Positions 1-56,914 of a stretch of 56,914 nt of DNA are shown in pieces. The stretch is from the NCBI GenBank assembly GCA_030647955.1, contig JAUSIQ010000030.1:1-56914 (forward strand), given 5' to 3'. A model generated the notes under the pieces. The model did not search any database. It was not told the DNA's origin and worked only from the letters and a program-made list of their open reading frames with translations. Source of the stretch: a bacterium (GTDB lineage: Bacteria > Patescibacteriota > Minisyncoccia > 2-02-FULL-40-12 > IGHO2-12-FULL-4). The translations under genes and the position numbers were made by a program. Numbering within the stretch: position 1 is the first letter of the stretch; every line of letters starts with the position of its first letter.

Positions 1-137
1 CTGTTTCCGGAACATTCTTACAGGGCTCACAAGGCTCGCCAGATGAATACAAACCGATTAACTACCTCTGGCTTCAAAAGTTCACTCCGGTCACTGTAGT
101 GGGCAATTCTATCTTCGTCTATCATATTCGAAAGTAA
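1..137 (+). CDS. C-terminal fragment of an unidentified protein entering from the left edge
   Basis: Frame 3 is open from nt 3 to TAA at 135-137 (...GSPDEYKPINYLWLQKFTPVTVVGNSIFVYHIRK*) and is followed by a hairpin terminator. It is too truncated to identify. Confidence 0.3.
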   Translation, partial: VSGTFLQGSQGSPDEYKPINYLWLQKFTPVTVVGNSIFVYHIRK

Positions 138-140
138 ATG

Positions 141-164
141 AAAAAAGAGGCCAAAGCCTCTTTT
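141..164. terminator. Bidirectional intrinsic terminator between convergent genes
   Basis: A6-GAGGC-caaa-GCCTC-T4. It lies between the plus-strand stop (135-137) and the minus-strand stop (163-165). Confidence 0.6.
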
Positions 165-855
165 AGTACCGACTATTCTCCAGACCCACCAGGTGTCCGA
201 CATCATTAATGCTGTCCACAAACCATCCTTGGCGATTGAACCTCAGCCGCGTCAGAGAACAGTTATCAATAATCAATCCCCTGCCAATCAGGACACTTTT
301 AAATTCCAAGATATCTTGCAGAAAGCAACAAAACGCAGTGCCATGCCCAAATATGGCAAATCGCCACTGCCTTCCAGATTGCATATACTCTCCGTTTTTC
401 AAAAAAGTACTTTCAAACCACTCCGACATTCTTCTCTGTACGGTCTTTTGAGATTCCCCTCCCGGAGGAGTAAACCACGGCGAAGTGCCCATAACCTCCA
501 AAGCTAAACCCGGAGCATGGGTTATGGAAAAGACCTCCCCTCTAGACCGGCCCTCCCACTCTCCTTGATCTAGTTCGATGATATCGTTAACCGTGATAAT
601 GTTACTGGCATAATAGTCCAGCCACGCACAGACGGACATAGCTGTTTGTATAGCCCGAGGAAATGGCGAGGAAAAAGCCAGCTCGTAATTTACCCCCTCT
701 TTTTCTAAACGCGTACCTAACGCATTAGCCTGCGAATATCCCAATGGAGTTAGTGGCGCCCCTGCGGTACGTCCCCCAATCAGTTCCGGATGCAGTTGCG
801 CCACAGACTGACCGTGACGAATTAGATCAAAACAAAGTTCAGTATTAGCATGCAT
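163..855 (-). CDS. Histidine phosphatase family protein (phosphoglycerate mutase-like)
   Basis: N-terminal catalytic RHG motif (FDLIRHGQS) and a later GHG. I prefer the ATG at 855, which overlaps the upstream stop as TGATG; the ORF track extends to 876. Confidence 0.75.
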   Translation of the reverse strand: MHANTELCFDLIRHGQSVAQLHPELIGGRTAGAPLTPLGYSQANALGTRLEKEGVNYELAFSSPFPRAIQTAMSVCAWLDYYASNIITVNDIIELDQGEWEGRSRGEVFSITHAPGLALEVMGTSPWFTPPGGESQKTVQRRMSEWFESTFLKNGEYMQSGRQWRFAIFGHGTAFCCFLQDILEFKSVLIGRGLIIDNCSLTRLRFNRQGWFVDSINDVGHLVGLENSRY

Positions 856-2156
856 CAGACTGATCTCCTTTCGCAATTTGTATTAATATCTGCTGAACGA
901 CTAATATGACAATCTGGCACGTCTTCAGGTAAAATAACTCCCGGCCGAACTTCAGCTTCACGACCAATCTTAACGGCCGGGAAAATGGTCACATTAATAC
1001 CTACTTCGGAATTCATCCCGATAATTACCCCCAGACCCGTCAGCCCCGTATCGATTTTCTTTCCTCGTACTGTGCTGCGATGCGGATGCACTTCTTTTTT
1101 ACCACGCTTAAACTTTTTATTCGCAGCAATCGTTCCTGCTCCAATGTGGCAATCCCGATCTAGAATAGAATCCCCGATAAAATTGCGGTGCAAACTCACC
1201 CCGTCATAGAGTAAACTATTTTTAACCTCACTAAGCGCCCCGACCATCACTCCCCGGCCAACATAGCAATGATCTCGAACCACACTATGCGTTCCGATGA
1301 TCGAGCCTTCTCCAATATAGCATGGGCCGCGGACTACTGCGTTTTCTAAAATCTTCGCTCCTTTTTCTATCACCACCGGGCCATAAATAAAGGCCGAAGG
1401 ATGAATTTCCACATCCCCGCTCATTTCAATATTTCTATTTTGCCAGCGATCCATCGCCCAGCGATTCATAGCCAAAAGATCCCAGGAATATTTTAAAGAA
1501 GGAAGGGAAATATTTTCCGGAAGAATAATGCCTCGTACTCCGCCATTTTTCTTTAGAACACTGCTGAGAGCGGATTCAAACGAATACTCTTGATCAAAGT
1601 GTTCCAATGCTTCCAGAAACCAGTAGGGCAAGGCATAGACGCCCAAAATTCTTGTATCACCGATATAATTTTCGGGCTTTTCGACGATTTTGGAAACATT
1701 AAACTGATCAATTTGCATAATCCCGAAATTCCAAGGAGTCAACGTTTTTTGACCAAAGAGGACTACTTGCCTATCAAGCAGCTTTAACGCTCGCCGCTGG
1801 GCATTCACCAATTCTCCAGCCGCAACCTGGCTAGCATTGAGAACCAAAAAATTTCTGGCAGGCTGTAAGAATTCTCTGGCTCGCAGAATAGCCTCGCCCA
1901 TCCCCAAGGGCTTGAGTTGCACAACATACTGAATTTTCACCTGCCATTTTTTGCCATCACTAAAAAACTCCTGTATCGCCCGCTCTTTTTCTCCCACCAC
2001 CACAACGAGATCATCGATACCCGCTTTTTGTAAACCCGCAATCGTATAGGCCAGGATGGGCTTCCCGTCACCAATTTCATACATGCTCTTATGCCGATCT
2101 TGCGCCAGTGGCCAAAATCTTGAACAGTTTCCCGCCGCCAAAATGATTGCTTGCAT
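855..2156 (-). CDS. Sugar-1-phosphate nucleotidyltransferase with C-terminal left-handed beta-helix (GlmU-like architecture)
   Basis: MQAIILAAGNCSRFWPL is a nucleotidyltransferase G-loop. The C-terminal half has hexapeptide-repeat character (IGEGSIIG..VGRGVMVG..IGAGTIA). The start is placed at the internal ATG 2156 because the longer ORF overlaps the ftsQ-like gene. Confidence 0.7.
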   Translation of the reverse strand: MQAIILAAGNCSRFWPLAQDRHKSMYEIGDGKPILAYTIAGLQKAGIDDLVVVVGEKERAIQEFFSDGKKWQVKIQYVVQLKPLGMGEAILRAREFLQPARNFLVLNASQVAAGELVNAQRRALKLLDRQVVLFGQKTLTPWNFGIMQIDQFNVSKIVEKPENYIGDTRILGVYALPYWFLEALEHFDQEYSFESALSSVLKKNGGVRGIILPENISLPSLKYSWDLLAMNRWAMDRWQNRNIEMSGDVEIHPSAFIYGPVVIEKGAKILENAVVRGPCYIGEGSIIGTHSVVRDHCYVGRGVMVGALSEVKNSLLYDGVSLHRNFIGDSILDRDCHIGAGTIAANKKFKRGKKEVHPHRSTVRGKKIDTGLTGLGVIIGMNSEVGINVTIFPAVKIGREAEVRPGVILPEDVPDCHISRSADINTNCERRSV

Positions 2157-2226
2157 TATGCACCTTTTTTTAAGGATCTTCTCTCTCAAAGAAATAGCAT
2201 AAATAAAAAAACCGGACAAACGTCCA

Positions 2227-3033
2227 TTACTTGAAGTAGATGCGGTTGGGGATCCGGGCGTCAACATATTGTAACAAACTTCTCTGCTCCATAGAAACTT
2301 TATTGGCAAGGAAAATGGAGAGCGCTTTGATTTGTGGAGATAAAGGTTCATTCGTGCTGAGATAAATTTCCCACCCTTCGGTAGTTTTAACATTCACTCG
2401 GAAAAGTTCTTCCGGAATGATCGCCTTCGCTAAACCCACCTTCGCCTTGGTCATTTCTTTTTGCAACCCCATCATCCAGGAAAACTGTTCAGTATTAGTC
2501 ACCAGTTGACCTAATGCTCCCGAAGAGCTTACATAGTCCTCTACCATTAAGAATAATGTACCGGAAGATTCGGTCGCATGATCAAAAATAACTCCTTCCT
2601 GGTCAAAATAAAAACAGGCATTCTGCTTTTTAAAACACCAGATCCCCACTCCTTCGCGGTGACTAGCCTGGACAATTAATTTATGAGAATGATCTTTCTT
2701 AACCTGAATATCTTTTAAAACCGGAAAACGTTCGGCTAATAAAAGCGCTAACTTCTCTTTATTTGGCAAAAAAATATTATTAGATCTCTTTATAAAAAAA
2801 GTCTTCTCCTCCAGATACTCATCAATCGTTTTTTGGATTTGCTCATTACTGATAAAACTTTTCTGCTCGATAGCAATATCGGTCACTGCCATCAACTGAG
2901 AAAAAAAGAGGGCATAAAAAACACCGACGACGATCGCCCCAAAGATCGCTAAATAGACGGCCACAATGGCCGCAAACTTTCTTCGCTTTTTAGAGCGGTA
3001 AGCATCCTGATAAGTTTGGTTGATAGTACGCAA
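2227..3033 (-). CDS. ftsQ: FtsQ/DivIB-like cell-division protein (single TM plus POTRA-like region)
   Basis: Basic N-terminus, one TM segment (FAAIVAVYLAIFGAIVVGVFYALFF), then a POTRA-like segment. The context is cell-wall genes. The start is TTG. Confidence 0.55.
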   Translation of the reverse strand: MRTINQTYQDAYRSKKRRKFAAIVAVYLAIFGAIVVGVFYALFFSQLMAVTDIAIEQKSFISNEQIQKTIDEYLEEKTFFIKRSNNIFLPNKEKLALLLAERFPVLKDIQVKKDHSHKLIVQASHREGVGIWCFKKQNACFYFDQEGVIFDHATESSGTLFLMVEDYVSSSGALGQLVTNTEQFSWMMGLQKEMTKAKVGLAKAIIPEELFRVNVKTTEGWEIYLSTNEPLSPQIKALSIFLANKVSMEQRSLLQYVDARIPNRIYFK

Positions 3034-3035
3034 AG

Positions 3036-3122
3036 CTAGTTTATAAAGTTATAAAGTTCATCAGGTTATAAAGTTTGCAGAAATACTTTATAAACTTTAA
3101 GACCTTGAAAAACTTGATGAAC
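3036..3122. repeat. AT-rich palindromic intergenic repeat, copy 1 (TTATAAAGT / TTCATCAAGT word family)
   Basis: The left arm is GTTTATAAAGTTATAAAGTTCATCAGGTTATAAAGT. The right arm is ACTTTATAAACTTTAAGACCTTGAAAAACTTGATGAAC. It exactly fills the alr-ftsQ gap. Confidence 0.8.
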
Positions 3123-4256
3123 TCAAAGATATATCCTGGGCAATAGCGGATTAATTCTCGAAACTACTTCGTAGCTGATCGTTCCCAATTTTTGGGCGAT
3201 TTCTTCGGGGGTAATCTTCTCTTCTCCGCTTTGTCCGATTAATACTGCCTCATCCCACACTTTCACTGCCGACACCGCACTAACGTCCGCCACACAGAGA
3301 TTCATCGAAACTCTTCCTAATATTTTACACGATTGCTCATGGATAAGCACTCGGCCGATCGAGGAAAGCCCCCGAAAAAACCCATCGTAATATCCTACCG
3401 GCAAAACTGCGATGGTCGAATCCCTCCGCACTTTTTCCGTAATACCATAACCCACCGGCGTACCCTTTTTTATTTTTTTCACTTGCACCACGCGCGTCTT
3501 CCAGCTCAAAGCCGGTTCTAATCCGAAACCCCCGAAACTTTCTTGAAATTTATCTGATGGCCATAGGCCATAAAAACCAATTCCTACCCGAATAAGATCA
3601 AAGCTGGCTTCTGGTAAAGAGAAAAAGGCCGGGGTAGCGGCGGCGTGAATAATTTTAGGATTAATACCATTCGCCTCTAAAACCGCCAAGGCTCCGTGAA
3701 AATTGGCCAGCTGCGTGCGTGCATAAGCGAGGCGTGGAATATCATCGGCGTTAGCAAAATGTGTAAAGACTCCTTCTAACTTAATGTCCGGAAAGTTTTT
3801 TAGATTTTGAATAAATACCGGTAAATCTTCAGACAATACTCCCTGGCGCGACATTCCACTATCAATTTTTAAATGCCAATCGATATGCCTCTTATGAGGC
3901 GAAGCGGTTTTAAAAAATTCCTCTCCGTAAAGAGTGAGCTTAATTTTATTTTTTACTGCTAGTGCCAGGGCCTCCACGGGAGTGTAGCCTAAAACTAAAA
4001 TTGGTGCCTTAACTTTCGCTTTTCTTAAAGCCACGGCCTCGTTTAAATTGTCCGTTCCGATCCAATCCGCTCCGTATTTTAAAAATAGCTTAGCGGTTTC
4101 GACTAAACCATGCCCATAGGCGTTGGATTTCACCACCGCCATGATAATTTTTCCCTGAGATAATCGCCTAATCACTCGCACATTATTTTCCAGGGTCGCT
4201 TTCGACACCTCTATCCAGGTTTTTAGATTAGCACGATCCATATAGCCAAAGTGCAC
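3123..4256 (-). CDS. alr: Alanine racemase
   Basis: PLP-lysine motif AVVKSNAYGHG and typical length. The true start may be ATG 4241 (MDRANLKTW...). Confidence 0.9.
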   Translation of the reverse strand: MHFGYMDRANLKTWIEVSKATLENNVRVIRRLSQGKIIMAVVKSNAYGHGLVETAKLFLKYGADWIGTDNLNEAVALRKAKVKAPILVLGYTPVEALALAVKNKIKLTLYGEEFFKTASPHKRHIDWHLKIDSGMSRQGVLSEDLPVFIQNLKNFPDIKLEGVFTHFANADDIPRLAYARTQLANFHGALAVLEANGINPKIIHAAATPAFFSLPEASFDLIRVGIGFYGLWPSDKFQESFGGFGLEPALSWKTRVVQVKKIKKGTPVGYGITEKVRRDSTIAVLPVGYYDGFFRGLSSIGRVLIHEQSCKILGRVSMNLCVADVSAVSAVKVWDEAVLIGQSGEEKITPEEIAQKLGTISYEVVSRINPLLPRIYL

Positions 4257-4284
4257 CGAAATTATTTTACTGAGCGAGGGCTAT

Positions 4285-5589
4285 TTACTTTCGGAATTTC
4301 ACTTCTTTAATGCCAAAAGTATAACGCTGTAAGGCTTTAGGAATTTTGACCGAGTCTTTAGTCTGATAGTTCTCCATAATGGCCAATAAAATTCGGCCAA
4401 TCGCAAAAGCCGTGCCGTTAATCGTATGCACCAGTTCTGATTTACCTTCGGCATTCTTAAAGCGAGCCTTCAGGCGACGAGATTGAAAGTCAGTAGAGTT
4501 AGAAGTGGAGTGTGTCTCACGATACTTACCTTCCGCCGGAAACCAAGATTCAAGGTCGTATTGCTTAGCATCGGTCCAAACCATATCTCCAGTACAGATG
4601 AGCATAGCTCGATAAGGAATACCCAGTTCCTGCATCATCGTTTCCTGTAGCGTCAAAAAGAGATCATGTTCAATTTTTGATTTTTCAGGGTGAGCAAAAG
4701 AAAACATCTCTAGTTTATCAAACTGATGCACTCTAAACATGCCCTTTACATCCTTGCCATAAGAACCGGCTTCACGGCGAAAAGCCGTAGAAAAAGCAAT
4801 GTGTCGATGCGGCAAACTTTCCGCAGGCAAGGTCTCCTCCCAATGCATCGCTCCGGTGGTGTGTTCGGCACTGCCAATCAAAAACAAGTCATCGTTGGGC
4901 AAATAGTATCTTTCTTCTTCCTGCCCAGGGTCCAGTTTTCCCATAGCTCGAAAAGCTTCTGGCTTAATCATCACCGGCGGAATCAAGGGAATAAAGGATC
5001 GACTATCCGCCTCCAGCTTATTTTGTTTGATTACCTTGGCCAAGTAATTTTTATTAGCAAGGCGTTCCATTATAAAATTGATAATTGCGAATTCAAGCAG
5101 GGGGGCTTCGTGCTTTAAATAACCGAATCGTGACCCGGAAACTTTTGCACCCTTTTCCATATCAATCCAATCCAGTTTTTCGCCCAACTCAATGTGCGAC
5201 AAAGGAGCAAAAGAAAATTTCGGCTTCTTACCCACTTCCCTTAGAACCTGATTCCCAGTTTCGTCTTTACCTACCGGAACATCCTCAAAAGGAACGTTCG
5301 GCAAACTATACATACCCGCCTGCAATTCCGCTTCTATACCCTTCAACTCTTCTTCTAGCGTTTTTAGTTTTTCCTTAAGTTTCTTTAATTCTTCTAACTC
5401 TTCGGGTGCCTTCGGTCCCCCTCTTGATCTTTTGTTCTGTTCGGCTCGGCCTGCCTCAATTTCTTGAAGTAAGGTTTTTTGTTTCGTATCCAATGCCAAA
5501 ATCTTATCGACATCGGCCTTGGCTTGTCGATTTTTTACCGCTTCCTTAACTTTCTCTGGATTTTGTCTAACGAATTTAATATCGAGCAT
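4285..5589 (-). CDS. serS: Seryl-tRNA synthetase
   Basis: MLDIKFVRQNPEKV start, N-terminal coiled-coil arm and a class II core (FRRE..GS, GTAFAIGR). Confidence 0.92.
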   Translation of the reverse strand: MLDIKFVRQNPEKVKEAVKNRQAKADVDKILALDTKQKTLLQEIEAGRAEQNKRSRGGPKAPEELEELKKLKEKLKTLEEELKGIEAELQAGMYSLPNVPFEDVPVGKDETGNQVLREVGKKPKFSFAPLSHIELGEKLDWIDMEKGAKVSGSRFGYLKHEAPLLEFAIINFIMERLANKNYLAKVIKQNKLEADSRSFIPLIPPVMIKPEAFRAMGKLDPGQEEERYYLPNDDLFLIGSAEHTTGAMHWEETLPAESLPHRHIAFSTAFRREAGSYGKDVKGMFRVHQFDKLEMFSFAHPEKSKIEHDLFLTLQETMMQELGIPYRAMLICTGDMVWTDAKQYDLESWFPAEGKYRETHSTSNSTDFQSRRLKARFKNAEGKSELVHTINGTAFAIGRILLAIMENYQTKDSVKIPKALQRYTFGIKEVKFRK

Positions 5590-5591
5590 AG

Positions 5592-5687
5592 GCGCTTCGT
5601 AAACTAGTTTATCAGGTTATAAAGTTTTCAAGTTCATCAAGTCGGATCCCCACTTTACAAACATTACAACTTTATGAACTTTATAAC
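5592..5687. repeat. AT-rich palindromic intergenic repeat, copy 2
   Basis: GTTTATCAGGTTATAAAGTTTTCAAGTTCATCAAGT / ACTTTACAAACATTACAACTTTATGAACTTTATAAC. It fills the lysS-serS gap. Confidence 0.8.
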
Positions 5688-7169
5688 TTATTTTGGTTTC
5701 ATTAATGGGAATAAAATTACCTCCCTAATACTATGACTATTGGTTAGTAAAACGCTTAAACGATCAATACCAATACCGATGCCGGCCGCCGGAGGCATGC
5801 CATACTCTAAAGACTCGATAAAATCTTCATCTAAGCGCTGAGCATCTTCATCGCCCCGCTCGCGATTCTTTTCCTGCATCTCAAACCTCTCTCGTTGATC
5901 TTGCGGATCATTCAACTCGGAAAAACCGTTGGCTACCTCCATGGCACCTACTAAAAGCTGGAAGCGGGCCACATGATTAGAATCAACAGTGCTGGACTCG
6001 GAACCTTTTTCCAGTTTCTTTGCTAATGGAGAAATATCCAAGGGATGATTAATAACAAAGATGGGATTGATCAGATTCGGCCGTGCCACTTTTTTATAAA
6101 TCTCATCCGCAATCACTCCTTTGGACATTTTCTTTTCAATGGTAATGCCTAATTCTTGCGCCTTTTTCTTGAGATCTTCTTCGTCCACTTCATCATAATC
6201 CAACCCGGAATATTTTTTCAACAGTTCATTAAACTCAATTCTAGGAAAGGGTTCCTTAAAGCTAATTTTTCCGGAAGCATGCTCCAGAACCGGTTCTCCA
6301 AATAGAGCCGCGACTAAAGTGCGGAATAATTCTTCGGTAAAGCTCATCATCCACTGATAGTCTTGATAAGCAGCGTAAAATTCGAGCATCGTAAATTCAG
6401 GATTATGTTCCCGATCCATTCCCTCGTTGCGGAAATTACGATTCATCTCAAAGATGCGCTCAAAACCACCCACCAATAAACGCTTCAGATACAATTCCGG
6501 GGCAATACGCAGATAAAGGTCCAGGTCGAGAGCATTCAAATGAGTTTTGAATGGAGCGGCGTTTGCTCCTCCAGCCATGTTCTGCAGCATCGGAGTTTCC
6601 ACTTCCACAAACTCATGCTGTAAAAGGAAATTTCTAATCTCTTGGATAATCTTGGAACGCAACAAAGCTTTTTCTTTTACTTCGGGATTAAAAATCAAAT
6701 CCAGATATTTTTTTCGAAAACGCTCCTCTACATCTTGCAAGCCATGCCACTTTTCAGGCAAAGGCAAAAGCGCCTTGGACAAGACTCGATACTTTTCTAC
6801 TTCTAAAGTTTTTTCTTCTTTCTTGGTTTTAAATAAAAAGCCAGAGACTTCAATAAAATCTCCCACCTCTACGGAGTTTACGAAAAGATCGTATTCGTAT
6901 TCACTAACCACGTCTTTTTTGAGGTAAGACTGAATGCGGCCGCTACCGTCCTCTAGATCCAAAAAGGTCGAAGCGCCATGAGAGCGCATCGCCATCACTC
7001 GCCCAACTAAAACGAGCCGCCTCTTCTCTTCAGCAAGAGCATCAAAATCATCCAAAGCCTGCTTTATTTTATGCGTCCGCCAAGATTTGGACGGATATGG
7101 GTTAACCCCTGCTTTCTTAAGCAAGTTTAGTTTATCTAGTTTTGTTTTTCGTAATTCTTCTAAAGACAT
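5688..7169 (-). CDS. lysS: Lysyl-tRNA synthetase, class II
   Basis: OB-fold N-domain plus class II motifs (FRNEG.., GIGIDRL). The start is set at ATG 7169 (MSLEELRKTKL), which has TGCTATATT 10 nt upstream. The ORF track's 7238 start adds an implausible extension. Confidence 0.92.
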   Translation of the reverse strand: MSLEELRKTKLDKLNLLKKAGVNPYPSKSWRTHKIKQALDDFDALAEEKRRLVLVGRVMAMRSHGASTFLDLEDGSGRIQSYLKKDVVSEYEYDLFVNSVEVGDFIEVSGFLFKTKKEEKTLEVEKYRVLSKALLPLPEKWHGLQDVEERFRKKYLDLIFNPEVKEKALLRSKIIQEIRNFLLQHEFVEVETPMLQNMAGGANAAPFKTHLNALDLDLYLRIAPELYLKRLLVGGFERIFEMNRNFRNEGMDREHNPEFTMLEFYAAYQDYQWMMSFTEELFRTLVAALFGEPVLEHASGKISFKEPFPRIEFNELLKKYSGLDYDEVDEEDLKKKAQELGITIEKKMSKGVIADEIYKKVARPNLINPIFVINHPLDISPLAKKLEKGSESSTVDSNHVARFQLLVGAMEVANGFSELNDPQDQRERFEMQEKNRERGDEDAQRLDEDFIESLEYGMPPAAGIGIGIDRLSVLLTNSHSIREVILFPLMKPK

Positions 7170-7179
7170 AGCTTTTGTA

Positions 7180-7188
7180 AATATAGCA
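7180..7188 (-). promoter_or_regulatory. Extended -10 box (TGCTATATT) 10 nt upstream of the lysS ATG
   Basis: Reverse complement of aatatagca. No SD lies between it and the ATG. Confidence 0.45.
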
Positions 7189-7247
7189 AAATCAAAGCAA
7201 AAAGAAAACCCGCCTAGTCCTGGGCAGGTTAATCGCATTCTACTTGA

Positions 7248-7685
7248 TTAGCTTTGAAGAAACTTTATTACCGGCTCGTATTTTTTCACTTTGGCCGCAT
7301 CGGGATTAAAACCTAATCCCGAGTAGCATGCCGCCAAACATTGCTTCTTTTCTTTATCGGTCAAATAAAGTGAGTATAGAACTTCAAGATCGACCTGGCC
7401 AATAATTAAATTGGTAATGGCCACCGTAAGTTTGGCTTGCCTATCCCGCTGTTTTTTCTCTTCTTTTTTGGCCAAGGAGGTGGGTCGATATTTTCCCACC
7501 TCGGCCATGACCGTGCGAGGTCCTTCCCACCTTCTCTGTCTTCTCCAGACTAGACTATAAATGGAATAAACCGAGAAGATCAACGCCCCCACACGACATA
7601 TCCAAGCATACCCAGTCTCACCCATCGCAGAGAATACAATGGAAAGAACAAAAAGAATTATACCCCCAAAAGCACTAAACCACAT
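7248..7685 (-). CDS. Hypothetical membrane protein (two N-terminal TM segments)
   Basis: ORF with a hydrophobic N-terminus followed by a charged region. No recognisable motif. Confidence 0.5.
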   Translation of the reverse strand: MWFSAFGGIILFVLSIVFSAMGETGYAWICRVGALIFSVYSIYSLVWRRQRRWEGPRTVMAEVGKYRPTSLAKKEEKKQRDRQAKLTVAITNLIIGQVDLEVLYSLYLTDKEKKQCLAACYSGLGFNPDAAKVKKYEPVIKFLQS

Positions 7686-7840
7686 AGCAATCCCCGATTT
7701 TATAATGGCTTTATCTGGTATTCATTCATTTTTCCGTATTTACCATTCTGTGTCAAAAAGAAATTTCAATAATATGCCCCTTGGAGCGTACATCGGTCAA
7801 ACTAAAAAGCCCCACCGTGGCGGGACTTTTTGAAAAGTAT

Positions 7841-8302
7841 TTAGAGTACTTCGAGAATTTTGTATTTTACTACACCTTTAGGAGTTTTAACTTCTATTTC
7901 GCTTCCCTTTTTCTCACCTAAGAATGATTTACCCAAAGGAGATTCGTTGGAGATAAAGCCCTTGATCGGATTGGATTCAGAAGCACCGACGATCGTAAAA
8001 GTGTGTTCTCCGACCGGAGATTTTACTTTAACAGTTGAACCCACATCGACTAACTGGCCAGAGATGTGCGAAATTAATTGCGCGTTTTTGATGACATTTT
8101 CCAACTCCTCAATACGTCCTTCGTTAAAGGCTTGGCGCTCTTTCTCTTCCTGGTATTCGGCGTTTTCAGCTAAATCACCCAGATCTCGAGCCTCGGCAAT
8201 ACGCCCCGCGATCTCTTTTCGCAAGGTATATTTGCGGTCTTCGAGCTCTTTCTTTAGTTTTTCCAGCCCTTCCGGACTGAAATATTGTCCTTTATTTCCC
8301 AT
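7841..8302 (-). CDS. greA: Transcription elongation factor GreA
   Basis: Coiled-coil N-domain (ARDLGDLAENAEYQEEKE) plus a C-terminal FKBP-like domain. Typical 153 aa. Confidence 0.92.
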   Translation of the reverse strand: MGNKGQYFSPEGLEKLKKELEDRKYTLRKEIAGRIAEARDLGDLAENAEYQEEKERQAFNEGRIEELENVIKNAQLISHISGQLVDVGSTVKVKSPVGEHTFTIVGASESNPIKGFISNESPLGKSFLGEKKGSEIEVKTPKGVVKYKILEVL

Positions 8303-8380
8303 ATTTTTGGTGTTCCGGTTCTTATACTAACAATGAAGAAAATGTAGTTTAACAAGACTCTTAAATAAAATCAAGGGCTT

Positions 8381-10306
8381 TTAATCAACGTTATCAACAG
8401 GAGAAGGCGAGACCAGTACGGGCGTAACCACCGGGGCGGGAGCGGGAAAATACCATTCGAGAAACTTCTTAGCGGCTTGTAAAGCTAAACCTTGATGCGG
8501 ACCGATATTTTCAATCACAACTGAAATGGCAATCTCCGGATTTTCATAGGGACCGTAGGCAACCAATAAAGAGTTCAAGACTTTGGCACCAGAGACCACC
8601 TCTGCCGTACCGGTTTTCGCCGCAATTTTTACGGGCAAATTACCGAGAAGCTGTCCTGTCCCCGAAACTACTACTTCGCGCAACCCATCTCTAACAATGT
8701 CCAAGGTGGCACGATCGAAAGGTAATTTAGCTAACTCTTCACTGCCAAAAACTTTTACATCCTTTTTATCTCCGTCCACCACCTTCTTTACAAGCACCGG
8801 CTTATAAAATGTCCCGCCGTTGGCTAACGCCGAGATATACGAGCTAAGCCACAGGGGCGTTACCACCAAGTCACCCTGTCCGATAGAAACATTGTAAGTA
8901 TCACCCGTAAACCAGGGCTGGCCAAATTTTTCTATTTTCCATTTTTCATCCGGTACAAACCCCGCGCTTTCTCCAGGCACATCAATACCCAAGGCTCGAT
9001 CTATCAGAAAAGCACGGTAATACTTTTCTAATCGATCATAACCCAAGCCTTTGATTGCTCCGTAGCCTCCTCCCACCGAGTAAAAATAAATATCCGACGA
9101 CCACGCCAAGGCTTTTTTAAGATCCACCGTCCCCTGCACTCGCCAATCTCGATACCGATAAACAATCTCGGGATTATAGATGTTCGGAATACTAATGTAG
9201 CCCATGGAATCCGTAATGGTGGTGTTTGGCGTAATAACCTTCTCTTTTAATCCAGCCAAAGCCAGGATGGCTTTGATGGTGGAACCGGGATTAAACCGTC
9301 CACCTAACGCTCGATTAAATAACGGACGATCCTTGCTAATGAAATATTTCTGATAAAGATCTTCGCTAATTTCCGAGGATAGCTCGTTATTATCATAAGC
9401 GGGGAAGCTAACCATTCCCAAAACCTCTCCGGTATTCGGATTTTGAGCAACAGCCGATCCATATTTTAATCCATGCGCCCGTAAAATCTCATTCACGGAA
9501 TCATAGAGATGCCGCTGCACTTCGGCATCAATATTGAGGACAAGGCTCTGGCCCGGCTTGGATGGATAAGGAATATAGCGATTATTTGCCCGATCAAAAA
9601 ATATTCGGCCATGCTCACCACGTAAATAATTTTCAAAACTAGCCTCTATTCCGGCACGCCCCTTTCGGTCATTTATATCGTAATAAGTATCCAAAAGATC
9701 TTCCGTGGAGACTTTGCCGGTATAGCCCAAAACAGAGGAAAACTTTACTCCTTCTGGATATTTACGCGTTACGCTATTAATGACATACACCCCTCTTGTG
9801 TATTTATTCTGAATTTGCAAAACCCGCTCTTTATCCAGATCTTTTCGAATAAAAAAGATCGCTTGGGAATCCCGCTGTTCAAAGGATTTTTGCAAGCTTT
9901 CCAGGTCGTCTCCCAAGATTTCCCGAAGATCCTGTATAAGGACAGCTAGCTCTTCTTTTTTGGGCAAATCCGCTGAAATCGCCACCAAATCAAAAACTGG
10001 CTGATTTTCTCCAAGCACCTCTCCGGAGCGATCAAAAATATTCCCTCGCATAGCAGGTATATCATAAACCGAAGAACGGTTCCCGATAGCTAAAGCGCGA
10101 AAATCTTTACCGTTCAAGACCTCGAGTTTAAAAGCGGTTAAAATAAAAAACCCAAAAACCAAAGCAATGAGACCATAAAAGACCTGCAGAACAGTGGAAG
10201 AGATCGGAGTTTCTACTTTGGAATATGAACTAAAAGAATCCGCCAGAGTTTCTTCTGGAGAAACATCCTCTTCACCGTATCCGGAAATTTTATATTCTTT
10301 AGCCAT
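8381..10306 (-). CDS. mrdA: Penicillin-binding protein 2 (class B transpeptidase)
   Basis: N-terminal TM anchor and the SxxK motif (GSTIKAIL). The KTG triad is present (AKTGTAE). It sits immediately downstream of mreBCD. Confidence 0.88.
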   Translation of the reverse strand: MAKEYKISGYGEEDVSPEETLADSFSSYSKVETPISSTVLQVFYGLIALVFGFFILTAFKLEVLNGKDFRALAIGNRSSVYDIPAMRGNIFDRSGEVLGENQPVFDLVAISADLPKKEELAVLIQDLREILGDDLESLQKSFEQRDSQAIFFIRKDLDKERVLQIQNKYTRGVYVINSVTRKYPEGVKFSSVLGYTGKVSTEDLLDTYYDINDRKGRAGIEASFENYLRGEHGRIFFDRANNRYIPYPSKPGQSLVLNIDAEVQRHLYDSVNEILRAHGLKYGSAVAQNPNTGEVLGMVSFPAYDNNELSSEISEDLYQKYFISKDRPLFNRALGGRFNPGSTIKAILALAGLKEKVITPNTTITDSMGYISIPNIYNPEIVYRYRDWRVQGTVDLKKALAWSSDIYFYSVGGGYGAIKGLGYDRLEKYYRAFLIDRALGIDVPGESAGFVPDEKWKIEKFGQPWFTGDTYNVSIGQGDLVVTPLWLSSYISALANGGTFYKPVLVKKVVDGDKKDVKVFGSEELAKLPFDRATLDIVRDGLREVVVSGTGQLLGNLPVKIAAKTGTAEVVSGAKVLNSLLVAYGPYENPEIAISVVIENIGPHQGLALQAAKKFLEWYFPAPAPVVTPVLVSPSPVDNVD

Positions 10307-10808
10307 GATGCGATTCTTTCAATAAATATCGATAAAACACAAAGGTGAAAATCACTGCTGCCACCTCCCATAGATGTCGAACTAAAAGTAAATCATCTTT
10401 ATTAGGCAGAGGAAAAACCACGCCCATCGACTGCCCCCACTGCGTAAGCATTATTAAACCCCAAAGTATAAACTCAAAAAGATAATACCAGAGCACCGTC
10501 CAGATAAAAGATAAAAAAATATTGTGGGACGAAAACATCACCACCCTCCTAGCCCCTTCGATCAGCAACACGGTTAAAAAAAGAGCCAAGCTGACTAGGC
10601 CCCATTCATTAGCCAAGACTACCTCACCAATTAAGAGCAGTATTAAGCTCGCAGTAATTTTATCTGAAAACTTTGGATCTAAAAAGGCACAGACTAAAAT
10701 AAACGCCCCCAGAAGAAAGACACTTAACTCCAAATGTAAAACCGGCAGGAGAAGCCACTCCACTAAAATAATCCCCCCTCCACTAAAAATAAAGTTCCTT
10801 TGGTGCAT
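10299..10808 (-). CDS. mreD: Rod shape-determining protein MreD (polytopic membrane protein)
   Basis: Position between mreC and PBP2, multi-TM, about 165 aa. The ATG overlaps the mreC stop (TAATG). Confidence 0.55.
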   Translation of the reverse strand: MHQRNFIFSGGGIILVEWLLLPVLHLELSVFLLGAFILVCAFLDPKFSDKITASLILLLIGEVVLANEWGLVSLALFLTVLLIEGARRVVMFSSHNIFLSFIWTVLWYYLFEFILWGLIMLTQWGQSMGVVFPLPNKDDLLLVRHLWEVAAVIFTFVFYRYLLKESHHG

Positions 10809-11602
10809 TACTTACTTTTTAAAATAAAAACTTTATCGAGAAGTAAATTGCCGTATTCCGGGTCAATCCGCACTGTTTTAAAAAGTTCGCCGCTTTTGGT
10901 TTGTACATTAGAAACGCGGCCTACCAAAAGCAGACTAGGTAAACCATCTAAACCACTGGTCACTACCGTTTGTCCTTCTTTAATTTCATCCTGATTAGTA
11001 ACCAGCTCTAAAAATAAGCCTTGATTCAGAGCTCCTCTAGTTCTACCTGAGACCGGCGAGTCGGTGATTTTAACATTCATGGCTAAACGAGGATCGGTCG
11101 TAAGATAAATCAAGGCGTGATGTGGATAAACTTCTTTTACAATACCCAGTAAAATATTTCCGCCAAAAATTACGGGCTGTAGTGCGGCCACGCCTTCTTC
11201 CGCGCCCTTATCGATTAAAGCCGTACGCGCCTGACCATCAGTAGTAAAATGGAAAATTCGAGCTATCTCCAAGTCGTAACCCTTCTCTTTCGCCACCCCC
11301 AGCTCTTCTCTCAAAAATTCATTCTCTTTGATTAAATCGGCAAGTTTTAAATTATCTACTCGCAACACTTTATTTTCTTCTACCAAACTCAGGTTTTCTT
11401 TAAGAATGCCCTCGACTTTAAATAGAGAGGTGATCCTCCACTGAATACTTCCCAGGTGCATGTAGCTGCTGGCGAGAGGACGCTCAATCAATCCCAGTAA
11501 CATTCTCTTGAGCCCCTGCCCCACTAAGCGGTTATTCACCACCATAACGACAACCACCACCAGAATGGCGATGATGATATTTTTTATAATTCGATTAGGC
11601 AT
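10808..11602 (-). CDS. mreC: Rod shape-determining protein MreC
   Basis: N-terminal TM, coiled coil (LRVDNLKLADLIKENEFLREEL), then beta-barrel domains. The ATG overlaps the mreB stop. Confidence 0.85.
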   Translation of the reverse strand: MPNRIIKNIIIAILVVVVVMVVNNRLVGQGLKRMLLGLIERPLASSYMHLGSIQWRITSLFKVEGILKENLSLVEENKVLRVDNLKLADLIKENEFLREELGVAKEKGYDLEIARIFHFTTDGQARTALIDKGAEEGVAALQPVIFGGNILLGIVKEVYPHHALIYLTTDPRLAMNVKITDSPVSGRTRGALNQGLFLELVTNQDEIKEGQTVVTSGLDGLPSLLLVGRVSNVQTKSGELFKTVRIDPEYGNLLLDKVFILKSK

Positions 11603-12651
11603 TACCAGTAGGCTTCTTTTGAGGTGACGACTAAGACTTCCTTGAGTTTATCGAGGTGTTCCAGTACAAATCCGCAACCACGAGCGACGGCCGTGAGCGG
11701 ATCATCCACTACTTTAACCGGTAGCTTAATTTCATGGGAGATAAGCTGATCAATACCGCGTAACAGACTTCCACCGCCCGAGACATACACGCTGCGATTT
11801 AAAAGGTCGGCGATTAATTCAGGAGGGGTTTCTTCAATCGTGGATTTAATGTCGGCTAAGATAGTGCGCACCGAGCGCGAGATGGCCTTGCGAATTTCTT
11901 CCGAGGTGATCGTAATTTCCTTAGGCAGTCCGCTTAACATGTCCCGGCCCTTAATCTCACCACTTAACTCCTCTTCCAACGGATAAGCCGATCCTAATCG
12001 AATTTTAACATTTTCAGCGGTGGCTTCTCCAATTAACAAGTTTCTTTCTTCCCGCAAATATCGAATGATATCTTCATTAAACTTATCGCCGGCCAGGCGC
12101 AGAGAGCGCGCCGCGACCACTCCGCCCATCGAGATCACCGCGATTTCAGTCGAGCCTCCGCCAATATCGATAATGACATTGGCCGCGGCTTCTTGCACCG
12201 GTAAACGCGCTCCCACAGCCGCAGCCATCGGTTCTTCAATAAGATAAACTTCGCGGGCTCCGGCGTTATAAGCCGCGTCTTCCACCGCTCGTTTTTCTAC
12301 TTCCGTTACTCCCGAAGGCACACCAACTACCACGCGTGGACGCGGTAGAAAGGAAAGCGTCTCCGAATGCACCCGATCAAAAAAATACTTGAGCATCTGC
12401 TCGGTCACTTCGAAATCAGAGACCACTCCGCTAACTAGAGGCTTAGTGACAACAATATATCCTGGCGTGCGGCCCACCATTTTTTTGGCCTCTTCACCAA
12501 TGGCCAACACCGTTCCAGTTTTGTTATTAATCGCCACAATTGAAGGTTCATTAATAACAATCCCTTTACCGCGCACATAAACTAGAGTATTCGCTGTACC
12601 CAGATCAATCCCGATATCTTTGGAAAAAATGCCGAAAAATTTATTGAACAT
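11602..12651 (-). CDS. mreB: Rod shape-determining protein MreB (actin-like ATPase)
   Basis: IGIDLGTANTLVY phosphate-1 motif, DIGGGSTEIAV, GGGSLLRGID. Confidence 0.95.
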   Translation of the reverse strand: MFNKFFGIFSKDIGIDLGTANTLVYVRGKGIVINEPSIVAINNKTGTVLAIGEEAKKMVGRTPGYIVVTKPLVSGVVSDFEVTEQMLKYFFDRVHSETLSFLPRPRVVVGVPSGVTEVEKRAVEDAAYNAGAREVYLIEEPMAAAVGARLPVQEAAANVIIDIGGGSTEIAVISMGGVVAARSLRLAGDKFNEDIIRYLREERNLLIGEATAENVKIRLGSAYPLEEELSGEIKGRDMLSGLPKEITITSEEIRKAISRSVRTILADIKSTIEETPPELIADLLNRSVYVSGGGSLLRGIDQLISHEIKLPVKVVDDPLTAVARGCGFVLEHLDKLKEVLVVTSKEAYW

Positions 12652-12726
12652 TATGGTTGTAAGATAACAAAAGAATCATGAACAATCAAACCACCACTTA
12701 ATTTATTTTTTACGCGATCACTTAAA

Positions 12727-13245
12727 TTATAAATTATAGTACTGTTTAAATTCTTTTTCTTTAGAACCAATGGAAAATGCTTGAACTAAATCTACATAGG
12801 ACTCAATATCCAGGTACCGCACTAGAAAAGAAATCTCGTTTTCGCAATGGAATGGACAAACAAACACACTTTTTTGAATCATTTTAAAATCCAGAGCTTT
12901 CAGCTTATTGCGCAAAACCTGTCTGGCATTTTTAAATTGTTCTGGAATATCGAAAATTATAATTCTCCACTGGTTATCCCACTTTCTGCTTCTAATTTTA
13001 AGTTGTCTAAACTTTAGATCTAAAAACCATCGCTGGCCCTTACTGGTAAGAGCAAATCCTTTGGGATGATCTCGAATGATTTTTCGGTATTTCAGATTAT
13101 AGAAATTTTGACGAATCCTTTTAGGATCCATTCCGCCACTCCTAATTATTTTATCTTCCCAGGATTCCCTGATGACAAAGCCGGCGGCAATCACCGGAAA
13201 CTCCTCCAAAATTTCCAATAAAGTTGAAATAAATTTACTACGCAT
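12727..13245 (-). CDS. PaaX-family-like regulator (winged-helix region plus Cas2/VapD-like ferredoxin-fold C-domain)
   Basis: WDNQWRIIIFDIPEQFKNARQVLRNKLKALDFKMIQKSVFVCP matches the W..W..v.ydIPe..r..R..lr..L...GF..l..svwv.P pattern of PaaX C-domains. Assigned from motif memory only. Confidence 0.5.
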   Translation of the reverse strand: MRSKFISTLLEILEEFPVIAAGFVIRESWEDKIIRSGGMDPKRIRQNFYNLKYRKIIRDHPKGFALTSKGQRWFLDLKFRQLKIRSRKWDNQWRIIIFDIPEQFKNARQVLRNKLKALDFKMIQKSVFVCPFHCENEISFLVRYLDIESYVDLVQAFSIGSKEKEFKQYYNL

Positions 13246-13248
13246 ATG

Positions 13249-13288
13249 ATACTTTATAATTTACGTGGTCGCTTAAATTATAAAGTAT
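13249..13288. promoter_or_regulatory. Perfect 15-bp inverted repeat (ATACTTTATAATTTA-N10-TAAATTATAAAGTAT); candidate operator/promoter of the PaaX-like gene
   Basis: Arms at 13249-13263 and 13274-13288. It begins 4 nt upstream of the ATG at 13245, and each arm contains TATAAT. Confidence 0.55.
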
Positions 13289-13310
13289 GTGGTGGAATGT
13301 GCAATATTGC

Positions 13311-13338
13311 GACAACAAAAAACTCCCAAGATGGGAGT
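13311..13338 (-). terminator. Intrinsic terminator ending the minus-strand RNA-B candidate
   Basis: On the minus strand: CUCCCA-ucu-UGGGAG followed by UUUUUUGUUGU. It is preceded by a second 9-bp hairpin (13351-13373). Confidence 0.7.
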
Positions 13339-13770
13339 CTAGAAAGAAATGAACCCCGCTGAGCGCGGGGTTCGGAGAACGAAGAAAGGAACATTACAGA
13401 GCGGCGCGGGACTGGCCTCCGAACTACTGGTGGAACTCCTGTTACGGCCGCTTTGGCCGTCCGTTCGGTTTCCACGGACCAGTCCCGCGAAATCAATTCA
13501 CGTTTTCACATGCGCTGATTTCGAAAGACTAAGGGGTCGGCCCGACAGTTAGCAGTCCTGTCAAAACCGACCCACACACAGACGAATTAACGGAGGAACG
13601 GTTGGGAGTGCCGCATCACTCCCTGATTGCTGGTGGGCACCCAGGTATGCGGCCCTGAGCCCCCAACTACCCATTTGGAACGTCGGGATATCGCAGTTCC
13701 AGTAGTTTCCGCTTTAGCTTCACTACCTTCCCTGCGCATTTTGTTCTACTGCACCCGCGGCTTTCTAAAC
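13311..13770 (-). ncRNA. Unassigned large structured RNA candidate 'RNA-B' (about 450 nt)
   Basis: GC-rich relative to its flanks, with only junk ORFs. More than 8 helices of 5-13 bp, including two crossing long-range helices. It has a canonical terminator at its 3' end. No RNase P, tmRNA or SRP signature sequences are seen. Confidence 0.45.
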
Positions 13771-13813
13771 ATAGAGAAATATCAGAATTCCAGAAATCAA
13801 TTAATGTTATTAG

Positions 13814-13822
13814 TGTTAGAAT
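13814..13822 (+). promoter_or_regulatory. Extended -10 box TGTTAGAAT for a plus-strand small RNA
   Basis: Same TGnTAnnAT style as the gene promoters in this window. A TTAATG -35-like hexamer lies upstream. Confidence 0.4.
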
Positions 13823-13828
13823 CTATAC

Positions 13829-14027
13829 TTACCGTCTAAAAAGCTATGGGCGAAGTAGTACTTCGTATTTTTTAATTCACCTATTCAGCAGCCGCAAAAA
13901 ATTGAAGGTACAGTTTTTTGCTTTTGCGGCTATTGAATAGGCCGGGGTGGGCCTAGCTGTCTCGTTGGTCTTTTCTTAGGAGACCCACCCCGGTGGAGCG
14001 GTTTAACGCCGCCGCTCCGATTTTTTT
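13829..14027 (+). ncRNA. Candidate about 200-nt plus-strand sRNA (three consecutive long hairpins)
   Basis: Promoter at 13814-13822. There is an 18-bp hairpin at 13880-13941 and a 10-bp GC hairpin at 13942-13993. The terminator is GGAGCGG..CCGCUCC plus U7 (13995-14027). Confidence 0.4.
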
Positions 14028-14329
14028 CCGCAGCGCAGGAGGTTTTTCTCCTACGCTGCACTCAACGCTCTGGCATACTCACATCCCTACAGAGAAGTGG
14101 TCGCCGCATGACGGTGCAACGAACCACCAGTGCACTTCATCTCACGGATGACGCCGACGCCGGTCGAGGAGTATTCAAAGGTGCAGGTGCGTGTGAAGCA
14201 CGGTCATGCATACCTCCTTTCACGTTGTGGGGGGGGCTGGCGCTATCGTAGTGGCCTGCCCGCCGGTTAAAAGTACAGTTTTTGGGAGGCCTCAGGGGCC
14301 CTTGATGCGGCGCCCTGTTCCAACCTCGC
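13838..14329 (-). ncRNA. Candidate minus-strand transcript 'RNA-A', antisense to the plus-strand sRNA
   Basis: Driven by TTGACA-N18(TGa)-TAAGAT at 14336-14365. GC-rich and hairpin-dense. The 3' end is uncertain: a weak hairpin plus U5 near 13838, or read-through into RNA-B. Confidence 0.3.
13995..14027 (+). terminator. Intrinsic terminator (GGAGCGG-N10-CCGCTCC-GA-T7)
   Basis: 7-bp GC-rich stem followed by a 7-nt T-run on the plus strand only. Confidence 0.65.
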
Positions 14330-14335
14330 TTTATC

Positions 14336-14365
14336 ATCTTATCACATTTGACCCTATAATGTCAA
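14336..14365 (-). promoter_or_regulatory. Sigma70-like promoter TTGACA-N18-TAAGAT with TGn extension
   Basis: The -35 hexamer is at 14365..14360 and the -10 at 14341..14336. There is no CDS downstream for 1.1 kb. A plus-strand TATAAT (14355-14360) overlaps it divergently. Confidence 0.5.
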
Positions 14366-14394
14366 GCACAGCGATGAAAATGGCCAAAAAACCC

Positions 14395-14464
14395 TTATTT
14401 TATCGAGCGAGGAGCAAAATGGCAAATTCTGATTTTACATTTTGTCCGAGTGAAGCTAAAAGAT
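14395..14464 (+). repeat. SD-ATG hairpin module, copy A
   Basis: TTATTTTAtcgAGCGAGGAGCAAAATGG-N13-TTACATTTTGTCCGA-gt-GAAGCTAAAAGAT. It recurs in inverted orientation at 43702-43803. Confidence 0.75.
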
Positions 14465-14482
14465 CTGAACACTTTGCTGCTT

Positions 14483-14536
14483 GGGAGCAAAACGGTTCCG
14501 CCATGGCGGAACCGTTGCCTCGCAGGAACTGCGAGG
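14483..14536 (-). terminator. Tandem hairpins downstream of proS
   Basis: On the minus strand: CCUCGCAG-uuc-CUGCGAGG, then GGUUCCG-ccaugg-CGGAACC followed by GUUUUG. Confidence 0.55.
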
Positions 14537-14541
14537 AGTGT

Positions 14542-15774
14542 TCATTTTTCAAGGGTTTTTCCGATATCCTTAACGGGGACCAACTCCATGCCAGGCTTCC
14601 CACGCCGCTTAACTTCTACGCTCTTTTCTTTGAGGGTTTTAGAGCTCACGATCACCCGAATAGGGAGGCCAATGAGATCAGCATCAGCGAACTTTTCGCC
14701 TGCTCCTTTATCGTCACGGTCATCATAGAGTACTTCCACGCCGTGATCCCAAAGTCTTTGATAAATTTTAGCTGCTTCTTTAGCCGCTCCATCTAACGCA
14801 ATGAGATAAACTTTGAAGGGCGCCACACTTTCCGGCCAAAGCAAACCGCTTTTGTCATGAAAAACTTCCGCCAACGTTCCCATCACTCGGGAGGGACCAA
14901 TTCCGTATGATCCCATCACAATGGGCTTACTCTCCCCCTTCTCATCTACAAAATTCAAATTAAAGGCTTTAGAGAAACGCGTTCCGAGTCTAAATATATT
15001 ACCCACCTCGATGGATTTGCCGACATTAATCGTTCCGTCGCACTTTGGACACTTGCCGCCTTGGGGCAAGTTGGTAATCTCTTTATTCTGACTGTAGCGG
15101 CATTTTTCACAGTAGAAAATAGTATCCTCCCCTGCTTCAGACAACACTTGAAATTCGTGCGTATATTCTTTAGTGAAAGCCCCACCGGAAGCTTCGGTAA
15201 CATAGGCATCTAATCCCAGACGCTGAAATACTTTTAAATAGGAATTGAGAACGTCCTGATAAAAACGTTGCAGATCTGCTTCGTCACGGTGAAAACTATA
15301 CAAATCTTTCATTAAAAATTCTCGTCCACGTAAAATTCCTGACTTCGCTCGGGCTTCATTTCTAAACTTGGACTGAATTTGATAAGCACTGAAAGGTAAA
15401 TCCTTATACGACTGCACGTAACGCTTGGCGATTTCGGTAATAACCTCTTCGTGGGTCCAGCCTAAACCAAACTCGTGTCCGGTCTCATCTTTGAGTTTAT
15501 ACATCACATCGACGTCCCAGCGCTCCGAAGCTTCCCAATAACGCTTATTCACCAAAGTGGGCATCAACAGTTCGGTCGCTCCCAAGGCATTCATCTCTTC
15601 TCGAATGATCGCGTTGATCTTATTGAGAGTACGCCAGCCTAAAGGCAGATAGGTATAAATTCCAGAATTATTTTTGTAAACAAAACCAGCTTGCTCAAGA
15701 AGCTGGGCGTTTACGCTAGTCTCGTCTTTCGGAGTCTCCTTTTCAGTTTTCGTGAAAAGCCTGGAAAGCTTCAT
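14542..15774 (-). CDS. proS: Prolyl-tRNA synthetase, bacterial-type core lacking the INS editing domain (small CxxC..CxxC insert instead)
   Basis: Class II motifs (REFLMKDLYSFH, HEFQVL..GED, GSYGIGPSR) and a C-terminal anticodon-binding domain. It is only 410 aa, with CEKCRYSQNK..CPKCDG where INS normally sits. Confidence 0.88.
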   Translation of the reverse strand: MKLSRLFTKTEKETPKDETSVNAQLLEQAGFVYKNNSGIYTYLPLGWRTLNKINAIIREEMNALGATELLMPTLVNKRYWEASERWDVDVMYKLKDETGHEFGLGWTHEEVITEIAKRYVQSYKDLPFSAYQIQSKFRNEARAKSGILRGREFLMKDLYSFHRDEADLQRFYQDVLNSYLKVFQRLGLDAYVTEASGGAFTKEYTHEFQVLSEAGEDTIFYCEKCRYSQNKEITNLPQGGKCPKCDGTINVGKSIEVGNIFRLGTRFSKAFNLNFVDEKGESKPIVMGSYGIGPSRVMGTLAEVFHDKSGLLWPESVAPFKVYLIALDGAAKEAAKIYQRLWDHGVEVLYDDRDDKGAGEKFADADLIGLPIRVIVSSKTLKEKSVEVKRRGKPGMELVPVKDIGKTLEK

Positions 15775-15782
15775 AATTTAAG

Positions 15783-15791
15783 ATCATAACA
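15783..15791 (-). promoter_or_regulatory. Extended -10 box (TGTTATGAT) 8 nt upstream of the proS ATG
   Basis: Reverse complement of atcataaca. No SD follows. It lies directly after the terminator of the upstream small gene. Confidence 0.45.
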
Positions 15792-15804
15792 GATTTACCC
15801 CCAA

Positions 15805-15833
15805 TAAAAAAGACCCTAGGGGGGATCTTTTTT
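15805..15833 (-). terminator. Intrinsic terminator after the 73-aa ORF
   Basis: Bulged 6-bp hairpin (AGACCC..GGGaTCT) flanked by an A-run and a T-run. Confidence 0.45.
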
Positions 15834-15837
15834 AAAT

Positions 15838-16059
15838 CTATTGGGAAGCTTCTATTTTCTTGGCTAGTGCGTCCGCAATCTGACGGTCCTGCACTTCTTT
15901 CTCTTTAGCTTGAATTTGCTCCCGACTTAATCCTTCTGCTTCCATCTTGGCAATTTCTTCTTGAGAAAAATGAAAGTTAGGGGTTTCACCTGGAGCTAAT
16001 TCTATCGGCCTTTCAGATTTTTTTGGTTCTTTCTTAAAAAACCTCATCCAATTTTCCAT
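15838..16059 (-). CDS. Small charged hypothetical protein (73 aa)
   Basis: ORF with its own terminator. Lys/Glu-rich and helical in character. No motif recognised. Confidence 0.4.
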   Translation of the reverse strand: MENWMRFFKKEPKKSERPIELAPGETPNFHFSQEEIAKMEAEGLSREQIQAKEKEVQDRQIADALAKKIEASQ

Positions 16060-16113
16060 AATATTTTTTCTAAATTTATTTAGGTCATTCGACCTGAATA
16101 TAATTATAACTAA

Positions 16114-17196
16114 TTAAAGAAATTTTAGAATATCCTTGGTAGTCACATAGATCATGAGCAAAATCAAAAGCGAGAAACCGATACTATTGGCCAAAGCCTC
16201 GGCTTTTTTGGGCATGGGTGAACCTTTGATTTTCTCAATAATAAGGAAAAGTAACCTTCCTCCGTCCAAAGCCGGAAAGGGCATAATATTAAGAACCGCC
16301 AAGTTAATAGAAAGTAAAGCCATTAACTGAAGAAGATAGATAAAACCAATCCTTGCCGCCTGGCCCGTAAATTTCGCAATACCGATGGGACCGGAAAGCT
16401 CTGCTCCAGCTGAACCGGTCGTAAAGGCATTTTTAATCACCTGTCCATAACCGATGAACGTATTGGCCGTTAAGATAACGGTTTGCTTCGCTCCTTGCCA
16501 AATAGATTCATACCAAGAATATTTGACCACTCCAGTTAAAGCCATCGAAATACCCACCGCTCCCTCTCCGGGTGGAGGATCGGTGCGCGGGACAATCTCT
16601 TTTTCAATAACTTCACTTCCCCTCTTAATTTTAAAAACGATGGGCTTACCTTTGTTCTGACCAATAACATTCTGTACCTCCTTTACACTTGTGATATTAA
16701 TTTCTTTGCCGTCCACTCGAAAGCCAACGACCTCATCCAGCATTTCTAATTCTGCCTGTGCGGCCGGGCTATCAGAAACCACCTGGATAATCTGCACGCG
16801 CAAATCTTGGACATGACCATCACTTGGTTGATCCGCAAAACCCACTCGCAAGCCCCACATGTTACCGATACTTAACAAAACGAAAGCGAGCAAGACATTC
16901 ATCACCACTCCAGCCACAATGACCTTCGCTCTAGCCGCCGTACTCTTGGAAGAAAAACTGCGATTACTATCTTTCTCTCCCCCATCCTCTCCAAAGATTT
17001 TTACAAAGCCCCCAAAAGGAATAAGGTTAATGGAATAAATCGTCTCTCCTCTTTTAATTCCAAACAATCGTGGAGGAAAACCGAAACCAAATTCTTCCAC
17101 TTTCATTCCCGCTCTTTTAGCCATGACAAAGTGGCCCAACTCGTGCACTAACACTAAAACTCCTAAGATGATGATAAAGATTAAAGCCGTAAACAT
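16114..17196 (-). CDS. rseP: RIP metalloprotease RseP (site-2 protease, M50 family, PDZ domain)
   Basis: HELGHF zinc motif in TM1, a central PDZ-like region and the C-terminal LNIMPFPALDGG motif. Confidence 0.9.
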   Translation of the reverse strand: MFTALIFIIILGVLVLVHELGHFVMAKRAGMKVEEFGFGFPPRLFGIKRGETIYSINLIPFGGFVKIFGEDGGEKDSNRSFSSKSTAARAKVIVAGVVMNVLLAFVLLSIGNMWGLRVGFADQPSDGHVQDLRVQIIQVVSDSPAAQAELEMLDEVVGFRVDGKEINITSVKEVQNVIGQNKGKPIVFKIKRGSEVIEKEIVPRTDPPPGEGAVGISMALTGVVKYSWYESIWQGAKQTVILTANTFIGYGQVIKNAFTTGSAGAELSGPIGIAKFTGQAARIGFIYLLQLMALLSINLAVLNIMPFPALDGGRLLFLIIEKIKGSPMPKKAEALANSIGFSLLILLMIYVTTKDILKFL

Positions 17197-17252
17197 CTTT
17201 CTACAATACCAGGAAATAACGAAACAAAAAAGGGCTTTCGCCCTTCTTTGAA

Positions 17253-17798
17253 TTAGCTCAAGAGTTCCTGCTCTTTCTTCTTTTCGAGATCTTCAATCTT
17301 TTTATTGTACTCATCAACGATTTTTTGGAGATCATCTTTGGCTTTGAATTTTTCGCTTTCTCGCACCGTTCCCGTTTTTTCCTGTTCTTGAATATCATCC
17401 CAAATTTCTCCGCGTACTCGTCGAATAGCAATATGCGCCTCCTCCGCTTTTTGGCTTAATAGCTTAATAAATTCTTTACGCCGCTCTTCGTTCAAAGCCG
17501 GCATCATCAAACGAATCCCTTGTGCATCCGAAACCGGATTAAGACCCAGGTTGCTAGACTTAATTGCTTTTAAAATAGAGTCAAGAGCACTTTTGTCCCA
17601 AGGCTGGATTAAGATCGTGCGCGGTTCGGGAATTGAAATACTGGCCAGCTCTTTAAGCTGGTATTTTCCGCCATAATGTTCGACGGACAATTCGTCGACT
17701 AAAGAACTCGCTGCGCGTCCGGTGCGAATCCCGGCAGATTCGGCCTTGAAATGCTCAACGACCTTCTCAAAATCCGGTTTGTGTGCATTTATATTCAT
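17253..17798 (-). CDS. frr: Ribosome recycling factor
   Basis: 181 aa, with the typical frr pattern (IRTGRAS..LL, ISIPEPRTILIQPWD, LNEERRKE). Confidence 0.93.
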   Translation of the reverse strand: MNINAHKPDFEKVVEHFKAESAGIRTGRAASSLVDELSVEHYGGKYQLKELASISIPEPRTILIQPWDKSALDSILKAIKSSNLGLNPVSDAQGIRLMMPALNEERRKEFIKLLSQKAEEAHIAIRRVRGEIWDDIQEQEKTGTVRESEKFKAKDDLQKIVDEYNKKIEDLEKKKEQELLS

Positions 17799-17803
17799 AA
17801 ATA

Positions 17804-17890
17804 GTTCTTCAAGTTTATCAAGTTATAAAGTTCATAAAGCAAGATCTTTTTTAATTTCTTTACTTTATAACATTACGAACCTGATGAACT
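17804..17890. repeat. AT-rich palindromic intergenic repeat, copy 3
   Basis: TTCTTCAAGTTTATCAAGTTATAAAGTTCATAAAG / ACTTTATAACATTACGAACCTGATGAACTTTATAAACTT. It fills the holB-frr gap. Confidence 0.8.
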
Positions 17891-18742
17891 TTATAAACTT
17901 AGCATTAGGTTCTCAAAGGCTAAACGATGATTATACTGCGGCTTTACTAGAATATTATCAATTTCTAGCATTTTACGCAACAGGGCCGACCGATTGATCT
18001 TTAATGACTTTGAGAAATCGGACCGAAGGTAAAACATCCAATTTAAAAGGAGGGCTCGGGGCTTCGCTTCTGTTTTGGGCGCAAAAACTTTTTCCGCAAA
18101 GGCTAGACGTGTGTAATAATTGCCCTCGACTAACGCATTGAACTGCTCCAAGTTTTTTCTAATATCTTTAAAAGAATTAGCCTGTTGTAAACGGTAGGCC
18201 AAACCTAAGCGGCCATTAGCAAAATCTGCTAAAAATTCTGCCTGCTTTGAATTTAAATCCATCTTGGCCAAATAGCTAATGAGTTGCTCCCGAGAGTGAG
18301 GAGAAAATTTAATTTCCATCGCCCGAGAGAAAATGGTGGCCAATACTGCTCGCGCGCTAGAAGTGACGAGAAGAATTAGTGCGCTGACCGGTGGCTCTTC
18401 TAAAACTTTTAGTAACGCATTACCCGCCTCCACGCCCAGGCGCTCTGCTTCATCAATAAGCACTACTCGAAAGCGTCCCGCATATGGTCGCAAACTCAAA
18501 AAGTTTTTTACTTTACGCACCTCTTCAATTCCCAAACCGCTTTCCGAATTCATCATCAAAAGATCCGGATCATTACTCTGTTCTCCAGGAAAATTATTAA
18601 CCTTCCGTGCCAATTCCAAGGCAAAGGTTTTTTTCCCGATCATTTCTTGACCGCTGAATAAATAAGCGTGACTAAGTGAGTTTTCAGCTAAAGCCTGCTC
18701 AAAATATTTTTTATTCTTCTCAAATCCAAGTGTCTTCCACAT
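17891..18742 (-). CDS. holB: DNA polymerase III delta' subunit (clamp-loader AAA+ like)
   Basis: LSHAYLFSGQEMIGKKTFA (degenerate P-loop), VVLIDEAERL, and an SARA-type sensor (TSSARAVLATI). Confidence 0.7.
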   Translation of the reverse strand: MWKTLGFEKNKKYFEQALAENSLSHAYLFSGQEMIGKKTFALELARKVNNFPGEQSNDPDLLMMNSESGLGIEEVRKVKNFLSLRPYAGRFRVVLIDEAERLGVEAGNALLKVLEEPPVSALILLVTSSARAVLATIFSRAMEIKFSPHSREQLISYLAKMDLNSKQAEFLADFANGRLGLAYRLQQANSFKDIRKNLEQFNALVEGNYYTRLAFAEKVFAPKTEAKPRALLLNWMFYLRSDFSKSLKINRSALLRKMLEIDNILVKPQYNHRLAFENLMLSL

Positions 18743-18791
18743 GAAATCATCTTAACTCCGTTTCGGATAATTTAAAAGGCACCATAGGTGC

Positions 18792-20735
18792 CTAAAGAAC
18801 AATACCCTGATACGCCGCTAGTTGTCGAAAATTGGGAGTATTATCTGCCAACTCCTCAAAACTGGAAGCGACAGCAATCACCTCTCCACCATGTCCATTA
18901 GTGGGATGAATCATAACAAATTTATCGCACAGATTGCGAACAGTAGCTAGACGGTGAGTTACAATCAGAGCGCCCACGTCCCGACCTAAAACCATCTCGA
19001 GACCGCGCTGAACCAGATGCTCCGTTTCCCCGTCTAAAGAACTGGTGGCTTCGTCAATGATCATAAAGCGAGGATTTTTCATCACCGCCGCCACAATCAT
19101 TAATCGCTGCTTCTGTCCCCCGGAGAGATCAATGCCATAATGACCTAACTGAGTATCAAGTCCTTCGTCTAGCCTGGCCTCCAAATCCAATTGTAGAGCC
19201 CTGACCACCTCCCACAATTCCGCATCCGTAACCCGGCATGCTTCGGCGTGAGGCAGGCCATAAAGAAGATTATCCCGAAGACTACCACTAAACACCTGGG
19301 CTTCCTGCGGGATATAACCAGTTTTTCTCATCCAAGATTCGTAATTAATTTGCCGGAGATCCGTACCGTCAATGGTAATATTTCCAGACGTGGGATCCAT
19401 AAAACGTAACAACAACTGCATGGCAGTAGTCTTGCCCGATCCACTTCGACCGATTAAGGCTACTTTTTCTTTCGCTTCGATCATGAAGGAGACCTGGTGC
19501 AAAACTGGAGGACCCACCGATCCTTCCTTTTTCTTGCGCGGATAGCTGAAGCCGACGTTAGTAAAAACTACTTTACAATCGACAGCAGGACCCAGTTCTA
19601 TGGGATTTGGAACCGTTGGCAAAGGTTTGGGCTTCGTTAAAGCCTGCCTTAATTTTATCACCGAAGGAGACCAATAATTAATTTGATGCTCGATATCGGA
19701 TATCCTACTCAAGCTATCTATCAACTTGAAGGTGTAATTCAGAATCGGATAAAATGCTCCGATAGTTAGAATTAACCTCACGGCCTGTAAAGCTCCGTAG
19801 ACGATAATTCCAACCAAGAACAAAATATTAATCGCGGACCGGAAAAATAGTTGCCAGATAAACCAGATCCAAAATCCTAAATCCAGTTTGATAGTTCGTT
19901 TGTAATAGTCATTGATCGCCTCAATTTCTTCTCTGACTTTGCCGCTAGTCACCACTCGTTGAACATTTCTCCATCTTTCCGATTGATAGCGGGTCAGAAA
20001 ACTCCAACACTTATCCAGCGGTAGACAGACGACCATGACCCGGTTATATAGGTACAAAGACCAAATCACAAAGATGGTCAACATGGCTGTAATAATTCCG
20101 CCCAGCACCCAGCTTTTGATTGACCAGCTAATATACCATACTGCCCCGTAAGCCAGCACCGTGTTCAGAATCGTTTCAATACCATCGAACAAAAGTAATT
20201 TTTGTTGAGCCTCTACTCGTTCGTACCCCTTCTTAATCGAAGGTTCGTTCAGTAATCGATTCTCGACAATATGCTCCCCTAATGCTTTGGAAAAAAACAG
20301 CACGTTTGTTCTATTTCTAAGAGAAAGACTATTCTCATCCATAAGATATTCTCGGGTAATTCTTTTGATCGCTTGTAAAAATTCGGAAATAATCCACAAA
20401 ACACCGCACTGGATAATGCCCATCTTGATGGTGCTATTGAAACCATTGTGCAGGTTTTGGCTTTGCGATATGCCATCAATAACAGTTCTGATGGACATCG
20501 GAACGATAACACCAATTACACAAACCATCACGGTCGGAATCAACATCCACAACAACAAACGCTTGCTTCTAAAATTGATCAGTTCTTTCCAGATCCACCC
20601 AAACATTCCTTTTAGTCTCTTAATATTTTCCCAGTGATCACGAAAGCTTTTCGCTTCTGGACGATCTAATTCCGGATCTTTTTCTAAGACCGGATCAAAT
20701 TCGATCATTTTTCTTTGTTTTTGAGCAATTTTCAA
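18792..20735 (-). CDS. ABC exporter, fused permease/ATPase (MsbA/type 1 exporter-like)
   Basis: Six-TM N-domain, Walker A GRSGSGKTT, signature LSGGQKQR, Walker B MIIDEATSSLD. The TTG start is preceded by a strong SD (TAGGAGGGttca). Confidence 0.88.
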   Translation of the reverse strand: MKIAQKQRKMIEFDPVLEKDPELDRPEAKSFRDHWENIKRLKGMFGWIWKELINFRSKRLLLWMLIPTVMVCVIGVIVPMSIRTVIDGISQSQNLHNGFNSTIKMGIIQCGVLWIISEFLQAIKRITREYLMDENSLSLRNRTNVLFFSKALGEHIVENRLLNEPSIKKGYERVEAQQKLLLFDGIETILNTVLAYGAVWYISWSIKSWVLGGIITAMLTIFVIWSLYLYNRVMVVCLPLDKCWSFLTRYQSERWRNVQRVVTSGKVREEIEAINDYYKRTIKLDLGFWIWFIWQLFFRSAINILFLVGIIVYGALQAVRLILTIGAFYPILNYTFKLIDSLSRISDIEHQINYWSPSVIKLRQALTKPKPLPTVPNPIELGPAVDCKVVFTNVGFSYPRKKKEGSVGPPVLHQVSFMIEAKEKVALIGRSGSGKTTAMQLLLRFMDPTSGNITIDGTDLRQINYESWMRKTGYIPQEAQVFSGSLRDNLLYGLPHAEACRVTDAELWEVVRALQLDLEARLDEGLDTQLGHYGIDLSGGQKQRLMIVAAVMKNPRFMIIDEATSSLDGETEHLVQRGLEMVLGRDVGALIVTHRLATVRNLCDKFVMIHPTNGHGGEVIAVASSFEELADNTPNFRQLAAYQGIVL

Positions 20736-20794
20736 TGAACCCTCCTATATATCAATAGGGAATCTATAGAGCATACTACACGAAACTAATTATG

Positions 20795-21871
20795 TCAATA
20801 CAACTTCTCAATTCTTAAACCGATGAGACGAATAAGTTTCTTTTGCGGATTCTCGCGCTTGTCTAAGAAGGGTAAAAAGAGTTTCAATGCTTCGCGCTTT
20901 AAAGTGACCGGATCTTTTCCAAGAAAATCGATAGTTCGCGAGCGAGTCTTCGTTTGAAAATCCGAAAAGCGTATTGTAATAGTGACCGTCCGAAAAGATT
21001 TAAATTCGCTGTCCTGCATGCTTTTAATAATCCTCGTAGCCATGGCGTTTATACTTTCCATAATAATCATCGAATCAAGGGTGTCTTCCTCATAAGTCTC
21101 CTGCTCCCCGATCGACTTAACTTCGTGATCTTCCGTGACTGGCGCATCGCTTATCCCCTGCGCCTTGTAATACAAATCCCTCCCCCACTTTCCCAACATT
21201 TCTCCCAGTTCTTCTTCGCTCATTTTCTGCAGATCACTAATTACTTTGATATTTTTACTGTTGAGTAAGATCTCGGTCTTTGGTCCAATCCCCGGAATCT
21301 CTCGAATGGATAGCGGCGATAAAAAATCTTTGACCTCTTTGGTTTTGATAATAGTTAGCCCATCCGGCTTATTTTTCCCCGAAGCCATTTTGGCGATCAG
21401 CTTATTGGGCCCAATGCCCACCGAAGCCGTTAACCGCTCCTCGCTCTTAATTTGTTCTTTGACGCGCCTAGCCCAATCTTCCGCTTTTTTGAAAGTACCA
21501 AGAAAACTTAAATCCAAATACGCTTCATCGATACTAGCCTCCTCCACCAATTCCACTTCCTTACGCAATAAAGTCATAATTTTCTCGGAGATATCGGCGT
21601 AGTGACCCATATTAACCGGTAAAAAAATAACGGGCGGGAGCCCCTGGGCTTTTGCTTTTTCAGAAAGGCGCCAGGCCACAGAGATAGGCGTGGCCGAATG
21701 GATACCATATTTTCTGGCCAAATAATTAGCGGTAGAAACCACTCCTCGTCCCTTTCCTTCTTTTGGATCAGCGCCCACAGCTAAAGGCTTACCGCGAAAT
21801 TGTGGGTTCTCTCTTCCTTCTACAGAGGCAAAGAAAGCGTCCATGTCCAAATGAGCAATAATTCGAAGCAT
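20795..21871 (-). CDS. dinB: DNA polymerase IV (Y-family)
   Basis: IAHLDMDAFFASVE catalytic motif, SIDEAYLD, HhH (GIGPKT). Confidence 0.92.
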   Translation of the reverse strand: MLRIIAHLDMDAFFASVEGRENPQFRGKPLAVGADPKEGKGRGVVSTANYLARKYGIHSATPISVAWRLSEKAKAQGLPPVIFLPVNMGHYADISEKIMTLLRKEVELVEEASIDEAYLDLSFLGTFKKAEDWARRVKEQIKSEERLTASVGIGPNKLIAKMASGKNKPDGLTIIKTKEVKDFLSPLSIREIPGIGPKTEILLNSKNIKVISDLQKMSEEELGEMLGKWGRDLYYKAQGISDAPVTEDHEVKSIGEQETYEEDTLDSMIIMESINAMATRIIKSMQDSEFKSFRTVTITIRFSDFQTKTRSRTIDFLGKDPVTLKREALKLFLPFLDKRENPQKKLIRLIGLRIEKLY

Positions 21872-21924
21872 AATTGATATTAGTATTTAGTATACGGTAT
21901 TTTGTATGAAGAATAACGAAAAGC

Positions 21925-21981
21925 ACAAAGTTTATTTTTGCAGTCGCGGCGACTAGTCCGCAGCGCAAAAATAGACTTTGT
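21925..21981 (-). terminator. Long hairpin downstream of murG
   Basis: 17-nt arms ACAAAGTTTATTTTTGC / GCAAAAATAGACTTTGT (16/17 complementary) around a GC core. On the minus strand it is followed by GCUUUUCG. Confidence 0.45.
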
Positions 21982-21998
21982 ACTTGCAGTCAATAAAA

Positions 21999-23186
21999 TT
22001 AAATTCCGCGTAAAATTTCTTCAGCGATTTCTTTGGCCGCATTAGGCCTAGAGAACCCTTTAACAGCCTGGCCCAACTCTTCCTTTCTTTCTAGGGCGAC
22101 GCGAATCTGATCCACAAAAACACTCGTCACGAGATTATCTTCTTCAATCATAATGCCGCCATGTTTGGAGAATTCTAGAGCATTGTAGTACTGATGGTCA
22201 GAGGCGGAGTTTTTAAGAGGAATAACTACCCCCGGCTTACCCAGAGCAGCAATCTCAAACAATGAACCAGATCCGGATCGAGCGACAATCACATCTGATA
22301 GGGCATAAGCCAAAGAAAGCTCTCGGTCACTAAAAAAAGGATAAACTCGATAACGAGCCGCAATTTGATCCCCATACTTTCCTTGTCCTTCCTTTATCAA
22401 CTGTTCAACAGTAGCATTGACTTGGGCAAAATTATCTTTCCCGCACTGATGAATAACTTGAAAGTTGCTAGTAAGCTGAACAATGGATTGTAAGACAATG
22501 TCATTAATATTTTTAGCCCCCTGACTTCCTCCCGAAATTAAAACCGTGGGTAACGCTGGTGAAAATTTAAAAAACACTAAAGCCTCGTCTCTATTGCTAT
22601 TGAGAATCCCTTCTCTTACCGGATTGCCAGACAAGATCACTTTTTTGGCCGGAAAATATTGCGCCGCAGACTCAAAGGAAATAAAAATCTTTTTCGCCCA
22701 ACGCGACATAACTCGACTGGCTACTCCGGGAACAGCATCGGAATCATGTAAATAGATGGGAATGAAAAACATTTTTGCCCATAATACCGGAAAGAAAGAG
22801 GCGTAGCCGCTTTTAGTAAAAACCGCGTCGGGCATGATCCAGAAAAGGTGCCACATCGACTGAAAGAAACTCACTGGCATCTTGAGGAAATCGATGATAC
22901 TTCTAAATGAGAAGTAGCGACGTAATTTCCCGGCAATAATCGAGTGATACTTAAAGCCAATGGTTTGAGCCGCTTCTCGTTGGGCAGCCTCTTTAAAAAA
23001 ATGCCCTTCGCCTAACATCACCAACTCCACATCCTGCGCCCGCTCTAAAATGGCCTCCCGTAAGGCTCGGCCGACAGCTACCAGAGGGAAGACGTGCCCC
23101 CCTGATCCACCCCCGATAAGTAGAATTCGATAAGCCAAAGAGTTTATAAAGTTATAAAGTGTTTTATACTTTAAAAACTTGATCAA
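21999..23186 (-). CDS. murG: Undecaprenyldiphospho-muramoylpentapeptide beta-N-acetylglucosaminyltransferase MurG
   Basis: N-terminal G-loop LIGGGSGGHVFP and a GT28 C-domain. The first about 16 codons of the tracked ORF translate repeat copy 4. The real start is probably TTG 23138 (M-AYRILLIGGG). Confidence 0.85.
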   Translation of the reverse strand: MIKFLKYKTLYNFINSLAYRILLIGGGSGGHVFPLVAVGRALREAILERAQDVELVMLGEGHFFKEAAQREAAQTIGFKYHSIIAGKLRRYFSFRSIIDFLKMPVSFFQSMWHLFWIMPDAVFTKSGYASFFPVLWAKMFFIPIYLHDSDAVPGVASRVMSRWAKKIFISFESAAQYFPAKKVILSGNPVREGILNSNRDEALVFFKFSPALPTVLISGGSQGAKNINDIVLQSIVQLTSNFQVIHQCGKDNFAQVNATVEQLIKEGQGKYGDQIAARYRVYPFFSDRELSLAYALSDVIVARSGSGSLFEIAALGKPGVVIPLKNSASDHQYYNALEFSKHGGIMIEEDNLVTSVFVDQIRVALERKEELGQAVKGFSRPNAAKEIAEEILRGI

Positions 23187-23198
23187 CTTTAATAACTT
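23139..23198. repeat. AT-rich palindromic intergenic repeat, copy 4
   Basis: GTTTATAAAGTTATAAAGT / ACTTTAAAAACTTGATCAACTTTAATAACTTTCAACTTG. It lies between the ogt-like stop and murG. Confidence 0.7.
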
Positions 23199-23468
23199 TC
23201 AACTTGAAGAAAGAACTTGCACAAGTTCTTTCTTCAATAATTCTAACTTTTTTTTAGTCCCCAGTACATAGCCGCCGGCCTTCCCATCCGAACGCACCAC
23301 GCGATGACAAGGCACTGCTCCCAAAAAAGGATTTTTATTAAGTGCCGTTCCCACCGCGCGAAAAGCCTTTGGGCTTCCAATTAATTTAGCTACTTCTTTG
23401 TAAGTTAAGGTTTTTCCCTTCGGGATTCCTGAAACTACTTTATATACTTTCTCTTGAAATTTAGTCAT
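23199..23468 (-). CDS. ogt: Methylated-DNA-protein-cysteine methyltransferase, DNA-binding/active-site domain only (89 aa)
   Basis: VPCHRVV active-site motif and an HTH (TYKEVAKLIGSPKAFRAVG). There is no N-terminal domain. Confidence 0.85.
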   Translation of the reverse strand: MTKFQEKVYKVVSGIPKGKTLTYKEVAKLIGSPKAFRAVGTALNKNPFLGAVPCHRVVRSDGKAGGYVLGTKKKLELLKKELVQVLSSS

Positions 23469-23513
23469 ATATAGACTAGCATAACAACTAAATCATGAAA
23501 TGAGGCAGTTGCG

Positions 23514-23876
23514 ATGATCGAGAAGATCCCAGATAACGAGTTGAGGATTAGGGATGTACTGGAACTTTTAAAAAGCGTCTCGGGTACAGCTGATGAACCG
23601 ATCCAATGGTATATAGAGTTTGACTCTATTAGGGTCAGTGTTTCCAGGCCAAATATAAAGTTCTTTGGCCATCGTATCTTCTGTCCTGTGACCTTTGCCT
23701 GCTTTCTACAAACCGGGGAATTCTATCGGATAACCAATATCACGCTCGCCGGCCAAAGAATAAATCTATCCGAGATAAGAGTAAAAGCATTAGCCGTTGC
23801 CGCCGATAGCATCGAAGGTCGCCCTCGCCTCCGCCGTCGCCTCCTCAAAGCTGTCAGACTTAATGAGATGCAATAA
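23514..23876 (+). CDS. Hypothetical protein (120 aa), lone plus-strand gene
   Basis: ORF with GAGG 8 nt upstream of the ATG and a hairpin terminator directly after the stop. No motif recognised. Confidence 0.45.
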   Translation: MIEKIPDNELRIRDVLELLKSVSGTADEPIQWYIEFDSIRVSVSRPNIKFFGHRIFCPVTFACFLQTGEFYRITNITLAGQRINLSEIRVKALAVAADSIEGRPRLRRRLLKAVRLNEMQ

Positions 23877-23897
23877 ACCCCGCGACAAGCGGGTTTT
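23876..23897 (+). terminator. Intrinsic terminator (CCCGC-gacaa-GCGGG-T5)
   Basis: Hairpin plus T-run immediately after the stop at 23874-23876. Confidence 0.6.
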
Positions 23898-23948
23898 TCC
23901 TGCCCAAAAACTTAGGCATGTTTTTAATTAGGCAGAATTTGGAGAATT

Positions 23949-24608
23949 CTAATTGCGCTCTTCAATTTTCACTGGAGCCAAATTTTTGCGCTTCTCCAAT
24001 ATCGCTTCGAGACGGTTAGCTCTTTTGATTTGAGCCAGGGTTTTTGCTTCGTGATAAATCGGAATAAGAATCATTGTTCCGGCATATCCCAAAATGGCCA
24101 ACAGAACAAAAACCATTTCGAAACCAAAGCGCTCTGCCACAATTGAACCTAAATAAGCACTGAGCGCGGTAGCTGTCCCTACACCGATATCTTCCAAAGA
24201 CCATTCGTAACCGGTTTTACCTCGGTCCAAATGATCAGTAAATAAAATACGCCAAGCCGGAACGGCCATAGAGTTGGCCAGTCCGCCGATAAATTGAATT
24301 AAGTAAAGGTGCCAAGCTTGGTTAATGAAAAGATAAAATAATGGTATCGAAGAGAAGATAAAGGAACCAATCACCATGAAATAAAACTCGTCACGCTCCC
24401 CATCAGTTTTGTCCATGAACCGCGAAAGAGGTACGGTAGAAAGCGTCCTGGCTATCCAATAAAAAGCGGCAGAGAGACCGATGACTCGCAAAGAACTCCC
24501 TGGGATGGCTTTCAGAATGAAGATGGCAAAAATAGGAGCGATCATGCCCACCGAGAAGAAGAGCATGAAGTCAGACATAACTAGATGACGTATAACACGA
24601 TTAACCAT
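23949..24608 (-). CDS. Half-size (6-TM) MFS-like membrane protein
   Basis: Six hydrophobic segments with an MFS-like loop (SRFMDKTDGERDE). No partner half is adjacent. Confidence 0.5.
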   Translation of the reverse strand: MVNRVIRHLVMSDFMLFFSVGMIAPIFAIFILKAIPGSSLRVIGLSAAFYWIARTLSTVPLSRFMDKTDGERDEFYFMVIGSFIFSSIPLFYLFINQAWHLYLIQFIGGLANSMAVPAWRILFTDHLDRGKTGYEWSLEDIGVGTATALSAYLGSIVAERFGFEMVFVLLAILGYAGTMILIPIYHEAKTLAQIKRANRLEAILEKRKNLAPVKIEERN

Positions 24609-24659
24609 AGAAGTATTATACCACTATAACCAAAACCCCCGCCAGAGCGAGGGTATGAG

Positions 24660-25850
24660 TTACTTTACGATTGGCAGACCAAATCCGGAAGAGTCGTCGT
24701 CACCGGGAGGGAGAAGATCAATCACCTCATTATGCAAACGCTCTCTTACCCAATGAGAAGGTTCAGAGATAGAAGCAGTTAGCGGCCAATCCTTAGCGGC
24801 TAATCCCGCCACAAACGGCGCGGCCATCGAGGTACCAGAGAGGACAGCGTACCCTCCATTTTTCCAAGCAGACTCAATATTAACTCCCGGAGCGGCAAAT
24901 TCAATATCCTGTTCTTCGACTTTATACGGAGTAGTTTTTTTGTTGATCCCTTGTGAGCTCCAACCCGCCATCACAAATTTATCATCAAAAGCGCCCACGC
25001 CAATTACCTCGCTTTGAGCGGCCGGATAATCGATACTGGCCGGATAAGGACCATCGTTGCCAGCTGCCGCTACCACCAATACTTTTTTGGAAACCGCATA
25101 ATTAACCGCATCAGTAATTAACTTAGAAGCACTATCCGAACCTAAGCTAAGATTAATAATATTTGCTCCATCATCCGCCGCCTGCGCAATAGCTACAGCG
25201 ACATCGTCTGCATAACAGGCACCGGAAATGCCACAAACTTTAAAAGCAAAAAGAGAAGCCTCGGGAGCAATGCCATAAATTCCCAGGCCATCAATTCCCC
25301 CATCCGCGGCAATAATACCCGCAACATGCGTACCATGGCCGTTTTTATCCTCACACTTTCCTTCTACCATCGGAATACGCGCATTAGTAAAATCGCGACA
25401 CTTACTAACCCTGGCCTTAAGATCCGGATGAGCAGTGTTTACTCCGGTATCCAATACCGCCACCATTACCCCCCTCCCTCCGGAAGTACTGGCAATCTTT
25501 GAATCACCATACACCGTCTCTATTCCCCAGGGAGTCTGGTCAGCGGGAACCAGGCGCGTGTTTTTAGTCTCCTTGCCCGAAACAGTTTCTTTAATCTCTT
25601 CGGGAAGAACTTGCAAAACCTTTACCTGTTCTACCTCCACGCCCAGTAATTTTGCAAAACGAAGCTGCCAATCGTTTAGATCGGCTGTGAAACCATGCTT
25701 AAACTCATTTCTGGCATTGAAAGCATTCTTCCAAAACTGCCCTGTGGACTTAACCAGATAACGGTTACCATCCGCGGCATTGGCAAGAAAAGCCGGAGCT
25801 ACCATGGCCACAAAAATGCCCAAAATAAGGAGTTTTTTAGTAGTCTTCAT
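24660..25850 (-). CDS. Secreted subtilisin-like serine protease (S8)
   Basis: Signal peptide, Asp (VLDTGV), His (HGTHVAG) and Ser (GTSMAAP) catalytic motifs. Confidence 0.9.
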   Translation of the reverse strand: MKTTKKLLILGIFVAMVAPAFLANAADGNRYLVKSTGQFWKNAFNARNEFKHGFTADLNDWQLRFAKLLGVEVEQVKVLQVLPEEIKETVSGKETKNTRLVPADQTPWGIETVYGDSKIASTSGGRGVMVAVLDTGVNTAHPDLKARVSKCRDFTNARIPMVEGKCEDKNGHGTHVAGIIAADGGIDGLGIYGIAPEASLFAFKVCGISGACYADDVAVAIAQAADDGANIINLSLGSDSASKLITDAVNYAVSKKVLVVAAAGNDGPYPASIDYPAAQSEVIGVGAFDDKFVMAGWSSQGINKKTTPYKVEEQDIEFAAPGVNIESAWKNGGYAVLSGTSMAAPFVAGLAAKDWPLTASISEPSHWVRERLHNEVIDLLPPGDDDSSGFGLPIVK

Positions 25851-25938
25851 CTATATTTCAGATTGTAGCAAAAAAGCTGGATTATAGCCAGCTTTTCAAG
25901 CTCAGTTGTCAACACATTTTTAAGAGCAAAATTACGGT

Positions 25939-26619
25939 TTACTCGTCCCCGTTCGAGAGAAATCCGTCCAGCTCTTCTCGGACTTTTTCGGCCCATTCTC
26001 GGAATTTTTGCTGAATCAAAATATAGCGCACAAAGTAGCGCTTGATGATGATCTTAATTATATAAATAAGGGCAATCGCTCCCGCCAGAAAGACAAGTAA
26101 AAGAGTAAAATTCTTGAGCAGAGAAGAGAAGAGCTGGAAGCTTTCGCCAAAGAAATATCCCACCAAGACCGCCATCGATACCCATCCTACCGAACCCAAG
26201 AAGTTGTATTTCGAAAACTGCTTCAAATCATACTTCAAGGAACCGGAAAGAATGAGCGTGGCGATTTCCAAAGTAAAGGTAAACTTGGCGAACATGATCG
26301 CTCGGGCGCTATATTTTCCAAAATAGCTCTGGATAGTGTTAATAATATTATGACTGAGATGGTGGCGATGCCCCCATTTATCTAAGCTCTTTGCTCCCCC
26401 AAAATACCCGACCGCGTACCACATATACCCGTTAATGCTATGAGCAACAATTAACAGAGGAATAATGATATAAAGCTTCACTTGCCCTGTCGAAGCGATA
26501 AATCCCGCCAACACTAGCGAGTTCAACCCCTCCAACATTCCTCCAATAAACAAAAAAAGATACTTATAAGTAACCAGGAAAGGGGCATGGGTTTGAATAA
26601 AGTGTAAAAAAGATTCCAT
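25939..26619 (-). CDS. DedA/SNARE-associated family membrane protein
   Basis: Size, TM layout and an N-terminal GGMLEG-type motif typical of DedA. Confidence 0.55.
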   Translation of the reverse strand: MESFLHFIQTHAPFLVTYKYLFLFIGGMLEGLNSLVLAGFIASTGQVKLYIIIPLLIVAHSINGYMWYAVGYFGGAKSLDKWGHRHHLSHNIINTIQSYFGKYSARAIMFAKFTFTLEIATLILSGSLKYDLKQFSKYNFLGSVGWVSMAVLVGYFFGESFQLFSSLLKNFTLLLVFLAGAIALIYIIKIIIKRYFVRYILIQQKFREWAEKVREELDGFLSNGDE

Positions 26620-26632
26620 ATCAGACGGAGTG

Positions 26633-27985
26633 CTAGTCTATTATATTCTTTTTTGGTGCAGACAGAAAGCTAATATCCGCAAATGCCAAGATTAACCAGA
26701 AAATTAATTGTCCCTGCTGGAGAGTCCACAAGAAATGATCAAAGAGGCCCATAGCGAAAACAGAGAAAATCACCACTAAAAAAGACAGCTGCCCCAAATT
26801 CTGTAGCTTAGTTACTAAGATATAGCGATAAATTAAACAAAAGATGAAGGCCCCAAAAGCCGCCAATCCGATTAATCCCGTTTCGCTACTGACCAACAAA
26901 TAGATATTGTGTACTGGCTGATAAAAATAGACGGCGTAGGCCGGAAGATTTTCCAGCATATCCCAAACCAACTGTCCCACCCCCACTCCTAGCCAGGGGT
27001 TGTCTCCAGTCACCTCTTCCGCGATTTTATTATAAGCAATGCGCTGAGTAAGAGCCTGATCCTCACTGGAGATATATAGGCGAGCCTGAACCACTGGCCA
27101 ATAAACATAGGCGAAGGACAATGTCGCCATCACACTAACCATAAAAAGGGTTATCACTCTTTTTATAAAAACGGGGCCGAGGTTAAAACGTTTTCGATAG
27201 ATAAAAGACCATACTAATCGCACCACCAAACCCAAAACCCACAACCCAATCACCACCCGCGAAAAGGTAAAAAAGAATCCCCAGAGCAAAGGAACATACA
27301 CGGCCAGCACCGGCCAAAAAGACCGCGCCTTTTTTGGATAAAGGTACCAAAAGTAAAAACAAAAAATTCCCATAAAAAGCCAAGCGGCTAACACGTTAGG
27401 ATGAGGAGTGGCCCCATACGCCCGCAGAAATCTCCCCCCTTCAAACGGCACCACCGTAACTCCATAGAAATTGGTGCGTAACACTGACTCTCCCAGCCAA
27501 TGCAAACCCAAACTACGCTGGAGAAAGGCTTGGGCAATAGCCCAGATGGCCTGCAACCAGGCCGAAGCCATCATTACTTTTAAAGTCGACGGTAGATTAA
27601 AAACTTTACCCACCGAACGCGTGAGATAAAAATAAAGCGTAATGAATTCCGCCAGTTTAATTAAGCGATAAACACCCAGTCCCTTGTTATCGGCTACGCA
27701 TAAAGAGATCGCCGAGACTGCCAGAAATATCAGTAAAAACCGCTCCGCGTAATTAATTTTCTTCCAAGAAAATTCTTTCCATTTATCTCCAGAGCGTATG
27801 GCCCACAAAATGAAGAGCGCCACTATCAGAAGATCTGTTCCATACAAAAAAGCGGTGGTCCACTCATTAAATACCCCGGCTTTCGGATGAACCCACATCA
27901 CCAAAAATTTTCTAACCTGAAAAGGAACTAAAAAAACCAAGAGATAAAACATGGCTTGTTCTGCCTTAAAAACTAGATTCGTCAT
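26633..27985 (-). CDS. O-antigen ligase/polymerase-like (Wzy_C) polytopic membrane protein
   Basis: At least 10 TM segments with a large loop containing a HPHN-like motif (ATPHPNVLAAW), characteristic of the family. Confidence 0.5.
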   Translation of the reverse strand: MTNLVFKAEQAMFYLLVFLVPFQVRKFLVMWVHPKAGVFNEWTTAFLYGTDLLIVALFILWAIRSGDKWKEFSWKKINYAERFLLIFLAVSAISLCVADNKGLGVYRLIKLAEFITLYFYLTRSVGKVFNLPSTLKVMMASAWLQAIWAIAQAFLQRSLGLHWLGESVLRTNFYGVTVVPFEGGRFLRAYGATPHPNVLAAWLFMGIFCFYFWYLYPKKARSFWPVLAVYVPLLWGFFFTFSRVVIGLWVLGLVVRLVWSFIYRKRFNLGPVFIKRVITLFMVSVMATLSFAYVYWPVVQARLYISSEDQALTQRIAYNKIAEEVTGDNPWLGVGVGQLVWDMLENLPAYAVYFYQPVHNIYLLVSSETGLIGLAAFGAFIFCLIYRYILVTKLQNLGQLSFLVVIFSVFAMGLFDHFLWTLQQGQLIFWLILAFADISFLSAPKKNIID

Positions 27986-27988
27986 AAA

Positions 27989-29113
27989 TTATCTTCCGAG
28001 AGTATAGACAATACCAAAAACACTGAGGGCGATGAGACCGTACCAGAAGTACTTAGGCAGATCTAAGGAATATTCCGGAATGCGATGTCCCATTCTTTTA
28101 ACCTTGCCGTAGATAAAGATAAAAACAATCAATTGCAAACCAATGGCCACCGCTCCCGCTAGATTAATGACATTAATAAAATTATTCGCCCCTAACATAA
28201 ACATGAGCCAAGGGGGCATAACCACCAATAGCCAGGCCCGAATCTTTTTTAATTTAAAGTCGTAACGAAATGATTCCAATAACACATCTCCCAGAGTCAA
28301 AAAAGAAGTGAAGATCGCTAAAAGCCCAAAGATGGAACCAAACCAGATCACTTGTGGACCCAAGAAAGGCAGTAAGCCGGAAAATGATTCCGGAGAAGTG
28401 GCATCTCCTGAAATACCCACCACCGCAAAGGCAAAAACAGCGTAAATAATGGCGGGAATAATGGTCCCCCAAGCAATCGCTTTTTTAAGACGAAACTCTT
28501 GCCCATCTAATACCTCTCTTTGTAATACAATCGACGATCCCGATAAAGCAAACAACAGTACGCCGTAAGGCAAAAACCAAAACTCTTTATGAAAAGTAGT
28601 GAGGTTACCAAACTGGATCTGCGGTAAGCCCCAAATTAACACTAAGAACGCCCCAGCGATATAAAGGAAAAACATCCCCATATCGATCATAGAAATCATT
28701 TTCAAACCTCCGGCTACGGCTAAAGCTCCCGCCAAAAAGAAAACGAAGCTCAAGCTTCCGGAGGAAAAGTAAAACTGAAAAGAAAAGATATTCGATAAAA
28801 ATTCGCCACCGACAATAATATAAGCCAGCAGAGCAGAGTATGAGCTTAGAACAAAAGTAAAGAAAGCAACCTTTTTCCAAAACTCTCCCAAGTAGATTCC
28901 GGCATAGCCCACAATACCGTGAGAGCGATCCGTTCTTAGAATGATTTCTCCGTAGGCCAGATTAAGCAGAAGCGTAATAGTGCCTAGACCAATTAAAAAC
29001 AAAAAGCCCGTTAAGAAACCGGCCTTAGCAAACGCGAAGGGTATTCCAAAAATACCCACCCCAATAATACTGCCCATCAGTACTGCTACCGCGGAGATAA
29101 ATCTTCTGTCCAT
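27989..29113 (-). CDS. Amino-acid permease-like transporter (APC superfamily, Trp/Tyr permease-like)
   Basis: 11 TM segments and an N-terminal GSIIGVGIFGIPFAFAKAG motif. Confidence 0.55.
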   Translation of the reverse strand: MDRRFISAVAVLMGSIIGVGIFGIPFAFAKAGFLTGFLFLIGLGTITLLLNLAYGEIILRTDRSHGIVGYAGIYLGEFWKKVAFFTFVLSSYSALLAYIIVGGEFLSNIFSFQFYFSSGSLSFVFFLAGALAVAGGLKMISMIDMGMFFLYIAGAFLVLIWGLPQIQFGNLTTFHKEFWFLPYGVLLFALSGSSIVLQREVLDGQEFRLKKAIAWGTIIPAIIYAVFAFAVVGISGDATSPESFSGLLPFLGPQVIWFGSIFGLLAIFTSFLTLGDVLLESFRYDFKLKKIRAWLLVVMPPWLMFMLGANNFINVINLAGAVAIGLQLIVFIFIYGKVKRMGHRIPEYSLDLPKYFWYGLIALSVFGIVYTLGR

Positions 29114-29114
29114 A

Positions 29115-29597
29115 CTATTTTTTTACCTCCTCCTCAGCAGGTTCTTTACGACGCAAACTGCGATAAAGTAAACGCTCCCCGTTTTTTCTTTCCACGATCC
29201 AAAGTATAGTTAGAATAAAATAGACGGTCCCCGTAGCAAAAATCGCCTCTTTATAATATCCCACCCCAATCACAATTCCAATTGCCGCCACCACCCATAA
29301 AGTAGCCGCCGTGGTGAGGCCGTGAATTTTGTGGCCTTCGTGTAAAATCGCTCCCCCGCCAATAAAACCAATACCCACAATGATGTTGGAGATGAGACGG
29401 GTAGGATCGCTCATCGGATTATCTTGAAACGCCGTGATCGAAATAATCGTAATCAAAGTTGCCCCCATTGCCACCATGGCGTTAGTACGCAACCCCGCCG
29501 ACTTATGAGAACGCTCTCGCTCAAAACCAACCAAGCCTCCCACAAAAGTTGAGAAGATAATTCGAAAGAAAATTTCAGGGTATTCAAGCATGGGCAA
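29115..29597 (-). CDS. MgtC/SapB family membrane protein
   Basis: FERERSHKSAGLRTNAMVAMGA motif and the typical 160-aa, 4-5 TM layout. Confidence 0.8.
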   Translation of the reverse strand: MPMLEYPEIFFRIIFSTFVGGLVGFERERSHKSAGLRTNAMVAMGATLITIISITAFQDNPMSDPTRLISNIIVGIGFIGGGAILHEGHKIHGLTTAATLWVVAAIGIVIGVGYYKEAIFATGTVYFILTILWIVERKNGERLLYRSLRRKEPAEEEVKK

Positions 29598-29615
29598 CGA
29601 AAGGCCCGTGCATTT

Positions 29616-32012
29616 TTAGGCGGTCACTCCCGGATAGCCTCGATTGATCTTGGGAAGACGCACTGCCTTCGCTCCTTTCATTATCGGAGATTTCAAAGCA
29701 ACATTCAAGAGCTCATCCACTGTTTTTACGAACACAATTTTCATGGTCTTTTTGACCTTCTCAGGGATATCTTCAAGATCCTTGCGGTTCTCTTCCGGCA
29801 CCACAACCGTTTTTAAGCCAGCGCGATGCGCGGCAAGAATTTTTTCGCGTAATCCCCCAATCGGCAAGACTCTTCCGCGCAAAGTAATTTCTCCCGTCAT
29901 AGCCACGTCTTTTCGAACAGCTCGTCTGGTTAACAAGGAGATGATGGCAGTAATCATGGTTACGCCAGCCGAAGGTCCGTCTTTAGGAATAGCACCGGAT
30001 GGTAAGTGGACATGAATATCCTCTTGATAAAAATCTCCGGTAATCCCCCATTTTTCGGCATTAGAGCGCACGTAACTCAAAGCGGCCTGCACCGATTCAC
30101 GCATTACCTCGCCTAATCTTCCTGTGAGGATCAATTTCCCTTTTCCAGGCATTTTAGTAGCCTCCACAGACATCACCTCTCCGCCCACGGGAGTCCAAGC
30201 TAAACCAGTCGCTACCCCAATCTCATCTTGCTTTTCAATTCCTTGATGAGAATAGCGCTCCGGACCTAAATATTGGTGAAGAATTTTCGGAGTGATCACT
30301 ACTTTCTCCGCTTTGCCACCCTCCACTACTTTTCTCGTTACCTTACGGAATATTCCAGAAAGTTTTCGTTCCAATTCGCGCACTCCCGCTTCACTGGTGT
30401 GCTTATGAATGACATCCGCTACCATATTATCGGCAATACCAAGCTGGCTCGACTTTAAACCGTGCTGTTCAAATAGTTTCGGCAGTAAAAATTTTTTAGC
30501 AATCGATAATTTCTCATCTTCGGTATAACCGGAGAATTCAATAATTTCCAAGCGGTCGCGCAACGCCGGCGGAATGGTGTCTAAGCGATTAGCCGTGGTG
30601 ATAAAAATCACATCAGAAAGATCAAACGGAACTTCGAGATAATTATCCGAAAAAGAAAAATTTTGCTCCGGATCTAAGGCTTCCAGTAGAGCAGAGGATG
30701 GGTCGCCCCGAAAGTCTTGCCCGATTTTGTCAATTTCATCTAGCATAAAGACCGGGTCTTTGGCACCCGCGGTATGAATACCCTGGATAATTCTTCCGGG
30801 TAAAGCGCCGACATAAGTGCGACGATGTCCGCGAATTTCGGCTTCGTCTTTTAATCCTCCCAAAGAAACCCGCACAAATTTTCTTCCTAACGAATTGGCG
30901 ATCGAGCGGCCAATAGAAGTTTTACCGGTGCCGGGCGGCCCAAAGAAACATAAGATCGGGCCACGTACTTTACCCACCTGTTTCTGCACAGCCAAATACT
31001 CCAAAATTCTTTCTTTGGTTTTGTGCAGGCCATAATGATCTTTGTTGAGAATTTTTTCGGACTTTTTGAGATCGATCTCTCCGGTGGTCTTCAAAGACCA
31101 GGGCAATTCCACCAACCAATCCAAATAGGTTCGAAGATAAGAAACCTCCGGACTAAACATCGGCATTTTTTCCAAACGATCCAATTCCTTCAAAGCTTTC
31201 TTCTCTACCTCTTCCGGCATCTTTGACTTCTTGAGCTTTTCGCGAAGCTGATAATATTCTCCTTTTTCTCCATCCACGCCCAATTCTTTCTCGATGCTCT
31301 TGAGCTGTTCACGCAAAAAGATTTCTTTTTGCATTTTGCCTAATTGACGCTTCGTTTCTTTAACTACCTTCTTCTCGGTTTCCATAATCTCTCCCTCGCG
31401 CGCCAAGTAGAAGTTAACCTTCTTCAATGCTTCGTTAATATTGAAAGTTTCTAGAATATTTTGCTGATCATTTAACTCCAAGTTAAGATTCACAGCAATT
31501 AAGTCTACGAGCTGTTCCGGATCCTTGAGTTGATTGAGGGTGAAGAGCAAAGAGGGAAAAACCGAAGGCATAATTTTAACTTCGGTAACTCTTTTGAACT
31601 GCTCCACGACGGTGCGAATTAAAGCTTCCGACTCTACGGTATTGTTGTAGTGAAGATCGACTGGTTCAATGCGCGCCTTAAAGAAAGGCTCTTCTTGGAC
31701 AAATTCTTCTAAACGCACCCGGCCTAGACCTTCCACATCCACCTTAAAGGAACCGTCCGGTAAACGGTTAGTGGAGATAACCTTGCCAACCGTTCCAATG
31801 CGGAAGAGGTCATCTGGGGCGGTGTGGTCATGCATGTTCTTTTGAGCCACAAACACCAAAAAACCGTCTTTGGCTAAGGCGTATTCGAGACTAGCGATAG
31901 ATTTAGGGCGCTGGACTACAAGCGGAATGATGATCCGAGGGAAAAGGACCACGTTTTTAAGGGCTACCACCGGTAATTCATTCCCAACGCTGACATTGCC
32001 GATTTTGAACAT
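29616..32012 (-). CDS. lon: ATP-dependent Lon protease
   Basis: LON N-domain, Walker [10 protein letters not shown], Walker B MLDEIDK, and the protease Ser motif DGPSAG with a downstream Lys. Confidence 0.95.
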
Positions 32013-32086
32013 AATTTAACTAATTATAGAGCAACTGGCACTCTCAAGTCAAGAGTGCTAATTTTGAAGGAAAATTAGAATTAGGT

Positions 32087-32680
32087 TTAGCTTGAAACTA
32101 ACTCGTGAGGAAGAGTATCCGTCACGTTTTTTTGATCAGTTTTAATAAGTTTGGTGAGCTCTATTACAAGCTCTTTGGGATCTGCTCTATACACAATCTT
32201 CCCGGCTCCATGGCGATGAGGATCGTTTATTTTTTCTAATAATCCGGCGATCTGGTCAGTGGCTCCACAAGTACCCACCAACACTCCGATGGGCTTGTTA
32301 TCTTCCAAAGCAATCGTAAATTCGTTGAGAGTCCCAAATCCGCCACAGATAATTATAACGGCATCAGCCGACTTAGTCAGAATTAAATTTCTTCCCGAAT
32401 AGTGAAAGCCACTATAAATAATAAAATCAAAGTTTTCTGTAGGTAGTTTATAACTTTTCACATGAGCGCTGTATGAAGCGGCGGGTGAAATGCCGATACT
32501 CACTCCACCTTCTTCTGTCGCACCCTTCGCCGCAGCATAAGGAGCACCGGTGGTGGCCCCCGTGATCAAAATTCCTCCTTGTCTGGCGATTTCTCGTCCC
32601 ACTTCTTCAGCCTTGGCCATCGTATCGTTACAGCAAGTCTTTGTATCCGCCGATCCCGACACCACAAATTTATGTTTCAT
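32087..32680 (-). CDS. LOG/TIGR00725-family Rossmann-fold nucleotide-binding protein
   Basis: GGFGTLNEF (PGGxGTxxE-type) motif. Size about 190 aa. Confidence 0.6.
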   Translation of the reverse strand: MKHKFVVSGSADTKTCCNDTMAKAEEVGREIARQGGILITGATTGAPYAAAKGATEEGGVSIGISPAASYSAHVKSYKLPTENFDFIIYSGFHYSGRNLILTKSADAVIIICGGFGTLNEFTIALEDNKPIGVLVGTCGATDQIAGLLEKINDPHRHGAGKIVYRADPKELVIELTKLIKTDQKNVTDTLPHELVSS

Positions 32681-32735
32681 AGTTAAATTTTATCACCTTG
32701 AACATGCAAAGCAAGTTGGTATATCTTCGCCAACG

Positions 32736-32804
32736 AAAAAGCCCCGCCCGAGAAAGCGGCCGGATCCGTGACGATATCACGGGCGGAGCTCTCTCGGACG
32801 GGGC
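32736..32804 (-). terminator. Compound GC-rich hairpin terminator
   Basis: 12-bp stem (32741-52 / 32793-804, one mismatch) enclosing the palindrome CCGTGACGATATCACGG. A U-run follows on the minus strand. Confidence 0.5.
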
Positions 32805-32815
32805 GGACTAGAACT

Positions 32816-33139
32816 TCACTTGCGCCAGGTGTTTCTGGAAGGATCATCGGACCAGACGATCTGGTCTTCTGATTCCACCCAGTGACCACCGGCGATCATG
32901 GGAAAGTGCTGATCGTCCTTTAGCCGCGGCTGTTCGATCTTGCCCGCGGCGTAGAGATCCCGGAAGATCTTCTCCGCTTCCGGAAACCTTCTCCAATAGG
33001 ACTCGTTGTACGCAGTAACGAGACGGTCAATCTGGTCAGGGACGGCAACAGTGCCGGCGACGATCTTGTCGACCTTAGACAGGTCGACTCTGCCCTCCGC
33101 TATCTCACGAATACAGAACGACACTGAAAGTCCGATCAT
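32816..33139 (-). CDS. Hypothetical protein in a GC-rich patch
   Basis: ATG 33139 (MIGLSVSFCIREI...) has AGGAG 6 nt upstream. The tracked start at 33175 adds 12 codons. Composition is visibly GC-richer than the neighbours. Confidence 0.5.
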   Translation of the reverse strand: MIGLSVSFCIREIAEGRVDLSKVDKIVAGTVAVPDQIDRLVTAYNESYWRRFPEAEKIFRDLYAAGKIEQPRLKDDQHFPMIAGGHWVESEDQIVWSDDPSRNTWRK

Positions 33140-33250
33140 GCAACTCTCCTCTTGAAAATTGGTCTTTTTATTCAACTCTATATACTTTAATTATAGCATA
33201 TTTTTGATAAAAATGCAAGTCAAAAAAGGGCCGTTTTTGGACTTTTTTAT

Positions 33251-34633
33251 CTACAGGTCAAATTGCTGATCTTGAATGGGGACGATGGCTTCGACTTTGA
33301 GTTTATTTTTAACAATGTCGGCTAAGGCTTTACCAGAGTTTTCTTCGCCTTGCACCATAAAAACTTTTTTGAGCTTGCCGGCTTTGTTGGCTTGGGTAAT
33401 CCAATCTACTAAAGCGGGCTGATCGGCATGAGCCGAGTAACCCCCAATCCCCTTCACCAAACAGCGCACTGGAACCATCTCACCAAAAATGGAAACCTCT
33501 TTAGCCCCTTCTAAGATTTTTCTACCCAAGCTGCCCTCTACTTGATAACCGACAAAAACAATCGCATTGCGCGGATCGCTTAAGTAGCGGCGTTCGTGAT
33601 GCAAAATTCTTCCCCCCACGGACATACCCGAACCGGCAATAATCACCTTGGGAGGTTCAACCGCATTAATACTTTTGGATTGTTCAACGGCGTCTGTAAA
33701 ACGTAAACAAGAGAAATCAAAAATACTGCGACCTTCGCTTAAAAAATGGGAGCGGGCATTTTCGTTTAAGTAGTGCTGATAGTGGTTGTAAACTTCGGTC
33801 ATTTTGTGTGCCAAGGGGCTGTCGATAAACACCGGCATCATCGGCACGGATTCATTTTGAAAAAGCTGGTGCAGTTCAAACAAAATTTCTTGAGTACGTT
33901 CAATCGCAAAAGACGGCACCAACATCGTGCCTTTACTCTTCACCACATGCTCAAGAACCTGCCTGAAGATTTGACTACGACTGTCTTTGTCTTCATGAGT
34001 ACGACTGCCATAAGCCGAATCGATGACTACATAATCAGCATCTTCCACAAATTCCTTATCGGGCAAAAGGAGTGACGGAGAATTACCCAAATCCCCCGTA
34101 AAGTATATTTTTCTTCGCTCACCCTCTTCTTCGTATTCAAAGCAGATAATTCCCGAACCGAGAACATGCCCGGAATTGTAGTAGGTGGCCGTCACCCCGG
34201 GAGCTAGTGGTAAAGATTGGTGGTATTTAACCGTTTCGATCAAATCCAAAGCGGCATCCACTTCGCCTAATTCGTATAAAGGCGGATGGCCATCGCTTTT
34301 AGCCTCTTCCGCGATATGGTTCCAACTATCCGGAAGGGCGCGCAACATTAAATTACGGGTCGGCTCCACCACATAAATTTTCCCCCGAAATCCTTCTTTG
34401 TATAATTTCGGCACTCGCCCAACGTGATCGGCATGACTATGAGTAATGAAAAGGTAATCAATAGTAGAAGCATCATATCCAAATGGTGCGTAATTCAACC
34501 CTTCCACGAATTTAGAACCCTGAAACAATCCGCAATCCACTAAAACGCGCAGATCTTTTCCCCCCGCCTTAAATTCAAGCAAATAGTTTGCCCCCGTCAC
34601 CGACATCGCCCCGCCGTAAAAAGTAAGTTTCAT
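33251..34633 (-). CDS. MBL-fold beta-CASP ribonuclease (CPSF/RNase J-like)
   Basis: HSHADHVG (HxHxDH), a beta-CASP region and the C-terminal GYSAHAD motif. Confidence 0.85.
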   Translation of the reverse strand: MKLTFYGGAMSVTGANYLLEFKAGGKDLRVLVDCGLFQGSKFVEGLNYAPFGYDASTIDYLFITHSHADHVGRVPKLYKEGFRGKIYVVEPTRNLMLRALPDSWNHIAEEAKSDGHPPLYELGEVDAALDLIETVKYHQSLPLAPGVTATYYNSGHVLGSGIICFEYEEEGERRKIYFTGDLGNSPSLLLPDKEFVEDADYVVIDSAYGSRTHEDKDSRSQIFRQVLEHVVKSKGTMLVPSFAIERTQEILFELHQLFQNESVPMMPVFIDSPLAHKMTEVYNHYQHYLNENARSHFLSEGRSIFDFSCLRFTDAVEQSKSINAVEPPKVIIAGSGMSVGGRILHHERRYLSDPRNAIVFVGYQVEGSLGRKILEGAKEVSIFGEMVPVRCLVKGIGGYSAHADQPALVDWITQANKAGKLKKVFMVQGEENSGKALADIVKNKLKVEAIVPIQDQQFDL

Positions 34634-34635
34634 AG

Positions 34636-35481
34636 TTAAAAGATTGCTACAGATACAAGATAGCCGACAATGCTCATCATGGCAATCGGCGGAAGCGCGG
34701 CCATGGGACGACGCTGTTTTTGAGTAACGAACAAAAGATGCGTGACAAACAAACCACCCAAAGAAAAGAGCGTTACTACCAAAGCATGCGCCAAAGAAAT
34801 TTTAAGCGCCGCAATACTTAAAACCAAAGGTAAAACAATGTCTCCACTGCCCAAAATCATAAAATGATCACCGGGCTTAACCCGTTCAATCTTTTCTCTG
34901 AATCCGGAAAATTCCATGGGAATAATGAATCCGAAGATAGCCCGAGAAGCAACCATGCCCTCGGCCATCTTTACCATGTGCTTACTAACATATACCGCGA
35001 ATATATCGTAGAAAGATAGAATCAATAAGGCCCAAACAGCTACGAGCGGCGTAATACTTAAACCAATTACTAATCCGATCCCCGCAATCGCCAACATCAC
35101 TGCTACATTTTGCAGCATCACACTACGCACCACAATCATTAACACCACTAGTAAGATAGTTAGGATCAAAGAAAGGATGGGAGAAAAGAAAGCCGAGAAG
35201 ATCACCTGTGTTCCACCAATAATCACGATGAAAAAGAAAAGTTTAAAAACTATCTGCGTCATCCGCGTTCTTTTGATAACGGCCCAGATGAAAAATCCGA
35301 GCAGAAGAGCAGAGACAATGATATCGAGTGGCGTCAGCCGAAATGAAACCGCCGGAGTGCTTAAAGGGGAATTGGCTAACTCAAAAAGATACCGCTGGGC
35401 TACAATAATACCCAGGAGTTGTGTAGCTCCGAATAAAGCCAACTCCTTTAACCACAGCTGAATTTTTAGATTGCTAATCAA
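34636..35481 (-). CDS. Presenilin/signal-peptide-peptidase-like GxGD intramembrane aspartyl protease (A22-like)
   Basis: Polytopic, with YD (SFYDIFAVY) and GxGD (LGSGDIVLP) in adjacent TM helices, plus a PAL-like AALPPI near the C-terminus. Confidence 0.6.
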   Translation of the reverse strand: MISNLKIQLWLKELALFGATQLLGIIVAQRYLFELANSPLSTPAVSFRLTPLDIIVSALLLGFFIWAVIKRTRMTQIVFKLFFFIVIIGGTQVIFSAFFSPILSLILTILLVVLMIVVRSVMLQNVAVMLAIAGIGLVIGLSITPLVAVWALLILSFYDIFAVYVSKHMVKMAEGMVASRAIFGFIIPMEFSGFREKIERVKPGDHFMILGSGDIVLPLVLSIAALKISLAHALVVTLFSLGGLFVTHLLFVTQKQRRPMAALPPIAMMSIVGYLVSVAIF

Positions 35482-35490
35482 GTTTTAAAT

Positions 35491-35949
35491 TTACCGAACA
35501 GTAATCACCCCGGATTCGTTGGGATTACGCTCATTGTGATAGCCAAAGATTCCGGGGGTATTGAAAGTGTAAGAGAAAAATCCCCTAGAAAGAATGTCGC
35601 CATCGCTAGTAAAACCAAGTAGATCGTTGTGGGCCGGATGCGGGTCAGAGATCACCCAAATCGGCATATTGCTGGTATTTTGAAATCTTACGGAATCTCC
35701 CGCGTGAATGCGTAGGTTCGTCGGACTAAATACCCCGCCACCATAGAAAACCGAGTAGACACGCGGAGGACGACTAGAGGGTTGGTTAGTAGCAGCGGTG
35801 GTATCGTGGTAATTACTGTTTTTACTAAAATACAAAATCGCCACCCCCATCAGCATCATGATTAAAACAATAAGCGCCCAAGCTAAACCCTTGCTTTCTC
35901 CTTGGTCGGACTTATCTAACAATTTTTCCTTCAATTTAAACCCGCCCAT
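35491..35949 (-). CDS. Membrane-anchored cupredoxin-like domain protein (no Cys copper ligand)
   Basis: N-terminal TM followed by the pattern F.P..L.I..GD.V.F.N......H.. and a C-terminal G.I.V. Confidence 0.4.
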   Translation of the reverse strand: MGGFKLKEKLLDKSDQGESKGLAWALIVLIMMLMGVAILYFSKNSNYHDTTAATNQPSSRPPRVYSVFYGGGVFSPTNLRIHAGDSVRFQNTSNMPIWVISDPHPAHNDLLGFTSDGDILSRGFFSYTFNTPGIFGYHNERNPNESGVITVR

Positions 35950-35974
35950 TAACCCAATTATACAATAAACTTAA

Positions 35975-35998
35975 TAAAAAAACACCCTTCGGGGGTGT
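35975..35998 (-). terminator. Intrinsic terminator
   Basis: ACACCC-loop-GGGTGT with an A-run on the plus strand, which is a U-run on the minus strand, directly after the stop at 36004. Confidence 0.6.
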
Positions 35999-36003
35999 CT
36001 GAC

Positions 36004-36507
36004 CTACTTATTCAAAAAATCATTTAATGCTGTCACCAAGACTCTGGGCAAGCCGTGCCGCTTGTCTTTTTCATTAAAAGGAACGGAAACAATATCCAAC
36101 ACTACTTTCTGATCTTCTTCCTTTAGCAGAATATGCTTTCCATCAAATTTTATAACCGATTCGTGAATCCTCCATTCCCTGTCTGACCGATTAAAACCAT
36201 TTTGGGCATCTTTGATAAAGTTCAAATCCAAGGTAAGAAGTATTATCCGGAAATCAACGCCGCTACTTAATACATTTCTAATGTGATAATTCTTAGGCGA
36301 AAAAATGACCCGCCGAAGATAAAGCACTACCTGCCAATCTTTTTTCTTCTTTTCAGAATTAGGAAAAGGAAACACAAAAAGCTCAAAATCATTAAAATTG
36401 CCCCACCGTTTGAATGCACTTCCCACCGCTTTATTCAGCCCGGCAATATTCTCATCGAGAAAAACGAACACAGGTATGGGAGCATCTTCTTTCCCGAGTG
36501 GAGACAA
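36004..36507 (-). CDS. Hypothetical protein (167 aa)
   Basis: ORF with its own terminator. No recognisable motif. Confidence 0.45.
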   Translation of the reverse strand: MSPLGKEDAPIPVFVFLDENIAGLNKAVGSAFKRWGNFNDFELFVFPFPNSEKKKKDWQVVLYLRRVIFSPKNYHIRNVLSSGVDFRIILLTLDLNFIKDAQNGFNRSDREWRIHESVIKFDGKHILLKEEDQKVVLDIVSVPFNEKDKRHGLPRVLVTALNDFLNK

Positions 36508-36583
36508 TCGGCTCTCCTATCAATTTCAAAGTCCTCTTTATAAAACGGTACCAAACTTATAAATTTTAGGCAATGACCTTCTT

Positions 36584-37822
36584 CTACTTTTTCAAAAATT
36601 CTAAAACCACCTCTTGGTCAGACCAAGAGATTTTTTGTCCATTCGCTAAAGCCATAGAGATTTCTGATCCTTTACCGGTAATCACGATAATGTCATGACC
36701 TTTAGCACTGGCTAGTGCGGTATTAATTGCTTCTCGGCGATCCAAAATTTCTTTTAGTTTTCCAGATTGAGAGCTTGGAATACCCGTCTTAATTTCATTT
36801 AAAATCTGAGCTGGATCTTCGTCGTACGGATCTTCATTAGTTAAAATAATTTCGTCAGCATAATGCGCGGCGATTCTGCCAAACTCTGGACGCTTCCATT
36901 TATCTCGTCCTCCTCCCGCCGCTCCCAAGACCGCAATCAAGCGACCCCCCGTAGGCAGGTCGCTCTTTAAAGCATCATAAACCATGGCCAAGGAGTCGGG
37001 AGTATGCGCGTAATCCACCACCACTTTAAAAGCCTGCCCTGCTTCAATATATTCCATGCGCCCCTTTACCGCCGAAATCTTTTTGACCGCCTCGCGGATT
37101 TTTTCCACCGGAATACGATAATTTTCCGCCACGGCCGCCGCCGCCAAAAGATTGTAATGATTAAAAGCACCTTTCAAAGAAGTTTCCAGTCCCAACCTCG
37201 CCCAATCTCTTTCGCCATAAAATATCTTTTTGTTCGATTTAATTTTCTTAAATTGTTCTACCAACGGCTCGTCTTCATTTAAAATATGAGTATGCGCTGT
37301 CTTTTTAAAAAGCTGCTCTTTAGCTTTGACGTATTTTTCAAAAGAACCGTGACTCTCCAGATGTTCTTTTTGTATATTGGTTAAGACCGCCGCATCAAAT
37401 TTAATTCCCAGGTGTCTTTTCTGTTTTATTCCTTCGGAAGTGACTTCTAAAAATACGTACTTACAGCCTGCCCTCTTGGCTTGAGCTAAAAATTTCTGGA
37501 TACGAAATCTCCCTGGCATGGTCATTTTTAAATTATTGGCCCATTCTTTTTCCTTAATCTTGTACCCCAGCGAACCGATCATGGCTACCGACTCTCCGGC
37601 CTCTTCAAAGATTTTTGCCAACAAAAAAACAGTGGTGGACTTGCCCTTCGTACCAGTCACCCCCACCACTTTCATCGAACGAGACGGGAAACCGTAAATC
37701 ACCGCTCCAGCCCAAGCCAACGCCCAGTGATACAATGGTTGAAACAAATTAAAAAGCGGTGCGGGGATAACTTTCCTGCCAAGACGCAATGAATTTTCCA
37801 GTTTTTTGTTCTCGGTCAACAT
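36584..37822 (-). CDS. Mur ligase family protein (MurE-like)
   Basis: P-loop VVGVTGTKGKSTT plus central and C-terminal Mur ligase domains. The start is set at ATG 37822, 5 nt after the FemAB stop. Confidence 0.75.
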   Translation of the reverse strand: MLTENKKLENSLRLGRKVIPAPLFNLFQPLYHWALAWAGAVIYGFPSRSMKVVGVTGTKGKSTTVFLLAKIFEEAGESVAMIGSLGYKIKEKEWANNLKMTMPGRFRIQKFLAQAKRAGCKYVFLEVTSEGIKQKRHLGIKFDAAVLTNIQKEHLESHGSFEKYVKAKEQLFKKTAHTHILNEDEPLVEQFKKIKSNKKIFYGERDWARLGLETSLKGAFNHYNLLAAAAVAENYRIPVEKIREAVKKISAVKGRMEYIEAGQAFKVVVDYAHTPDSLAMVYDALKSDLPTGGRLIAVLGAAGGGRDKWKRPEFGRIAAHYADEIILTNEDPYDEDPAQILNEIKTGIPSSQSGKLKEILDRREAINTALASAKGHDIIVITGKGSEISMALANGQKISWSDQEVVLEFLKK

Positions 37823-37827
37823 ATTTT

Positions 37828-38754
37828 CTAAAATACTTTTCTGGCGAGTTTGTAGGCCTGATACCACCACCAAGAGAGCCGCCAGTCGAAAGAGCCGGGG
37901 TATTCCACTACCCTGCCGCCCCAACCAAGTTTAAAGCGAGTTACACCTGGCCAGTGCCGAGCATCGATTCCCCAAAAGTCGTAAGCTTCAAAACCATTCA
38001 TCTTGAGATATTTAATTATGTCCCAGTGGAGCATGTAAGGAGCCATGTATTTACGCGCATCGTAATCCGAAGCCCCATGAAGATAATAGGCGGACTTTCC
38101 GACAGAGAGAACGATCGCTCCGGCCACCGGTTCATTTCTATAGTAAGCAAACAGGAGATCCGCTTTAATCTCGCTCTTTTCCCCAAAAAATTTCATCAGC
38201 TTTTTATAATAATCTTGGGAATGGGAGAAGAAACGATCCCGCGCAGTGGTTTTTTTAAGCAGTTTCCAGAAAGCATCGATATCATAACTAGGCTTTACAA
38301 TTACTCCATGCTTATCCGCTACTCTAATATTGTAGCGTGTTTTATGGTGCATCTTATCCAGTAAGTCGTCGTCACTTTGAGTTAGATCAACAATGACTGT
38401 TTTGGACGGCTGAATTTCTTTTTTAGACGGCCTGAATTTTCTCTCCGCCAAAGTCTGAGCAACATGGTCGGTCAACGGTTCGACTTTAATAAAAATGGCT
38501 TTTTCTTTTCTGCCCAAATCTTTTAAATAGTGTAAAAATTTCCAGACCGGGTTTCCTTCTCCACCAATCATCGAGTTAAAATCCATATCGGGACCATGGG
38601 GAATGTATAAATAACTTCTACCGAACCACAGTGGCAATTTAACTATCTTCGCCTTAATCCCATCTTGATCATATTCAAAAACCTGTCGCCCCAACGACTT
38701 CTGAAATTCCATCCACTCCTTAGATTGTAGGAAAGATTGCGCTATGGACATCAT
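37828..38754 (-). CDS. FemAB-family peptidoglycan interpeptide-bridge peptidyltransferase
   Basis: Family-typical LQSKEW..FQ start, HKTRYNIR, and YYLHGASD. Confidence 0.8.
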   Translation of the reverse strand: MMSIAQSFLQSKEWMEFQKSLGRQVFEYDQDGIKAKIVKLPLWFGRSYLYIPHGPDMDFNSMIGGEGNPVWKFLHYLKDLGRKEKAIFIKVEPLTDHVAQTLAERKFRPSKKEIQPSKTVIVDLTQSDDDLLDKMHHKTRYNIRVADKHGVIVKPSYDIDAFWKLLKKTTARDRFFSHSQDYYKKLMKFFGEKSEIKADLLFAYYRNEPVAGAIVLSVGKSAYYLHGASDYDARKYMAPYMLHWDIIKYLKMNGFEAYDFWGIDARHWPGVTRFKLGWGGRVVEYPGSFDWRLSWWWYQAYKLARKVF

Positions 38755-38802
38755 CGCAAATTTAGTTAATAATGACCGCGGAATGAGTCTAAGGAGAAAG
38801 AC

Positions 38803-38964
38803 ATGCTGACCTTGTGGGGAAGTATATTCGTCTTTATCGGAACTCTACTAAATGTGTCTAGCCCCGCCCCATCAAATCTTGGCTTTCTTGGTTTCATGCT
38901 GGGAATGCTAGGCGGAGCATTATTTGGAACAGCGCTTGAAAAACAAGCCCGGCGTGACAATTGA
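38803..38964 (+). CDS. Small hydrophobic protein (53 aa, two predicted TM helices), not in the ORF track
   Basis: AAGGAG lies 6 nt upstream of ATG 38803. The product is MLTLWGSIFVFIGTLLNVSSPAPSNLGFLGFMLGMLGGALFGTALEKQARRDN*. It occupies the femAB-ruvA gap on the opposite strand. Confidence 0.45.
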   Translation: MLTLWGSIFVFIGTLLNVSSPAPSNLGFLGFMLGMLGGALFGTALEKQARRDN

Positions 38965-38967
38965 ACT

Positions 38968-39552
38968 CTACCTCTTACCCTTTCCCAGAATCCGCAACGC
39001 CTTGCGGATTTTTTCTTCGCTGGTCGTCGCTTCAGTCACATCTTTCAAAGCTTCCCGCGCATGGTAAACCGTGTAACCCAGCGCCACCAAAGCATCCAAG
39101 GCCTCGCCCTCGGAAGCAAAGTCCCGGTCCGTGCCAAAATCGACGGTAGCCAGCTTCGTTTTTAACTCTAAAATAATCCTCTGCGCCGTCTTACTTCCCA
39201 CCCCGGAAATCTTTTTTAAATACTGGTCATCCCCTTTGACGATTGCTAATTGTAAGGTTGGCAGATCCACGGTCGAAAGAATGCCCTGGGCCGATTTTGG
39301 CCCCACTCCTGAGACCGTTAAAAGCAGCTCAAAGAAAGCTAATTCCTCCGGTTTTTCAAAGCCGTAAAGGACAAAAGTACCCTCTCTGGTATTGAAATTG
39401 GGGTAGATGAATAACTTGACTTGTTCGCCCAATTTTGCTAAAATACCATGGACTCTTTCTGGCAATATTACCCTATAGCCTACTCCGTTAGTATTCAGAA
39501 TGACCGCTTTATCGAAAACCGCCTCAATTGTGCCCGCTAAAAAGGAAATCAT
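38968..39552 (-). CDS. ruvA: Holliday junction DNA helicase RuvA
   Basis: MISFLAGTIE start, OB domain, two HhH motifs (VSGVGPKSA, ISGVGSKTA) and domain III. Confidence 0.9.
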   Translation of the reverse strand: MISFLAGTIEAVFDKAVILNTNGVGYRVILPERVHGILAKLGEQVKLFIYPNFNTREGTFVLYGFEKPEELAFFELLLTVSGVGPKSAQGILSTVDLPTLQLAIVKGDDQYLKKISGVGSKTAQRIILELKTKLATVDFGTDRDFASEGEALDALVALGYTVYHAREALKDVTEATTSEEKIRKALRILGKGKR

Positions 39553-39587
39553 AAAACCAGTATATAGCATTTAATAACAAGAACAAA

Positions 39588-41582
39588 GTGTTCAAACTAA
39601 GCTCAAAATTCAAGCCTGCCGGAGACCAACCTCAAGCTATTGAGAAGCTTTCTAGTGGTCTAAAAAAGGGCTTCAAGCACCAAACTCTCTTGGGCGTAAC
39701 CGGATCGGGTAAAACCTTCTCTATCGCCAACGTCATCACCAAAATCAATAAACCCACTCTGGTCATTTCTCCCAATAAAACTTTAGCCGCCCAGCTCTAC
39801 CAGGAGTTCAAAGAATTCTTCCCCAAAAACTCCGTCCACTATTTTGTAAGTTACTATGATTACTACCAGCCCGAAGCCTACATTCCCCACACCCGCACTT
39901 ATATCGAAAAAGATTCTAGAATTAATGAAGAGATCGACCGTCTGCGCCACGCCGCTACCCAGGCCCTTTTAACCCGTGACGACGTCATTATCGTCGCCTC
40001 CGTTTCTTGTATTTACAACCTCGGTTCCCCGGAAGAGTATAAAAAATTGAGCTTAGACATTTTTCAAGGCCAAAAATTGACCGACACCCAGCTTTATGAA
40101 AGCTTGGCTCGCCTGCAGTATTCTCCGGACATCGAATTAAAGCGCGGTAAGTTCCGCAAGACTCGCGAAGAATTTGAAATCGTCCCGGCCACCGGCGATA
40201 AAATTTTACGCATCAAAATTTTAAACGGTAAAGTTAAAAAAATTGAAGTAGCTGAAAATGTTAACTTTGACGCCCTGGATTTTAATGATTTGAAATATCA
40301 CAAACTGATCGAGGCCAAAATCTTCCCAGCTAAATATTGGATCGCTCCTAATACCCAAATTGAGCTCGCCCTTTCTAATATCAAGGCCGAGATGGAAAAG
40401 CACACTAAGAAATTAAAGAAGGAGGGAAAATCCGAAGAAGCTTATCGCTTAAAAGAGCGCACCGTCCACGATATTGCCATGATCAGACAAACTGGCTACT
40501 GCCACGGTATTGAAAACTACTCCTCTCACTTGGATTTCCGCAAACCCGGTGCCCCTCCCTTTACTTTGATCGACTTTTTTAAAACGAAGAAAGACTTTTT
40601 GACTATCGTCGATGAGTCTCACATTACCATTCCTCAAGTAAGTGGCATGCACAGCGGAGACTTTTCCCGTAAAACCACTTTGGTAAATCACGGCTTTCGT
40701 TTGCCTTCGGCTTTAGACAACCGTCCGCTTAGATTTGATGAGTTTAACGAAAGAATCAACCAAACTATTTATGTTTCCGCTACTCCGAAGGTCTATGAGT
40801 TAAAAAAATCCGGAACCAAGGGGCTAGTGGAACAAGTGGTACGCCCCACCGGTTTACTCGACCCCAACGTCGAAATTATTAAAAGCGAAAACCAAATCCC
40901 GCATTTAATAGAAGAAATTAAGAAAAGACGCGAGAAGAAGCAGAGAGTTTTGGTTACTACTTTGACGAAAAGAATGGCCGAGGACTTGTCGGAATATTTG
41001 TCTGAAGCGGGTATTAGTGTAAACTATATCCACTCGGAAATTAAAACCCTTCAGCGCTTAGAAATTTTGCATGACTTACGCTTAGGCAATTACGATGTCA
41101 TCGTCGGAGTAAACTTGCTCCGAGAAGGATTGGACTTGCCCGAAGTTTCTTTGATCGCTATTTTAGACGCGGATAAAGAAGGATTTTTACGTAACGCCAC
41201 TACCCTTATTCAAACCATGGGCCGAGCCGCCCGTAATATCGACGGCCACATTATCATGTACGCTAACAAAGTCACCGGGTCGATGGATGCTGCCATAAAA
41301 GAAACGATGCGTCGTCGTCGTATTCAAGAACAATACAATATGAAACACAAAATTACCCCTATCACTATTTCCAAAGCCGTCATTAAAAGCGACTTACCCG
41401 CCTCTTCTGCTCCCAAAGCTACTTACACGGGCTTTGATTTGTCTCAGCCTTCTTCCAAACAATTCTTAAAAAATAGATTGACTGCACTACAAAAAGAAAT
41501 TGACAAAGCGGTCAAGAAGTTAGAATTCGAAAGAGCGATGATCATTCGAGAACAGATTAAAGAGTTAAAGAAGCAGCTTTAA
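39588..41582 (+). CDS. uvrB: Excinuclease ABC subunit B
   Basis: GVTGSGKTF Walker A, DESH box, beta-hairpin region and a C-terminal UVR domain (FERAMIIREQIKELK). GTG start. Confidence 0.95.
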   Translation: MFKLSSKFKPAGDQPQAIEKLSSGLKKGFKHQTLLGVTGSGKTFSIANVITKINKPTLVISPNKTLAAQLYQEFKEFFPKNSVHYFVSYYDYYQPEAYIPHTRTYIEKDSRINEEIDRLRHAATQALLTRDDVIIVASVSCIYNLGSPEEYKKLSLDIFQGQKLTDTQLYESLARLQYSPDIELKRGKFRKTREEFEIVPATGDKILRIKILNGKVKKIEVAENVNFDALDFNDLKYHKLIEAKIFPAKYWIAPNTQIELALSNIKAEMEKHTKKLKKEGKSEEAYRLKERTVHDIAMIRQTGYCHGIENYSSHLDFRKPGAPPFTLIDFFKTKKDFLTIVDESHITIPQVSGMHSGDFSRKTTLVNHGFRLPSALDNRPLRFDEFNERINQTIYVSATPKVYELKKSGTKGLVEQVVRPTGLLDPNVEIIKSENQIPHLIEEIKKRREKKQRVLVTTLTKRMAEDLSEYLSEAGISVNYIHSEIKTLQRLEILHDLRLGNYDVIVGVNLLREGLDLPEVSLIAILDADKEGFLRNATTLIQTMGRAARNIDGHIIMYANKVTGSMDAAIKETMRRRRIQEQYNMKHKITPITISKAVIKSDLPASSAPKATYTGFDLSQPSSKQFLKNRLTALQKEIDKAVKKLEFERAMIIREQIKELKKQL

Positions 41583-41638
41583 ACATTTTTCCATAAGCTG
41601 CCGCAGAGCCTTTCAAAGCAATAGTTAGCCAATCTTTA

Positions 41639-42331
41639 ATGAATTTGAAACCGGGAATCTATAATATATATAAACCGGCCGGGCCGACTTCGCATGACAT
41701 CGTTGACCAAGTGCGGAAGATCAGCGGCGAAAAGAGAGTGGGGCACGCCGGAACGCTCGATCCTTTTGCGGAAGGAATTTTAATTATCGCCATCGGCCGC
41801 GAGTACACCAAAAAACTCGACCAATTTTTAAAACAAGACAAAACTTATCACGCCACTTTGCGACTAGGCGCTGTTTCTGACACACATGACCTCACCGGAA
41901 AAATTTACCCCGTCAAATCCGGCGAAGCCGGAACCGCCAAGCGGTTATTTGACAGGGTGAATCCGCCCACCAGAAAACAAATCACCGAAGCTTTAAAAAA
42001 GTTTAAAGGAGAAATCGAGCAAACTCCCCCCTCTTTTTCGGCCATCAAGCTCGCCGGCCAGAGATCTTATATATTGGCTCGAAAAGGAATTACTCCCAAA
42101 CTCCAGCCCCGAAAAGTAAAAGTTTACACCCTCAAAATTGTAAAATACCGCTGGCCTCATTTAGAAATTGAAACTAAAGTCTCCTCTGGCACCTACATCC
42201 GCGCCCTCGCCCACGACCTTGGCCAAACTCTCGGCACCGGCGCTTATCTGGAAAAACTAATTCGCACTAAGATTGGAAGATTTAAATTGGACAATTCCCT
42301 TGTTCTTGACAAAATTAATATAATACGTTAA
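41639..42331 (+). CDS. truB: tRNA pseudouridine(55) synthase TruB
   Basis: Catalytic-Asp motif GHAGTLDPFAEG. The short form lacks a full PUA domain. Confidence 0.88.
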   Translation: MNLKPGIYNIYKPAGPTSHDIVDQVRKISGEKRVGHAGTLDPFAEGILIIAIGREYTKKLDQFLKQDKTYHATLRLGAVSDTHDLTGKIYPVKSGEAGTAKRLFDRVNPPTRKQITEALKKFKGEIEQTPPSFSAIKLAGQRSYILARKGITPKLQPRKVKVYTLKIVKYRWPHLEIETKVSSGTYIRALAHDLGQTLGTGAYLEKLIRTKIGRFKLDNSLVLDKINIIR

Positions 42332-42367
42332 TCTAAGCATAGTTTCATACTTAAAACAGGAGCGTGC

Positions 42368-42703
42368 ATGGATATCCTATTGGGCCTTTTAGACTTGACC
42401 ATGTTCGTTATTGGCGTGTCTACGGTAGGGCGTTATTTCATGGAAGGTCCCTACGAAGAAATCACATGGTGTCCGGCGTGCGGCGACTGGCTATGGAAAA
42501 GTAACGACCCCGCCCTTGAGGACTTTGACAGCGAGAGACGCCGAGCAAATGCAAGATGTCAGTGTGGTGATTGGATAAAATGTTCACACTGTAATTTTAC
42601 ACATCATCCCCAAGAAAAGTTTTGCCATGCCACAGGCAAAAATATTCTAGTTGACACATACAACGAAACTACTTTAATGCAGCAGCCTACATTACCGAGC
42701 TAA
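42368..42703 (+). CDS. Membrane-anchored Cys-rich (zinc-ribbon-like) hypothetical protein
   Basis: GGAG 6 nt upstream, an N-terminal TM, and CPAC..CQC..CSHC..C cysteine pairs. A terminator overlaps the stop. Confidence 0.5.
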   Translation: MDILLGLLDLTMFVIGVSTVGRYFMEGPYEEITWCPACGDWLWKSNDPALEDFDSERRRANARCQCGDWIKCSHCNFTHHPQEKFCHATGKNILVDTYNETTLMQQPTLPS

Positions 42704-42716
42704 ACTCGGTTTTTTT
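42695..42716 (+). terminator. Intrinsic terminator (CCGAG-ctaaa-CTCGG-T7)
   Basis: The stop codon lies in the loop, and a 7-nt T-run follows. Confidence 0.7.
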
Positions 42717-42731
42717 ATCCACAGGCGAATC

Positions 42732-42759
42732 TTGATTTATAAATCAGCCTTGTTAATAT
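42732..42759 (+). promoter_or_regulatory. Sigma70-like promoter TTGATT-N16-TAATAT
   Basis: It sits between two terminators with no ORF downstream, so it would drive the sRNA candidate. Confidence 0.5.
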
Positions 42760-42765
42760 ATTCAA

Positions 42766-42975
42766 GCGGGTTTGGAAGAAAGTAAAGACGATTCCCTTGG
42801 CCGGCACAATGGGAAGAGCAAGGGGTGATGAGGCCGGTGGCCTCTAAGTACACCTGATCCGGTGACTCGCGGCCCAAGCTATGCGAAGCCCGAACACCGT
42901 TGCTAAACCAAACTCGTCCAGTTCTTATTTATCCTTTCTCCTTTCCTCGCCCTGGATTTCCAGGGCTTTTTTTTA
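42766..42975 (+). ncRNA. Unassigned about 210-nt sRNA candidate with its own promoter and terminator
   Basis: Closing helix GGGUUUGG/CCAAACUC, internal hairpins (CCCUUG/CAAGGG; GAGGCC/GGCCUC), a CU-rich tail, and the terminator GCCCUGG-auuu-CCAGGGC-U9. Confidence 0.45.
42949..42975 (+). terminator. Intrinsic terminator of the sRNA candidate
   Basis: 7-bp GC stem plus a 9-nt T-run. It works only on the plus strand. Confidence 0.7.
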
Positions 42976-43029
42976 TTTTTCATCCATTATATCTCAACTC
43001 GCCTCATCGCTTTCTTCGGAAAGAAGAAT

Positions 43030-43376
43030 CTCCGCTCCCCCACCCCTTTCTTGATCCTCCTTCGGTTTCAAATCCTCTGTCCATTTTGTTGTAAAGCCAG
43101 ATGAAAAGGACGAGCCTGGTCGAGCCCTCCCCTCATCCTTTGTCATCTGGCCTTTACTTCCAAAATGGCCAGGGATTATATCACCCTCAGTCGGATTAGC
43201 GGCGAAAGGGATGGGGTCGCTTTCACTAGCGACGATAGGAGATGAGGGTCACCTAAAATTTCTGGAATCAAATATTGATTCGAATGCAGCTGATGAGCGC
43301 AGTCGAGGATCAGTGGAGAGGAGTAGGTGGTGGAGCGATAAGGTTTTTTGCTGGAGAAAGGGGTGGGGCCGCGGAG
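43030..43376 (+). ncRNA. Unassigned about 350-nt structured RNA candidate closed by a 20-bp helix (strand tentative)
   Basis: P1 is 43030-43051 / 43355-43376 and P2 is 43052-43059 / 43305-43312 (8 bp perfect). There is a 15-bp hairpin at 43096-43151, further hairpins at 43182-43249 and 43265-43281, and C(UUCG)G tetraloops on the plus strand. Confidence 0.4.
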
Positions 43377-43393
43377 GTCTAACTGAACGTGAC

Positions 43394-43422
43394 TTGCATA
43401 AATACAGATAATTTGTTATTAT
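43394..43422 (+). promoter_or_regulatory. rpsT promoter TTGCAT-N17(TGt)-TATTAT, 10 nt from the ATG
   Basis: Good -35, spacer and extended -10. No SD precedes ATG 43433. Confidence 0.55.
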
Positions 43423-43432
43423 CATAGCCGAT

Positions 43433-43702
43433 ATGCCAATTACTCAATCCGCCGAAAAGGCGTTGCGACAATCTAAAAAGAGACACGTCGAGAACCTCCG
43501 TTTTAAGAGGAATTTTAAAGCGGCCATCAAAGAATTTAGAGACGAGCTCGGTGCCAAGAATTTCGAAAAAGCCAAGAGCCTATTACCGAAAGTTTACCAA
43601 GCCGTTGATAAAGCCACCAAGAAGAACGTCCTCAAAAAGAACACTGCCAGCCGATATAAATCTCGTCTCACTAAATCTCTCGCCGTCGCCAGTGCAAAAT
43701 AA
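43433..43702 (+). CDS. rpsT: 30S ribosomal protein S20
   Basis: 89 aa, basic, with a typical S20 N-terminus (MPITQSAEKALRQSKKR). Confidence 0.92.
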   Translation: MPITQSAEKALRQSKKRHVENLRFKRNFKAAIKEFRDELGAKNFEKAKSLLPKVYQAVDKATKKNVLKKNTASRYKSRLTKSLAVASAK

Positions 43703-43803
43703 TCTTTTAGCTTCGCTGTGCCACCGCTAAAGCTTTAGCGACACGCGATCGGACAAAATGTAATATAAGAATACCCCATTTTGCTCCTCGCTATGTAAAA
43801 TAA
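43702..43803 (-). repeat. SD-ATG hairpin module, copy B (with a 32-nt net palindromic insertion)
   Basis: The reverse complement reads TTATTTTAcatAGCGAGGAGCAAAATGG-N13-TTACATTTTGTCCGA-[34 nt]-GAAGCTAAAAGAT. It starts at the rpsT stop codon. Confidence 0.75.
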
Positions 43804-43831
43804 AAAACACCCCGCTCAATGGGGTGTTTTT
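43802..43831. terminator. Bidirectional terminator between the rpsT region and ftsW
   Basis: A5-CACCCC-gctcaat-GGGGTG-T6. Confidence 0.7.
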
Positions 43832-44928
43832 TAACTTTGTTGCTTAGCAATACTAGCAACGATTCCGAGTGAACCTAATAATACAGCCAGGGAAGTGCCC
43901 CCATAACTAATAAAGGGCAAAGGAATACCGGTTAGCGGCACTAAACCAGTGATCGCCGCGATATTGATAAAGGCCTGACTGGCGATCCAAACTGCTACCC
44001 CCATAACAAATAACTGGGCAAAACGGTCGGGTGTATTTTTAGCAATACGGACCAAATGGAATATCAACAAAAGAAACACCGTAATGAGCGCTCCGGCTCC
44101 GATCAGACCCAGCTCTTCTACTAAAATAGCGAAAATGGAATCCCCCACCGGCTCCGGCAGAAAGCCACTTTTCTGCTCGCTACGTCCAAAGCCCACCCCC
44201 CACCACCCCCCCCTTCCGATGGCCAAAAGGGCTTGGTTGATGTGATAAGAAATACCTTGCGGATCACCGGCACGATTAATAAAAGCCAGTAAACGATTGA
44301 ACTGATAGTGGGAAAAAATGGCCATAGAAAAAAACCCTACCAGAATTACTCCAGCCAGCGAGAGAAAGAAAGAAGTTTTTCCGCCGGCAAAAAAGAAGAT
44401 GGAAAGAGTAATAATAGTGACAATGCCCAAGGTCCCCATATCCGGCTGTAACACCAACAATAGGGCGGCAAAGAAAAATACGACCAAAAATGGAATTAGC
44501 GAATAGGACCAAACTTTTTCTTTATAACTTCGCCCTCCAAACCAAGCGGCTAAATAGAGAATCATGGCCAACTTTAAAATCTCTCCGGGCTGGAAGCTAA
44601 ATAATCCCACATCCAGCCAGCGCGTTGCTCCTTTGGCAGCTAACCCAAGTTGAGGAACAAAAATCGCCATCATAAAAGAGAGGGCGACTAATAAAAAGGG
44701 CAGGGCCACTTTTTTCCAAAACTTATAGTTAATTTTTGAAAATACAAAATAAGCCAGTCCACCGAGAAGCGCTCCGGCCGTGAGCTGGTGCCAAAAATAA
44801 TATAATGCTGATCCGAATTTTTTTTGTCCCTCAATTACTCCTGCCGAAGAAAGAAGCAGCAAACCGAAACCAACCAAAATAAAAACCAGGATAGTGAGAG
44901 TTTTTGTCTCTTTGTTAGATGAGGTCAT
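43831..44928 (-). CDS. ftsW: SEDS-family peptidoglycan glycosyltransferase (FtsW/RodA)
   Basis: 10-TM SEDS layout and C-terminal PLTGIPLPFISYGGTS. It is adjacent to mraY. Confidence 0.88.
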   Translation of the reverse strand: MTSSNKETKTLTILVFILVGFGLLLLSSAGVIEGQKKFGSALYYFWHQLTAGALLGGLAYFVFSKINYKFWKKVALPFLLVALSFMMAIFVPQLGLAAKGATRWLDVGLFSFQPGEILKLAMILYLAAWFGGRSYKEKVWSYSLIPFLVVFFFAALLLVLQPDMGTLGIVTIITLSIFFFAGGKTSFFLSLAGVILVGFFSMAIFSHYQFNRLLAFINRAGDPQGISYHINQALLAIGRGGWWGVGFGRSEQKSGFLPEPVGDSIFAILVEELGLIGAGALITVFLLLIFHLVRIAKNTPDRFAQLFVMGVAVWIASQAFINIAAITGLVPLTGIPLPFISYGGTSLAVLLGSLGIVASIAKQQS

Positions 44929-44945
44929 TTCTAAACCCTCTATAA

Positions 44946-46025
44946 TTACTTAACGATGTGGTGAAAAAGTAGTGCCGGTATTTTCGAATCGACTAAAAAA
45001 ACAATAATTCCCAAAATCGCCCCAACCGCCGAGATCATCCAAAAGCGCATCGTCACCTGCGTCTCAGGCCAGCCCAGGGCTTCGAAATGGTGATGAATCG
45101 GCGTAGAAAGAAAAATCTTCTTTTTCCGTACTTTTTTGGAAATCATCTGGACGATCACCGACAAAGATTCGATTAACATAACCACGGCAATCAGTGGTAA
45201 AAGTAAGAAAGTATTGGTGAGCATCGCCACTACCCCCAAGACAAAGCCAAGTGACATTACTCCTGTATCTCCCATAAAGAATTTGGCAGGAAAAATATTG
45301 AACCATAAAAAGGCCACCAAAGCGCCCAGAATTCCAGCAATCATTACCACTAGATCAATTCTCTGCTGTACGAAAGCAATCGCTCCTAGGGCGGCAAAAG
45401 AGAAGAGAAAAACTCCCCCTACTAACCCATCAAGACCATCGGTTTCATTAGCAGAGAAAGCCGTGGCCACGATCACCAAGATAAAAATTGGAATATACCA
45501 TATTCCCACCATTACATCTCCCAAGAATGGCACATTAATAAAATCCCACCCGAGTTTAAAATAGAACCACCACGCTCCTCCAGCCGCGACAATGGCATAA
45601 AGAATCAATCTTTGGCTCATGCGTAAACCGCCGCGCTTAATAATACCAAAGAGATCATCAGCCATACCCACCAAACCAGCCACGATTAGAAAACCAATCG
45701 GCAAGAAAGTTTGACTGCGCGAAAGGAAATTTAAGTGCCCAATAAATCTGTCGGGCAATATCTTGGCAAAGATCCAAAATGCTAAAGCGAGTAGGGCTAC
45801 CGTAAACCAGATAATTACTCCGCCCATCGTGGGCGTCCCCTCTTTTTTCTTATGTAAAGAGTTGAAAATCGGTGCTCCACTTTTCTCAATTTCCTTCCCC
45901 GGGCGAAAATATTTTGTCAACACCTTCATCCAAAGCGGCGTAATCAAAATCGCCACGAAAAAAGAGATCGTGGCGACGGTCAGAATTTTAACCACATTTA
46001 CTACATTGAAAATTTGTTCGTACAT
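44946..46025 (-). CDS. mraY: Phospho-N-acetylmuramoyl-pentapeptide transferase MraY
   Basis: TPTMGG, NETDGLDGL, and HHHFE motifs. Confidence 0.93.
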   Translation of the reverse strand: MYEQIFNVVNVVKILTVATISFFVAILITPLWMKVLTKYFRPGKEIEKSGAPIFNSLHKKKEGTPTMGGVIIWFTVALLALAFWIFAKILPDRFIGHLNFLSRSQTFLPIGFLIVAGLVGMADDLFGIIKRGGLRMSQRLILYAIVAAGGAWWFYFKLGWDFINVPFLGDVMVGIWYIPIFILVIVATAFSANETDGLDGLVGGVFLFSFAALGAIAFVQQRIDLVVMIAGILGALVAFLWFNIFPAKFFMGDTGVMSLGFVLGVVAMLTNTFLLLPLIAVVMLIESLSVIVQMISKKVRKKKIFLSTPIHHHFEALGWPETQVTMRFWMISAVGAILGIIVFLVDSKIPALLFHHIVK

Positions 46026-46029
46026 GTTT

Positions 46030-46110
46030 ACTGCGTAAACAGTTATAAAGTAGAAAGTTCGTCAAGTTCTTAAAGTTTTATGATTTGTACTTTATGAACT
46101 TGATGAACTA
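46030..46110. repeat. AT-rich palindromic intergenic repeat, copy 5
   Basis: GTTATAAAGTAGAAAGTTCGTCAAGTTCTTAAAGT / ACTTTATGAACTTGATGAAC. It fills the carboxypeptidase-mraY gap. Confidence 0.8.
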
Positions 46111-46111
46111 G

Positions 46112-47065
46112 TTATTCCCATCTAAACGCGGTCTGTCCCCACTCAATTAATTTCCTGGCATCATCAAATCGCGATGAAGAACCGATAACAATGGCCAGCA
46201 GTGATCCAGAATTTCCTGTCTTCACTTCTAATATCATACAACCTAATGCCCCATCTGTATAGCCTGTCTTACCCCCCACTAAGTCGGGAAAAGTATCGAA
46301 TAATTTATTCGTGCTGGCAAAGTTGTGCACCAACTGTCCATCCGTCGAACGCACCTCGATGGCCGGTAGACGCAACAATCTCCAAAGTTCCACATGACGC
46401 TTCGAATACTGCACCAACCTTAAAAGGTCTTCCGCATTGGAGTAGCCGCTATCATCCAATCCGGCCGGATCAAAAAAAGAGGAATTGATCATCCCAATCT
46501 CATAGGCCTTCCGATTCATTCGATCGATAAATTTCCCCCCGGATTTTGCTTCCACTGCTTTAGCCAGAATTACCGCGGCATCATTGGAAGATTTTACCAG
46601 CATCGTCCCCAGTACATCCTTTACATATATCTTTTCTCCCAGATAAAAATCTGCTCCTTCTTTGTCGATGTTGCGAGATGCTTCATCGACAGTTAGGATT
46701 TCGTCCATGGATAAATCTTCCAGGACAATCAGAGCGGTGAGTAATTTTGTCAGAGAGGCAATAGGAAGAGGCTGCTTGGCATCAGCTGAAAGTATAGTTT
46801 TTCCGGTTTTAGTCTCGAAGAGCAGGTACGATTTGGCCGCAATCACCGGATCAACCACTGCCGCGTGGCGAATGGGAAAATTATTCGGTTCGGTTACCGG
46901 CAAAATATAAGCAGCCTGAGAATTGAATTTTTTTTCAGAAAAACTTCCAAGATTTACCGGCGCAGCACTACCAGGCTTTTTTCCCGGATTACCATATACT
47001 CCATAGACGCTCAAAGCAGTTAGGAGAGCAACCAAAATTGTCAGGACAGTGAGTTTTAATTTCAA
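46112..47065 (-). CDS. D-alanyl-D-alanine carboxypeptidase (S11, PBP5-like)
   Basis: Signal/anchor sequence, SxxK (ASLTKLLT), SxN (SSND) and KTG (GKTGYT). Confidence 0.85.
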   Translation of the reverse strand: MKLKLTVLTILVALLTALSVYGVYGNPGKKPGSAAPVNLGSFSEKKFNSQAAYILPVTEPNNFPIRHAAVVDPVIAAKSYLLFETKTGKTILSADAKQPLPIASLTKLLTALIVLEDLSMDEILTVDEASRNIDKEGADFYLGEKIYVKDVLGTMLVKSSNDAAVILAKAVEAKSGGKFIDRMNRKAYEIGMINSSFFDPAGLDDSGYSNAEDLLRLVQYSKRHVELWRLLRLPAIEVRSTDGQLVHNFASTNKLFDTFPDLVGGKTGYTDGALGCMILEVKTGNSGSLLAIVIGSSSRFDDARKLIEWGQTAFRWE

Positions 47066-47079
47066 TGGTATTATTGACC

Positions 47080-48465
47080 CTATTCGCTTACTTTCAGATG
47101 CAATTCCTTGAGCTGATCTTTTTCTAATGCAGATGGAGCGCTCATAATTGCCGTACGTCCGGAACTAGTTTGTGGGAATGCCTGCACCTCACGAAGATAA
47201 CTTTCCCCGGCGAGGGTCATCAAATTCCTCTCAACTCCATGAGCAATACCGCCATGAGGCGGCGCTCCATAACGAAAAGCCTCCAGCATGTGACCAAAAT
47301 TTTTCTCAATACGCTCATCCGTATAACCCATAACTTTAAAAACGGCTTGCAAATGATCACTCCGGTGAGCACGTATACTACCACCTCCAACTTCAAAGCC
47401 GTTACAAACTAGGTCATATTGAGTGGTAATGATCTGATCAATGTTCTTCCCTTTCATTAACCAATCAACGTGCTCTGGTTGAGACAACGAGAATGGATTA
47501 TGAGTGAAAGTCCATCCACCACCCCCATCCTTTTCAAAAAATGGAAAATCTTTAACCCAAGCGTAGGCTAATGTTCCATTTTTTTTGTCCTCTTCCGTAC
47601 GCAAATCGAACTTGTCGGCACCGAATTTAGCCATTGCCTCCTGGTAACTAAACACTGGAAATGGCTTTTGCTTAATTTTAAAGCCCATACTTTCCACGAC
47701 GGTGGTAATCATCTCTTCGTCCATCGCCATAACATCTGCCTGATTCACAAAACTCATTTCAAGATCTATTTGGGTATGCTCAAACCCTCGATCAGCCCGC
47801 AAATCTTCATCCCTGAAACAGCGAGCAATCTGAAAGTACCTCTCCACACCCGCTACCATCAAAAGTTGTTTATACTGCTGCGGTGACTGAGGCAGGGCAA
47901 AAAACTTACCCGGATGAAGCCTGGACGGCACCACAAAATCACGGGAACCCTCGGGAGTTGACTCGGTTAAGATCGGGGTTTCAATTTCTAAGAAATCTTT
48001 CTTGAATAAAAATTGTCGAGCTCGATCGATAAACTCCGAACGTAGTTTTAGGTTGCGCTGAAGACGCGAACGACGCAAATCAAGATAGCGATACTTCAAT
48101 CGCAGCTCTTCGTCAGTGTCATACCCGTCAGTATCTAAGGGAAAAGGCGGAGTTTGTGCTTCGGCTAAAATTTCCAAAGCTTCGGGATGGACCTCGACTT
48201 TACCGGTAGGAATTTCCGCATTGACCATTTTTTCCGGACGGGCTGTTACTTTCCCACTCAAACGCACCACCCATTCTCCACGCAGTTTTTCCGCTTGAGC
48301 GTAAATTTCTTTTTGATGAGGAGTGAAAACAACCTGGACCATTCCCGAGCGATCTCGCAAGTCGATAAAGATGATTTTGCCATGATCGCGACGACCATGC
48401 ACCCAACCAAAAAGCTCCACACTTTCTCCGTCCCTATCCTTGGTTTCGATAATAGTGGTTCGCAT
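47080..48465 (-). CDS. aspS: Aspartyl-tRNA synthetase, bacterial-type sequence lacking the GAD insertion domain
   Basis: FIDLRDRSGMVQVVF (OB domain), ALPQSPQQYKQLLM, FRDEDLRADR, and GGGSIR. It is 461 aa, and DKFDLR runs almost directly into WVKDFPFFE. Confidence 0.9.
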   Translation of the reverse strand: MRTTIIETKDRDGESVELFGWVHGRRDHGKIIFIDLRDRSGMVQVVFTPHQKEIYAQAEKLRGEWVVRLSGKVTARPEKMVNAEIPTGKVEVHPEALEILAEAQTPPFPLDTDGYDTDEELRLKYRYLDLRRSRLQRNLKLRSEFIDRARQFLFKKDFLEIETPILTESTPEGSRDFVVPSRLHPGKFFALPQSPQQYKQLLMVAGVERYFQIARCFRDEDLRADRGFEHTQIDLEMSFVNQADVMAMDEEMITTVVESMGFKIKQKPFPVFSYQEAMAKFGADKFDLRTEEDKKNGTLAYAWVKDFPFFEKDGGGGWTFTHNPFSLSQPEHVDWLMKGKNIDQIITTQYDLVCNGFEVGGGSIRAHRSDHLQAVFKVMGYTDERIEKNFGHMLEAFRYGAPPHGGIAHGVERNLMTLAGESYLREVQAFPQTSSGRTAIMSAPSALEKDQLKELHLKVSE

Positions 48466-48565
48466 ATATGAAATTACATTTTAAAACAAAAAAGTGAATA
48501 AAGCAAAACGACCCCGCACTACGTTGAGTTAAGGAATGGCGCAACTACACAGAGAGTCCGGAGTC

Positions 48566-50503
48566 TTATAACTTTCTAAGGAGGCTATAATATTTTTCGA
48601 GTTTGTTTCTTAAATACTGCTCATCTTGATGCAAAGACCTGTGACTGGCAATCTTGTTCAAAATCTCCAGTTCTTTTTTAATATCTTTTTCCAAAATTTT
48701 AAGCTCCAGTTTTGTCTTAGAGTCCAGTTTTTTCAGTTTCTTAGAAGCTTGGTATTCGGAGGCGATAAATTTAATTTTGCGGGTTTCGTCAACGATAAAC
48801 GGTATCGCTCTTTTTGCAACCAGAATGGCCAGAGAAGCAATTGCCGCTCCCACTACTATCAAGAACCAACCCTTGCTTAAAAAGTTAACTAGACTGTCAA
48901 AGCCACGCGGAATTATATTGGAAACCGACTCGCCCAATTGAGTGAGAGCGGATTTTTCCACAACTTTCAATACCACATCGGAAAAAGCATCCGAAACTAC
49001 CCCGCGCTCATCCTTGCCATAAGCACGAATGATATAAGTGCCGACTCCAAGATCGTCAATCTTTGCTTCAAAATCGCCATTTTCATCTACCGGCGCCTCA
49101 ATGGTTTTAATCAAATCTAACTCATCTCTTTTTAGAGATTCTGATATCTGTCCCAAAACATTACCATTTCGGAGCTTAAACACATCTACTACTGTTGCCA
49201 CTACTTTTACCACTGTCCCCTCTTTTATTACTACCTCTTTTTCTATCTTTCCTTTAACTACTACTTCTTTAACTACTACTTCTTTTTCTTCTCTGATGAT
49301 AACTACCTCATCTGCCTCTATGCCAGGCAAGATAATCTCTTTTATAATTGGTTTCGGAATAGGAACAGGGCTAACGATAACTTCTATGTTTGAACTAGCG
49401 GAGTTACCGGCTTTGTCAAAAGCTTTAATCTCAACTAAACGCTCACCATACTTCTGCAGTGGCAAGGTATAGGCCTTTCCGGCCTCACTCGCCTCAATCT
49501 TAAACCAGTCACCACTTCCTATTTTCATCTCATAACGGTCTATACCGGAAATGGCATCCGAACTTTCAAACAGCAATTGGGGGCGAGGGTTGGTCAAATC
49601 ATCAGTATCTAAGCGTGAAATCGTAAAACTGCTCGGTGATTGAGTATCAATATTGAATTTGAAAGAAGTTGTCGGCCCAAGCCCTGCCGCTGTTCTCAAT
49701 CTGGCATTCAAGTACCACTCGCCTTCATCCAAGTCATCAAGCAATTTTTCCGAGATCGGCGGAGAGTAATTAATTATCGGCGAAGTGTTGGCTCTTCTGG
49801 AAAGCACCAGGATTACTTCGATCACTCCCGACGGCACGTTCCACTTAAATAGCGGATTTTTATTAGAGTACCATTTTGATTCTTCCGGATGCGTGGGAGA
49901 GTTTATTTCCATACTGACCAGTCCCGATCCGGTAACTGGCGCTTTCTGTTGTTCGCCTGGCGGAGGAACGGGCTGGATTACTCCTGGCGAAACTACGTAA
50001 GAAGCTTTACCCAGACTGGCCAAAATATTTGTGCCGTAACCGTCATTGGCCAAAATTCCTCCCGATACCAAATTAATTTCCGTAGATCCCCGAACGGTGG
50101 TAGCGGTTTTGGCCTTGAAAGTAATGGTCAGCACCAATCCATTGGCCCCGCTATAGCCCGGACTGGGAACTCCTCCGGCGAATTCTATAGAACCTTCGGC
50201 GTTAGAAAATTTCGGCTCCGCCGCCCAGATGGTAAAGATGGAACCGGATTTAGAAATCGAAGAGACACTTAGTTTGGCCGGATCAAAAACAATACTTCCT
50301 TCAGCGGCATTAATGGCGGTTCCGCCGGTATTAACTCTAACGACGATCGAAAAAGACTGCTCGGCCGATACTGTTCCGCTAGAAGGAGAAAAATACAAAG
50401 ATCCGTTTTGGGCTTCGGCAACATTATGAAAAGAAAAAACAAAACCCAGCACTACGAAAAGTGCTAGGAATACCCTTTCAAAATCCCGCCTAAAAAAATA
50501 CAT
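48566..50503 (-). CDS. Cohesin-module surface protein with C-terminal TM anchor and coiled-coil tail
   Basis: Signal peptide. The cohesin-like module reads SFSIVVRVNTGGTAINAAEGSIVFDPAKLSV..IEFAGGVPSPGYSG..ITFKAK. There are Ig-like segments and a Val/Lys/Glu low-complexity stretch. A TM helix (WFLIVVGAAIASLAILVA) follows, and the protein has a Lys-rich tail. Confidence 0.7.
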   Translation of the reverse strand: MYFFRRDFERVFLALFVVLGFVFSFHNVAEAQNGSLYFSPSSGTVSAEQSFSIVVRVNTGGTAINAAEGSIVFDPAKLSVSSISKSGSIFTIWAAEPKFSNAEGSIEFAGGVPSPGYSGANGLVLTITFKAKTATTVRGSTEINLVSGGILANDGYGTNILASLGKASYVVSPGVIQPVPPPGEQQKAPVTGSGLVSMEINSPTHPEESKWYSNKNPLFKWNVPSGVIEVILVLSRRANTSPIINYSPPISEKLLDDLDEGEWYLNARLRTAAGLGPTTSFKFNIDTQSPSSFTISRLDTDDLTNPRPQLLFESSDAISGIDRYEMKIGSGDWFKIEASEAGKAYTLPLQKYGERLVEIKAFDKAGNSASSNIEVIVSPVPIPKPIIKEIILPGIEADEVVIIREEKEVVVKEVVVKGKIEKEVVIKEGTVVKVVATVVDVFKLRNGNVLGQISESLKRDELDLIKTIEAPVDENGDFEAKIDDLGVGTYIIRAYGKDERGVVSDAFSDVVLKVVEKSALTQLGESVSNIIPRGFDSLVNFLSKGWFLIVVGAAIASLAILVAKRAIPFIVDETRKIKFIASEYQASKKLKKLDSKTKLELKILEKDIKKELEILNKIASHRSLHQDEQYLRNKLEKYYSLLRKL

Positions 50504-50513
50504 TTATAGCCTA

Positions 50514-50522
50514 ATTATAACA
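50514..50522 (-). promoter_or_regulatory. Extended -10 box TGTTATAAT 10 nt upstream of the cohesin gene ATG
   Basis: Reverse complement of attataaca. No SD follows. Confidence 0.5.
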
Positions 50523-50537
50523 AAAACTTGATTTGAG

Positions 50538-51443
50538 TTATCCACTGAACAAATTAAGGAACCACCACCACGTTCTTATAAATAGATTGGGGAAAACACT
50601 CTCCCGATAATTCTCGGCACCATCATAAGCCCTTACCTTTAAAACCGTCTTCAGCTCCTGGTCAGAGAGTAGGAATGGACTTTGGGCTATTTTGTACTCG
50701 CCTTTTCCTTCTTTCACTTCGTAATGGTCTATGCCCGAATCATTGTCGGTGCTGAAAAATGAAATAAAATGTTGCCCTTCAAAAACGCGGGGATCCTCGC
50801 CAATCAAAATTTCAAACTTTTCCGGTTTTTTGTTGTCTTTTATCTCTTCGGCTTTTTCTTCAACTTCTGCCGGTGTTTTCTTCGGCTTTGATTCCGGAGA
50901 AATGGTTATGGTTTCTTTCGGCTTCGGAATAACTCGAAACACCGGCCCGCCAGCGGTTTTTAAATCAAGTTGAGTGCCTTGGCCATCGTTAAGAAGCACC
51001 GAAGAACCCGGTTTAAAAGCAATGTTTCCCTCTCCGATCGCCGCCGCTTCAAAATTTATCTTGGCAATTACTCCTTTTGGGGTAGTTGTGCCGCCCGGTA
51101 CCCCGCCGATCAAATTAATGCTATCCCCAGAAAAAGACGGCTCATTAACCCAAAGCTGAATGACCGACCCGCTTTTGGAAATATTTTTAATTTTCAGAAG
51201 TTTGGGAACTTGGATGCTGATATCTACGGCATTGATTGATTGCCCCTCCGCATCCAGTATTAAAACTAAAGTAAAGCCTTCCCCTACTTTGTAGGTAGCC
51301 GGCGGCGGCTCAAAATAAATTTGGGCCGCTTCTGCTCGTAGTCCACCAAAAAACACTAGTATCAAAATATTGACCAGAACCGACTTTGTAATTTTGAATT
51401 TTAAATTGTCTCCCTTTGGGAGATCTTGATGATAATTTTTCAC
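50538..51443 (-). CDS. Cohesin-module surface protein (301 aa)
   Basis: Signal/anchor sequence. The module is paralogous to the 645-aa protein (GFTLVLILDAEGQSINAVDISIQVP..INLIGGVPGG..INFEAAA). GTG start. Confidence 0.65.
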   Translation of the reverse strand: MKNYHQDLPKGDNLKFKITKSVLVNILILVFFGGLRAEAAQIYFEPPPATYKVGEGFTLVLILDAEGQSINAVDISIQVPKLLKIKNISKSGSVIQLWVNEPSFSGDSINLIGGVPGGTTTPKGVIAKINFEAAAIGEGNIAFKPGSSVLLNDGQGTQLDLKTAGGPVFRVIPKPKETITISPESKPKKTPAEVEEKAEEIKDNKKPEKFEILIGEDPRVFEGQHFISFFSTDNDSGIDHYEVKEGKGEYKIAQSPFLLSDQELKTVLKVRAYDGAENYRESVFPNLFIRTWWWFLNLFSG

Positions 51444-51471
51444 TTTGATTTTTAATTTTTACATTTATTTA

Positions 51472-52842
51472 CTACCCCGTCCACTGAAACAACATAATCG
51501 AAAAGTCAATAATATTTATCTTCCTATCGCCATTAATATCCGCCACATCCAGTCCTTTTTGCTGGGTCGTATTCCACCAAAACAGAAGAATACTAAAGTC
51601 TATAATGTTTACTCTTCCATCTTTATTTAAATCTGCGGATTTGGCGATACCACCTTTGCCTACTGAAAATTGTAAAACATGGGAAAACGGACTAACAATT
51701 TTTTCCAAAACAGCTCTGGACTTTGTGGTGTGATCTTCTTCCGCCAAAGGTTTAGTGTCAAAAATAATGGCATAAGCGCCATTGGAATCCGCTATAGTTT
51801 TGGTAACCGTCTCCTCCGAAGCGACATGGATATTCACCTCCGAAACGGGAGCGGACTGGCCGAATATCCGCAACTTCTCGCCCTTGGCCAACCTGAAAGA
51901 ATTTAAATCAATGGTCGGAGCCAGTAAGATATCCGTTAAGGTGACAATTGCTTTGTCTCCTAAAGTAACAGAAAAAATTGCTGTGATAGATTTTCTTCCA
52001 TTTAAATCTATGGAACTTATCGCGATAGTTCTGTCCCCCGCATTGATGTTTTCCATTTTGACATCAAACTTAGCCGTACTGCCCGCTTTGATGGAAGAAG
52101 CTAAAACCCCGTCAATATAGATACTGACCGTAGAATCTGGATAGGCTGTTCCCTTAAGAATAATCGTCCCCTTGCCGCTTGTGGGTGCAGGAGCAACATA
52201 CCCTCCACCACCACCGCCACCACTTGATGCCGGTGTCGGAGTCGGAGTCGCCGCTGATGCCGGCGCGGCTGTTTTTTCATTGGATTCGGCAATGACATTT
52301 TTAGCCGCTAACCCGTCATAAGCCTCTATTTTGAATGTGTAGGTTGTGCCGTTGGTTAGGCCGGTTTTGGTTGACGATACTACATTTCCCACATCGACAC
52401 AGGTATAACTCCCCGTACTCTTATGACAAACATTGTACCCGCCGATGCTCCAGCCCTGATAAGCCGTGGCCGCTGTCCAAGATAGTGCAACTTGGGCGTC
52501 ACCCGCTATGGCTGTGTTCAGAGTAGCGGCAGTAACTTTTGGATAATACAAAAAACCGCTCCTCAATCCAAAAGTCTGTGACGAAGCACTGCCGATAGCC
52601 ACATCCCCCACCACCGATATCAAACTAAATAACGAAGAACTAATGGAAGCGGTTCCACCAAAAAGAGAGTGTTGCGCATCTAAAATTTTAAAATTATCAG
52701 AAGATAAGCTAGACCCCGTGGCCACTTCTGCGGAAGCTGATTGAGGCAATAAAAAAAATGCCGTCAATCCAAAAAATAAAATAGTATACAAAAAGCCCTT
52801 TCGCACAATTAAATTATACGAAAAGGCTTTAAGTTTGACCAT
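51472..52842 (-). CDS. Secreted FN3 plus Ig-like protein with a C-terminal type I dockerin
   Basis: Signal peptide and an FN3-like region (LSWTAATAYQGW..GTTYTFKIEAYDG). The C-terminus has duplicated Ca-binding dockerin repeats (DLNKDGRVNIIDFSILL / DINGDRKINIIDFSIML). Confidence 0.75.
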   Translation of the reverse strand: MVKLKAFSYNLIVRKGFLYTILFFGLTAFFLLPQSASAEVATGSSLSSDNFKILDAQHSLFGGTASISSSLFSLISVVGDVAIGSASSQTFGLRSGFLYYPKVTAATLNTAIAGDAQVALSWTAATAYQGWSIGGYNVCHKSTGSYTCVDVGNVVSSTKTGLTNGTTYTFKIEAYDGLAAKNVIAESNEKTAAPASAATPTPTPASSGGGGGGGYVAPAPTSGKGTIILKGTAYPDSTVSIYIDGVLASSIKAGSTAKFDVKMENINAGDRTIAISSIDLNGRKSITAIFSVTLGDKAIVTLTDILLAPTIDLNSFRLAKGEKLRIFGQSAPVSEVNIHVASEETVTKTIADSNGAYAIIFDTKPLAEEDHTTKSRAVLEKIVSPFSHVLQFSVGKGGIAKSADLNKDGRVNIIDFSILLFWWNTTQQKGLDVADINGDRKINIIDFSIMLFQWTG

Positions 52843-52868
52843 ACGTTAGTTGGGAGCAAGAGAGTAAA

Positions 52869-53345
52869 TTACTTACCGATACTGATCGGAGCTACTTCGA
52901 CGATCTTGTTGGTGGTGGGATTGTAGAGAATAGCTTTCTTAGCGTTAGAGTAAATAAGAACCTTATCTCCCTTTTGGGATTTTGAGAAAAACGGCTGATC
53001 ACGCAATTTCTCTGGTTCGGTGACAGTAGCCACAGTGGGGTCCTCTCCCTCCGGAAGAACCACTAATTTACCAACCTGTGCCACTAAAGACTTTACTTCC
53101 TTTTCATTAAGAGCCTGGGAATCTTTAGCAAAGACGGAATATTGCCGATAGAAATAAAAAGTACTGGCGCCCAATGCTACTACTAAAAGCAACAGAACGT
53201 ATACAAAATTTTTCTTCAGCCATCCCGGCTTAGAACCGCCATCTACCATTTGTCCCTCAACATCACCGGCATCCGCCACGCTATTATCAGCATACTCCGG
53301 CGACGAAAAATCACTAATTTTATTTTTATCAGTTAGTTTAGCCAT
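52869..53345 (-). CDS. Membrane-anchored hypothetical protein
   Basis: Acidic N-terminus, a single TM (FVYVLLLLVVALGASTFYF) and a small extracytoplasmic domain. Confidence 0.5.
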   Translation of the reverse strand: MAKLTDKNKISDFSSPEYADNSVADAGDVEGQMVDGGSKPGWLKKNFVYVLLLLVVALGASTFYFYRQYSVFAKDSQALNEKEVKSLVAQVGKLVVLPEGEDPTVATVTEPEKLRDQPFFSKSQKGDKVLIYSNAKKAILYNPTTNKIVEVAPISIGK

Positions 53346-53395
53346 GCCTGCATTTTAAACTCCACGATTTTAAAGTCAATACTTCCTGTTGATAA

Positions 53396-54454
53396 CTACT
53401 CTCCCGGAACTGGTTCGGGTGTAGATTGGGGGGTTAACTCTGGAGTTGCTTCAGCCGGTGTGGGCTCAGGGGTAGCTTCAGGTGTTGGGGTAGCTTCAGG
53501 TGTTGGCGAAGGCGATGGTTGGAGTGTTGGCCCAGGAGTTTCCGCCGGAGGCGGACCAGCCTCTGGCTGGGGTTCCGGCGTAGGCGTAGTTTCCGGCGTA
53601 GGTGTCGGAGTTGGTTCCGGAGTTGCTTGCGGTGAGCTTGTCGAATCCGGTTCAGGCGTGAAAGTAGGTTCTGGAGTCGAAGTCGAAGTCGGAGTCGGTG
53701 TGAAAATCAACGCGGGTGTTGGAGTAGGTGTTGGAATCGGGGTTGCTTTCTTTTTCTGCTCTGCCAGTATTTGTTCCACTATTTTGCGTATTTCTTCTTG
53801 ATCAATTTTTCCTCCTACAGCAGAACTCCCCGTTGCAACTTCTGCAGAATTGGACGCTGTGGTTGATATCAATGCTTCTTTTTTTATTTCAGAGGTTTCA
53901 GGGGTTATAACCGGAGCATACTCCGGAAAGACATTCTCTTTTGTATCAAAGTATTTGCCGATAAGACCCGTATATTCCGTTGCAACAATCTTGTGGGACG
54001 AACCGTTTTGTCTTTCCAATTTTTGGACCTTATTCAAATAAGAGGACTCTTTTTCAATAAGATCCCCTATTTCCTTAGCCACGTAAAGACCCAAGTCCTT
54101 CAGATAATGATTAGCCAAGGCCTTTTTGGAAACAGTCAGGACCTTATCGTTGCTAACCCTTTTCCAGACATGATCATCAATGGCGATGGTTTGATAAGCA
54201 TAGGAAACATAATAACTGTCCTCGTCTTCGGTCACACTGTTTATCCGTAAATCAAAATTAAGACCGTCCAAATTGGCCGACACTATATAACTGTTATCCA
54301 CAGAGCGGACGATATTTTCGCTCTTCACGAAATCATCCCTCAATTCCGGGCTGGCCGCCAGAGACACGCCTAAACCGCCAAAAACAAGCGAAATAGTTAT
54401 CGCTACCGCGTTATTGTATTTTATAAAATGAATTAGTTTTTTTACCATTGCCAA
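53396..54454 (-). CDS. Signal-anchored protein with a long Pro/Thr/Glu-rich C-terminal tail
   Basis: N-terminal TM, a globular region, then about 110 aa of TPTP/PEATP low complexity. Confidence 0.55.
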   Translation of the reverse strand: MAMVKKLIHFIKYNNAVAITISLVFGGLGVSLAASPELRDDFVKSENIVRSVDNSYIVSANLDGLNFDLRINSVTEDEDSYYVSYAYQTIAIDDHVWKRVSNDKVLTVSKKALANHYLKDLGLYVAKEIGDLIEKESSYLNKVQKLERQNGSSHKIVATEYTGLIGKYFDTKENVFPEYAPVITPETSEIKKEALISTTASNSAEVATGSSAVGGKIDQEEIRKIVEQILAEQKKKATPIPTPTPTPALIFTPTPTSTSTPEPTFTPEPDSTSSPQATPEPTPTPTPETTPTPEPQPEAGPPPAETPGPTLQPSPSPTPEATPTPEATPEPTPAEATPELTPQSTPEPVPGE

Positions 54455-54672
54455 TACTTAAATAATAACACGAAACCGCTTGCCGCCACCCCCGAAACCT
54501 TTTTAACGCTGGCTATCGCCACCCCGGAAATCTTTTTTATGCTTGCAAAAGCGACACCGGCAACGGATTTAATAACTCCACCCCCGGCTTCTCCGCCTTG
54601 CGCCGCCGTTGGGTCGTGTGTAGTGAAGGCGCCGGCATTTTTAGTTGGGTCATTGGTATAAAAAGTTGCCAT
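54442..54672 (-). CDS. Small Gly/Ala-rich repeat protein (76 aa)
   Basis: ATG 54672 (MATFYTNDPTK...). It has three tandem K-x-(I/V)-(S/A)-G-V-A-x-A-S units and a hydrophobic WQW end. Its 3' end overlaps the downstream gene start by 13 nt. Confidence 0.4.
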   Translation of the reverse strand: MATFYTNDPTKNAGAFTTHDPTAAQGGEAGGGVIKSVAGVAFASIKKISGVAIASVKKVSGVAASGFVLLFKYWQW

Positions 54673-54682
54673 ATACCATATA

Positions 54683-55933
54683 TTATTGAATAGTATCCGT
54701 CCACACAAAAGATTCTACGGGAGTCGTACGAATAACTACTACATACACCGTCGCACCGACAGCGCTTGAGCCGGTATATACAGCTTCTACTATACCACTT
54801 GAATCCGTTGAGATTGTGCGGTCAGAAAGAGTATCTTTATCCATCCAAGTAGCTTGGTCTGCGTCACCAGTGGCATAGACATGCACAGATATCTTAATCG
54901 CTTCACTGGCCACTGCGGCATCGTTTTTGTCTTTCAGCAGAAAATGCACTACTTTGGAAAGGCTGTTGGTAACAGAAGCATCAGCAGTTGTGATTAACTC
55001 GGCATTAGATGCCACCGACAAAATACTTCCTGTTGACTGGTCATAATCCAACACCACCGTGTCATCTTGCTGGATAAGTTCAGCTCTTCTCACCACCCAG
55101 CTAGTTGTTGTATTGCCACTGCGATAGGTTAACGCCGCATTTGCCCCGCCATTGACTTGCGCCGTTAATCCGGCAACCGTATCTCCCGCGCTGGGAGCAG
55201 GCGTAATATCTACAGCTTCATCGAAAGTAATCGCGATATCTTGATATGGGCCGCCGGTCTCGTCTGAAAATGCCCGGTCCGAATCAGCCATTGAGGCCGT
55301 GGAAATATGCGGAGCAAATAGATCAGTGGCGGTAACAAATTCTATCCAACCCGGTTCAGTAGTAACATTGGTACTGCCGTTGGTCAGATCCGTGCTGCCG
55401 GTATTGCCATAATCTATTGTGCCGCTTAGAGTTGCGGTAGCGGTATTCTGGGCTCGATAGCCGATCTCAACCACGATTCTATCGCTTGCAGAAGCACTCA
55501 CAGTAGAAAGTGTTTTTGTGCCCTCTGTCGCTCCGGCGGCAGTTGTCGGCCAGTTTGTAGCGCCGATATCATCTGCCAAAAGCGTTCCCCGAGGAGTATT
55601 TAAATCAGTCCCAGTTGAAACATAGATATGAACATGAAATTTGCCGTTCAAATTAGTCGATGCCAGTGCGCCAATCACCCACTCAGCTGTATCGCTGGTG
55701 CTAAAAGAAACAGCATTGTCTATAGGATTAGAAATCCATCTCCCCAAGAAAACGTCCCAATCAGTGGTGGCAGTGGCTTCAGAATCAGAAACAGTAGCGG
55801 CGGTATCACCCGTAGACCGGCTAAGCAACCGATCATTCAGTGTGCTGGAAGAGTCATCCCAAGTTCCCTGTAGAGTTGTGCCGCTGTAACCGGAAGCGGC
55901 GCTATTTGTAATATAAAGTCGTGTTGTTGCCAT
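54683..55933 (-). CDS. Thr/Ser/Ala/Asp-rich, Cys-free hypothetical protein (possible lectin/jelly-roll plus Ig-like domains), no signal peptide
   Basis: 416-aa ORF with TGTTATAAT 7 nt upstream of the ATG. The composition is typical of extracellular or structural proteins. The fold assignment is a guess. Confidence 0.5.
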   Translation of the reverse strand: MATTRLYITNSAASGYSGTTLQGTWDDSSSTLNDRLLSRSTGDTAATVSDSEATATTDWDVFLGRWISNPIDNAVSFSTSDTAEWVIGALASTNLNGKFHVHIYVSTGTDLNTPRGTLLADDIGATNWPTTAAGATEGTKTLSTVSASASDRIVVEIGYRAQNTATATLSGTIDYGNTGSTDLTNGSTNVTTEPGWIEFVTATDLFAPHISTASMADSDRAFSDETGGPYQDIAITFDEAVDITPAPSAGDTVAGLTAQVNGGANAALTYRSGNTTTSWVVRRAELIQQDDTVVLDYDQSTGSILSVASNAELITTADASVTNSLSKVVHFLLKDKNDAAVASEAIKISVHVYATGDADQATWMDKDTLSDRTISTDSSGIVEAVYTGSSAVGATVYVVVIRTTPVESFVWTDTIQ

Positions 55934-55940
55934 TTAGTTA

Positions 55941-55949
55941 ATTATAACA
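55941..55949 (-). promoter_or_regulatory. Extended -10 box TGTTATAAT 7 nt upstream of ATG 55933
   Basis: It has the same 15-nt context (TTTTTGTTATAATTA) as the cohesin gene promoter at 50511-50525. Confidence 0.5.
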
Positions 55950-55989
55950 AAAAATTATCAACCAACCAAGTTAATAAGTTACATAATTA

Positions 55990-56914
55990 TCAGCTTTGTT
56001 TGTAACATATCAAATGAATATAATATGGTTCTTCTGGTTGCATTCTTTCAAAATCTGCCATGCCTTCTTCGGATAAATCAGCTGTTAATTTTTCGTAGGT
56101 AAAGCCATTTTTGGAAAAACCCCATTGATTGTCTTGGGCTGAAAATATGGTCATCCACCACCAATCTCGTTGTTCCTTGTCGTTTAAAAAGGCCTTGAGG
56201 ATATATTCAAAATCCAAAAAAATAATTTCTAATTTCCCGCTGGTCTTAAGCACTCTCGCCATTTCTCTTTTTACTCCTCTCCACTCTATAGGCGAAAAAA
56301 GGCAGGGAAAATTTCCTTCGGTAAATATTTCGTCAACCGAAACGTCGACAAACGGCCAAGGCGTCCTAAAGTCATGCCTTAGATCGCACGGACCCTGGAT
56401 GTCTATATTAATATATCCTTTCCTGTGTTTATCCCCACAGCCAAGATTAAGTCGTAAGGGTTTTGCGTTCTTTAATTCGCTTGGGAGGTGCTCAATGGAC
56501 TTATTAATATCAACATCTATAAAACTTCCTCCGGCTTTTACTAAACGTTCTCTAAACCACCTTTCCCCGCCATGCCAGCTGTTTGGCGCGTCTGGGTCTG
56601 TTTTCCTGCCTTCTTCAAGCAGGAAGCTGTATTTTTCCAGAGGTTTTCTTAGGATCAAAGCACAACTAAAAGCAGTGTTGGACCTGCCGTTCATGTCTTT
56701 GCCCCAAGAATTATAACTGACCATGGTAAAATTCTCTGATTTTATCACTTTGATCAGCTCACCCAACGTGTGGGCCGGCACGATCTGGTCGCATTCCCAG
56801 CTGAACCAGGCATCGTAGCCGTTGCTTAAAACTTTATTTCTTATTATTTCCCGGGAGCGGGAAATTCTTTCGCCGGCGCTAAGGTTTTGATTTATTTCAA
56901 GATGCTCCAGTTTA
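55990..56914 (-). CDS. GT-A-like glycosyltransferase fragment fused to a class I SAM-dependent methyltransferase (5' end beyond the window)
   Basis: The frame stays open upstream of the tracked GTG to the window edge (...SREIIRNKVLSNGYDAWFSWECDQIVP...). The C-half has the LNLGCG motif I and VLKTSGKLEI. Confidence 0.5.
   Translation of the reverse strand, partial: KLEHLEINQNLSAGERISRSREIIRNKVLSNGYDAWFSWECDQIVPAHTLGELIKVIKSENFTMVSYNSWGKDMNGRSNTAFSCALILRKPLEKYSFLLEEGRKTDPDAPNSWHGGERWFRERLVKAGGSFIDVDINKSIEHLPSELKNAKPLRLNLGCGDKHRKGYINIDIQGPCDLRHDFRTPWPFVDVSVDEIFTEGNFPCLFSPIEWRGVKREMARVLKTSGKLEIIFLDFEYILKAFLNDKEQRDWWWMTIFSAQDNQWGFSKNGFTYEKLTADLSEEGMADFERMQPEEPYYIHLICYKQS

Follow-up and report, generated by a model that had tools for sequence, protein, structure and literature searches.

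A candidate gene for a large, modular structured RNA in the proS-mreB interval of a narrow clade of Patescibacteria

What is encoded in the GC-rich gap between a PaaX-like gene and proS in the 56,914-nt stretch of patescibacterial DNA analysed here (the window)? An original prediction made from the letters alone had placed an ornate structured RNA candidate of about 450 nt at 13311-13770, with crossing long-range helices and assignable to no known family. Taken together, the analyses below make it reasonably probable that the minus strand of the gap carries a single gene, with transcription of its own, for a large structured non-coding RNA, which belongs to a previously undescribed modular family of a narrow (Paceibacterota-like) clade of Patescibacteria. 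We regard it as a well-supported candidate and not as the discovery of a mechanism.

The structural side of the prediction held up well. All eleven of its helices are where it had placed them, ten with equal arms and perfect Watson-Crick pairing and the last a 13-bp helix with a 3-nt bulge, and seven of the ten equal-arm helices are present in the minimum free energy (MFE) structure of the 1000-nt minus-strand RNA. The GC enrichment is likewise real (54.8% in 13311-13770 versus 43.8% in the whole window); the genome, which had been called AT-rich, is only moderately so. Dense folding was also confirmed, in that the minus strand of 13311-13770 has an MFE of -187.9 kcal/mol (z = -4.6, 0/100 shuffles as good), with z = -3.6 for the plus strand, while the whole unit described below reaches -406.3 kcal/mol (z = -8.2) on the minus and -376.1 kcal/mol (z = -3.9) on the plus strand. 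For the 513-nt version from a relative, L087, z is -5.6 when the proS strand is folded and -4.1 for the opposite one. The gap had been called the only long non-coding stretch of the window, which is not quite right, as 42704-43432 is ORF-poor too; we rejected a related RNA there, since this second stretch folds no better than its shuffles (z = -0.96) and has no D module and no Rfam match.

The length estimate of about 450 nt proved wrong. The unit runs on the minus strand from 14329 to 13315 (about 1,015 nt), 13311-13770 being its 3' 45%, and the promoter and the H1/H2 core (13749-13941) lie mostly outside the region first proposed (Table 1). Promoter and terminator calls here are consensus matches, among which the predicted promoter P1 is the sole perfect match to a -35 plus extended -10 element on both strands of the window (2 x 56.9 kb), and P1-like predicted promoters occupy the corresponding position in L087 (11/12), in L089, in L090 (9/12) and in L092 (12/12). 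At the 3' end our scan recovered the minus-strand terminator that had been read from the sequence (terminator 2) and added terminator 1; unit-closing terminators are also found in L090, and in L087 can be read from the sequence. Since the two hairpins just past the proS stop codon are probably the terminator of that gene, the RNA would not simply be a proS 3' UTR. The unit has what is expected of a non-coding RNA gene, namely its own predicted promoter and terminator on one strand, with order and orientation alike in five loci.

Table 1. Positions in the window of the predicted parts of the RNA gene and of the elements next to it
Feature	Position	Strand	Details
Cassette beside the RNA, not part of it	12691..13295	(-)	PaaX_M gene and palindromes
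wHTH and Cas2-like (PaaX_M) gene	13245..12727	(-)	172 aa
Palindromic element, two copies	13249-13295, 12691-12737		about 45 nt; around the PaaX_M gene
Two tandem intrinsic terminators	13314..13373	(-)	from scan; predicted to set the 3' end of the RNA
Terminator 1	13373..13351	(-)	GAACCCCGC-loop-GCGGGGUUC
Terminator 2	13340..13320	(-)	AGACUCCCA-loop-UGGGAGUUU, then U6; U-tract to about 13314
Long-range helix D3:D3'	13405..13489	(-)	13489..13479 with 13415..13405; the 11-bp helix
D module	13477..13534	(-)	D5 (UUAGUCUUUCG), hairpin GAAAUCAG/UUGAUUUC, D3 (CGCGGGACUGG)
V2, second variable segment	13535..13748	(-)	214 nt; 55.6% GC; z = -2.45 alone
H2, 22-bp helix	13749..13855	(-)	CUUCGCCCAUAGCUUUUUAGAC (13855..13834) with GUUUAGAAAGCCGCGGGUGCAG (13770..13749)
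H1, 20-bp hairpin	13880..13941	(-)	13941..13922 with 13899..13880
H0, 13-bp GC-rich hairpin	13942..13993	(-)	immediately 5' of H1
V1, 5' variable segment	13994..14329	(-)	335 nt; 58.9% GC; z = -2.1 alone
Promoter P1	14336..14365	(-)	TTGACA, 18 nt, TG-n-TAAGAT; start presumably near 14329
Repeat element upstream of P1	14380..14462	(-)	about 80 nt; UCUUUUAGCUUCACU..GGACAAAAUG..CAUUUUGCUCCUCGCU
Two hairpins just past the proS stop codon (14542)	14491..14536	(-)	from scan and sequence; probable proS terminator
First hairpin	14536..14518	(-)	
Second hairpin	14516..14491	(-)	perfect 13+13 palindrome, then UUUUGCU

Homologous RNAs at the same site in four relatives (L087, L089, L090 and L092, with ProS 75-83% identical), in which the helices covary, bear out the call of a structured RNA candidate. 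By nhmmer, 13955..13743 of the window matches L087, L089 and L090 at E = 6e-14 to 4e-23, and with a model of the D module the window, L087, L089 and L092 reach 54-73 bits. In all known cases the RNA is situated between proS and mreB, the order in L087 being proS, RNA, mreB and nothing else; its length ranges from about 0.5 to more than 1.6 kb between close relatives, and L089 and L092 have a second unit that comes with a promoter-like site of its own. Downstream of proS the RNA is missing in L091 (ProS 75% identical) and in L093-L096 (70%), and the contigs of L088 and L102 stop just past proS. Among 80 GTDB relatives with ProS at most 61% identical no homologue was found by blastn, nhmmer, covariance model or profile HMMs, and because proS and mreB are adjacent in about 55-60 of these 80 (mreB starting 0-160 nt past proS), the RNA appears to be a lineage-specific addition. 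The conserved core was found neither elsewhere in the window nor in further Patescibacteria loci totalling about 950 kb, and thus gives no sign of mobility. Scans of JGI metagenomes (two) and viral contigs (two) with two conserved-block patterns gave zero and five matches and no true homologue, the five being chance occurrences in unrelated sequence.

As predicted from these comparisons, the core of the RNA is composed of H0, H1, H2 with its AU-rich apical segment, the D hairpin and D3:D3', and is interrupted by GC-rich stretches that look like expansion segments evolving fast (V1, V2, the D3-D3' interior and the 3' tail). Among close relatives the GC-rich segments between core elements can be as short as about 20 nt or exceed 300 nt. 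V1 is specific to this genome, with about 45 nt at the equivalent place in L087, and V2 corresponds to about 20 nt in L087 and to unrelated sequence in L089 and L090. At the H0 site L089 and L090 have, compared by eye, a hairpin of other sequence (GGGGUUGG/CCAACCCC; GGGCGGGGG/CCCCGCCC). Two mid-stem features of H1 are invariant, a non-canonical position and a U.G pair; its loop is AAAAACUGUACCUUCAAUUUUUU, and the loop motif AAAAACUGUAC is seen in two hairpin loops of the window, the second copy being within V1 at 14283..14273. H2, whose 3' arm forms the 5' edge of the region first proposed, surrounds a 63-nt AU-rich, sequence-conserved segment (13833..13771; GUAUAGAUUCU.ACACU.AUAAC.UUAAUUGAUUU). 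We considered a second promoter within this segment, which would divide the unit into two RNAs, and rejected it because H2 also pairs across the segment with covariation; when the proS strand of four sequences was inspected by eye, no -35/-10 pair was acceptably spaced. In 4/6 units D5 comes immediately after a GC-rich hairpin whose sequence differs between units, the covariance model of the D module gives 63 bits (E = 3e-14), and D3:D3' surrounds a variable interior domain of 63 nt in the window. Searching the gap for a CRISPR-like array or repeats returned merely short two-copy matches and hairpins.

The pairing evidence comes from five loci with six D units, all from closely related uncultured organisms, in alignments of 4-6 sequences. 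In H1, 92.5% of cells are paired and 6/20 pairs are altered on both sides (4 sequences); in H2 the figure is 90.9%, with one pair altered on both sides and five on one side. Jointly H1 and H2 have 91.7% of cells paired and seven two-sided pair changes, a score that 0/500 shuffles reach, against 40-51% paired in slid controls, over which the pairings are favoured as they were first spotted in these same sequences. For D3:D3' 87.9% of cells are paired, 6/11 pairs are altered on both sides, with a covariation score attained by 0/500 shuffles, while the D hairpin (17 pairs) has 93.1% paired and four two-sided changes, mostly from L092, a level matched by 12/500 shuffles; the alignments of the D module and D3:D3' were hand-trimmed, with loops and interiors swapped for short fillers. 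The four helices together have 17 pairs altered on both sides, which in five related loci amount to few independent events, and the shuffle control ignores relatedness. Conservation of structure by compensatory changes, as expected of a non-coding RNA gene, is observed on the scale of these 4-6 sequences and with two hand-trimmed alignments. Read on the proS strand, the non-Watson-Crick cells comprise 43 G.U and 29 mismatches, as compared with 17 G.U and 55 mismatches on the opposite strand, and invariant G.U pairs of H2 would there read C.A; the wobble pairs favour the proS strand as the RNA strand. More than half of the RNA (V1, V2, interior and tail) is without a homologue, and V1 and V2 alone are modestly structured (Table 1).

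Seen against the relatives, the predicted helices fall into two groups. The 11-bp helix 13405-15/13479-89 covaries and the 7-bp helix 13489-95/13516-22, contained in the D module, is conserved, whereas 13534-13573, 13601-13667 and 13445-13478 lie in genome-specific segments that are replaced or nearly absent elsewhere, V2 containing the helices at 13534-73 and 13601-67 together with one arm of the 13-bp helix. The 13-bp helix was thought to cross the 11-bp one as a pseudoknot or switch; since both of its arms are in lineage-specific sequence it is without comparative support. A conserved, mutually exclusive pair does exist, but it is a different one. D3 (13489..13479; CGCGGGACU) has two conserved partners, D5 (13531..13523) upstream and D3' (13415..13405) downstream, and D5:D3 and D3:D3' exclude each other, their predicted energies being within 5 kcal/mol in 4/6 units. 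D3 may thus change partner between D5, a local pairing that would form first during transcription, and the long-range D3'. In the window the alternative D3 helices do not overlap the terminators; in L092, read by eye, D3' overlaps the 3' half of a terminator-like hairpin that is followed by a U-run.

The PaaX_M gene lies in a palindrome-flanked cassette, yet a functional tie to the RNA was rejected, as L087 and the other relatives carrying the RNA are without a PaaX-like gene, and homologues of the gene (41-43% identical) occur in unrelated contexts with no RNA and no large non-coding region alongside. The repeat element upstream of P1 has a second copy on the plus strand at 43700-43830, downstream of rpsT (55 nt at 85% identity), and in L089 and L092 the promoter-like site of the second unit has a related hairpin (CGCAAAAUGU..AUAUUUUGCG) ahead of it. 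In L089 and L090 a long AU-rich hairpin takes the place of the D-hairpin loop, and its repeat motif (GTTATAAG.TATAGG) is found again ahead of a 23S_rRNA_IVP-family gene of L090, which lies there between the RNA and mreB.

Two readings compete most directly with an independent RNA gene, and we consider both unlikely, to about the same degree. One takes the whole element as a very long cis-acting leader or attenuator of mreB-mreC-mreD-pbp2, in which D5:D3 versus D3:D3' would set read-through from P1. It would explain why the RNA in each case immediately precedes mreB in the same orientation and why D3 has two conserved partners of similar energy, and the arrangement read from the L092 sequence is the classic terminator/antiterminator layout. 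However, the terminators in the window are separate strong hairpins 30-90 nt past D3' whose stems take part in no predicted alternative pairing, unrelated genes intervene between RNA and mreB (the PaaX-like cassette here, the 23S_rRNA_IVP gene in L090), and in L087 a gap of about 115 nt with promoter-like sequence separates terminator and mreB. A length of 0.5 to more than 1.6 kb is moreover far above that of known leaders, second units with promoter-like sites suit a gene family better, and the RNA, in which no ligand- or tRNA-binding domain was recognised, has no match among Rfam riboswitch, T-box or leader models. The other reading does away with a functional RNA and sees the proS-mreB interval as a hotspot of palindromic or mobile DNA (MITE-like, IVS-like, cassettes), its helices being DNA inverted repeats kept by recombination or protein binding. 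The hypervariable length and content among genomes with ProS 75-83% identical, the contigs of two relatives that break directly after proS, the palindrome-flanked cassette, the repeat with its second copy in the window, the IVS-like inserts in L089 and L090, the absence from L091 and all more distant relatives and a GC content unlike that of the host genome would all fit, and long inverted repeats can persist at the DNA level too. What such repeats would not produce are the invariant G.U pairs and the wobble-to-mismatch bias (43:29 versus 17:55); in addition, D3:D3' covaries even though 60-150 nt of unrelated sequence separate its strands, and in every locus the unit is flanked, in like orientation, by a consensus promoter and terminators.

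That the element might be a highly divergent or expanded known RNA (RNase P, tmRNA, 6S, SRP, OLE, GOLLD, ROOL, HEARO or a group I/II intron) is very improbable, even though a strong predicted promoter, terminators and a housekeeping neighbourhood would suit one. As the original prediction had it, the RNA cannot be placed in RNase P, tmRNA, SRP or another Rfam family: at the gathering score no family matches anywhere in the window; at E<=10 the intergenic region has miRNA- or snoRNA-type chance matches alone; at E<=0.1 the whole loci L087-L090 match no known family; and Rfam 15 finds nothing credible in the 571-nt L087 version at E<=10 with lax filters. The SSU, LSU and 5S models have no match in the window, and ARAGORN detects in it neither tRNA nor tmRNA. 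RNase P RNA would be recognised by a model match and by the P4 pseudoknot strands GGAAAGUCC ... ACAGAA..GGCUUA with the conserved core; RNaseP_bact_a and RNaseP_bact_b have no match at the gathering score, at E<=10 (gap, L087) or at E<=0.1 (L087-L090). The motif AGAAAGCCGCGGG (13766..13754) loosely recalls what we take to be the 5' strand of P4, GGAAAGUCCGGG, but it lies in the 3' arm of H2, a local helix, where AGAAAGCC pairs with covariation and not over a long range as in P4. A tmRNA would have a tRNA-like acceptor and T-arm with a CCA end and would contain a reading frame for a tag peptide; neither ARAGORN nor Rfam reports a tmRNA here, the 3' end being a pair of predicted intrinsic terminators. 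SRP RNA and 6S RNA have no match at E<=10, and OLE, GOLLD, ROOL, raiA and HEARO none at E<=10 (gap, L087 RNA) or at E<=0.1 (L087-L090). Group I and II introns are identified by a catalytic-core model (e.g. group II domain V) and by insertion within a host gene; no Rfam model of either matches, and the element is intergenic with a predicted promoter of its own. Absence from the locus in a relative with 75% ProS identity and in distant ones would also be odd for an essential RNA, unless its gene sits elsewhere. Least probable of all, to the point of being scarcely credible, is a decayed protein gene or functionless foreign GC-rich DNA. GC does lie above the flanks and the gap has many short Arg/Pro-rich ORFs (at most 72 aa, except for one running antisense into proS), yet no gap ORF has a credible Pfam match, and six-frame comparison with relatives, the check for a decayed protein gene, found weak matches in all six frames of the H1-H2 stretch only and no frame-specific similarity, so that no protein-coding signal is seen, as befits a non-coding RNA gene. 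A mobile or foreign origin was rejected as blastn in distant mode found no match in phage and plasmid collections, and the strong structure z-scores, covarying helices and conserved promoter and terminators likewise argue against inert DNA.

Returning to an independently transcribed RNA, which we prefer, its role can be approached only tentatively. Judging from its architecture it may be a stable, abundant, trans-acting RNA that serves as a scaffold or binding platform, with single-stranded AU-rich loops as contact surfaces, a suggestion we put forward as possible though less than probable. Short-word blastn of the window for targets of the conserved loops stayed at chance level except for a 12-nt match to an element in the proS 3' region. 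Duplexes of 17-22 bp and the IVS-like hairpins inserted into the D loop in two relatives would make a likely RNase III substrate, so that the RNA may be processed into smaller pieces. More speculatively still, it might represent a new RNA class of the ultra-small Patescibacteria, with a bistable D5/D3/D3' core, AU-rich loops and a scaffold that rapidly acquires expansions and IVS-like hairpins as rRNA does, working as an abundant, RNase III-processed ribonucleoprotein or a self-assembling RNA in a role new among RNA families, possibly in tandem copies (L089, L092). Patescibacteria have tiny genomes under strong streamlining, and the retention of a non-coding gene of 0.5-1.6 kb with a predicted promoter, at one site flanked by two housekeeping genes, suggests a real cost-benefit trade. 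If expressed, the RNA would give structural studies a new family and provide a natural case of a conserved core tolerating very fast gain and loss of expansion segments, and possibly one of rRNA-IVS-like elements invading a non-ribosomal RNA.

Among known systems, riboswitch and attenuator platforms resemble the RNA in that D3 has two conserved partners of similar predicted energy, but no aptamer or T-box model matches, the alternative helices in the window are clear of the terminators, and the element lies mid-way in a 1-kb RNA that ends in strong predicted terminators. The near-perfect duplexes of H1 (20 bp), H2 (22 bp) and D5:D3 (17 bp) are similar to RNase III-processed stems, and the AU-rich hairpin replacing the D loop in L089 and L090 is similar to rRNA intervening sequences, a likeness that we presume from the sequence and from general knowledge of such elements; here the host RNA is not rRNA, and cleavage by RNase III would be expected by analogy. 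As with the 6S and CsrB decoys, we would be dealing with an independent, presumably stable RNA whose repeated hairpins show conserved single-stranded motifs (AAAAACUGUAC twice), although no model matches, it has neither the regular GGA-loop array of CsrB nor the single central bubble of 6S, and it is five times longer than 6S. Intricate conserved bacterial non-coding RNAs of more than 500 nt are rare (OLE, GOLLD, ROOL and few others), and each is biochemically unusual; GOLLD and ROOL are associated with tRNAs or prophages, and OLE with partner proteins. The present RNA is without a tRNA, prophage or partner-protein association. OLE, GOLLD and ROOL, large ‘ornate’ RNAs with Rfam families and solved structures (PMC12286853), have been shown to form homo-oligomers. 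The RNA described here differs from them further in having no covariance-model match, a far narrower known distribution (five loci at one syntenic site) and a much wider spread of lengths among close relatives (about 0.5 to more than 1.6 kb). What it has in common with these three is a length above 500 nt with many helices, its own (here predicted) promoter and terminator, a lineage-restricted occurrence, the route of discovery through a GC-rich intergenic region in a lower-GC genome, and a conserved core joined to variable parts, in which it presumably resembles GOLLD with its variable 5' half.

Between proS (15774..14542) and the 172-aa gene with a wHTH and a Cas2-like domain (13245..12727) is a 1,296-base gap in which no ORF is credible; almost all of the genes in the window, these two included, are on the minus strand. 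The original prediction placed a structured RNA of some 450 nt at 13311-13770 within this gap. We found that a promoter, which is the sole perfect -35 plus extended -10 site (TTGACA/TGnTAAGAT) when both strands of the 56.9-kb window are scanned, and a pair of terminators bracket about 1,015 nt, so that the predicted region is actually the 3' 45% of a longer promoter-to-terminator unit (see Table). All eleven helices that had been proposed were found, ten as perfect Watson-Crick helices and a 13-bp one with a 3-nt bulge, as was the GC enrichment (54.8% in the flagged part against 43.8% for the window). The minus strand of 13311-13770 folds to -187.9 kcal/mol (z = -4.6; plus strand z = -3.6); over 14314..13315 (1,000 nt) that strand reaches -406.3 kcal/mol (z = -8.2; plus strand -376.1 kcal/mol, z = -3.9). 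Because helices, composition and folding hold, and Rfam and ARAGORN are empty, we regard the observation as confirmed. Contrary to the original statement, the gap is not strictly the only long non-coding stretch: 42704-43432 (~730 nt), from a 111-aa ORF to rpsT, is also ORF-poor and has a terminator-like hairpin and U-run near 42950-42980, with no Rfam match and with folding of 42745-42985 no better than shuffles (z = -0.96).

Table. Features of the RNA unit, 5' to 3', and the non-coding DNA past proS in four relatives
Feature	Position	Strand	Description
Two hairpins	directly after proS stop codon	minus	one a perfect 13+13 palindrome
Repeat element	14380-14462	minus	~80 nt, between hairpins and promoter
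Promoter	14365..14336	minus	TTGACA-18 nt-TGnTAAGAT, consensus match
Non-coding stretch	downstream of promoter	minus	~1,015 nt
V1	promoter to H0		335 nt in window, ~45 nt in L087
H0	13993..13942	minus	GC-rich hairpin, sequence differs among genomes
H1	13941..13880	minus	20-bp hairpin, invariant non-canonical position mid-stem
H2	13855..13834 with 13770..13749	minus	22-bp helix
V2			variable; 214 nt in window, ~20 nt in L087; L089/L090 sequence unrelated
D module	13534..13477	minus	UUAGUCUYUCG-GAAAUCAG-[variable loop]-UUGAUUUC-GCGGGACU
Interior domain	between D module and D3'		variable
D3'	13415..13405	minus	AGUCCCGCG; base-pairs back with D3
3' end of unit			variable tail, then terminators
Tandem intrinsic terminators	13373..13351; 13340..13320 + U-run	minus	two, by terminator scan; end the unit
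L087			ProS 83%; 794 nt non-coding, then mreB
L089			ProS 81%; ~1.9 kb non-coding, reaching contig end
L090			ProS 76%; 1.3 kb non-coding, 23S_rRNA_IVP-family gene, mreB
L092			ProS 75%; ~0.9 kb non-coding, reaching contig end

Searched against GTDB, ProS has its best matches in Parcubacteria/Paceibacterota MAGs, at 61% identity or less. In about 55-60 of 80 such relatives mreB starts 0-160 nt past proS, and none of the 80 loci has similarity to the gap, from which we conclude that an ancestral proS-mreB junction gained the RNA and also, separately, the 172-aa gene. Relatives closer than these are available solely as short assemblies of sequencing runs, and four of them have non-coding DNA past proS; window 13955..13743 was aligned by nhmmer to three (L087, L089 and L090; E = 6e-14 to 4e-23). 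At its 5' end, every RNA-bearing locus shows the same type of promoter (consensus matches), with same-strand terminators that were partly read from sequence. The element is absent from L091 (ProS 75%) and L093-L096 (70%), and no further members emerged when ~950 kb of Patescibacteria loci were searched with covariance models and HMMs, or when JGI metagenomes and viral sequences were each scanned twice. The assemblies of L088 (ends 7311; ProS 83%) and L102 (ends 3881; 69%) stop within ~50 nt past the proS stop, breaks that would fit strain-level heterogeneity or repeats at the junction. L090 alone has an insertion between proS and the RNA promoter (1700-2116), a 138-aa ORF that is GC-rich and for which no Pfam family is recorded; this is another sign of a junction that collects small genes.

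A side-by-side reading of the five loci (window, L087, L089, L090 and L092) gave a layout in which a conserved core is broken up by variable segments. The H1 loop reads A-rich, UGUAC, U-rich in that order, and H2 encloses 63 AU-rich nt that are conserved at the sequence level. With its short V1, L087 provides a 'minimal' version of ~510 nt (z = -5.6), L092 has a shortened H2 and no H1, and L089 has two D units. In L089 (3930-4410) and L092 (3330-3420) a second unit with its own promoter-like site follows the first, opening with a conserved hairpin, CGCAAAAUGUUUCU..AUAUUUUGCGGGG, that overlaps the promoter-like TTGCGG..TAAAAC/TAAATT. The second unit of L089 holds a further complete D module (73 bits), and these second copies suggest that the RNA gene can be duplicated in tandem. 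Among the predicted helices, the 11-bp one (13405-15/13479-89) is D3:D3', kept and covarying in relatives, the 7-bp one (13489-95/13516-22) is the inner D hairpin, likewise kept, and two 3' hairpins are the terminators. Those at 13445-78, 13534-73 and 13601-67 fall within lineage-specific segments, and a GC-rich hairpin of differing sequence sits 5' of D5 in 4/6 units. Both arms of the 13-bp helix, which crosses the 11-bp one, lie in lineage-specific sequence, and it is absent from the minimum free energy (MFE) fold.

Covariation was scored in only 4-6 closely related sequences, against shuffles that keep the phylogenetic signal. For H1 plus H2 (MAFFT, four sequences) 91.7% of cells are paired, 7 pairs have changes on both sides and none of 500 shuffles matched the score; sliding the partner by 1-3 columns lowers pairing to 40-51%. 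The two D alignments were made from hand-trimmed sequences. D3:D3' (six units) has 87.9% of cells paired and 6/11 pairs changed on both sides, as in window CGCGGGAC/GUCCCGCG versus L090 CGUGAGAC/GUCUCACG, again matched by 0/500 shuffles, and the D hairpin including D5:D3 has 93.1% paired and 4 pairs changed on both sides (12/500 shuffles), with A-U to G-C and G-C to C-G contributed by L092. Long inverted repeats can also be preserved as DNA. The non-Watson-Crick cells of the three alignments are 43 G.U and 29 mismatches when read from the proS strand and 17 G.U and 55 mismatches from the other, and several G.U pairs are invariant across H1 plus H2; this bias points to helices of an RNA read from the proS strand rather than to DNA-level repeats. 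D3 has two conserved alternative partners: D5, in which case the local hairpin grows to 17 bp, and D3'. Enforced folds of the two states differ by at most 5 kcal/mol in 4/6 units, and without constraints the MFE fold of the window has D3:D3' and that of L087 D5:D3. During transcription D3 would probably pair first with D5 and could then be captured by D3'.

Several other identities were considered. No part of the window has an Rfam match at gathering score, and relaxing the cut-off to E<=10 brings up only chance matches of miRNA or snoRNA type in the gap; no Rfam 15 family fits the window RNA or its relatives, and ARAGORN found no tRNA or tmRNA, the 57 kb (1-56914) having no tRNA gene at all. 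The RNA is not coding: its six-frame comparison with the relatives yields weak hits along H1-H2 alone, and there in every frame, and the gap has no Pfam match; no similarity to phage or plasmid DNA was found. Nor is the RNA a partner of the 172-aa gene, which is absent from RNA-bearing relatives and whose homologues elsewhere have no adjacent RNA. That gene matches PaaX_M (E = 4.9e-23) and CRISPR_Cas2 (E = 3.4e-7, above the Pfam cut-off) and is flanked by copies of a ~45-nt palindromic element (13249-13295 and 12691-12737, 83% alike). Region 12691-13295 has the look of an inserted small cassette or else of a gene between paired operator sites. Elsewhere, a ~107-codon ORF at 32816-33139 (minus) in a GC-rich island (57% GC, 32701-33100), preceded by a consensus-like promoter and followed by a terminator (read by eye), is possibly a small gene that came in by horizontal transfer. 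One strand carries nearly all of the genes, and cumulative GC skew falls steadily over the stretch profiled (11000-17000).

Taken together, we consider it quite likely that this is a real gene for a structured RNA from a new family, and the explanation as a whole we hold with moderate confidence. The promoter and the terminators are strong and, in the window, the alternative helices do not overlap the latter; a free-standing RNA, probably an abundant one, is for these reasons favoured over a leader. Within the new-family reading, a trans-acting, processed scaffold is a tentative picture, to our minds rather less probable than not. Under it, the best candidates for protein or nucleic-acid contact would be the H1 loop and the H2 apex, both of them conserved, AU-rich and single-stranded, and the near-perfect 17-22 bp duplexes are predicted RNase III substrates. 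The repeat upstream of the promoter (UCUUUUAGCUUC..GGACAAAAUG..CAUUUUGCUCCUCGCU, ~80-130 nt) has a second copy at 43700-43830 (plus), the two lying downstream of proS and rpsT with 85% identity over 55 nt. A stretch of the large RNA, 13724..13713, is perfectly complementary to the first 12 nt of the proS copy (14460..14449, UUUAGCUUCACU) and would pair with the rpsT copy too, one of the pairs being G.U; with a blastn E of 0.03 the match is possibly due to chance.

Intervening sequences are known to invade hairpin loops of rRNA. In L089 (3583-3687) and L090 (2837-2949) the D-hairpin loop is replaced by a ~100-nt AU-rich hairpin with GTTATAAG.TATAGG-like repeats, insertions that resemble such elements, and the same repeat type (L090 3375-3412) is also present just ahead of the 23S_rRNA_IVP-family gene that comes after the RNA. 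With five loci in its support, the RNA appears to belong with the orphan large structured ncRNA candidates, an unusual but real one from a poorly explored phylum. OLE, GOLLD and ROOL (PMC12286853, PMC5737381) share with it size, ornateness, narrow host range and the route of discovery, although membership tests failed for each. What sets the present RNA apart from all three is its extreme length variation between close relatives, its IVS-like insertions and the conserved, putatively bistable D5/D3/D3' element.

Follow-up and report, generated by a model that had tools for sequence, protein, structure and literature searches.

Large structured RNAs without a known function are rare, and RNase P, group II introns, OLE and ROOL/GOLLD proved to be ribozymes or large assemblies. 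Noncoding RNAs are also found as tandem paralogous sRNA clusters, for example LhrC1-5 of Listeria and Qrr of Vibrio. The genomes of CPR bacteria (Patescibacteria) are tiny and contain little noncoding DNA. TIGR arrays and CRISPR-like guide arrays occur in CPR bacteria (PMC12045711).

Here we analyze a locus in the window, i.e. the entire 56,914-nucleotide stretch of contig JAUSIQ010000030.1, where the initial annotation had proposed a plus-strand hairpin RNA inside a minus-strand transcript. The region is probably the central part of a stand-alone gene that specifies a modular, structured noncoding RNA of ~1.0 kb and lies on the minus strand, co-directional with proS and mreB. The gene is similar to OLE, ROOL, GOLLD and raiA in its length (0.5-1.2 kb), its many covariation-supported helices, its own, here predicted, promoter and terminator, its restriction to a single lineage, its high GC content in an AT-rich genome and a genomic context without functional clue. 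It gives no cmscan match to any of these families, at gathering score or at E<=10, and is far narrower in distribution than they are, and it further differs by a turnover of domains, with gains, losses, duplications and moves among close relatives, and by a Shine-Dalgarno (SD)-like element with a mini-ORF. The locus shares with the LhrC1-5 and Qrr clusters repeated homologous units, here termed M-type (a long hairpin, then a GC helix), and, in some relatives, units of this type with promoters and U-run ends of their own; in the window, however, the units are fused in one predicted transcript that encloses long variable inserts. TIGR and CRISPR-like arrays are comparable as noncoding, array-like CPR loci with a rho-independent terminator at the end, and a neighboring gene here encodes a domain with a Cas2-like fold (PaaX_M), whereas our locus is without repeat-spacer units and has loops that are conserved across species, not variable as spacers are.

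Genomic context and distribution

The ORF-free gap at 13246-14541 (~1.3 kb) has proS on one side and a PaaX-like gene, followed by mreB, on the other. It contains no credible ORF, its ORFs have no Pfam matches, and its GC content is 0.55-0.60 versus 0.30-0.45 in the flanks. The six nearest genes, which were scanned, encode ProRS, a PaaX_M/Cas2-like protein, MreB, MreC, RseP and RRF, and the housekeeping cluster has the order rrf-rseP-proS, the RNA, and mreBCD-pbp2. As mreB adjoins proS directly in about 70 of 80 other Paceibacteria (loci from GTDB, found through ProRS), the stretch represents a clade-specific insertion. Seven metagenomic relatives, with ProRS 64-83% identical, carry a noncoding insert of 0.8-2 kb at the same site. 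Three of them (L081, L083 and L084) have blocks in common with the window, all in the proS direction, and the homology of the remaining four (L086, L090, L095 and L096) is weaker. A conserved core, consisting of the elements HP0, HP1, P_A and M, is common to most of the seven, and the order HP0-HP1-P_A-M is the same in the four closest genomes. The core is missing from close relatives such as L085 and L087-L089, and the RNA is hence either dispensable or very fast evolving. Domains have been inserted, duplicated and moved among genomes whose core is 75-98% identical. In the source metagenome the locus is single-copy, with flat depth over the core and a single contig, and the known carriers are a few contigs of groundwater and freshwater metagenomes. 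The proS-mreB site is an insertion hot spot with varying cargo, including a PaaX-like gene, a 23S_rRNA_IVP gene, small ORFs and an AIRS_C gene.

Predicted promoter, terminators and transcript

The minus-strand promoter at 14336-14365 that the initial annotation had pointed out is present, with TTGACA, an 18-nt spacer ending in TGn, and TAAGAT (10/12 matches with TG in the promoter scan), and corresponds to a near-consensus sigma-70-type promoter with an extended -10. A near-consensus TTGACA-N18(TGn)-TAnnnT recurs on the proS strand of all seven relatives, where it is found at the 5' border of the noncoding stretch. The predicted start is near 14329, ~7 nt downstream of the promoter, and the predicted primary transcript covers 13314-14329 on the minus strand (~1.0 kb). 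It closes with two tandem intrinsic terminators at 13314-13373 (minus strand; a stem at 13373-13351, and a stem at 13340-13320 followed by U6), and equivalent hairpin and U-run elements are found at the far end of the relatives' loci. A scan of the window detected no internal minus-strand promoter or terminator-like site between 14329 and 13373. Promoter and intrinsic terminator thus flank an ORF-free stretch on one strand, a pattern conserved in the relatives, and, judged from these signals, the locus would give rise to a single ~1-kb transcript running from the promoter at 14365-14336 to the terminators at 13373-13314. The noncoding, promoter-driven minus-strand transcript put forward initially is in this way supported, as a prediction with a recurring promoter.

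Structural domains

The GC-rich hairpin HP0 (13942-13993, minus strand), originally described as a 10-bp GC stem, has arms at 13942-13954/13981-13993 forming 13 bp including one U·G, and is placed directly 5' of HP1. Its position, not its sequence, is conserved in L083, L084, L090 and L095, and the G·U pairs that it has in L084, L090 and the window would turn into C·A mismatches on the plus strand. HP1 (13880-13941, minus strand), originally an 18-bp stem, is composed of 20-nt arms (13880-13899/13922-13941; 90% complementary) that form 19 bp with a conserved U·G and a 1x1 mismatch, and is capped by an AU-rich loop of 22-33 nt. In the three genomes with a UACCUUC loop, this loop is complementary to the SD-like GGAGGUA. 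The P_A domain (13749-13855, minus strand) consists of a ~21-bp helix, 13855-13833 with 13771-13749, closing an AU-rich hairpin with the invariant GUAUAGAUUC.

Downstream, the 213-nt expansion segment (13531-13743, minus strand) is missing from L081 and from a near-identical metagenome relative, the contig of which joins 13530 to 13744. It includes sub-module X, two hairpins at ~13690-13570 that in L084 are located elsewhere (3100-3200). Module M (13405-13531, minus strand) comprises H1/H1ext, 13531-13516 with 13495-13480, and H2, 13489-13479 with 13415-13405; the segment GGGACU is contested, pairing either upstream in H1ext or downstream in H2. L083 has two copies of M-type units (3565-3920 and 4170-4410), and in L090, L095 and L096 such units are situated behind a second internal promoter, with a U run after H2.

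The helices are well maintained in the relatives, with 99.1% of cells paired in HP1, 95.3% in P_A, 93.3% in H1ext and 89.6% in H2. Pairs changed on both sides number 8 in HP1 (6 sequences), 5 in H1ext (8 instances; alignment stitched from arms) and 6 in H2 (7 instances; stitched arms, partner strand picked by eye), in a small sample of 6-8 sequences that are all metagenome assemblies from one narrow clade. P_A has zero compensatory pairs, its changes being only one-sided and compatible with wobble pairing, and 24 G·U cells. In shuffle controls, which related sequences can beat without any structure, the percentage of paired cells observed for HP1 was reached in 0/500 and its double-change count in 1/500. 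Thus, the hairpins, whose conservation the initial annotation had proposed as a check, are present, are exceptional as structured-RNA elements and go far beyond chance, since they are kept in relatives with compensatory changes.

Strand of the RNA

Across four alignments, 94.3% of cells are paired when read on the minus strand versus 84.0% on the plus strand, and 53 G·U cells on the minus strand stand against 10 A·C cells. Congruently, the RNAalifold consensus is -54.4 for the minus and -40.4 kcal/mol for the plus strand, with P_A alone at -29.1 versus -16.4, and 13318-13880 folds to a minimum free energy of -214 kcal/mol (z -6.5) as minus strand and of -182 (z -2.9) as plus strand. The G·U asymmetry and the consensus folding energies therefore place the RNA on the minus strand, and the hairpins are parts of this RNA rather than a separate 200-nt plus-strand RNA. 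The strand asymmetry of the G·U pairs furthermore indicates selection on RNA, not DNA.

The 5' domain

The 5' domain (13994-14329, minus strand) is hypervariable and unalignable among the relatives except for one SD-like element. Even X2, a near-identical relative with 98.5% identity across 13814-13947, is divergent past 13947, and L081 is without both this domain and the expansion segment, its minimal version of the RNA measuring ~510 nt. The domain folds about equally on both strands (-191.8 plus versus -185.2 minus). It holds the reverse complement of a plus-strand U7 terminator (13994-14027), and one of its hairpins (13994-14019) has slightly better pairing as a plus-strand sequence, in which form it looks like a canonical U7 terminator. 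An 11-mer, GTACAGTTTTT, reported as a repeated word, does occur twice, at 14273-14283 in this domain and from 13908 in the HP1 loop, extending to 15/17 matching bases; a repeat of this kind is within chance, as ~17% of random 1.3-kb sequences of the same composition contain one.

The conserved element, GAAAGGAGGUA (14211-14221, minus strand), is a perfect SD-like sequence, read directly from the sequences. It is kept in L090 (GAAAGGAGGUA), L095 (GAAAGGAGGGUA), L083 (AAAAGGAGGGUA) and L084 (GUAGGAGGCC). SD sequences are hardly used elsewhere in the genome, its own genes being almost all leaderless or SD-less. The pattern GGAGG-N4-9-ATG is found 13 times in the window versus 9.3 expected, which is not significant for a single sequence, yet the element is retained in four relatives. 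The mini-ORF MTVLHTHLHL* (14175-14207, minus strand; 10 codons, ATG at 14207-14205 with GGAGG at 14217-14213 ahead) reads as initially annotated, and the start codon following GAAAGGAGGUA is conserved too, unlike the peptide: in its place the relatives have 1-13 unrelated codons (ML*, MPG*, M*, GUG-UGA, MHIIRHSFDGENI*).

Searches for known families and further copies

The Rfam search advised by the initial annotation returned 0 matches at gathering score in the window and eight relatives, and only miRNA-type noise at E<=10; the families covered include OLE, ROOL, GOLLD, HEARO, raiA, 6S, tmRNA, RNase P, SRP, T-box and group I/II introns. ARAGORN found no tRNA or tmRNA. The covariance model of the M hairpin, R1, matched at these loci only, with no further copy in the window or 93 loci. 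Searches with blastn and nhmmer against the 80 GTDB loci found through ProRS recovered zero nucleotide similarity. The pattern TTTTTAGACG-N2-5-GTATAGATTC had three matches in metagenome contigs, each due to chance on inspection, and three patterns run on viral contigs as well as blastn against phage and plasmid collections produced no match. In the literature, we found no description of this RNA, the single lead being the TIGR-Tas systems, which we rejected.

Several individual identities were considered and dismissed. A tmRNA was discarded, as the GAUUCGAC-like motif lacks conservation and acceptor and T-arm are missing. The RNase P P4-like AGAAAGCCGCGGG belongs to a segment that pairs locally inside P_A, and the hammerhead-like CUGAUGAG is found in L084 only, within the HP1 stem. 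6S RNA was likewise considered on reading the sequence and dropped. A template repeat of a diversity-generating retroelement (DGR) was discarded as there is no reverse transcriptase, and a TIGR or CRISPR array as there are no tandem units and no Nop-domain or Cas gene among the six nearest neighbors scanned.

Alternative explanations

The initial annotation envisaged a ~200-nt plus-strand RNA (13829 to the U7 at 14027) antisense to the minus-strand transcript, with a regulatory or toxin-antitoxin-like role, which we consider very improbable. The motifs behind it do exist: the extended -10 box TGTTAGAAT (13814-13822, plus strand) matches TGnTAnnnT, three terminator-like hairpins with T runs occur on the plus strand in the region, among them GGAGCGG/CCGCTCC followed by T7 and ending at 14027, and the 5' domain folds marginally better on this strand. 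The box is nonetheless judged fortuitous; it has no -35 element, is absent from the promoter-scan list and is specific to the window, the consensus being lost in all three alignable relatives (L081, L083 and L084), with TGTAAGAAT, TGTCAGAAT and TTGTCGAAT as the variants read in relatives, and the P_A loop region is partly the reverse complement of TGTTAGAAT. A start at the box would moreover meet a terminator-like hairpin with T6 at 13850-13873, between the box and HP1, ending the transcript before HP1. The U7 terminator is part of the non-conserved 5' domain, the sequence of which diverges even in the 98%-identical relative, and the G·U pairs of the conserved helices are A·C mismatches on the plus strand. 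Hence only the minus-strand half of the suggested sense/antisense pair stands. The locus is reminiscent of type I toxin-antitoxin systems in that a small ORF with an SD ahead is embedded in a highly structured RNA, and in possible overlapping transcription, but the ORF, with 10 codons, is not hydrophobic and is replaced by 1-13 unrelated codons in the relatives, and the putative antisense promoter, 350 nt from the ORF, is not conserved. A mobile element, also suggested originally, finds no support either, the locus being single-copy in the source metagenome and giving no match in phage, plasmid or viral collections.

A decaying inserted element or dead gene in the proS-mreB hot spot, its hairpins being DNA palindromes of REP or MITE type, is likewise improbable. 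The variable cargo of the hot spot, the patchy presence of the RNA among relatives and the hypervariable 5' domain would fit such a remnant, but the helices are maintained by compensatory changes, near-consensus promoter and terminators are kept in seven lineages, the core is single-copy without terminal repeats or multi-copy signal, and the strand-specific G·U asymmetry indicates selection at the RNA level. Even less probable is a cis-acting leader or attenuator that controls the PaaX-like gene or mreBCD, in which H1ext and H2 would be antiterminator and terminator, and the mini-ORF a leader peptide with three His in 10 codons. The conserved, mutually exclusive helices, the U run after H2 in L090 and L095 and the terminators ahead of the next gene agree with this arrangement. 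The gene downstream nevertheless varies by relative (PaaX-like, 23S_rRNA_IVP or mreB), a -10 box and a palindromic operator belonging to the next gene stand right at that gene's start, the RNA is closed by two strong tandem terminators ~800 nt from the ORF, the peptide varies among the relatives, and there is no biosynthetic operon, for His or otherwise, behind it. More serious, although still doubtful, is the possibility that the 5' domain, HP0-HP1, P_A, X and M are independent sRNAs, cleaved from a precursor at the ~20-bp duplexes or separately transcribed. The doubled M-type units of L083, their second promoter and terminal U run in L090, L095 and L096, the different placement of X in the window and L084, and the loss of 5' domain and expansion in L081 speak for such an array, whereas the window shows no internal minus-strand promoter or terminator from 14329 to 13373 and the HP0-HP1-P_A-M order is held in the four closest genomes.

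Proposed working and significance

The best reading remains a new, narrowly distributed, modular large noncoding RNA of a small group of groundwater Paceibacteria (CPR). Its modules would follow one another as the hypervariable 5' domain with the SD-like GAAAGGAGGUA and tiny ORF, HP0, HP1, P_A, the variable expansion and M, and in the more distant relatives the same unit types appear to be divided between two promoters. Such a molecule may act in trans as a structured RNA, with the GC-rich helices as scaffold and the conserved AU-rich loops and SD-like element as contact surfaces for protein, the 30S subunit or other RNA. The H1ext/H2 alternative may reflect a step in co-transcriptional folding or serve as a conformational switch, and the ~20-bp duplexes could be RNase III processing sites that free smaller RNAs. 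It is unlikely, but conceivable, that the RNA represents a new class of large modular CPR noncoding RNAs engaging the translation machinery, a thought based on the conserved, perfect 8-11-nt element complementary to the anti-SD with its start codon or start-stop pair. In that case the RNA would load or sequester ribosomes or 30S subunits, or else a ribosome bound at the 5' end could set the fold of HP0, HP1, P_A and M, including the H1ext/H2 switch.

For annotation, the hairpins belong to the minus strand, and the locus is not to be labelled an antisense pair or a toxin-antitoxin system. The modular evolution of this RNA is unusually fast, and its SD-like/start-stop element is unusual for an SD-poor genome. 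Considering how tiny CPR genomes are, a gene-sized structured RNA that is kept in a tight housekeeping cluster probably does something for these cells.

Setting of the noncoding stretch

The region 13246-14541 (1.3 kb) holds no credible ORF, and the ORFs tested within it gave no Pfam matches. It is bordered by two minus-strand genes, proS (prolyl-tRNA synthetase, 14542-15774) and a PaaX_M/Cas2-like gene (12727-13245), with mreB, mreC and others beyond the latter and RseP and RRF upstream of the gap; indeed, the minus strand carries nearly all genes of the window. The GC content of the gap is 0.55-0.60, compared to 0.30-0.45 in the flanks. The sequence originates from a groundwater metagenome, and its ProRS places it in Paceibacteria/Parcubacteria.

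None of 80 GTDB species representatives (ProRS 51-61% identical to that of the window) displayed nucleotide similarity to the gap, and about 70 of the 80 have a gene of ~350 codons in the mreB position, 0-60 nt after proS. Considering this near-adjacency of proS and mreB, the noncoding stretch is an insertion confined to a small clade. Closer relatives were obtained by a protein search and subsequent contig look-ups, and all loci were set with proS on the plus strand, equivalent to the minus strand of the window. Downstream of proS we found a 0.8-kb gap in L081 (ProRS identity 83%), 1.9 kb in L083 (81%), a 138-codon ORF and then ~1.3 kb of noncoding DNA in L084 (76%), 0.9 kb in L086 (75%), at least 0.7 kb before the contig ends in L096/L097 (71%), 1.3 kb in L090 (65%), and an inserted AAA+ gene followed by the RNA block in L095 (64%). 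Blastn and direct reading identified blocks common to these relatives and the minus strand of the window.

In the window's clade (L081-L096), the proS-mreB junction is a hot spot for insertions that differ in content, the two genes being adjacent (0-60 nt) in most other Paceibacteria (L001-L080). Besides the ncRNA, the cargo includes a PaaX-like gene, a 23S_rRNA_IVP gene (L084, 3413-3763), the AAA+ gene of L095, a Cys-rich ORF of 52 codons that has a promoter of its own (L083, 2602-2760) and an AIRS_C gene (L087-L089). The PaaX_M/Cas2-like gene is itself bordered on both sides by a 40-nt palindrome, ATACTTTATAATTTA-N10-TAAATTATAAAGTAT, one copy at 13249-13288, overlapping the -10 box and start of the gene, and one at 12691-12733, just upstream of mreB. 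They could serve the repressor-like protein as operators, or delimit a small cassette inserted here.

Strand and predicted extent of the transcript

The initial annotation proposed a plus-strand hairpin RNA of about 200 nt within a minus-strand transcript, and direct reading of 13200-15000 recovered every item on which this was based: the plus-strand extended -10 box TGTTAGAAT (13814-13822), a long hairpin with 20-nt arms of 90% complementarity (13880-13899/13922-13941, described as an 18-bp stem), a GC stem (13942-13954/13981-13993 in the inverted-repeat listing), the terminator-like GGAGCGG/CCGCTCC with T7 ending at 14027, and, from the promoter scan, a minus-strand TTGACA-18-TAAGAT promoter with TG (14365-14336). 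The word GTACAGTTTTT is likewise repeated at 13908 and 14273, and on the minus strand GGAGG (14217-14213) precedes, by five bases, the ATG (14207-14205) heading MTVLHTHLHL*. As single-sequence statistics the last two are weak, as a repeated 11-mer is expected in ~17% of random 1.3-kb sequences of the same composition, and the window contains GGAGG-N4-9-ATG 13 times versus 9.3 expected.

The feature is real, but belongs to the opposite strand. Folding of 13318-13880 yielded -214 kcal/mol (z -6.5) for the minus strand versus -182 (z -2.9) for the plus strand, and across four alignments 94.3% of cells were paired on the minus strand versus 84.0% on the plus strand, with 53 G·U cells against 10 A·C cells. 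RNAalifold, run independently for each orientation, gave -54.4 versus -40.4 kcal/mol for the HP1 hairpin together with the long-helix domain P_A, and -29.1 versus -16.4 for P_A alone; the 5' domain alone is strand-ambiguous (minus -185, plus -192). The proposed plus-strand promoter lacks a -35 element, is absent from the promoter scan listing and is the reverse complement of a conserved loop, GUAUAGAUUCUAACA; the plus-sense strings of relatives at this position (TGTAAGAAT, TGTCAGAAT and TTGTCGAAT) have lost the TGnTAnnnT consensus. RNA initiated there would moreover meet GCGAAGTAGTACTTCGT and T6 (13850-13873) ahead of HP1, and the plus-strand U7 terminator sits in the non-conserved 5' domain. 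No comparative support for antisense transcription was found at the locus.

The minus-strand promoter, in contrast, recurs as TTGACA, an 18-nt spacer ending in TGn, and TAnnnT, at the 5' boundary of the noncoding block and on the proS strand: at 14365 in the window, 6402 in L081 (11/12 matches), 2788 in L083, 2139 in L084, 2704 in L086, 7256 and 7550 in L090, 9274 in L095 and 1973 in L096. A hairpin and U run on the same strand closes each block. Between promoter and next gene, the only minus-strand terminator-like sites of the window are 13373-13351 and 13340-13320 with U6, the two terminators (13373-13314) forming the last element of the RNA; a single transcript of ~1.0 kb, from ~14329 to ~13314, is therefore predicted.

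Architecture of the RNA

The 5' domain (14329-13994, minus strand) is not alignable between relatives, and the similarity of a freshwater relative that is 98.5% identical over 13814-13947 ends at 13947. Conservation there is limited to GAAAGGAGGUA (14221-14211) and the start codon after it, with counterparts in L090 (GAAAGGAGGUA, AUG-CUG-UAG), L095 (GAAAGGAGGGUA, GUG-UGA), L083 (AAAAGGAGGGUA, a 13-codon UUG ORF) and L084 (GUAGGAGGCC, AUG-CCA-GGU-UAA). Hence, an SD-like element and a start codon are conserved, and the mini-ORF peptide is not. This stands out because an SD sequence is missing from the majority of the 34 gene starts inspected in the window. In many, a TATAAT-like box precedes the start codon by 7-12 nt, as in proS and in the genes spanning 29616-32012, 48566-50503 and 54683-55933, suggesting that leaderless mRNAs are widespread among the window's genes. 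As a speculative lead only, the HP1 loop UACCUUC (UACUUUC in L083) could pair with the SD-like GGAGGUA (GAGGGUA in L083) in three sequences.

The GC stem corresponds to HP0 (13993-13942), whose G·U pairs read correctly on the minus strand only; a GC-rich hairpin of unrelated sequence lies directly 5' of HP1 in the window, L083, L084, L090 and L095. HP1 (13941-13880), the former 18-bp stem, has 99.1% of cells paired in six sequences, both-side changes in 8 of 19 pairs, and an invariant U·G pair adjoining a 1x1 mismatch. Slid controls reached 33-53% pairing, and among 500 shuffles none attained the observed pairing and one the double-change count. P_A (13855-13749) consists of a ~21-bp helix around an AU-rich hairpin carrying the invariant GUAUAGAUUC; 95.3% of cells are paired, all changes being one-sided and wobble-compatible, with no compensatory changes among the four sequences.

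Next follows an expansion segment of 213 nt (13743-13531), missing from L081 and from a metagenome contig joining 13530 to 13744, and replaced by different inserts in L083 and L084. A two-hairpin sub-module of the segment is also present in L084, with compensatory changes, there downstream of the 3' module M. In M (13531-13405), the H1/H1ext hairpin is 93.3% paired with five double-change pairs (n=8 instances), and helix H2 (13489-13479 with 13415-13405) 89.6% with six (n=7), among them CGCGGG/CCCGCG to CGUGAG/CUCACG; the H2 partners were picked by eye and the arms stitched together for alignment. GGGACU is used by both H2 and the outer part of H1ext, which are therefore mutually exclusive. 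Single-sequence folds return H2 in the window and L083a, and H1ext in L081, L083b, L084, L086 and L090. M is duplicated in L083, and in L090, L095 and L096 a second promoter precedes M-related units.

The element AAUUGAUUUC is present in the P_A loop (13793-13808) and the 3' arm of H1 (13489-13504), so that the P_A loop could compete for the 5' arm of H1. L084 has an additional H1-like hairpin immediately before P_A. Such resemblance suggests a duplication origin of the P_A and M units. The perfect 12-nt inverted repeat TTTAGCTTCACT/AGTGAAGCTAAA, with arms 724 nt apart in the 3' region of proS (14449-14460) and in the expansion segment (13713-13724), may be due to chance.

Other hairpins of the window

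A ~45-nt hairpin motif, UCGGACAAAAUGUAA...CCAUUUUGCUCCUCGCU, is found at 14406-14455 (minus) and 43745-43792 (plus), 88.6% identical over 44 nt, in each case just downstream of a gene (proS and rpsT, respectively) and on its strand. In the source metagenome a 50-nt piece with this hairpin reaches a depth of 239-595x against 11.7x for its surroundings, and many other organisms there therefore carry it. Related hairpins, CGCAAAAUG...AUUUUGCGGGG, occur in L083, L086, L090, L095 and L096. Separately, a second ORF-free, GC-rich gap of ~730 nt (42704-43432), between a 111-codon Cys-rich ORF and rpsT, has no Rfam match and may represent another uncharacterised structured RNA.

Identity and distribution

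No Rfam family reached its gathering score anywhere in the window, eight relatives likewise gave no Rfam match, and at E<=10 the gap yielded miRNA-type noise alone, on its big hairpin. ARAGORN found no tRNA or tmRNA, and no similarity to phage records, plasmid records or viral contigs was found. The most conserved motif, scanned against JGI metagenome contigs, gave three matches, all by chance, and a covariance model built on the 3' hairpin detected no further copies in 94 sources. The family is narrow.

A toxin-antitoxin locus, to which the initial annotation had likened the region, or a leader peptide is contradicted by the mini-ORF being tiny and non-conserved. A cis-acting leader is at odds with the downstream gene differing among loci (PaaX-like, 23S_rRNA_IVP or mreB) and, in the window, having its own -10 box and palindromic operator. 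The initial annotation had also likened it to mobile-element RNA; MITE or REP elements are dismissed by copy number and strand-specific constraint, and TIGR or CRISPR arrays (PMC12045711) by the lack of tandem units and of a nearby effector gene. We read the locus as neither an antisense pair nor a toxin-antitoxin locus nor a mobile element.

Aggregated, the helices form a conserved, strand-specific set, the flanking promoter and terminators are conserved, and domains have been gained, lost and duplicated in a modular fashion. The locus most likely encodes a novel large ncRNA of modular build and narrow distribution. It would represent a stand-alone structured RNA acting in trans, with the single-stranded AU-rich conserved loops of HP1 and P_A and the SD-like element as likely contact surfaces, H1ext/H2 may constitute a folding step or switch, and RNase III processing at the ~20-bp duplexes is possible.

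Follow-up and report, generated by a model that had tools for sequence, protein, structure and literature searches.

Several classes of short, non-coding, hairpin-folding sequence have been described from the spaces between genes. REP and BIME sequences, MITEs (e.g. the Correia elements) and the repetitive hairpin-forming elements of organelles occur in more than one copy, are distributed patchily among relatives, are co-transcribed with neighbouring genes, and can be nested. In 6S RNA (Rfam RF00013 and its relatives), a closing stem and a long apical stem flank a large internal loop to make a rod of about 190 nt; there may be two paralogues, the RNA could be processed from a longer transcript, and the apical loop is not its conserved part. 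RNase III stems, between cistrons or around rRNA, have an end helix of about 15-22 bp with small internal loops, are free in sequence but kept in structure, and lie between co-oriented genes; the known sites need no conserved apical loop. Finally, sibling small RNAs (RsaE, the LhrC family, RoxS) carry, in the terminal loop of a hairpin, an unpaired motif rich in C and U, and are found in more than one copy per genome; they are about 100 nt long, have their own promoter and terminator, and belong to the Firmicutes, an unrelated clade. A literature search found no account of such elements, or of 6S RNA, in the Patescibacteria.

The element considered here, element A, resembles each of these classes in part. 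It spans 43032-43222 (plus-strand coordinates) of a 56,914-nt contig from a groundwater Patescibacteria genome (GCA_030647955.1, JAUSIQ010000030.1:1-56914; hereafter the window, meaning the whole stretch of DNA analysed), and is a rod-like structured element of about 190 nt. As with REP/BIME, MITEs, and hairpin-forming elements, A is short, intergenic, multi-copy, patchy, and open to nesting, and would be transcribed with its neighbours. It differs from them in that its ends vary between copies while its loop is conserved, its copies are very few, no partner transposase was seen, and its stems covary around conserved unpaired motifs, as those of functional RNAs do; the arms of the three genomic members (the window and two homologues, described below) are unrelated and thus provide no shared terminal inverted repeats of the MITE kind. 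The overall shape, the possible second copy, and the possible processing from a longer transcript recall 6S RNA; unlike 6S RNA, A matched no covariance model, has an internal loop that is partly paired in the predicted fold, carries its conserved sequence in the apical loop, and is patchily distributed among related genomes. The closing helix of A is the size of an RNase III substrate, free in sequence and kept in structure between co-oriented genes, but A has a conserved apical loop, and its cleavage is putative. The C/U-rich apical motif (CCCUCCCCUC), unpaired at the end of a stable hairpin, resembles the loops with which some small RNAs pair with ribosome-binding sites, and A, too, occurs in more than one copy, but it is longer than those RNAs and belongs to another clade.

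The neighbourhood of A is conserved even where A itself is not. In the window, uvrB (39588-41582) and truB (41639-42331) are followed by an open reading frame of 111 codons (ORF111; 42368-42703, plus strand), the product of which is small, Cys-rich, and hydrophobic near its N-terminus; it is an orphan, with no Pfam match and no relative among 5.8 billion proteins, and is followed by a terminator-like site (42694-42710). A second orphan segment, region 1 (42742-42975, plus strand), starts with a promoter-like TTGATT-16-TAATAT and finishes with a strong terminator-like end (42949-66 followed by T8); its fold has z -1.1 to -1.8, and it had no match in the related loci or in other sequencing runs. 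Downstream lies rpsT, encoding ribosomal protein S20 (43433-43702, plus strand; Pfam PF01649, E 5e-20), with ftsW and mraY beyond it on the other strand. The closest database TruB proteins, at no more than 70% identity, come from Candidatus Yanofskybacteria. A search of GTDB genomes for rpsT synteny gave one useful relative, L001, the others being Acidobacteria and the like. Twelve distinct related loci were compared in all (L001, L083-L085, L087, L089-L094, and L097). The uvrB-truB pair was kept in all 12, followed by rpsT and ftsW-mraY wherever the contig continued; the gap between truB and rpsT ranged from -10 nt to about 700 nt, sometimes with a small unnamed ORF inside. Nothing like 42710-43390 was present in any of the 12, and the structured stretch therefore sits in a lineage-specific insertion (1.1 kb).

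A sequence-only reading had proposed that 43030-43376 is a single multi-branched RNA of about 350 nt lying immediately upstream of the rpsT promoter. The position holds: a promoter-like site read by eye, TTGCAT-17-TATTAT (43394-43422, plus strand), lies downstream of the stretch and is not part of it, although a consensus promoter scan did not list it. By eye, TTGCA(T/A) with a spacer of ~16-17 nt and TAATAT precedes rpsT in L085 and L094, and TTGCAA occupies the corresponding position in L091 and L097. All of the helices that had been listed were found. The outer arms (P1; 43030-51 and 43355-76) are 22 nt each and 91% complementary; just inside them, TGATCCTC (43052-59) and GAGGATCA (43305-12) are perfectly complementary (P2). 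In the long hairpin, 43097-43110 is paired with 43136-43150, and the pairing continues outward as far as 43071/43177. A GUCGCU/AGCGAC hairpin was located at 43216-21/43228-33, a triloop hairpin (GAATCAA-ATA-TTGATTC) at 43265-81, and UUCG loops in a hairpin at 43010-23 and, as C(UUCG)G, at 43060-65. The ACCCUCA strand is likewise present, one position away from where it had been placed (43183-89, not 43182-88).

The stability of the stretch is as real as its helices, and both are far beyond chance. The 347 nt fold to -150.2 kcal/mol on the plus strand (z -6.1; equalled by 0 of 100 shuffles) and to -143.2 kcal/mol on the minus strand (z -8.6; again equalled by none). Nearly all of the excess comes from 43030-43222 (z -6.6 on the plus and -8.7 on the minus strand); 43223-43345 folded alone reaches only z -0.8 and -1.2, respectively. 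As had been supposed, the reading frame at 43211-43411 looks non-coding: it has no Pfam match, and a search of 5.8 billion proteins gave no relative of the enclosing 118-codon open frame (43055-43408).

The stretch corresponds to no known RNA family. No Rfam model matched anywhere in the window at the gathering score, and permissive searches (E <= 10) of 42300-43800, 43020-43230, and 43200-43390, together with permissive searches of relatives, returned only chance matches to microRNA- and snoRNA-like hairpins. ARAGORN found neither tRNA nor tmRNA in the window. The exclusion of RNase P RNA (by Rfam, at the gathering score and at E <= 10) and of tmRNA (by ARAGORN and Rfam) in the sequence-only reading was thus upheld. 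Models of 6S RNA gave no match up to E = 10 with element A alone (211 nt) or with its L087 homologue. With no family, Pfam, or protein match, the stretch is non-coding and is not an RNase P RNA, tmRNA, 6S RNA, riboswitch, or intron as modelled today.

Other identities were considered and rejected. A retron msr-msd was set aside because no reverse transcriptase adjoins the stretch (the neighbours are truB, ORF111, rpsT, ftsW, and mraY); none was found among the 20 scanned ORFs of 1-21871 either. Group I and group II introns were rejected on the intergenic position and the absence of an Rfam match. A T-box, a hammerhead (CUGAUGAG, 43290-97), a tRNA-like T-arm, and a group I intron core were rejected by eye against the features of these classes, all without an Rfam match, as was, also by eye, a rolling-circle single-strand origin (TAGCGA, 43227-32). 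A replication origin was rejected, since DnaA boxes are not clustered and the cumulative GC skew does not reverse between 40000 and 46000; one perfect DnaA-box 9-mer occurs at 42714-22. Among public sequencing runs, no RNA run contained the stretch. A scan of metagenomes for a 21-mer from the conserved core returned one match, L082, attributable to chance, three scans of viral sequences yielded either nothing or a chance hit within high-GC coding sequence (L096), and blastn against phages and plasmids gave nothing.

Relatives were found in public metagenomes. An index of public sequencing runs was queried, and contigs (Logan) of the matching runs were aligned to the window. X1, the source sample, was the one run with the whole stretch; three 31-letter words sampled from that stretch recurred exactly in eight other groundwater metagenomes from four other studies. 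Short contigs from these other runs matched 43031-43196 at ~85-93% and 43228-43341 at 88-100%. Homology ended sharply on the left (at ~43031-38) and on the right (at 43338-41), with unrelated flanks beyond, and no contig of the other runs matched ORF111 or 42710-43030. The earlier expectation of a structured stretch conserved elsewhere was borne out by these groundwater relatives and by others in Yanofskybacteria genomes.

What is conserved is two units and not one. Contigs related to the 5' part, element A, occurred in X2, X3, X4, X6, X8, and X9; those of X2 and X9 extend for 197 and 227 nt with no match to the 3' part, element B, and contigs with the 3' part have 85-155 nt upstream with no match to the 5' part. 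The source sample has a 7507-nt contig (depth 10.9) whose alignment is confined to 43032-43169 and 43190-43222, with unrelated DNA after that, and a 951-nt contig (depth 11.0) that aligns only to 43239-43341; the depth of the window's own contig is 10.3. Equal depth, taken by itself, suggests that these second copies of A and B are in the same genome as the window. At least two A variants were present at equal depth in each of X1, X2, and X6. A and B are therefore separable, and the proposed single RNA is in fact two adjoining conserved non-coding elements plus a duplicated arm.

The limits of A were taken from its z-score, its second copy, and its relatives. Because the second copy ends at 43222, the closing helix of A itself is 43034-43050 with 43204-43220 (15 of 17 positions paired), the 3' strand of which (GAAAGGGAUGGGGUCGC) was recognized from the inverted-repeat match, the fold, and the second copy; the X9 relative has GAAAGGGGCGGGGAGC in its place. 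In the predicted fold the helix extends to 43034-57/43193-220 and opens into an internal loop of 13 x 15 nt (43058-70/43178-92). Within this stands a long irregular hairpin (43071-43177), the conserved core of A as aligned in four sequences (alignment A2). Its apical region (43112-43137), defined by shared motifs, consists of GAGCCUGGUCG followed by C/U-rich CCCUCCCCUCAUC; a 13-mer, GGUCGAGCCCUCC, is identical in the window and L085, and an alternative loop form, GGUCGAAACCAUCCC, is common to L087 and the X2 and X4 variants. On the 3' side of the hairpin, a conserved linker (43180-43196; AUCACCCUCAGUCGGAU) aligns with CUAACGCUCGGUCAUGU in L085, GCACCGCUCGGCCAUAU in L087 (by eye), and UAUCACCCUCGCUCGGAU in X2, the shared motif being CACCCUCAGUCGG in the window, AACGCUCGGUC in L085, and ACCGCUCGGCC in L087.

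Two homologues of A were found in related genomes, in other gaps of the gene cluster. The first, at 2836-2952 of L085/L086 (nhmmer E 2e-9; 87.8 bits with covariance model R1), fills the gap between uvrB and truB on the sense strand to within ~10 nt of each gene. The second, at 7716-7829 of L087 (28.4 bits with model R1, a rough E of ~5e-4), lies on the other strand in the gap between ruvA and uvrB, just upstream of ruvA and on its strand. The closing helices are ~15-22 bp, and the arms of the window, L085, and L087 are unrelated apart from an inner CUUUYC/GRAAAG (CUUUUC/GAAAAG and CUUUCC/GGAAAG at the inner ends in L085 and L087).

The long hairpin covaries, with clear compensatory changes. 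Alignment A2 comprises the window, L085 (with an extra side hairpin cut out), and two variants rebuilt from Logan contig difference tables, in which differences near the ends of the aligned pieces are missing; across these four sequences 96.3% of cells are paired and 10 pairs have changed on both sides. None of 500 shuffles reached 10 double changes, and slid partners gave at most one. Compensatory changes were also read within single contigs: 43100 G>A with 43147 C>T, 43108 G>T with 43138 C>A, and 43099 A>C accompanied by an inserted G opposite. Four different hairpins, each perfect and unrelated to the others, are inserted in copies of A: those of X2, X6, and X9 follow position 43122, and the one in the second copy from X1 follows 43104. 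Selection probably acts on the structure of A. Conserved loops, stems that covary and vary in length, and closing helices of free sequence are the usual marks of a functional folded nucleic acid. Any reading of covariation in a palindrome is open to one reservation: the arms may be kept complementary by template switching during replication, which can mimic covariation without selection on RNA.

The strand is less clear than the structure. For A and both homologues the opposite strand gives the more stable fold, by 3-18 kcal/mol, and only a few G-U pairs (in L085 and in the X2 and X8 variants) favour the plus strand. Judged by folding energy, A and B contradict each other; the plus-strand assignment made in the sequence-only reading is plausible for the 3' part, but the 5' part folds better as the opposite strand.

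Element B (43223-43341, plus strand) is a 5'-truncated copy of the second conserved block. Contigs from eight other runs, together with the second contig from X1, have alignments that begin at 43228-43239 and end at 43286-43341, at 88-100% identity and with unrelated flanks. Within B, a 51-mer (43237-43287) first marked by the shared 31-letter words and containing a 7-3-7 palindrome (GAATCAAATATTGATTC, 43265-81) is identical across the eight other runs (five studies with the source), the X3 contig showing 0 differences. In relatives of B, the conserved CCTAAAATTTCTGGAATCAAATATTGATT would have a pairing partner in an additional strand further upstream, AATCAATATTTCCAGAATTTTAAGG; this strand is missing from the window, the B of which is thus truncated at the junction with A. 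Folded alone B has z -0.8, and a composite full-length B has z -0.5; B is conserved in sequence rather than in fold. One stretch of B, GAUGAGGG (43240-47), is complementary to CCCUCAUC in the loop of A (43130-37), and both are invariant.

We read A as a member of a family of rod-like sequences, ~190-250 nt long, that lie between genes in Yanofskybacteria-like Patescibacteria, and we judge the chances to be about even that it acts at the RNA level, as a structural module either co-transcribed with the adjoining genes or produced as a stable small RNA. As to transcription, strand, processing, and partner, we infer the following. A would be transcribed along with the neighbouring genes, or as a small RNA, and would fold into a self-contained rod, the paired ends of which could provide a double-stranded stalk of the kind cut by RNase III. 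The C/U-rich apical loop would then be a surface read by a protein or by a purine-rich, Shine-Dalgarno-like RNA. In favour of an RNA role are the way in which conservation is distributed, the positions of the L085 and L087 homologues on the strand of their neighbouring genes, and the few G-U replacements, which occur only on that strand. Members of the family share a terminal-loop motif (GGUCGAGCCCUCCC or GGUCGAAACCAUCCC), the C/U-rich stretch that follows it, and the 3' linker motif; they retain the long irregular hairpin by compensatory change, tolerate additional hairpins in the stem or at its apex, and are closed by helices unrelated in sequence from one member to the next.

The alternative that survives best, although we consider it rather unlikely, is that A, B, and the small hairpin inserts are selfish, non-autonomous palindromic DNA in the manner of MITEs, REP sequences, or hairpin-forming elements. 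Such DNA would insert at harmless positions between genes, with a preference for the loops of hairpins already present, terminators among them, so that each target supplies a different closing helix and hairpins come to be nested inside one another; complementarity would be maintained on the DNA itself, through recognition of single-stranded hairpins or through template-switch correction, and not for an RNA function. This would account for the presence and absence of A at three different gaps of one conserved cluster, here within a lineage-specific insertion, for the two variants at equal depth in X1, X2, and X6, for the 20-nt direct repeat (43201-20/43353-72) that flanks B, and for the unrelated perfect hairpins inserted at the apex or in the stem, one of which L090 and L091 share in different surroundings. 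It is also consistent with closing helices followed by a T-run in L089 and L090, as if the loop of a terminator had been invaded, and with the two strands folding about equally well. Against it, the termini vary between copies and the central loop is best conserved, the reverse of what recognition of terminal inverted repeats would produce, and no target duplication is evident at the ends of A itself. The 57-kb window has one copy of A, and in X4, the deepest sample, distinct flanks are few (about two 5', one 3'). Neither the neighbours (scanned or named by synteny) nor the 20 scanned ORFs of 1-21871 include a transposase, an integrase, or a reverse transcriptase. Finally, L089, L090, and L097 have an orthologous element between uvrB and truB, fixed in position, with an apical hairpin of three unrelated sequences, which is how the stem of a functional RNA behaves.

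A more specific form of the RNA-level module is a speculation that we regard as improbable: A would represent a new class of non-coding RNA in the Patescibacteria, a stable rod, 6S-like or the scaffold of an RNA-protein particle, of which each genome keeps one copy or two and whose C/U-rich loop is the part that is read, and B would be a separately encoded, ultra-conserved partner, with GAUGAGGG complementary to CCCUCAUC. Less probable again is that A is a 6S-like RNA in the strict sense, binding the RNA polymerase holoenzyme as a mimic of an open promoter, with two paralogues cut from operon transcripts. Size and overall shape fit (a closing helix and an apical stem separated by a 13 x 15 nt internal loop, the 3' side of which carries a conserved motif), two copies occur at equal depth, the L085 copy is intergenic with no evident promoter or terminator of its own, and no 6S RNA was found in the window, in the L085, L001, L084, or L083 loci, or in the literature searched. 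The failure of the Rfam 6S models at E <= 10 on 211 nt argues against it, as do the partial pairing of the predicted 'bubble' and the conservation of A, which is greatest in the apical loop. A is moreover absent from the same neighbourhood in ~10 related genomes and occupies different gaps in three, unlike a housekeeping RNA.

It is very improbable that the stretch is, as originally proposed, one multi-branched RNA of ~350 nt closed by P1 (43030-51/43355-76) and P2 (43052-59/43305-12). Both helices exist, they are the strongest pairings in this copy, and the minimum-energy fold uses P1, but neither is conserved, which is what the sequence-only reading had itself said would refute it. The 3' arm of P1 lies outside everything conserved in the relatives: it belongs to a near-duplicate of the 3' arm of A (43353-43376, plus strand; 20 nt, 85% identical to 43201-20), and 43353-76 is covered neither by contigs of the other runs nor by the second copies in X1. 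It is separated from B by a spacer with a T-run (GGTTTTTTGCT; 43342-43352), which is not conserved in the relatives either. By supplying the 5' arm of A with a second and stronger partner beyond B, the duplicate arm gives rise to the 22-bp closing helix. P2 would join the 5' and 3' units, which are found on separate contigs in other samples and as second copies in the source sample, and a helix that pairs A with B cannot be conserved in places where only one of them is present. They are unlinked in X1 (the second copies), X2, and X9, and both L085 and L087 carry A-like elements without any B. A caution of wider use follows: a local duplication that joins two unrelated elements can produce a striking long-range helix.

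Equally improbable, finally, is a cis-regulatory leader of rpsT, either an autoregulatory site for S20 or an attenuator switching the 5' arm between alternative partners, for although the stretch lies 57-94 nt upstream of rpsT on the same strand, with possible partners for the 5' arm at 43204-20, 43328-39, and 43355-76 and a T-run at 43344-49, the conserved rpsT promoter is downstream of it, nothing like it precedes rpsT in any of the 12 related loci (relatives have a different conserved RNA there and no element A), A-like elements precede truB and ruvA elsewhere, and relatives of B are followed by other sequences.

The structural module favoured here has company in related genomes. Gaps flanking uvrB or truB had z-scores of -5.9 to -12.6 in six of the loci (L001, L085, L087, L089, L090, and L094); the other gaps of the window ranged from +0.5 to -3.7. 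The relatives' gaps beside uvrB and truB were very often rod-like, with a long closing helix. Large folded intergenic elements appear to be a regular feature of this clade, with A as one conserved family among them.

Patescibacteria have tiny genomes with little spare DNA, and, to our knowledge, almost no non-coding RNA has been described from them. A is a good candidate for a new family of structured RNAs or hairpin elements in this group, and it is a concrete, testable one, with covarying stems and conserved loops that RNA family libraries do not recognize. Beside it stands a second block, B, with 51 identical bases in the groundwater samples of five studies. Rod-like structures near uvrB, truB, and rpsT, whether they are regulators, processing sites, or selfish hairpins, are currently missed by annotation.

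A short conserved element occurs twice in the window. The first copy (43703-43800) lies behind rpsT and the second (14395-14460, minus strand) behind a class II aminoacyl-tRNA synthetase gene, each in sense orientation and each placed between the stop codon and the terminator. The two copies share 85% identity across 55 nt, and the order of the sequence is UCUUUUAGCUUC, CGGACAAAAUG, a loop, and CAUUUUGCUCCUCGCU. Many contigs matched the element in all four of the other groundwater metagenome runs examined (X2, X6, X8, and X9), at depths of up to 131x and in both orientations. It has no Rfam entry and was not found among the fetched related loci.

Upstream of rpsT, the slot that follows truB holds in several genomes a small ORF of 75-192 codons without a Pfam family, and the ORF is different each time: 42368-42703 in the window (ORF111), 10723-11019 in L087, 10837-11277 in L089, 10777-11355 in L090, and 954-1181 in L092 (L numbers denote fetched loci from Candidatus Yanofskybacteria-like relatives). 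The ORF111 protein begins with a hydrophobic stretch and contains four Cys pairs; a database protein search returned no relatives. A DnaA-box-like 9-mer, TTATCCACA, occurs in three genomes, close 3' of truB in L084 (3646-3654) and L094 (1365-1373) and close 3' of ORF111 in the window (42714-42722); the L094 version reads TTATCCACC and sits within a perfect 19-bp hairpin. The window interval 42742-42975 holds an orphan unit, roughly 210 nt long. It carries the promoter-like sequence TTGATT-16-TAATAT and, as a strong terminator-like site, GCCCTGG..CCAGGGC plus T8. Its structure is unremarkable (z, folding stability relative to shuffled sequence, of -1.1), and no matches to it were observed in other runs or in related loci.

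The gaps beside uvrB and truB in the relatives are rod-like structures with long closing helices of unrelated sequence and z values of -5.9 to -12.6. These were located at L001 2099-2271, L087 7645-7886, L089 7571-7826 and 9822-10000, L090 7558-7825 and 9821-10000, L094 1363-1732, and L097 3327-3551. An orthologous rod-like element is common to L089, L090, and L097, with a perfect apical hairpin that is different in each of the three; an identical 26-nt hairpin was observed in L090 and L091 within different surroundings. Elsewhere in the window, two 47-nt inverted repeats (12691-12737 and 13249-13295; 83% complementary) bracket a 172-codon ORF on the minus strand (12727-13245) whose product contains a PaaX central / Cas2-like domain. 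At 23204-23237, a 2-nt spacer separates the arms of a perfect 16-bp palindrome, within a moderately structured intergenic gap of 328 nt (z of -3.0 / -3.7).

Directly 5' of the rpsT promoter, four different Yanofskybacteria-like genomes carry a conserved segment, structured and roughly 170 nt long, denoted RNA-X, which is missing from the window. It was located at 3653-3880 in L085/L086, 6755-6930 in L091, 1429-1603 in L094 (1585-1759 in L095), and 4353-4490 in L097. The copies share, in order, the sequence pieces CCAGGAGAUUCACCAUUGGGCCUGG, CCGUGCCUGGGAACGGGCAUGAAG, and GAAUGGCC, and the 3' end is a terminator-like hairpin. The L085 copy gave no match in Rfam. At least one compensatory change was observed (CCAGG/CCUGG versus UCAGG/CCUGA), and RNA-X may represent either a leader associated with S20 or a small RNA.
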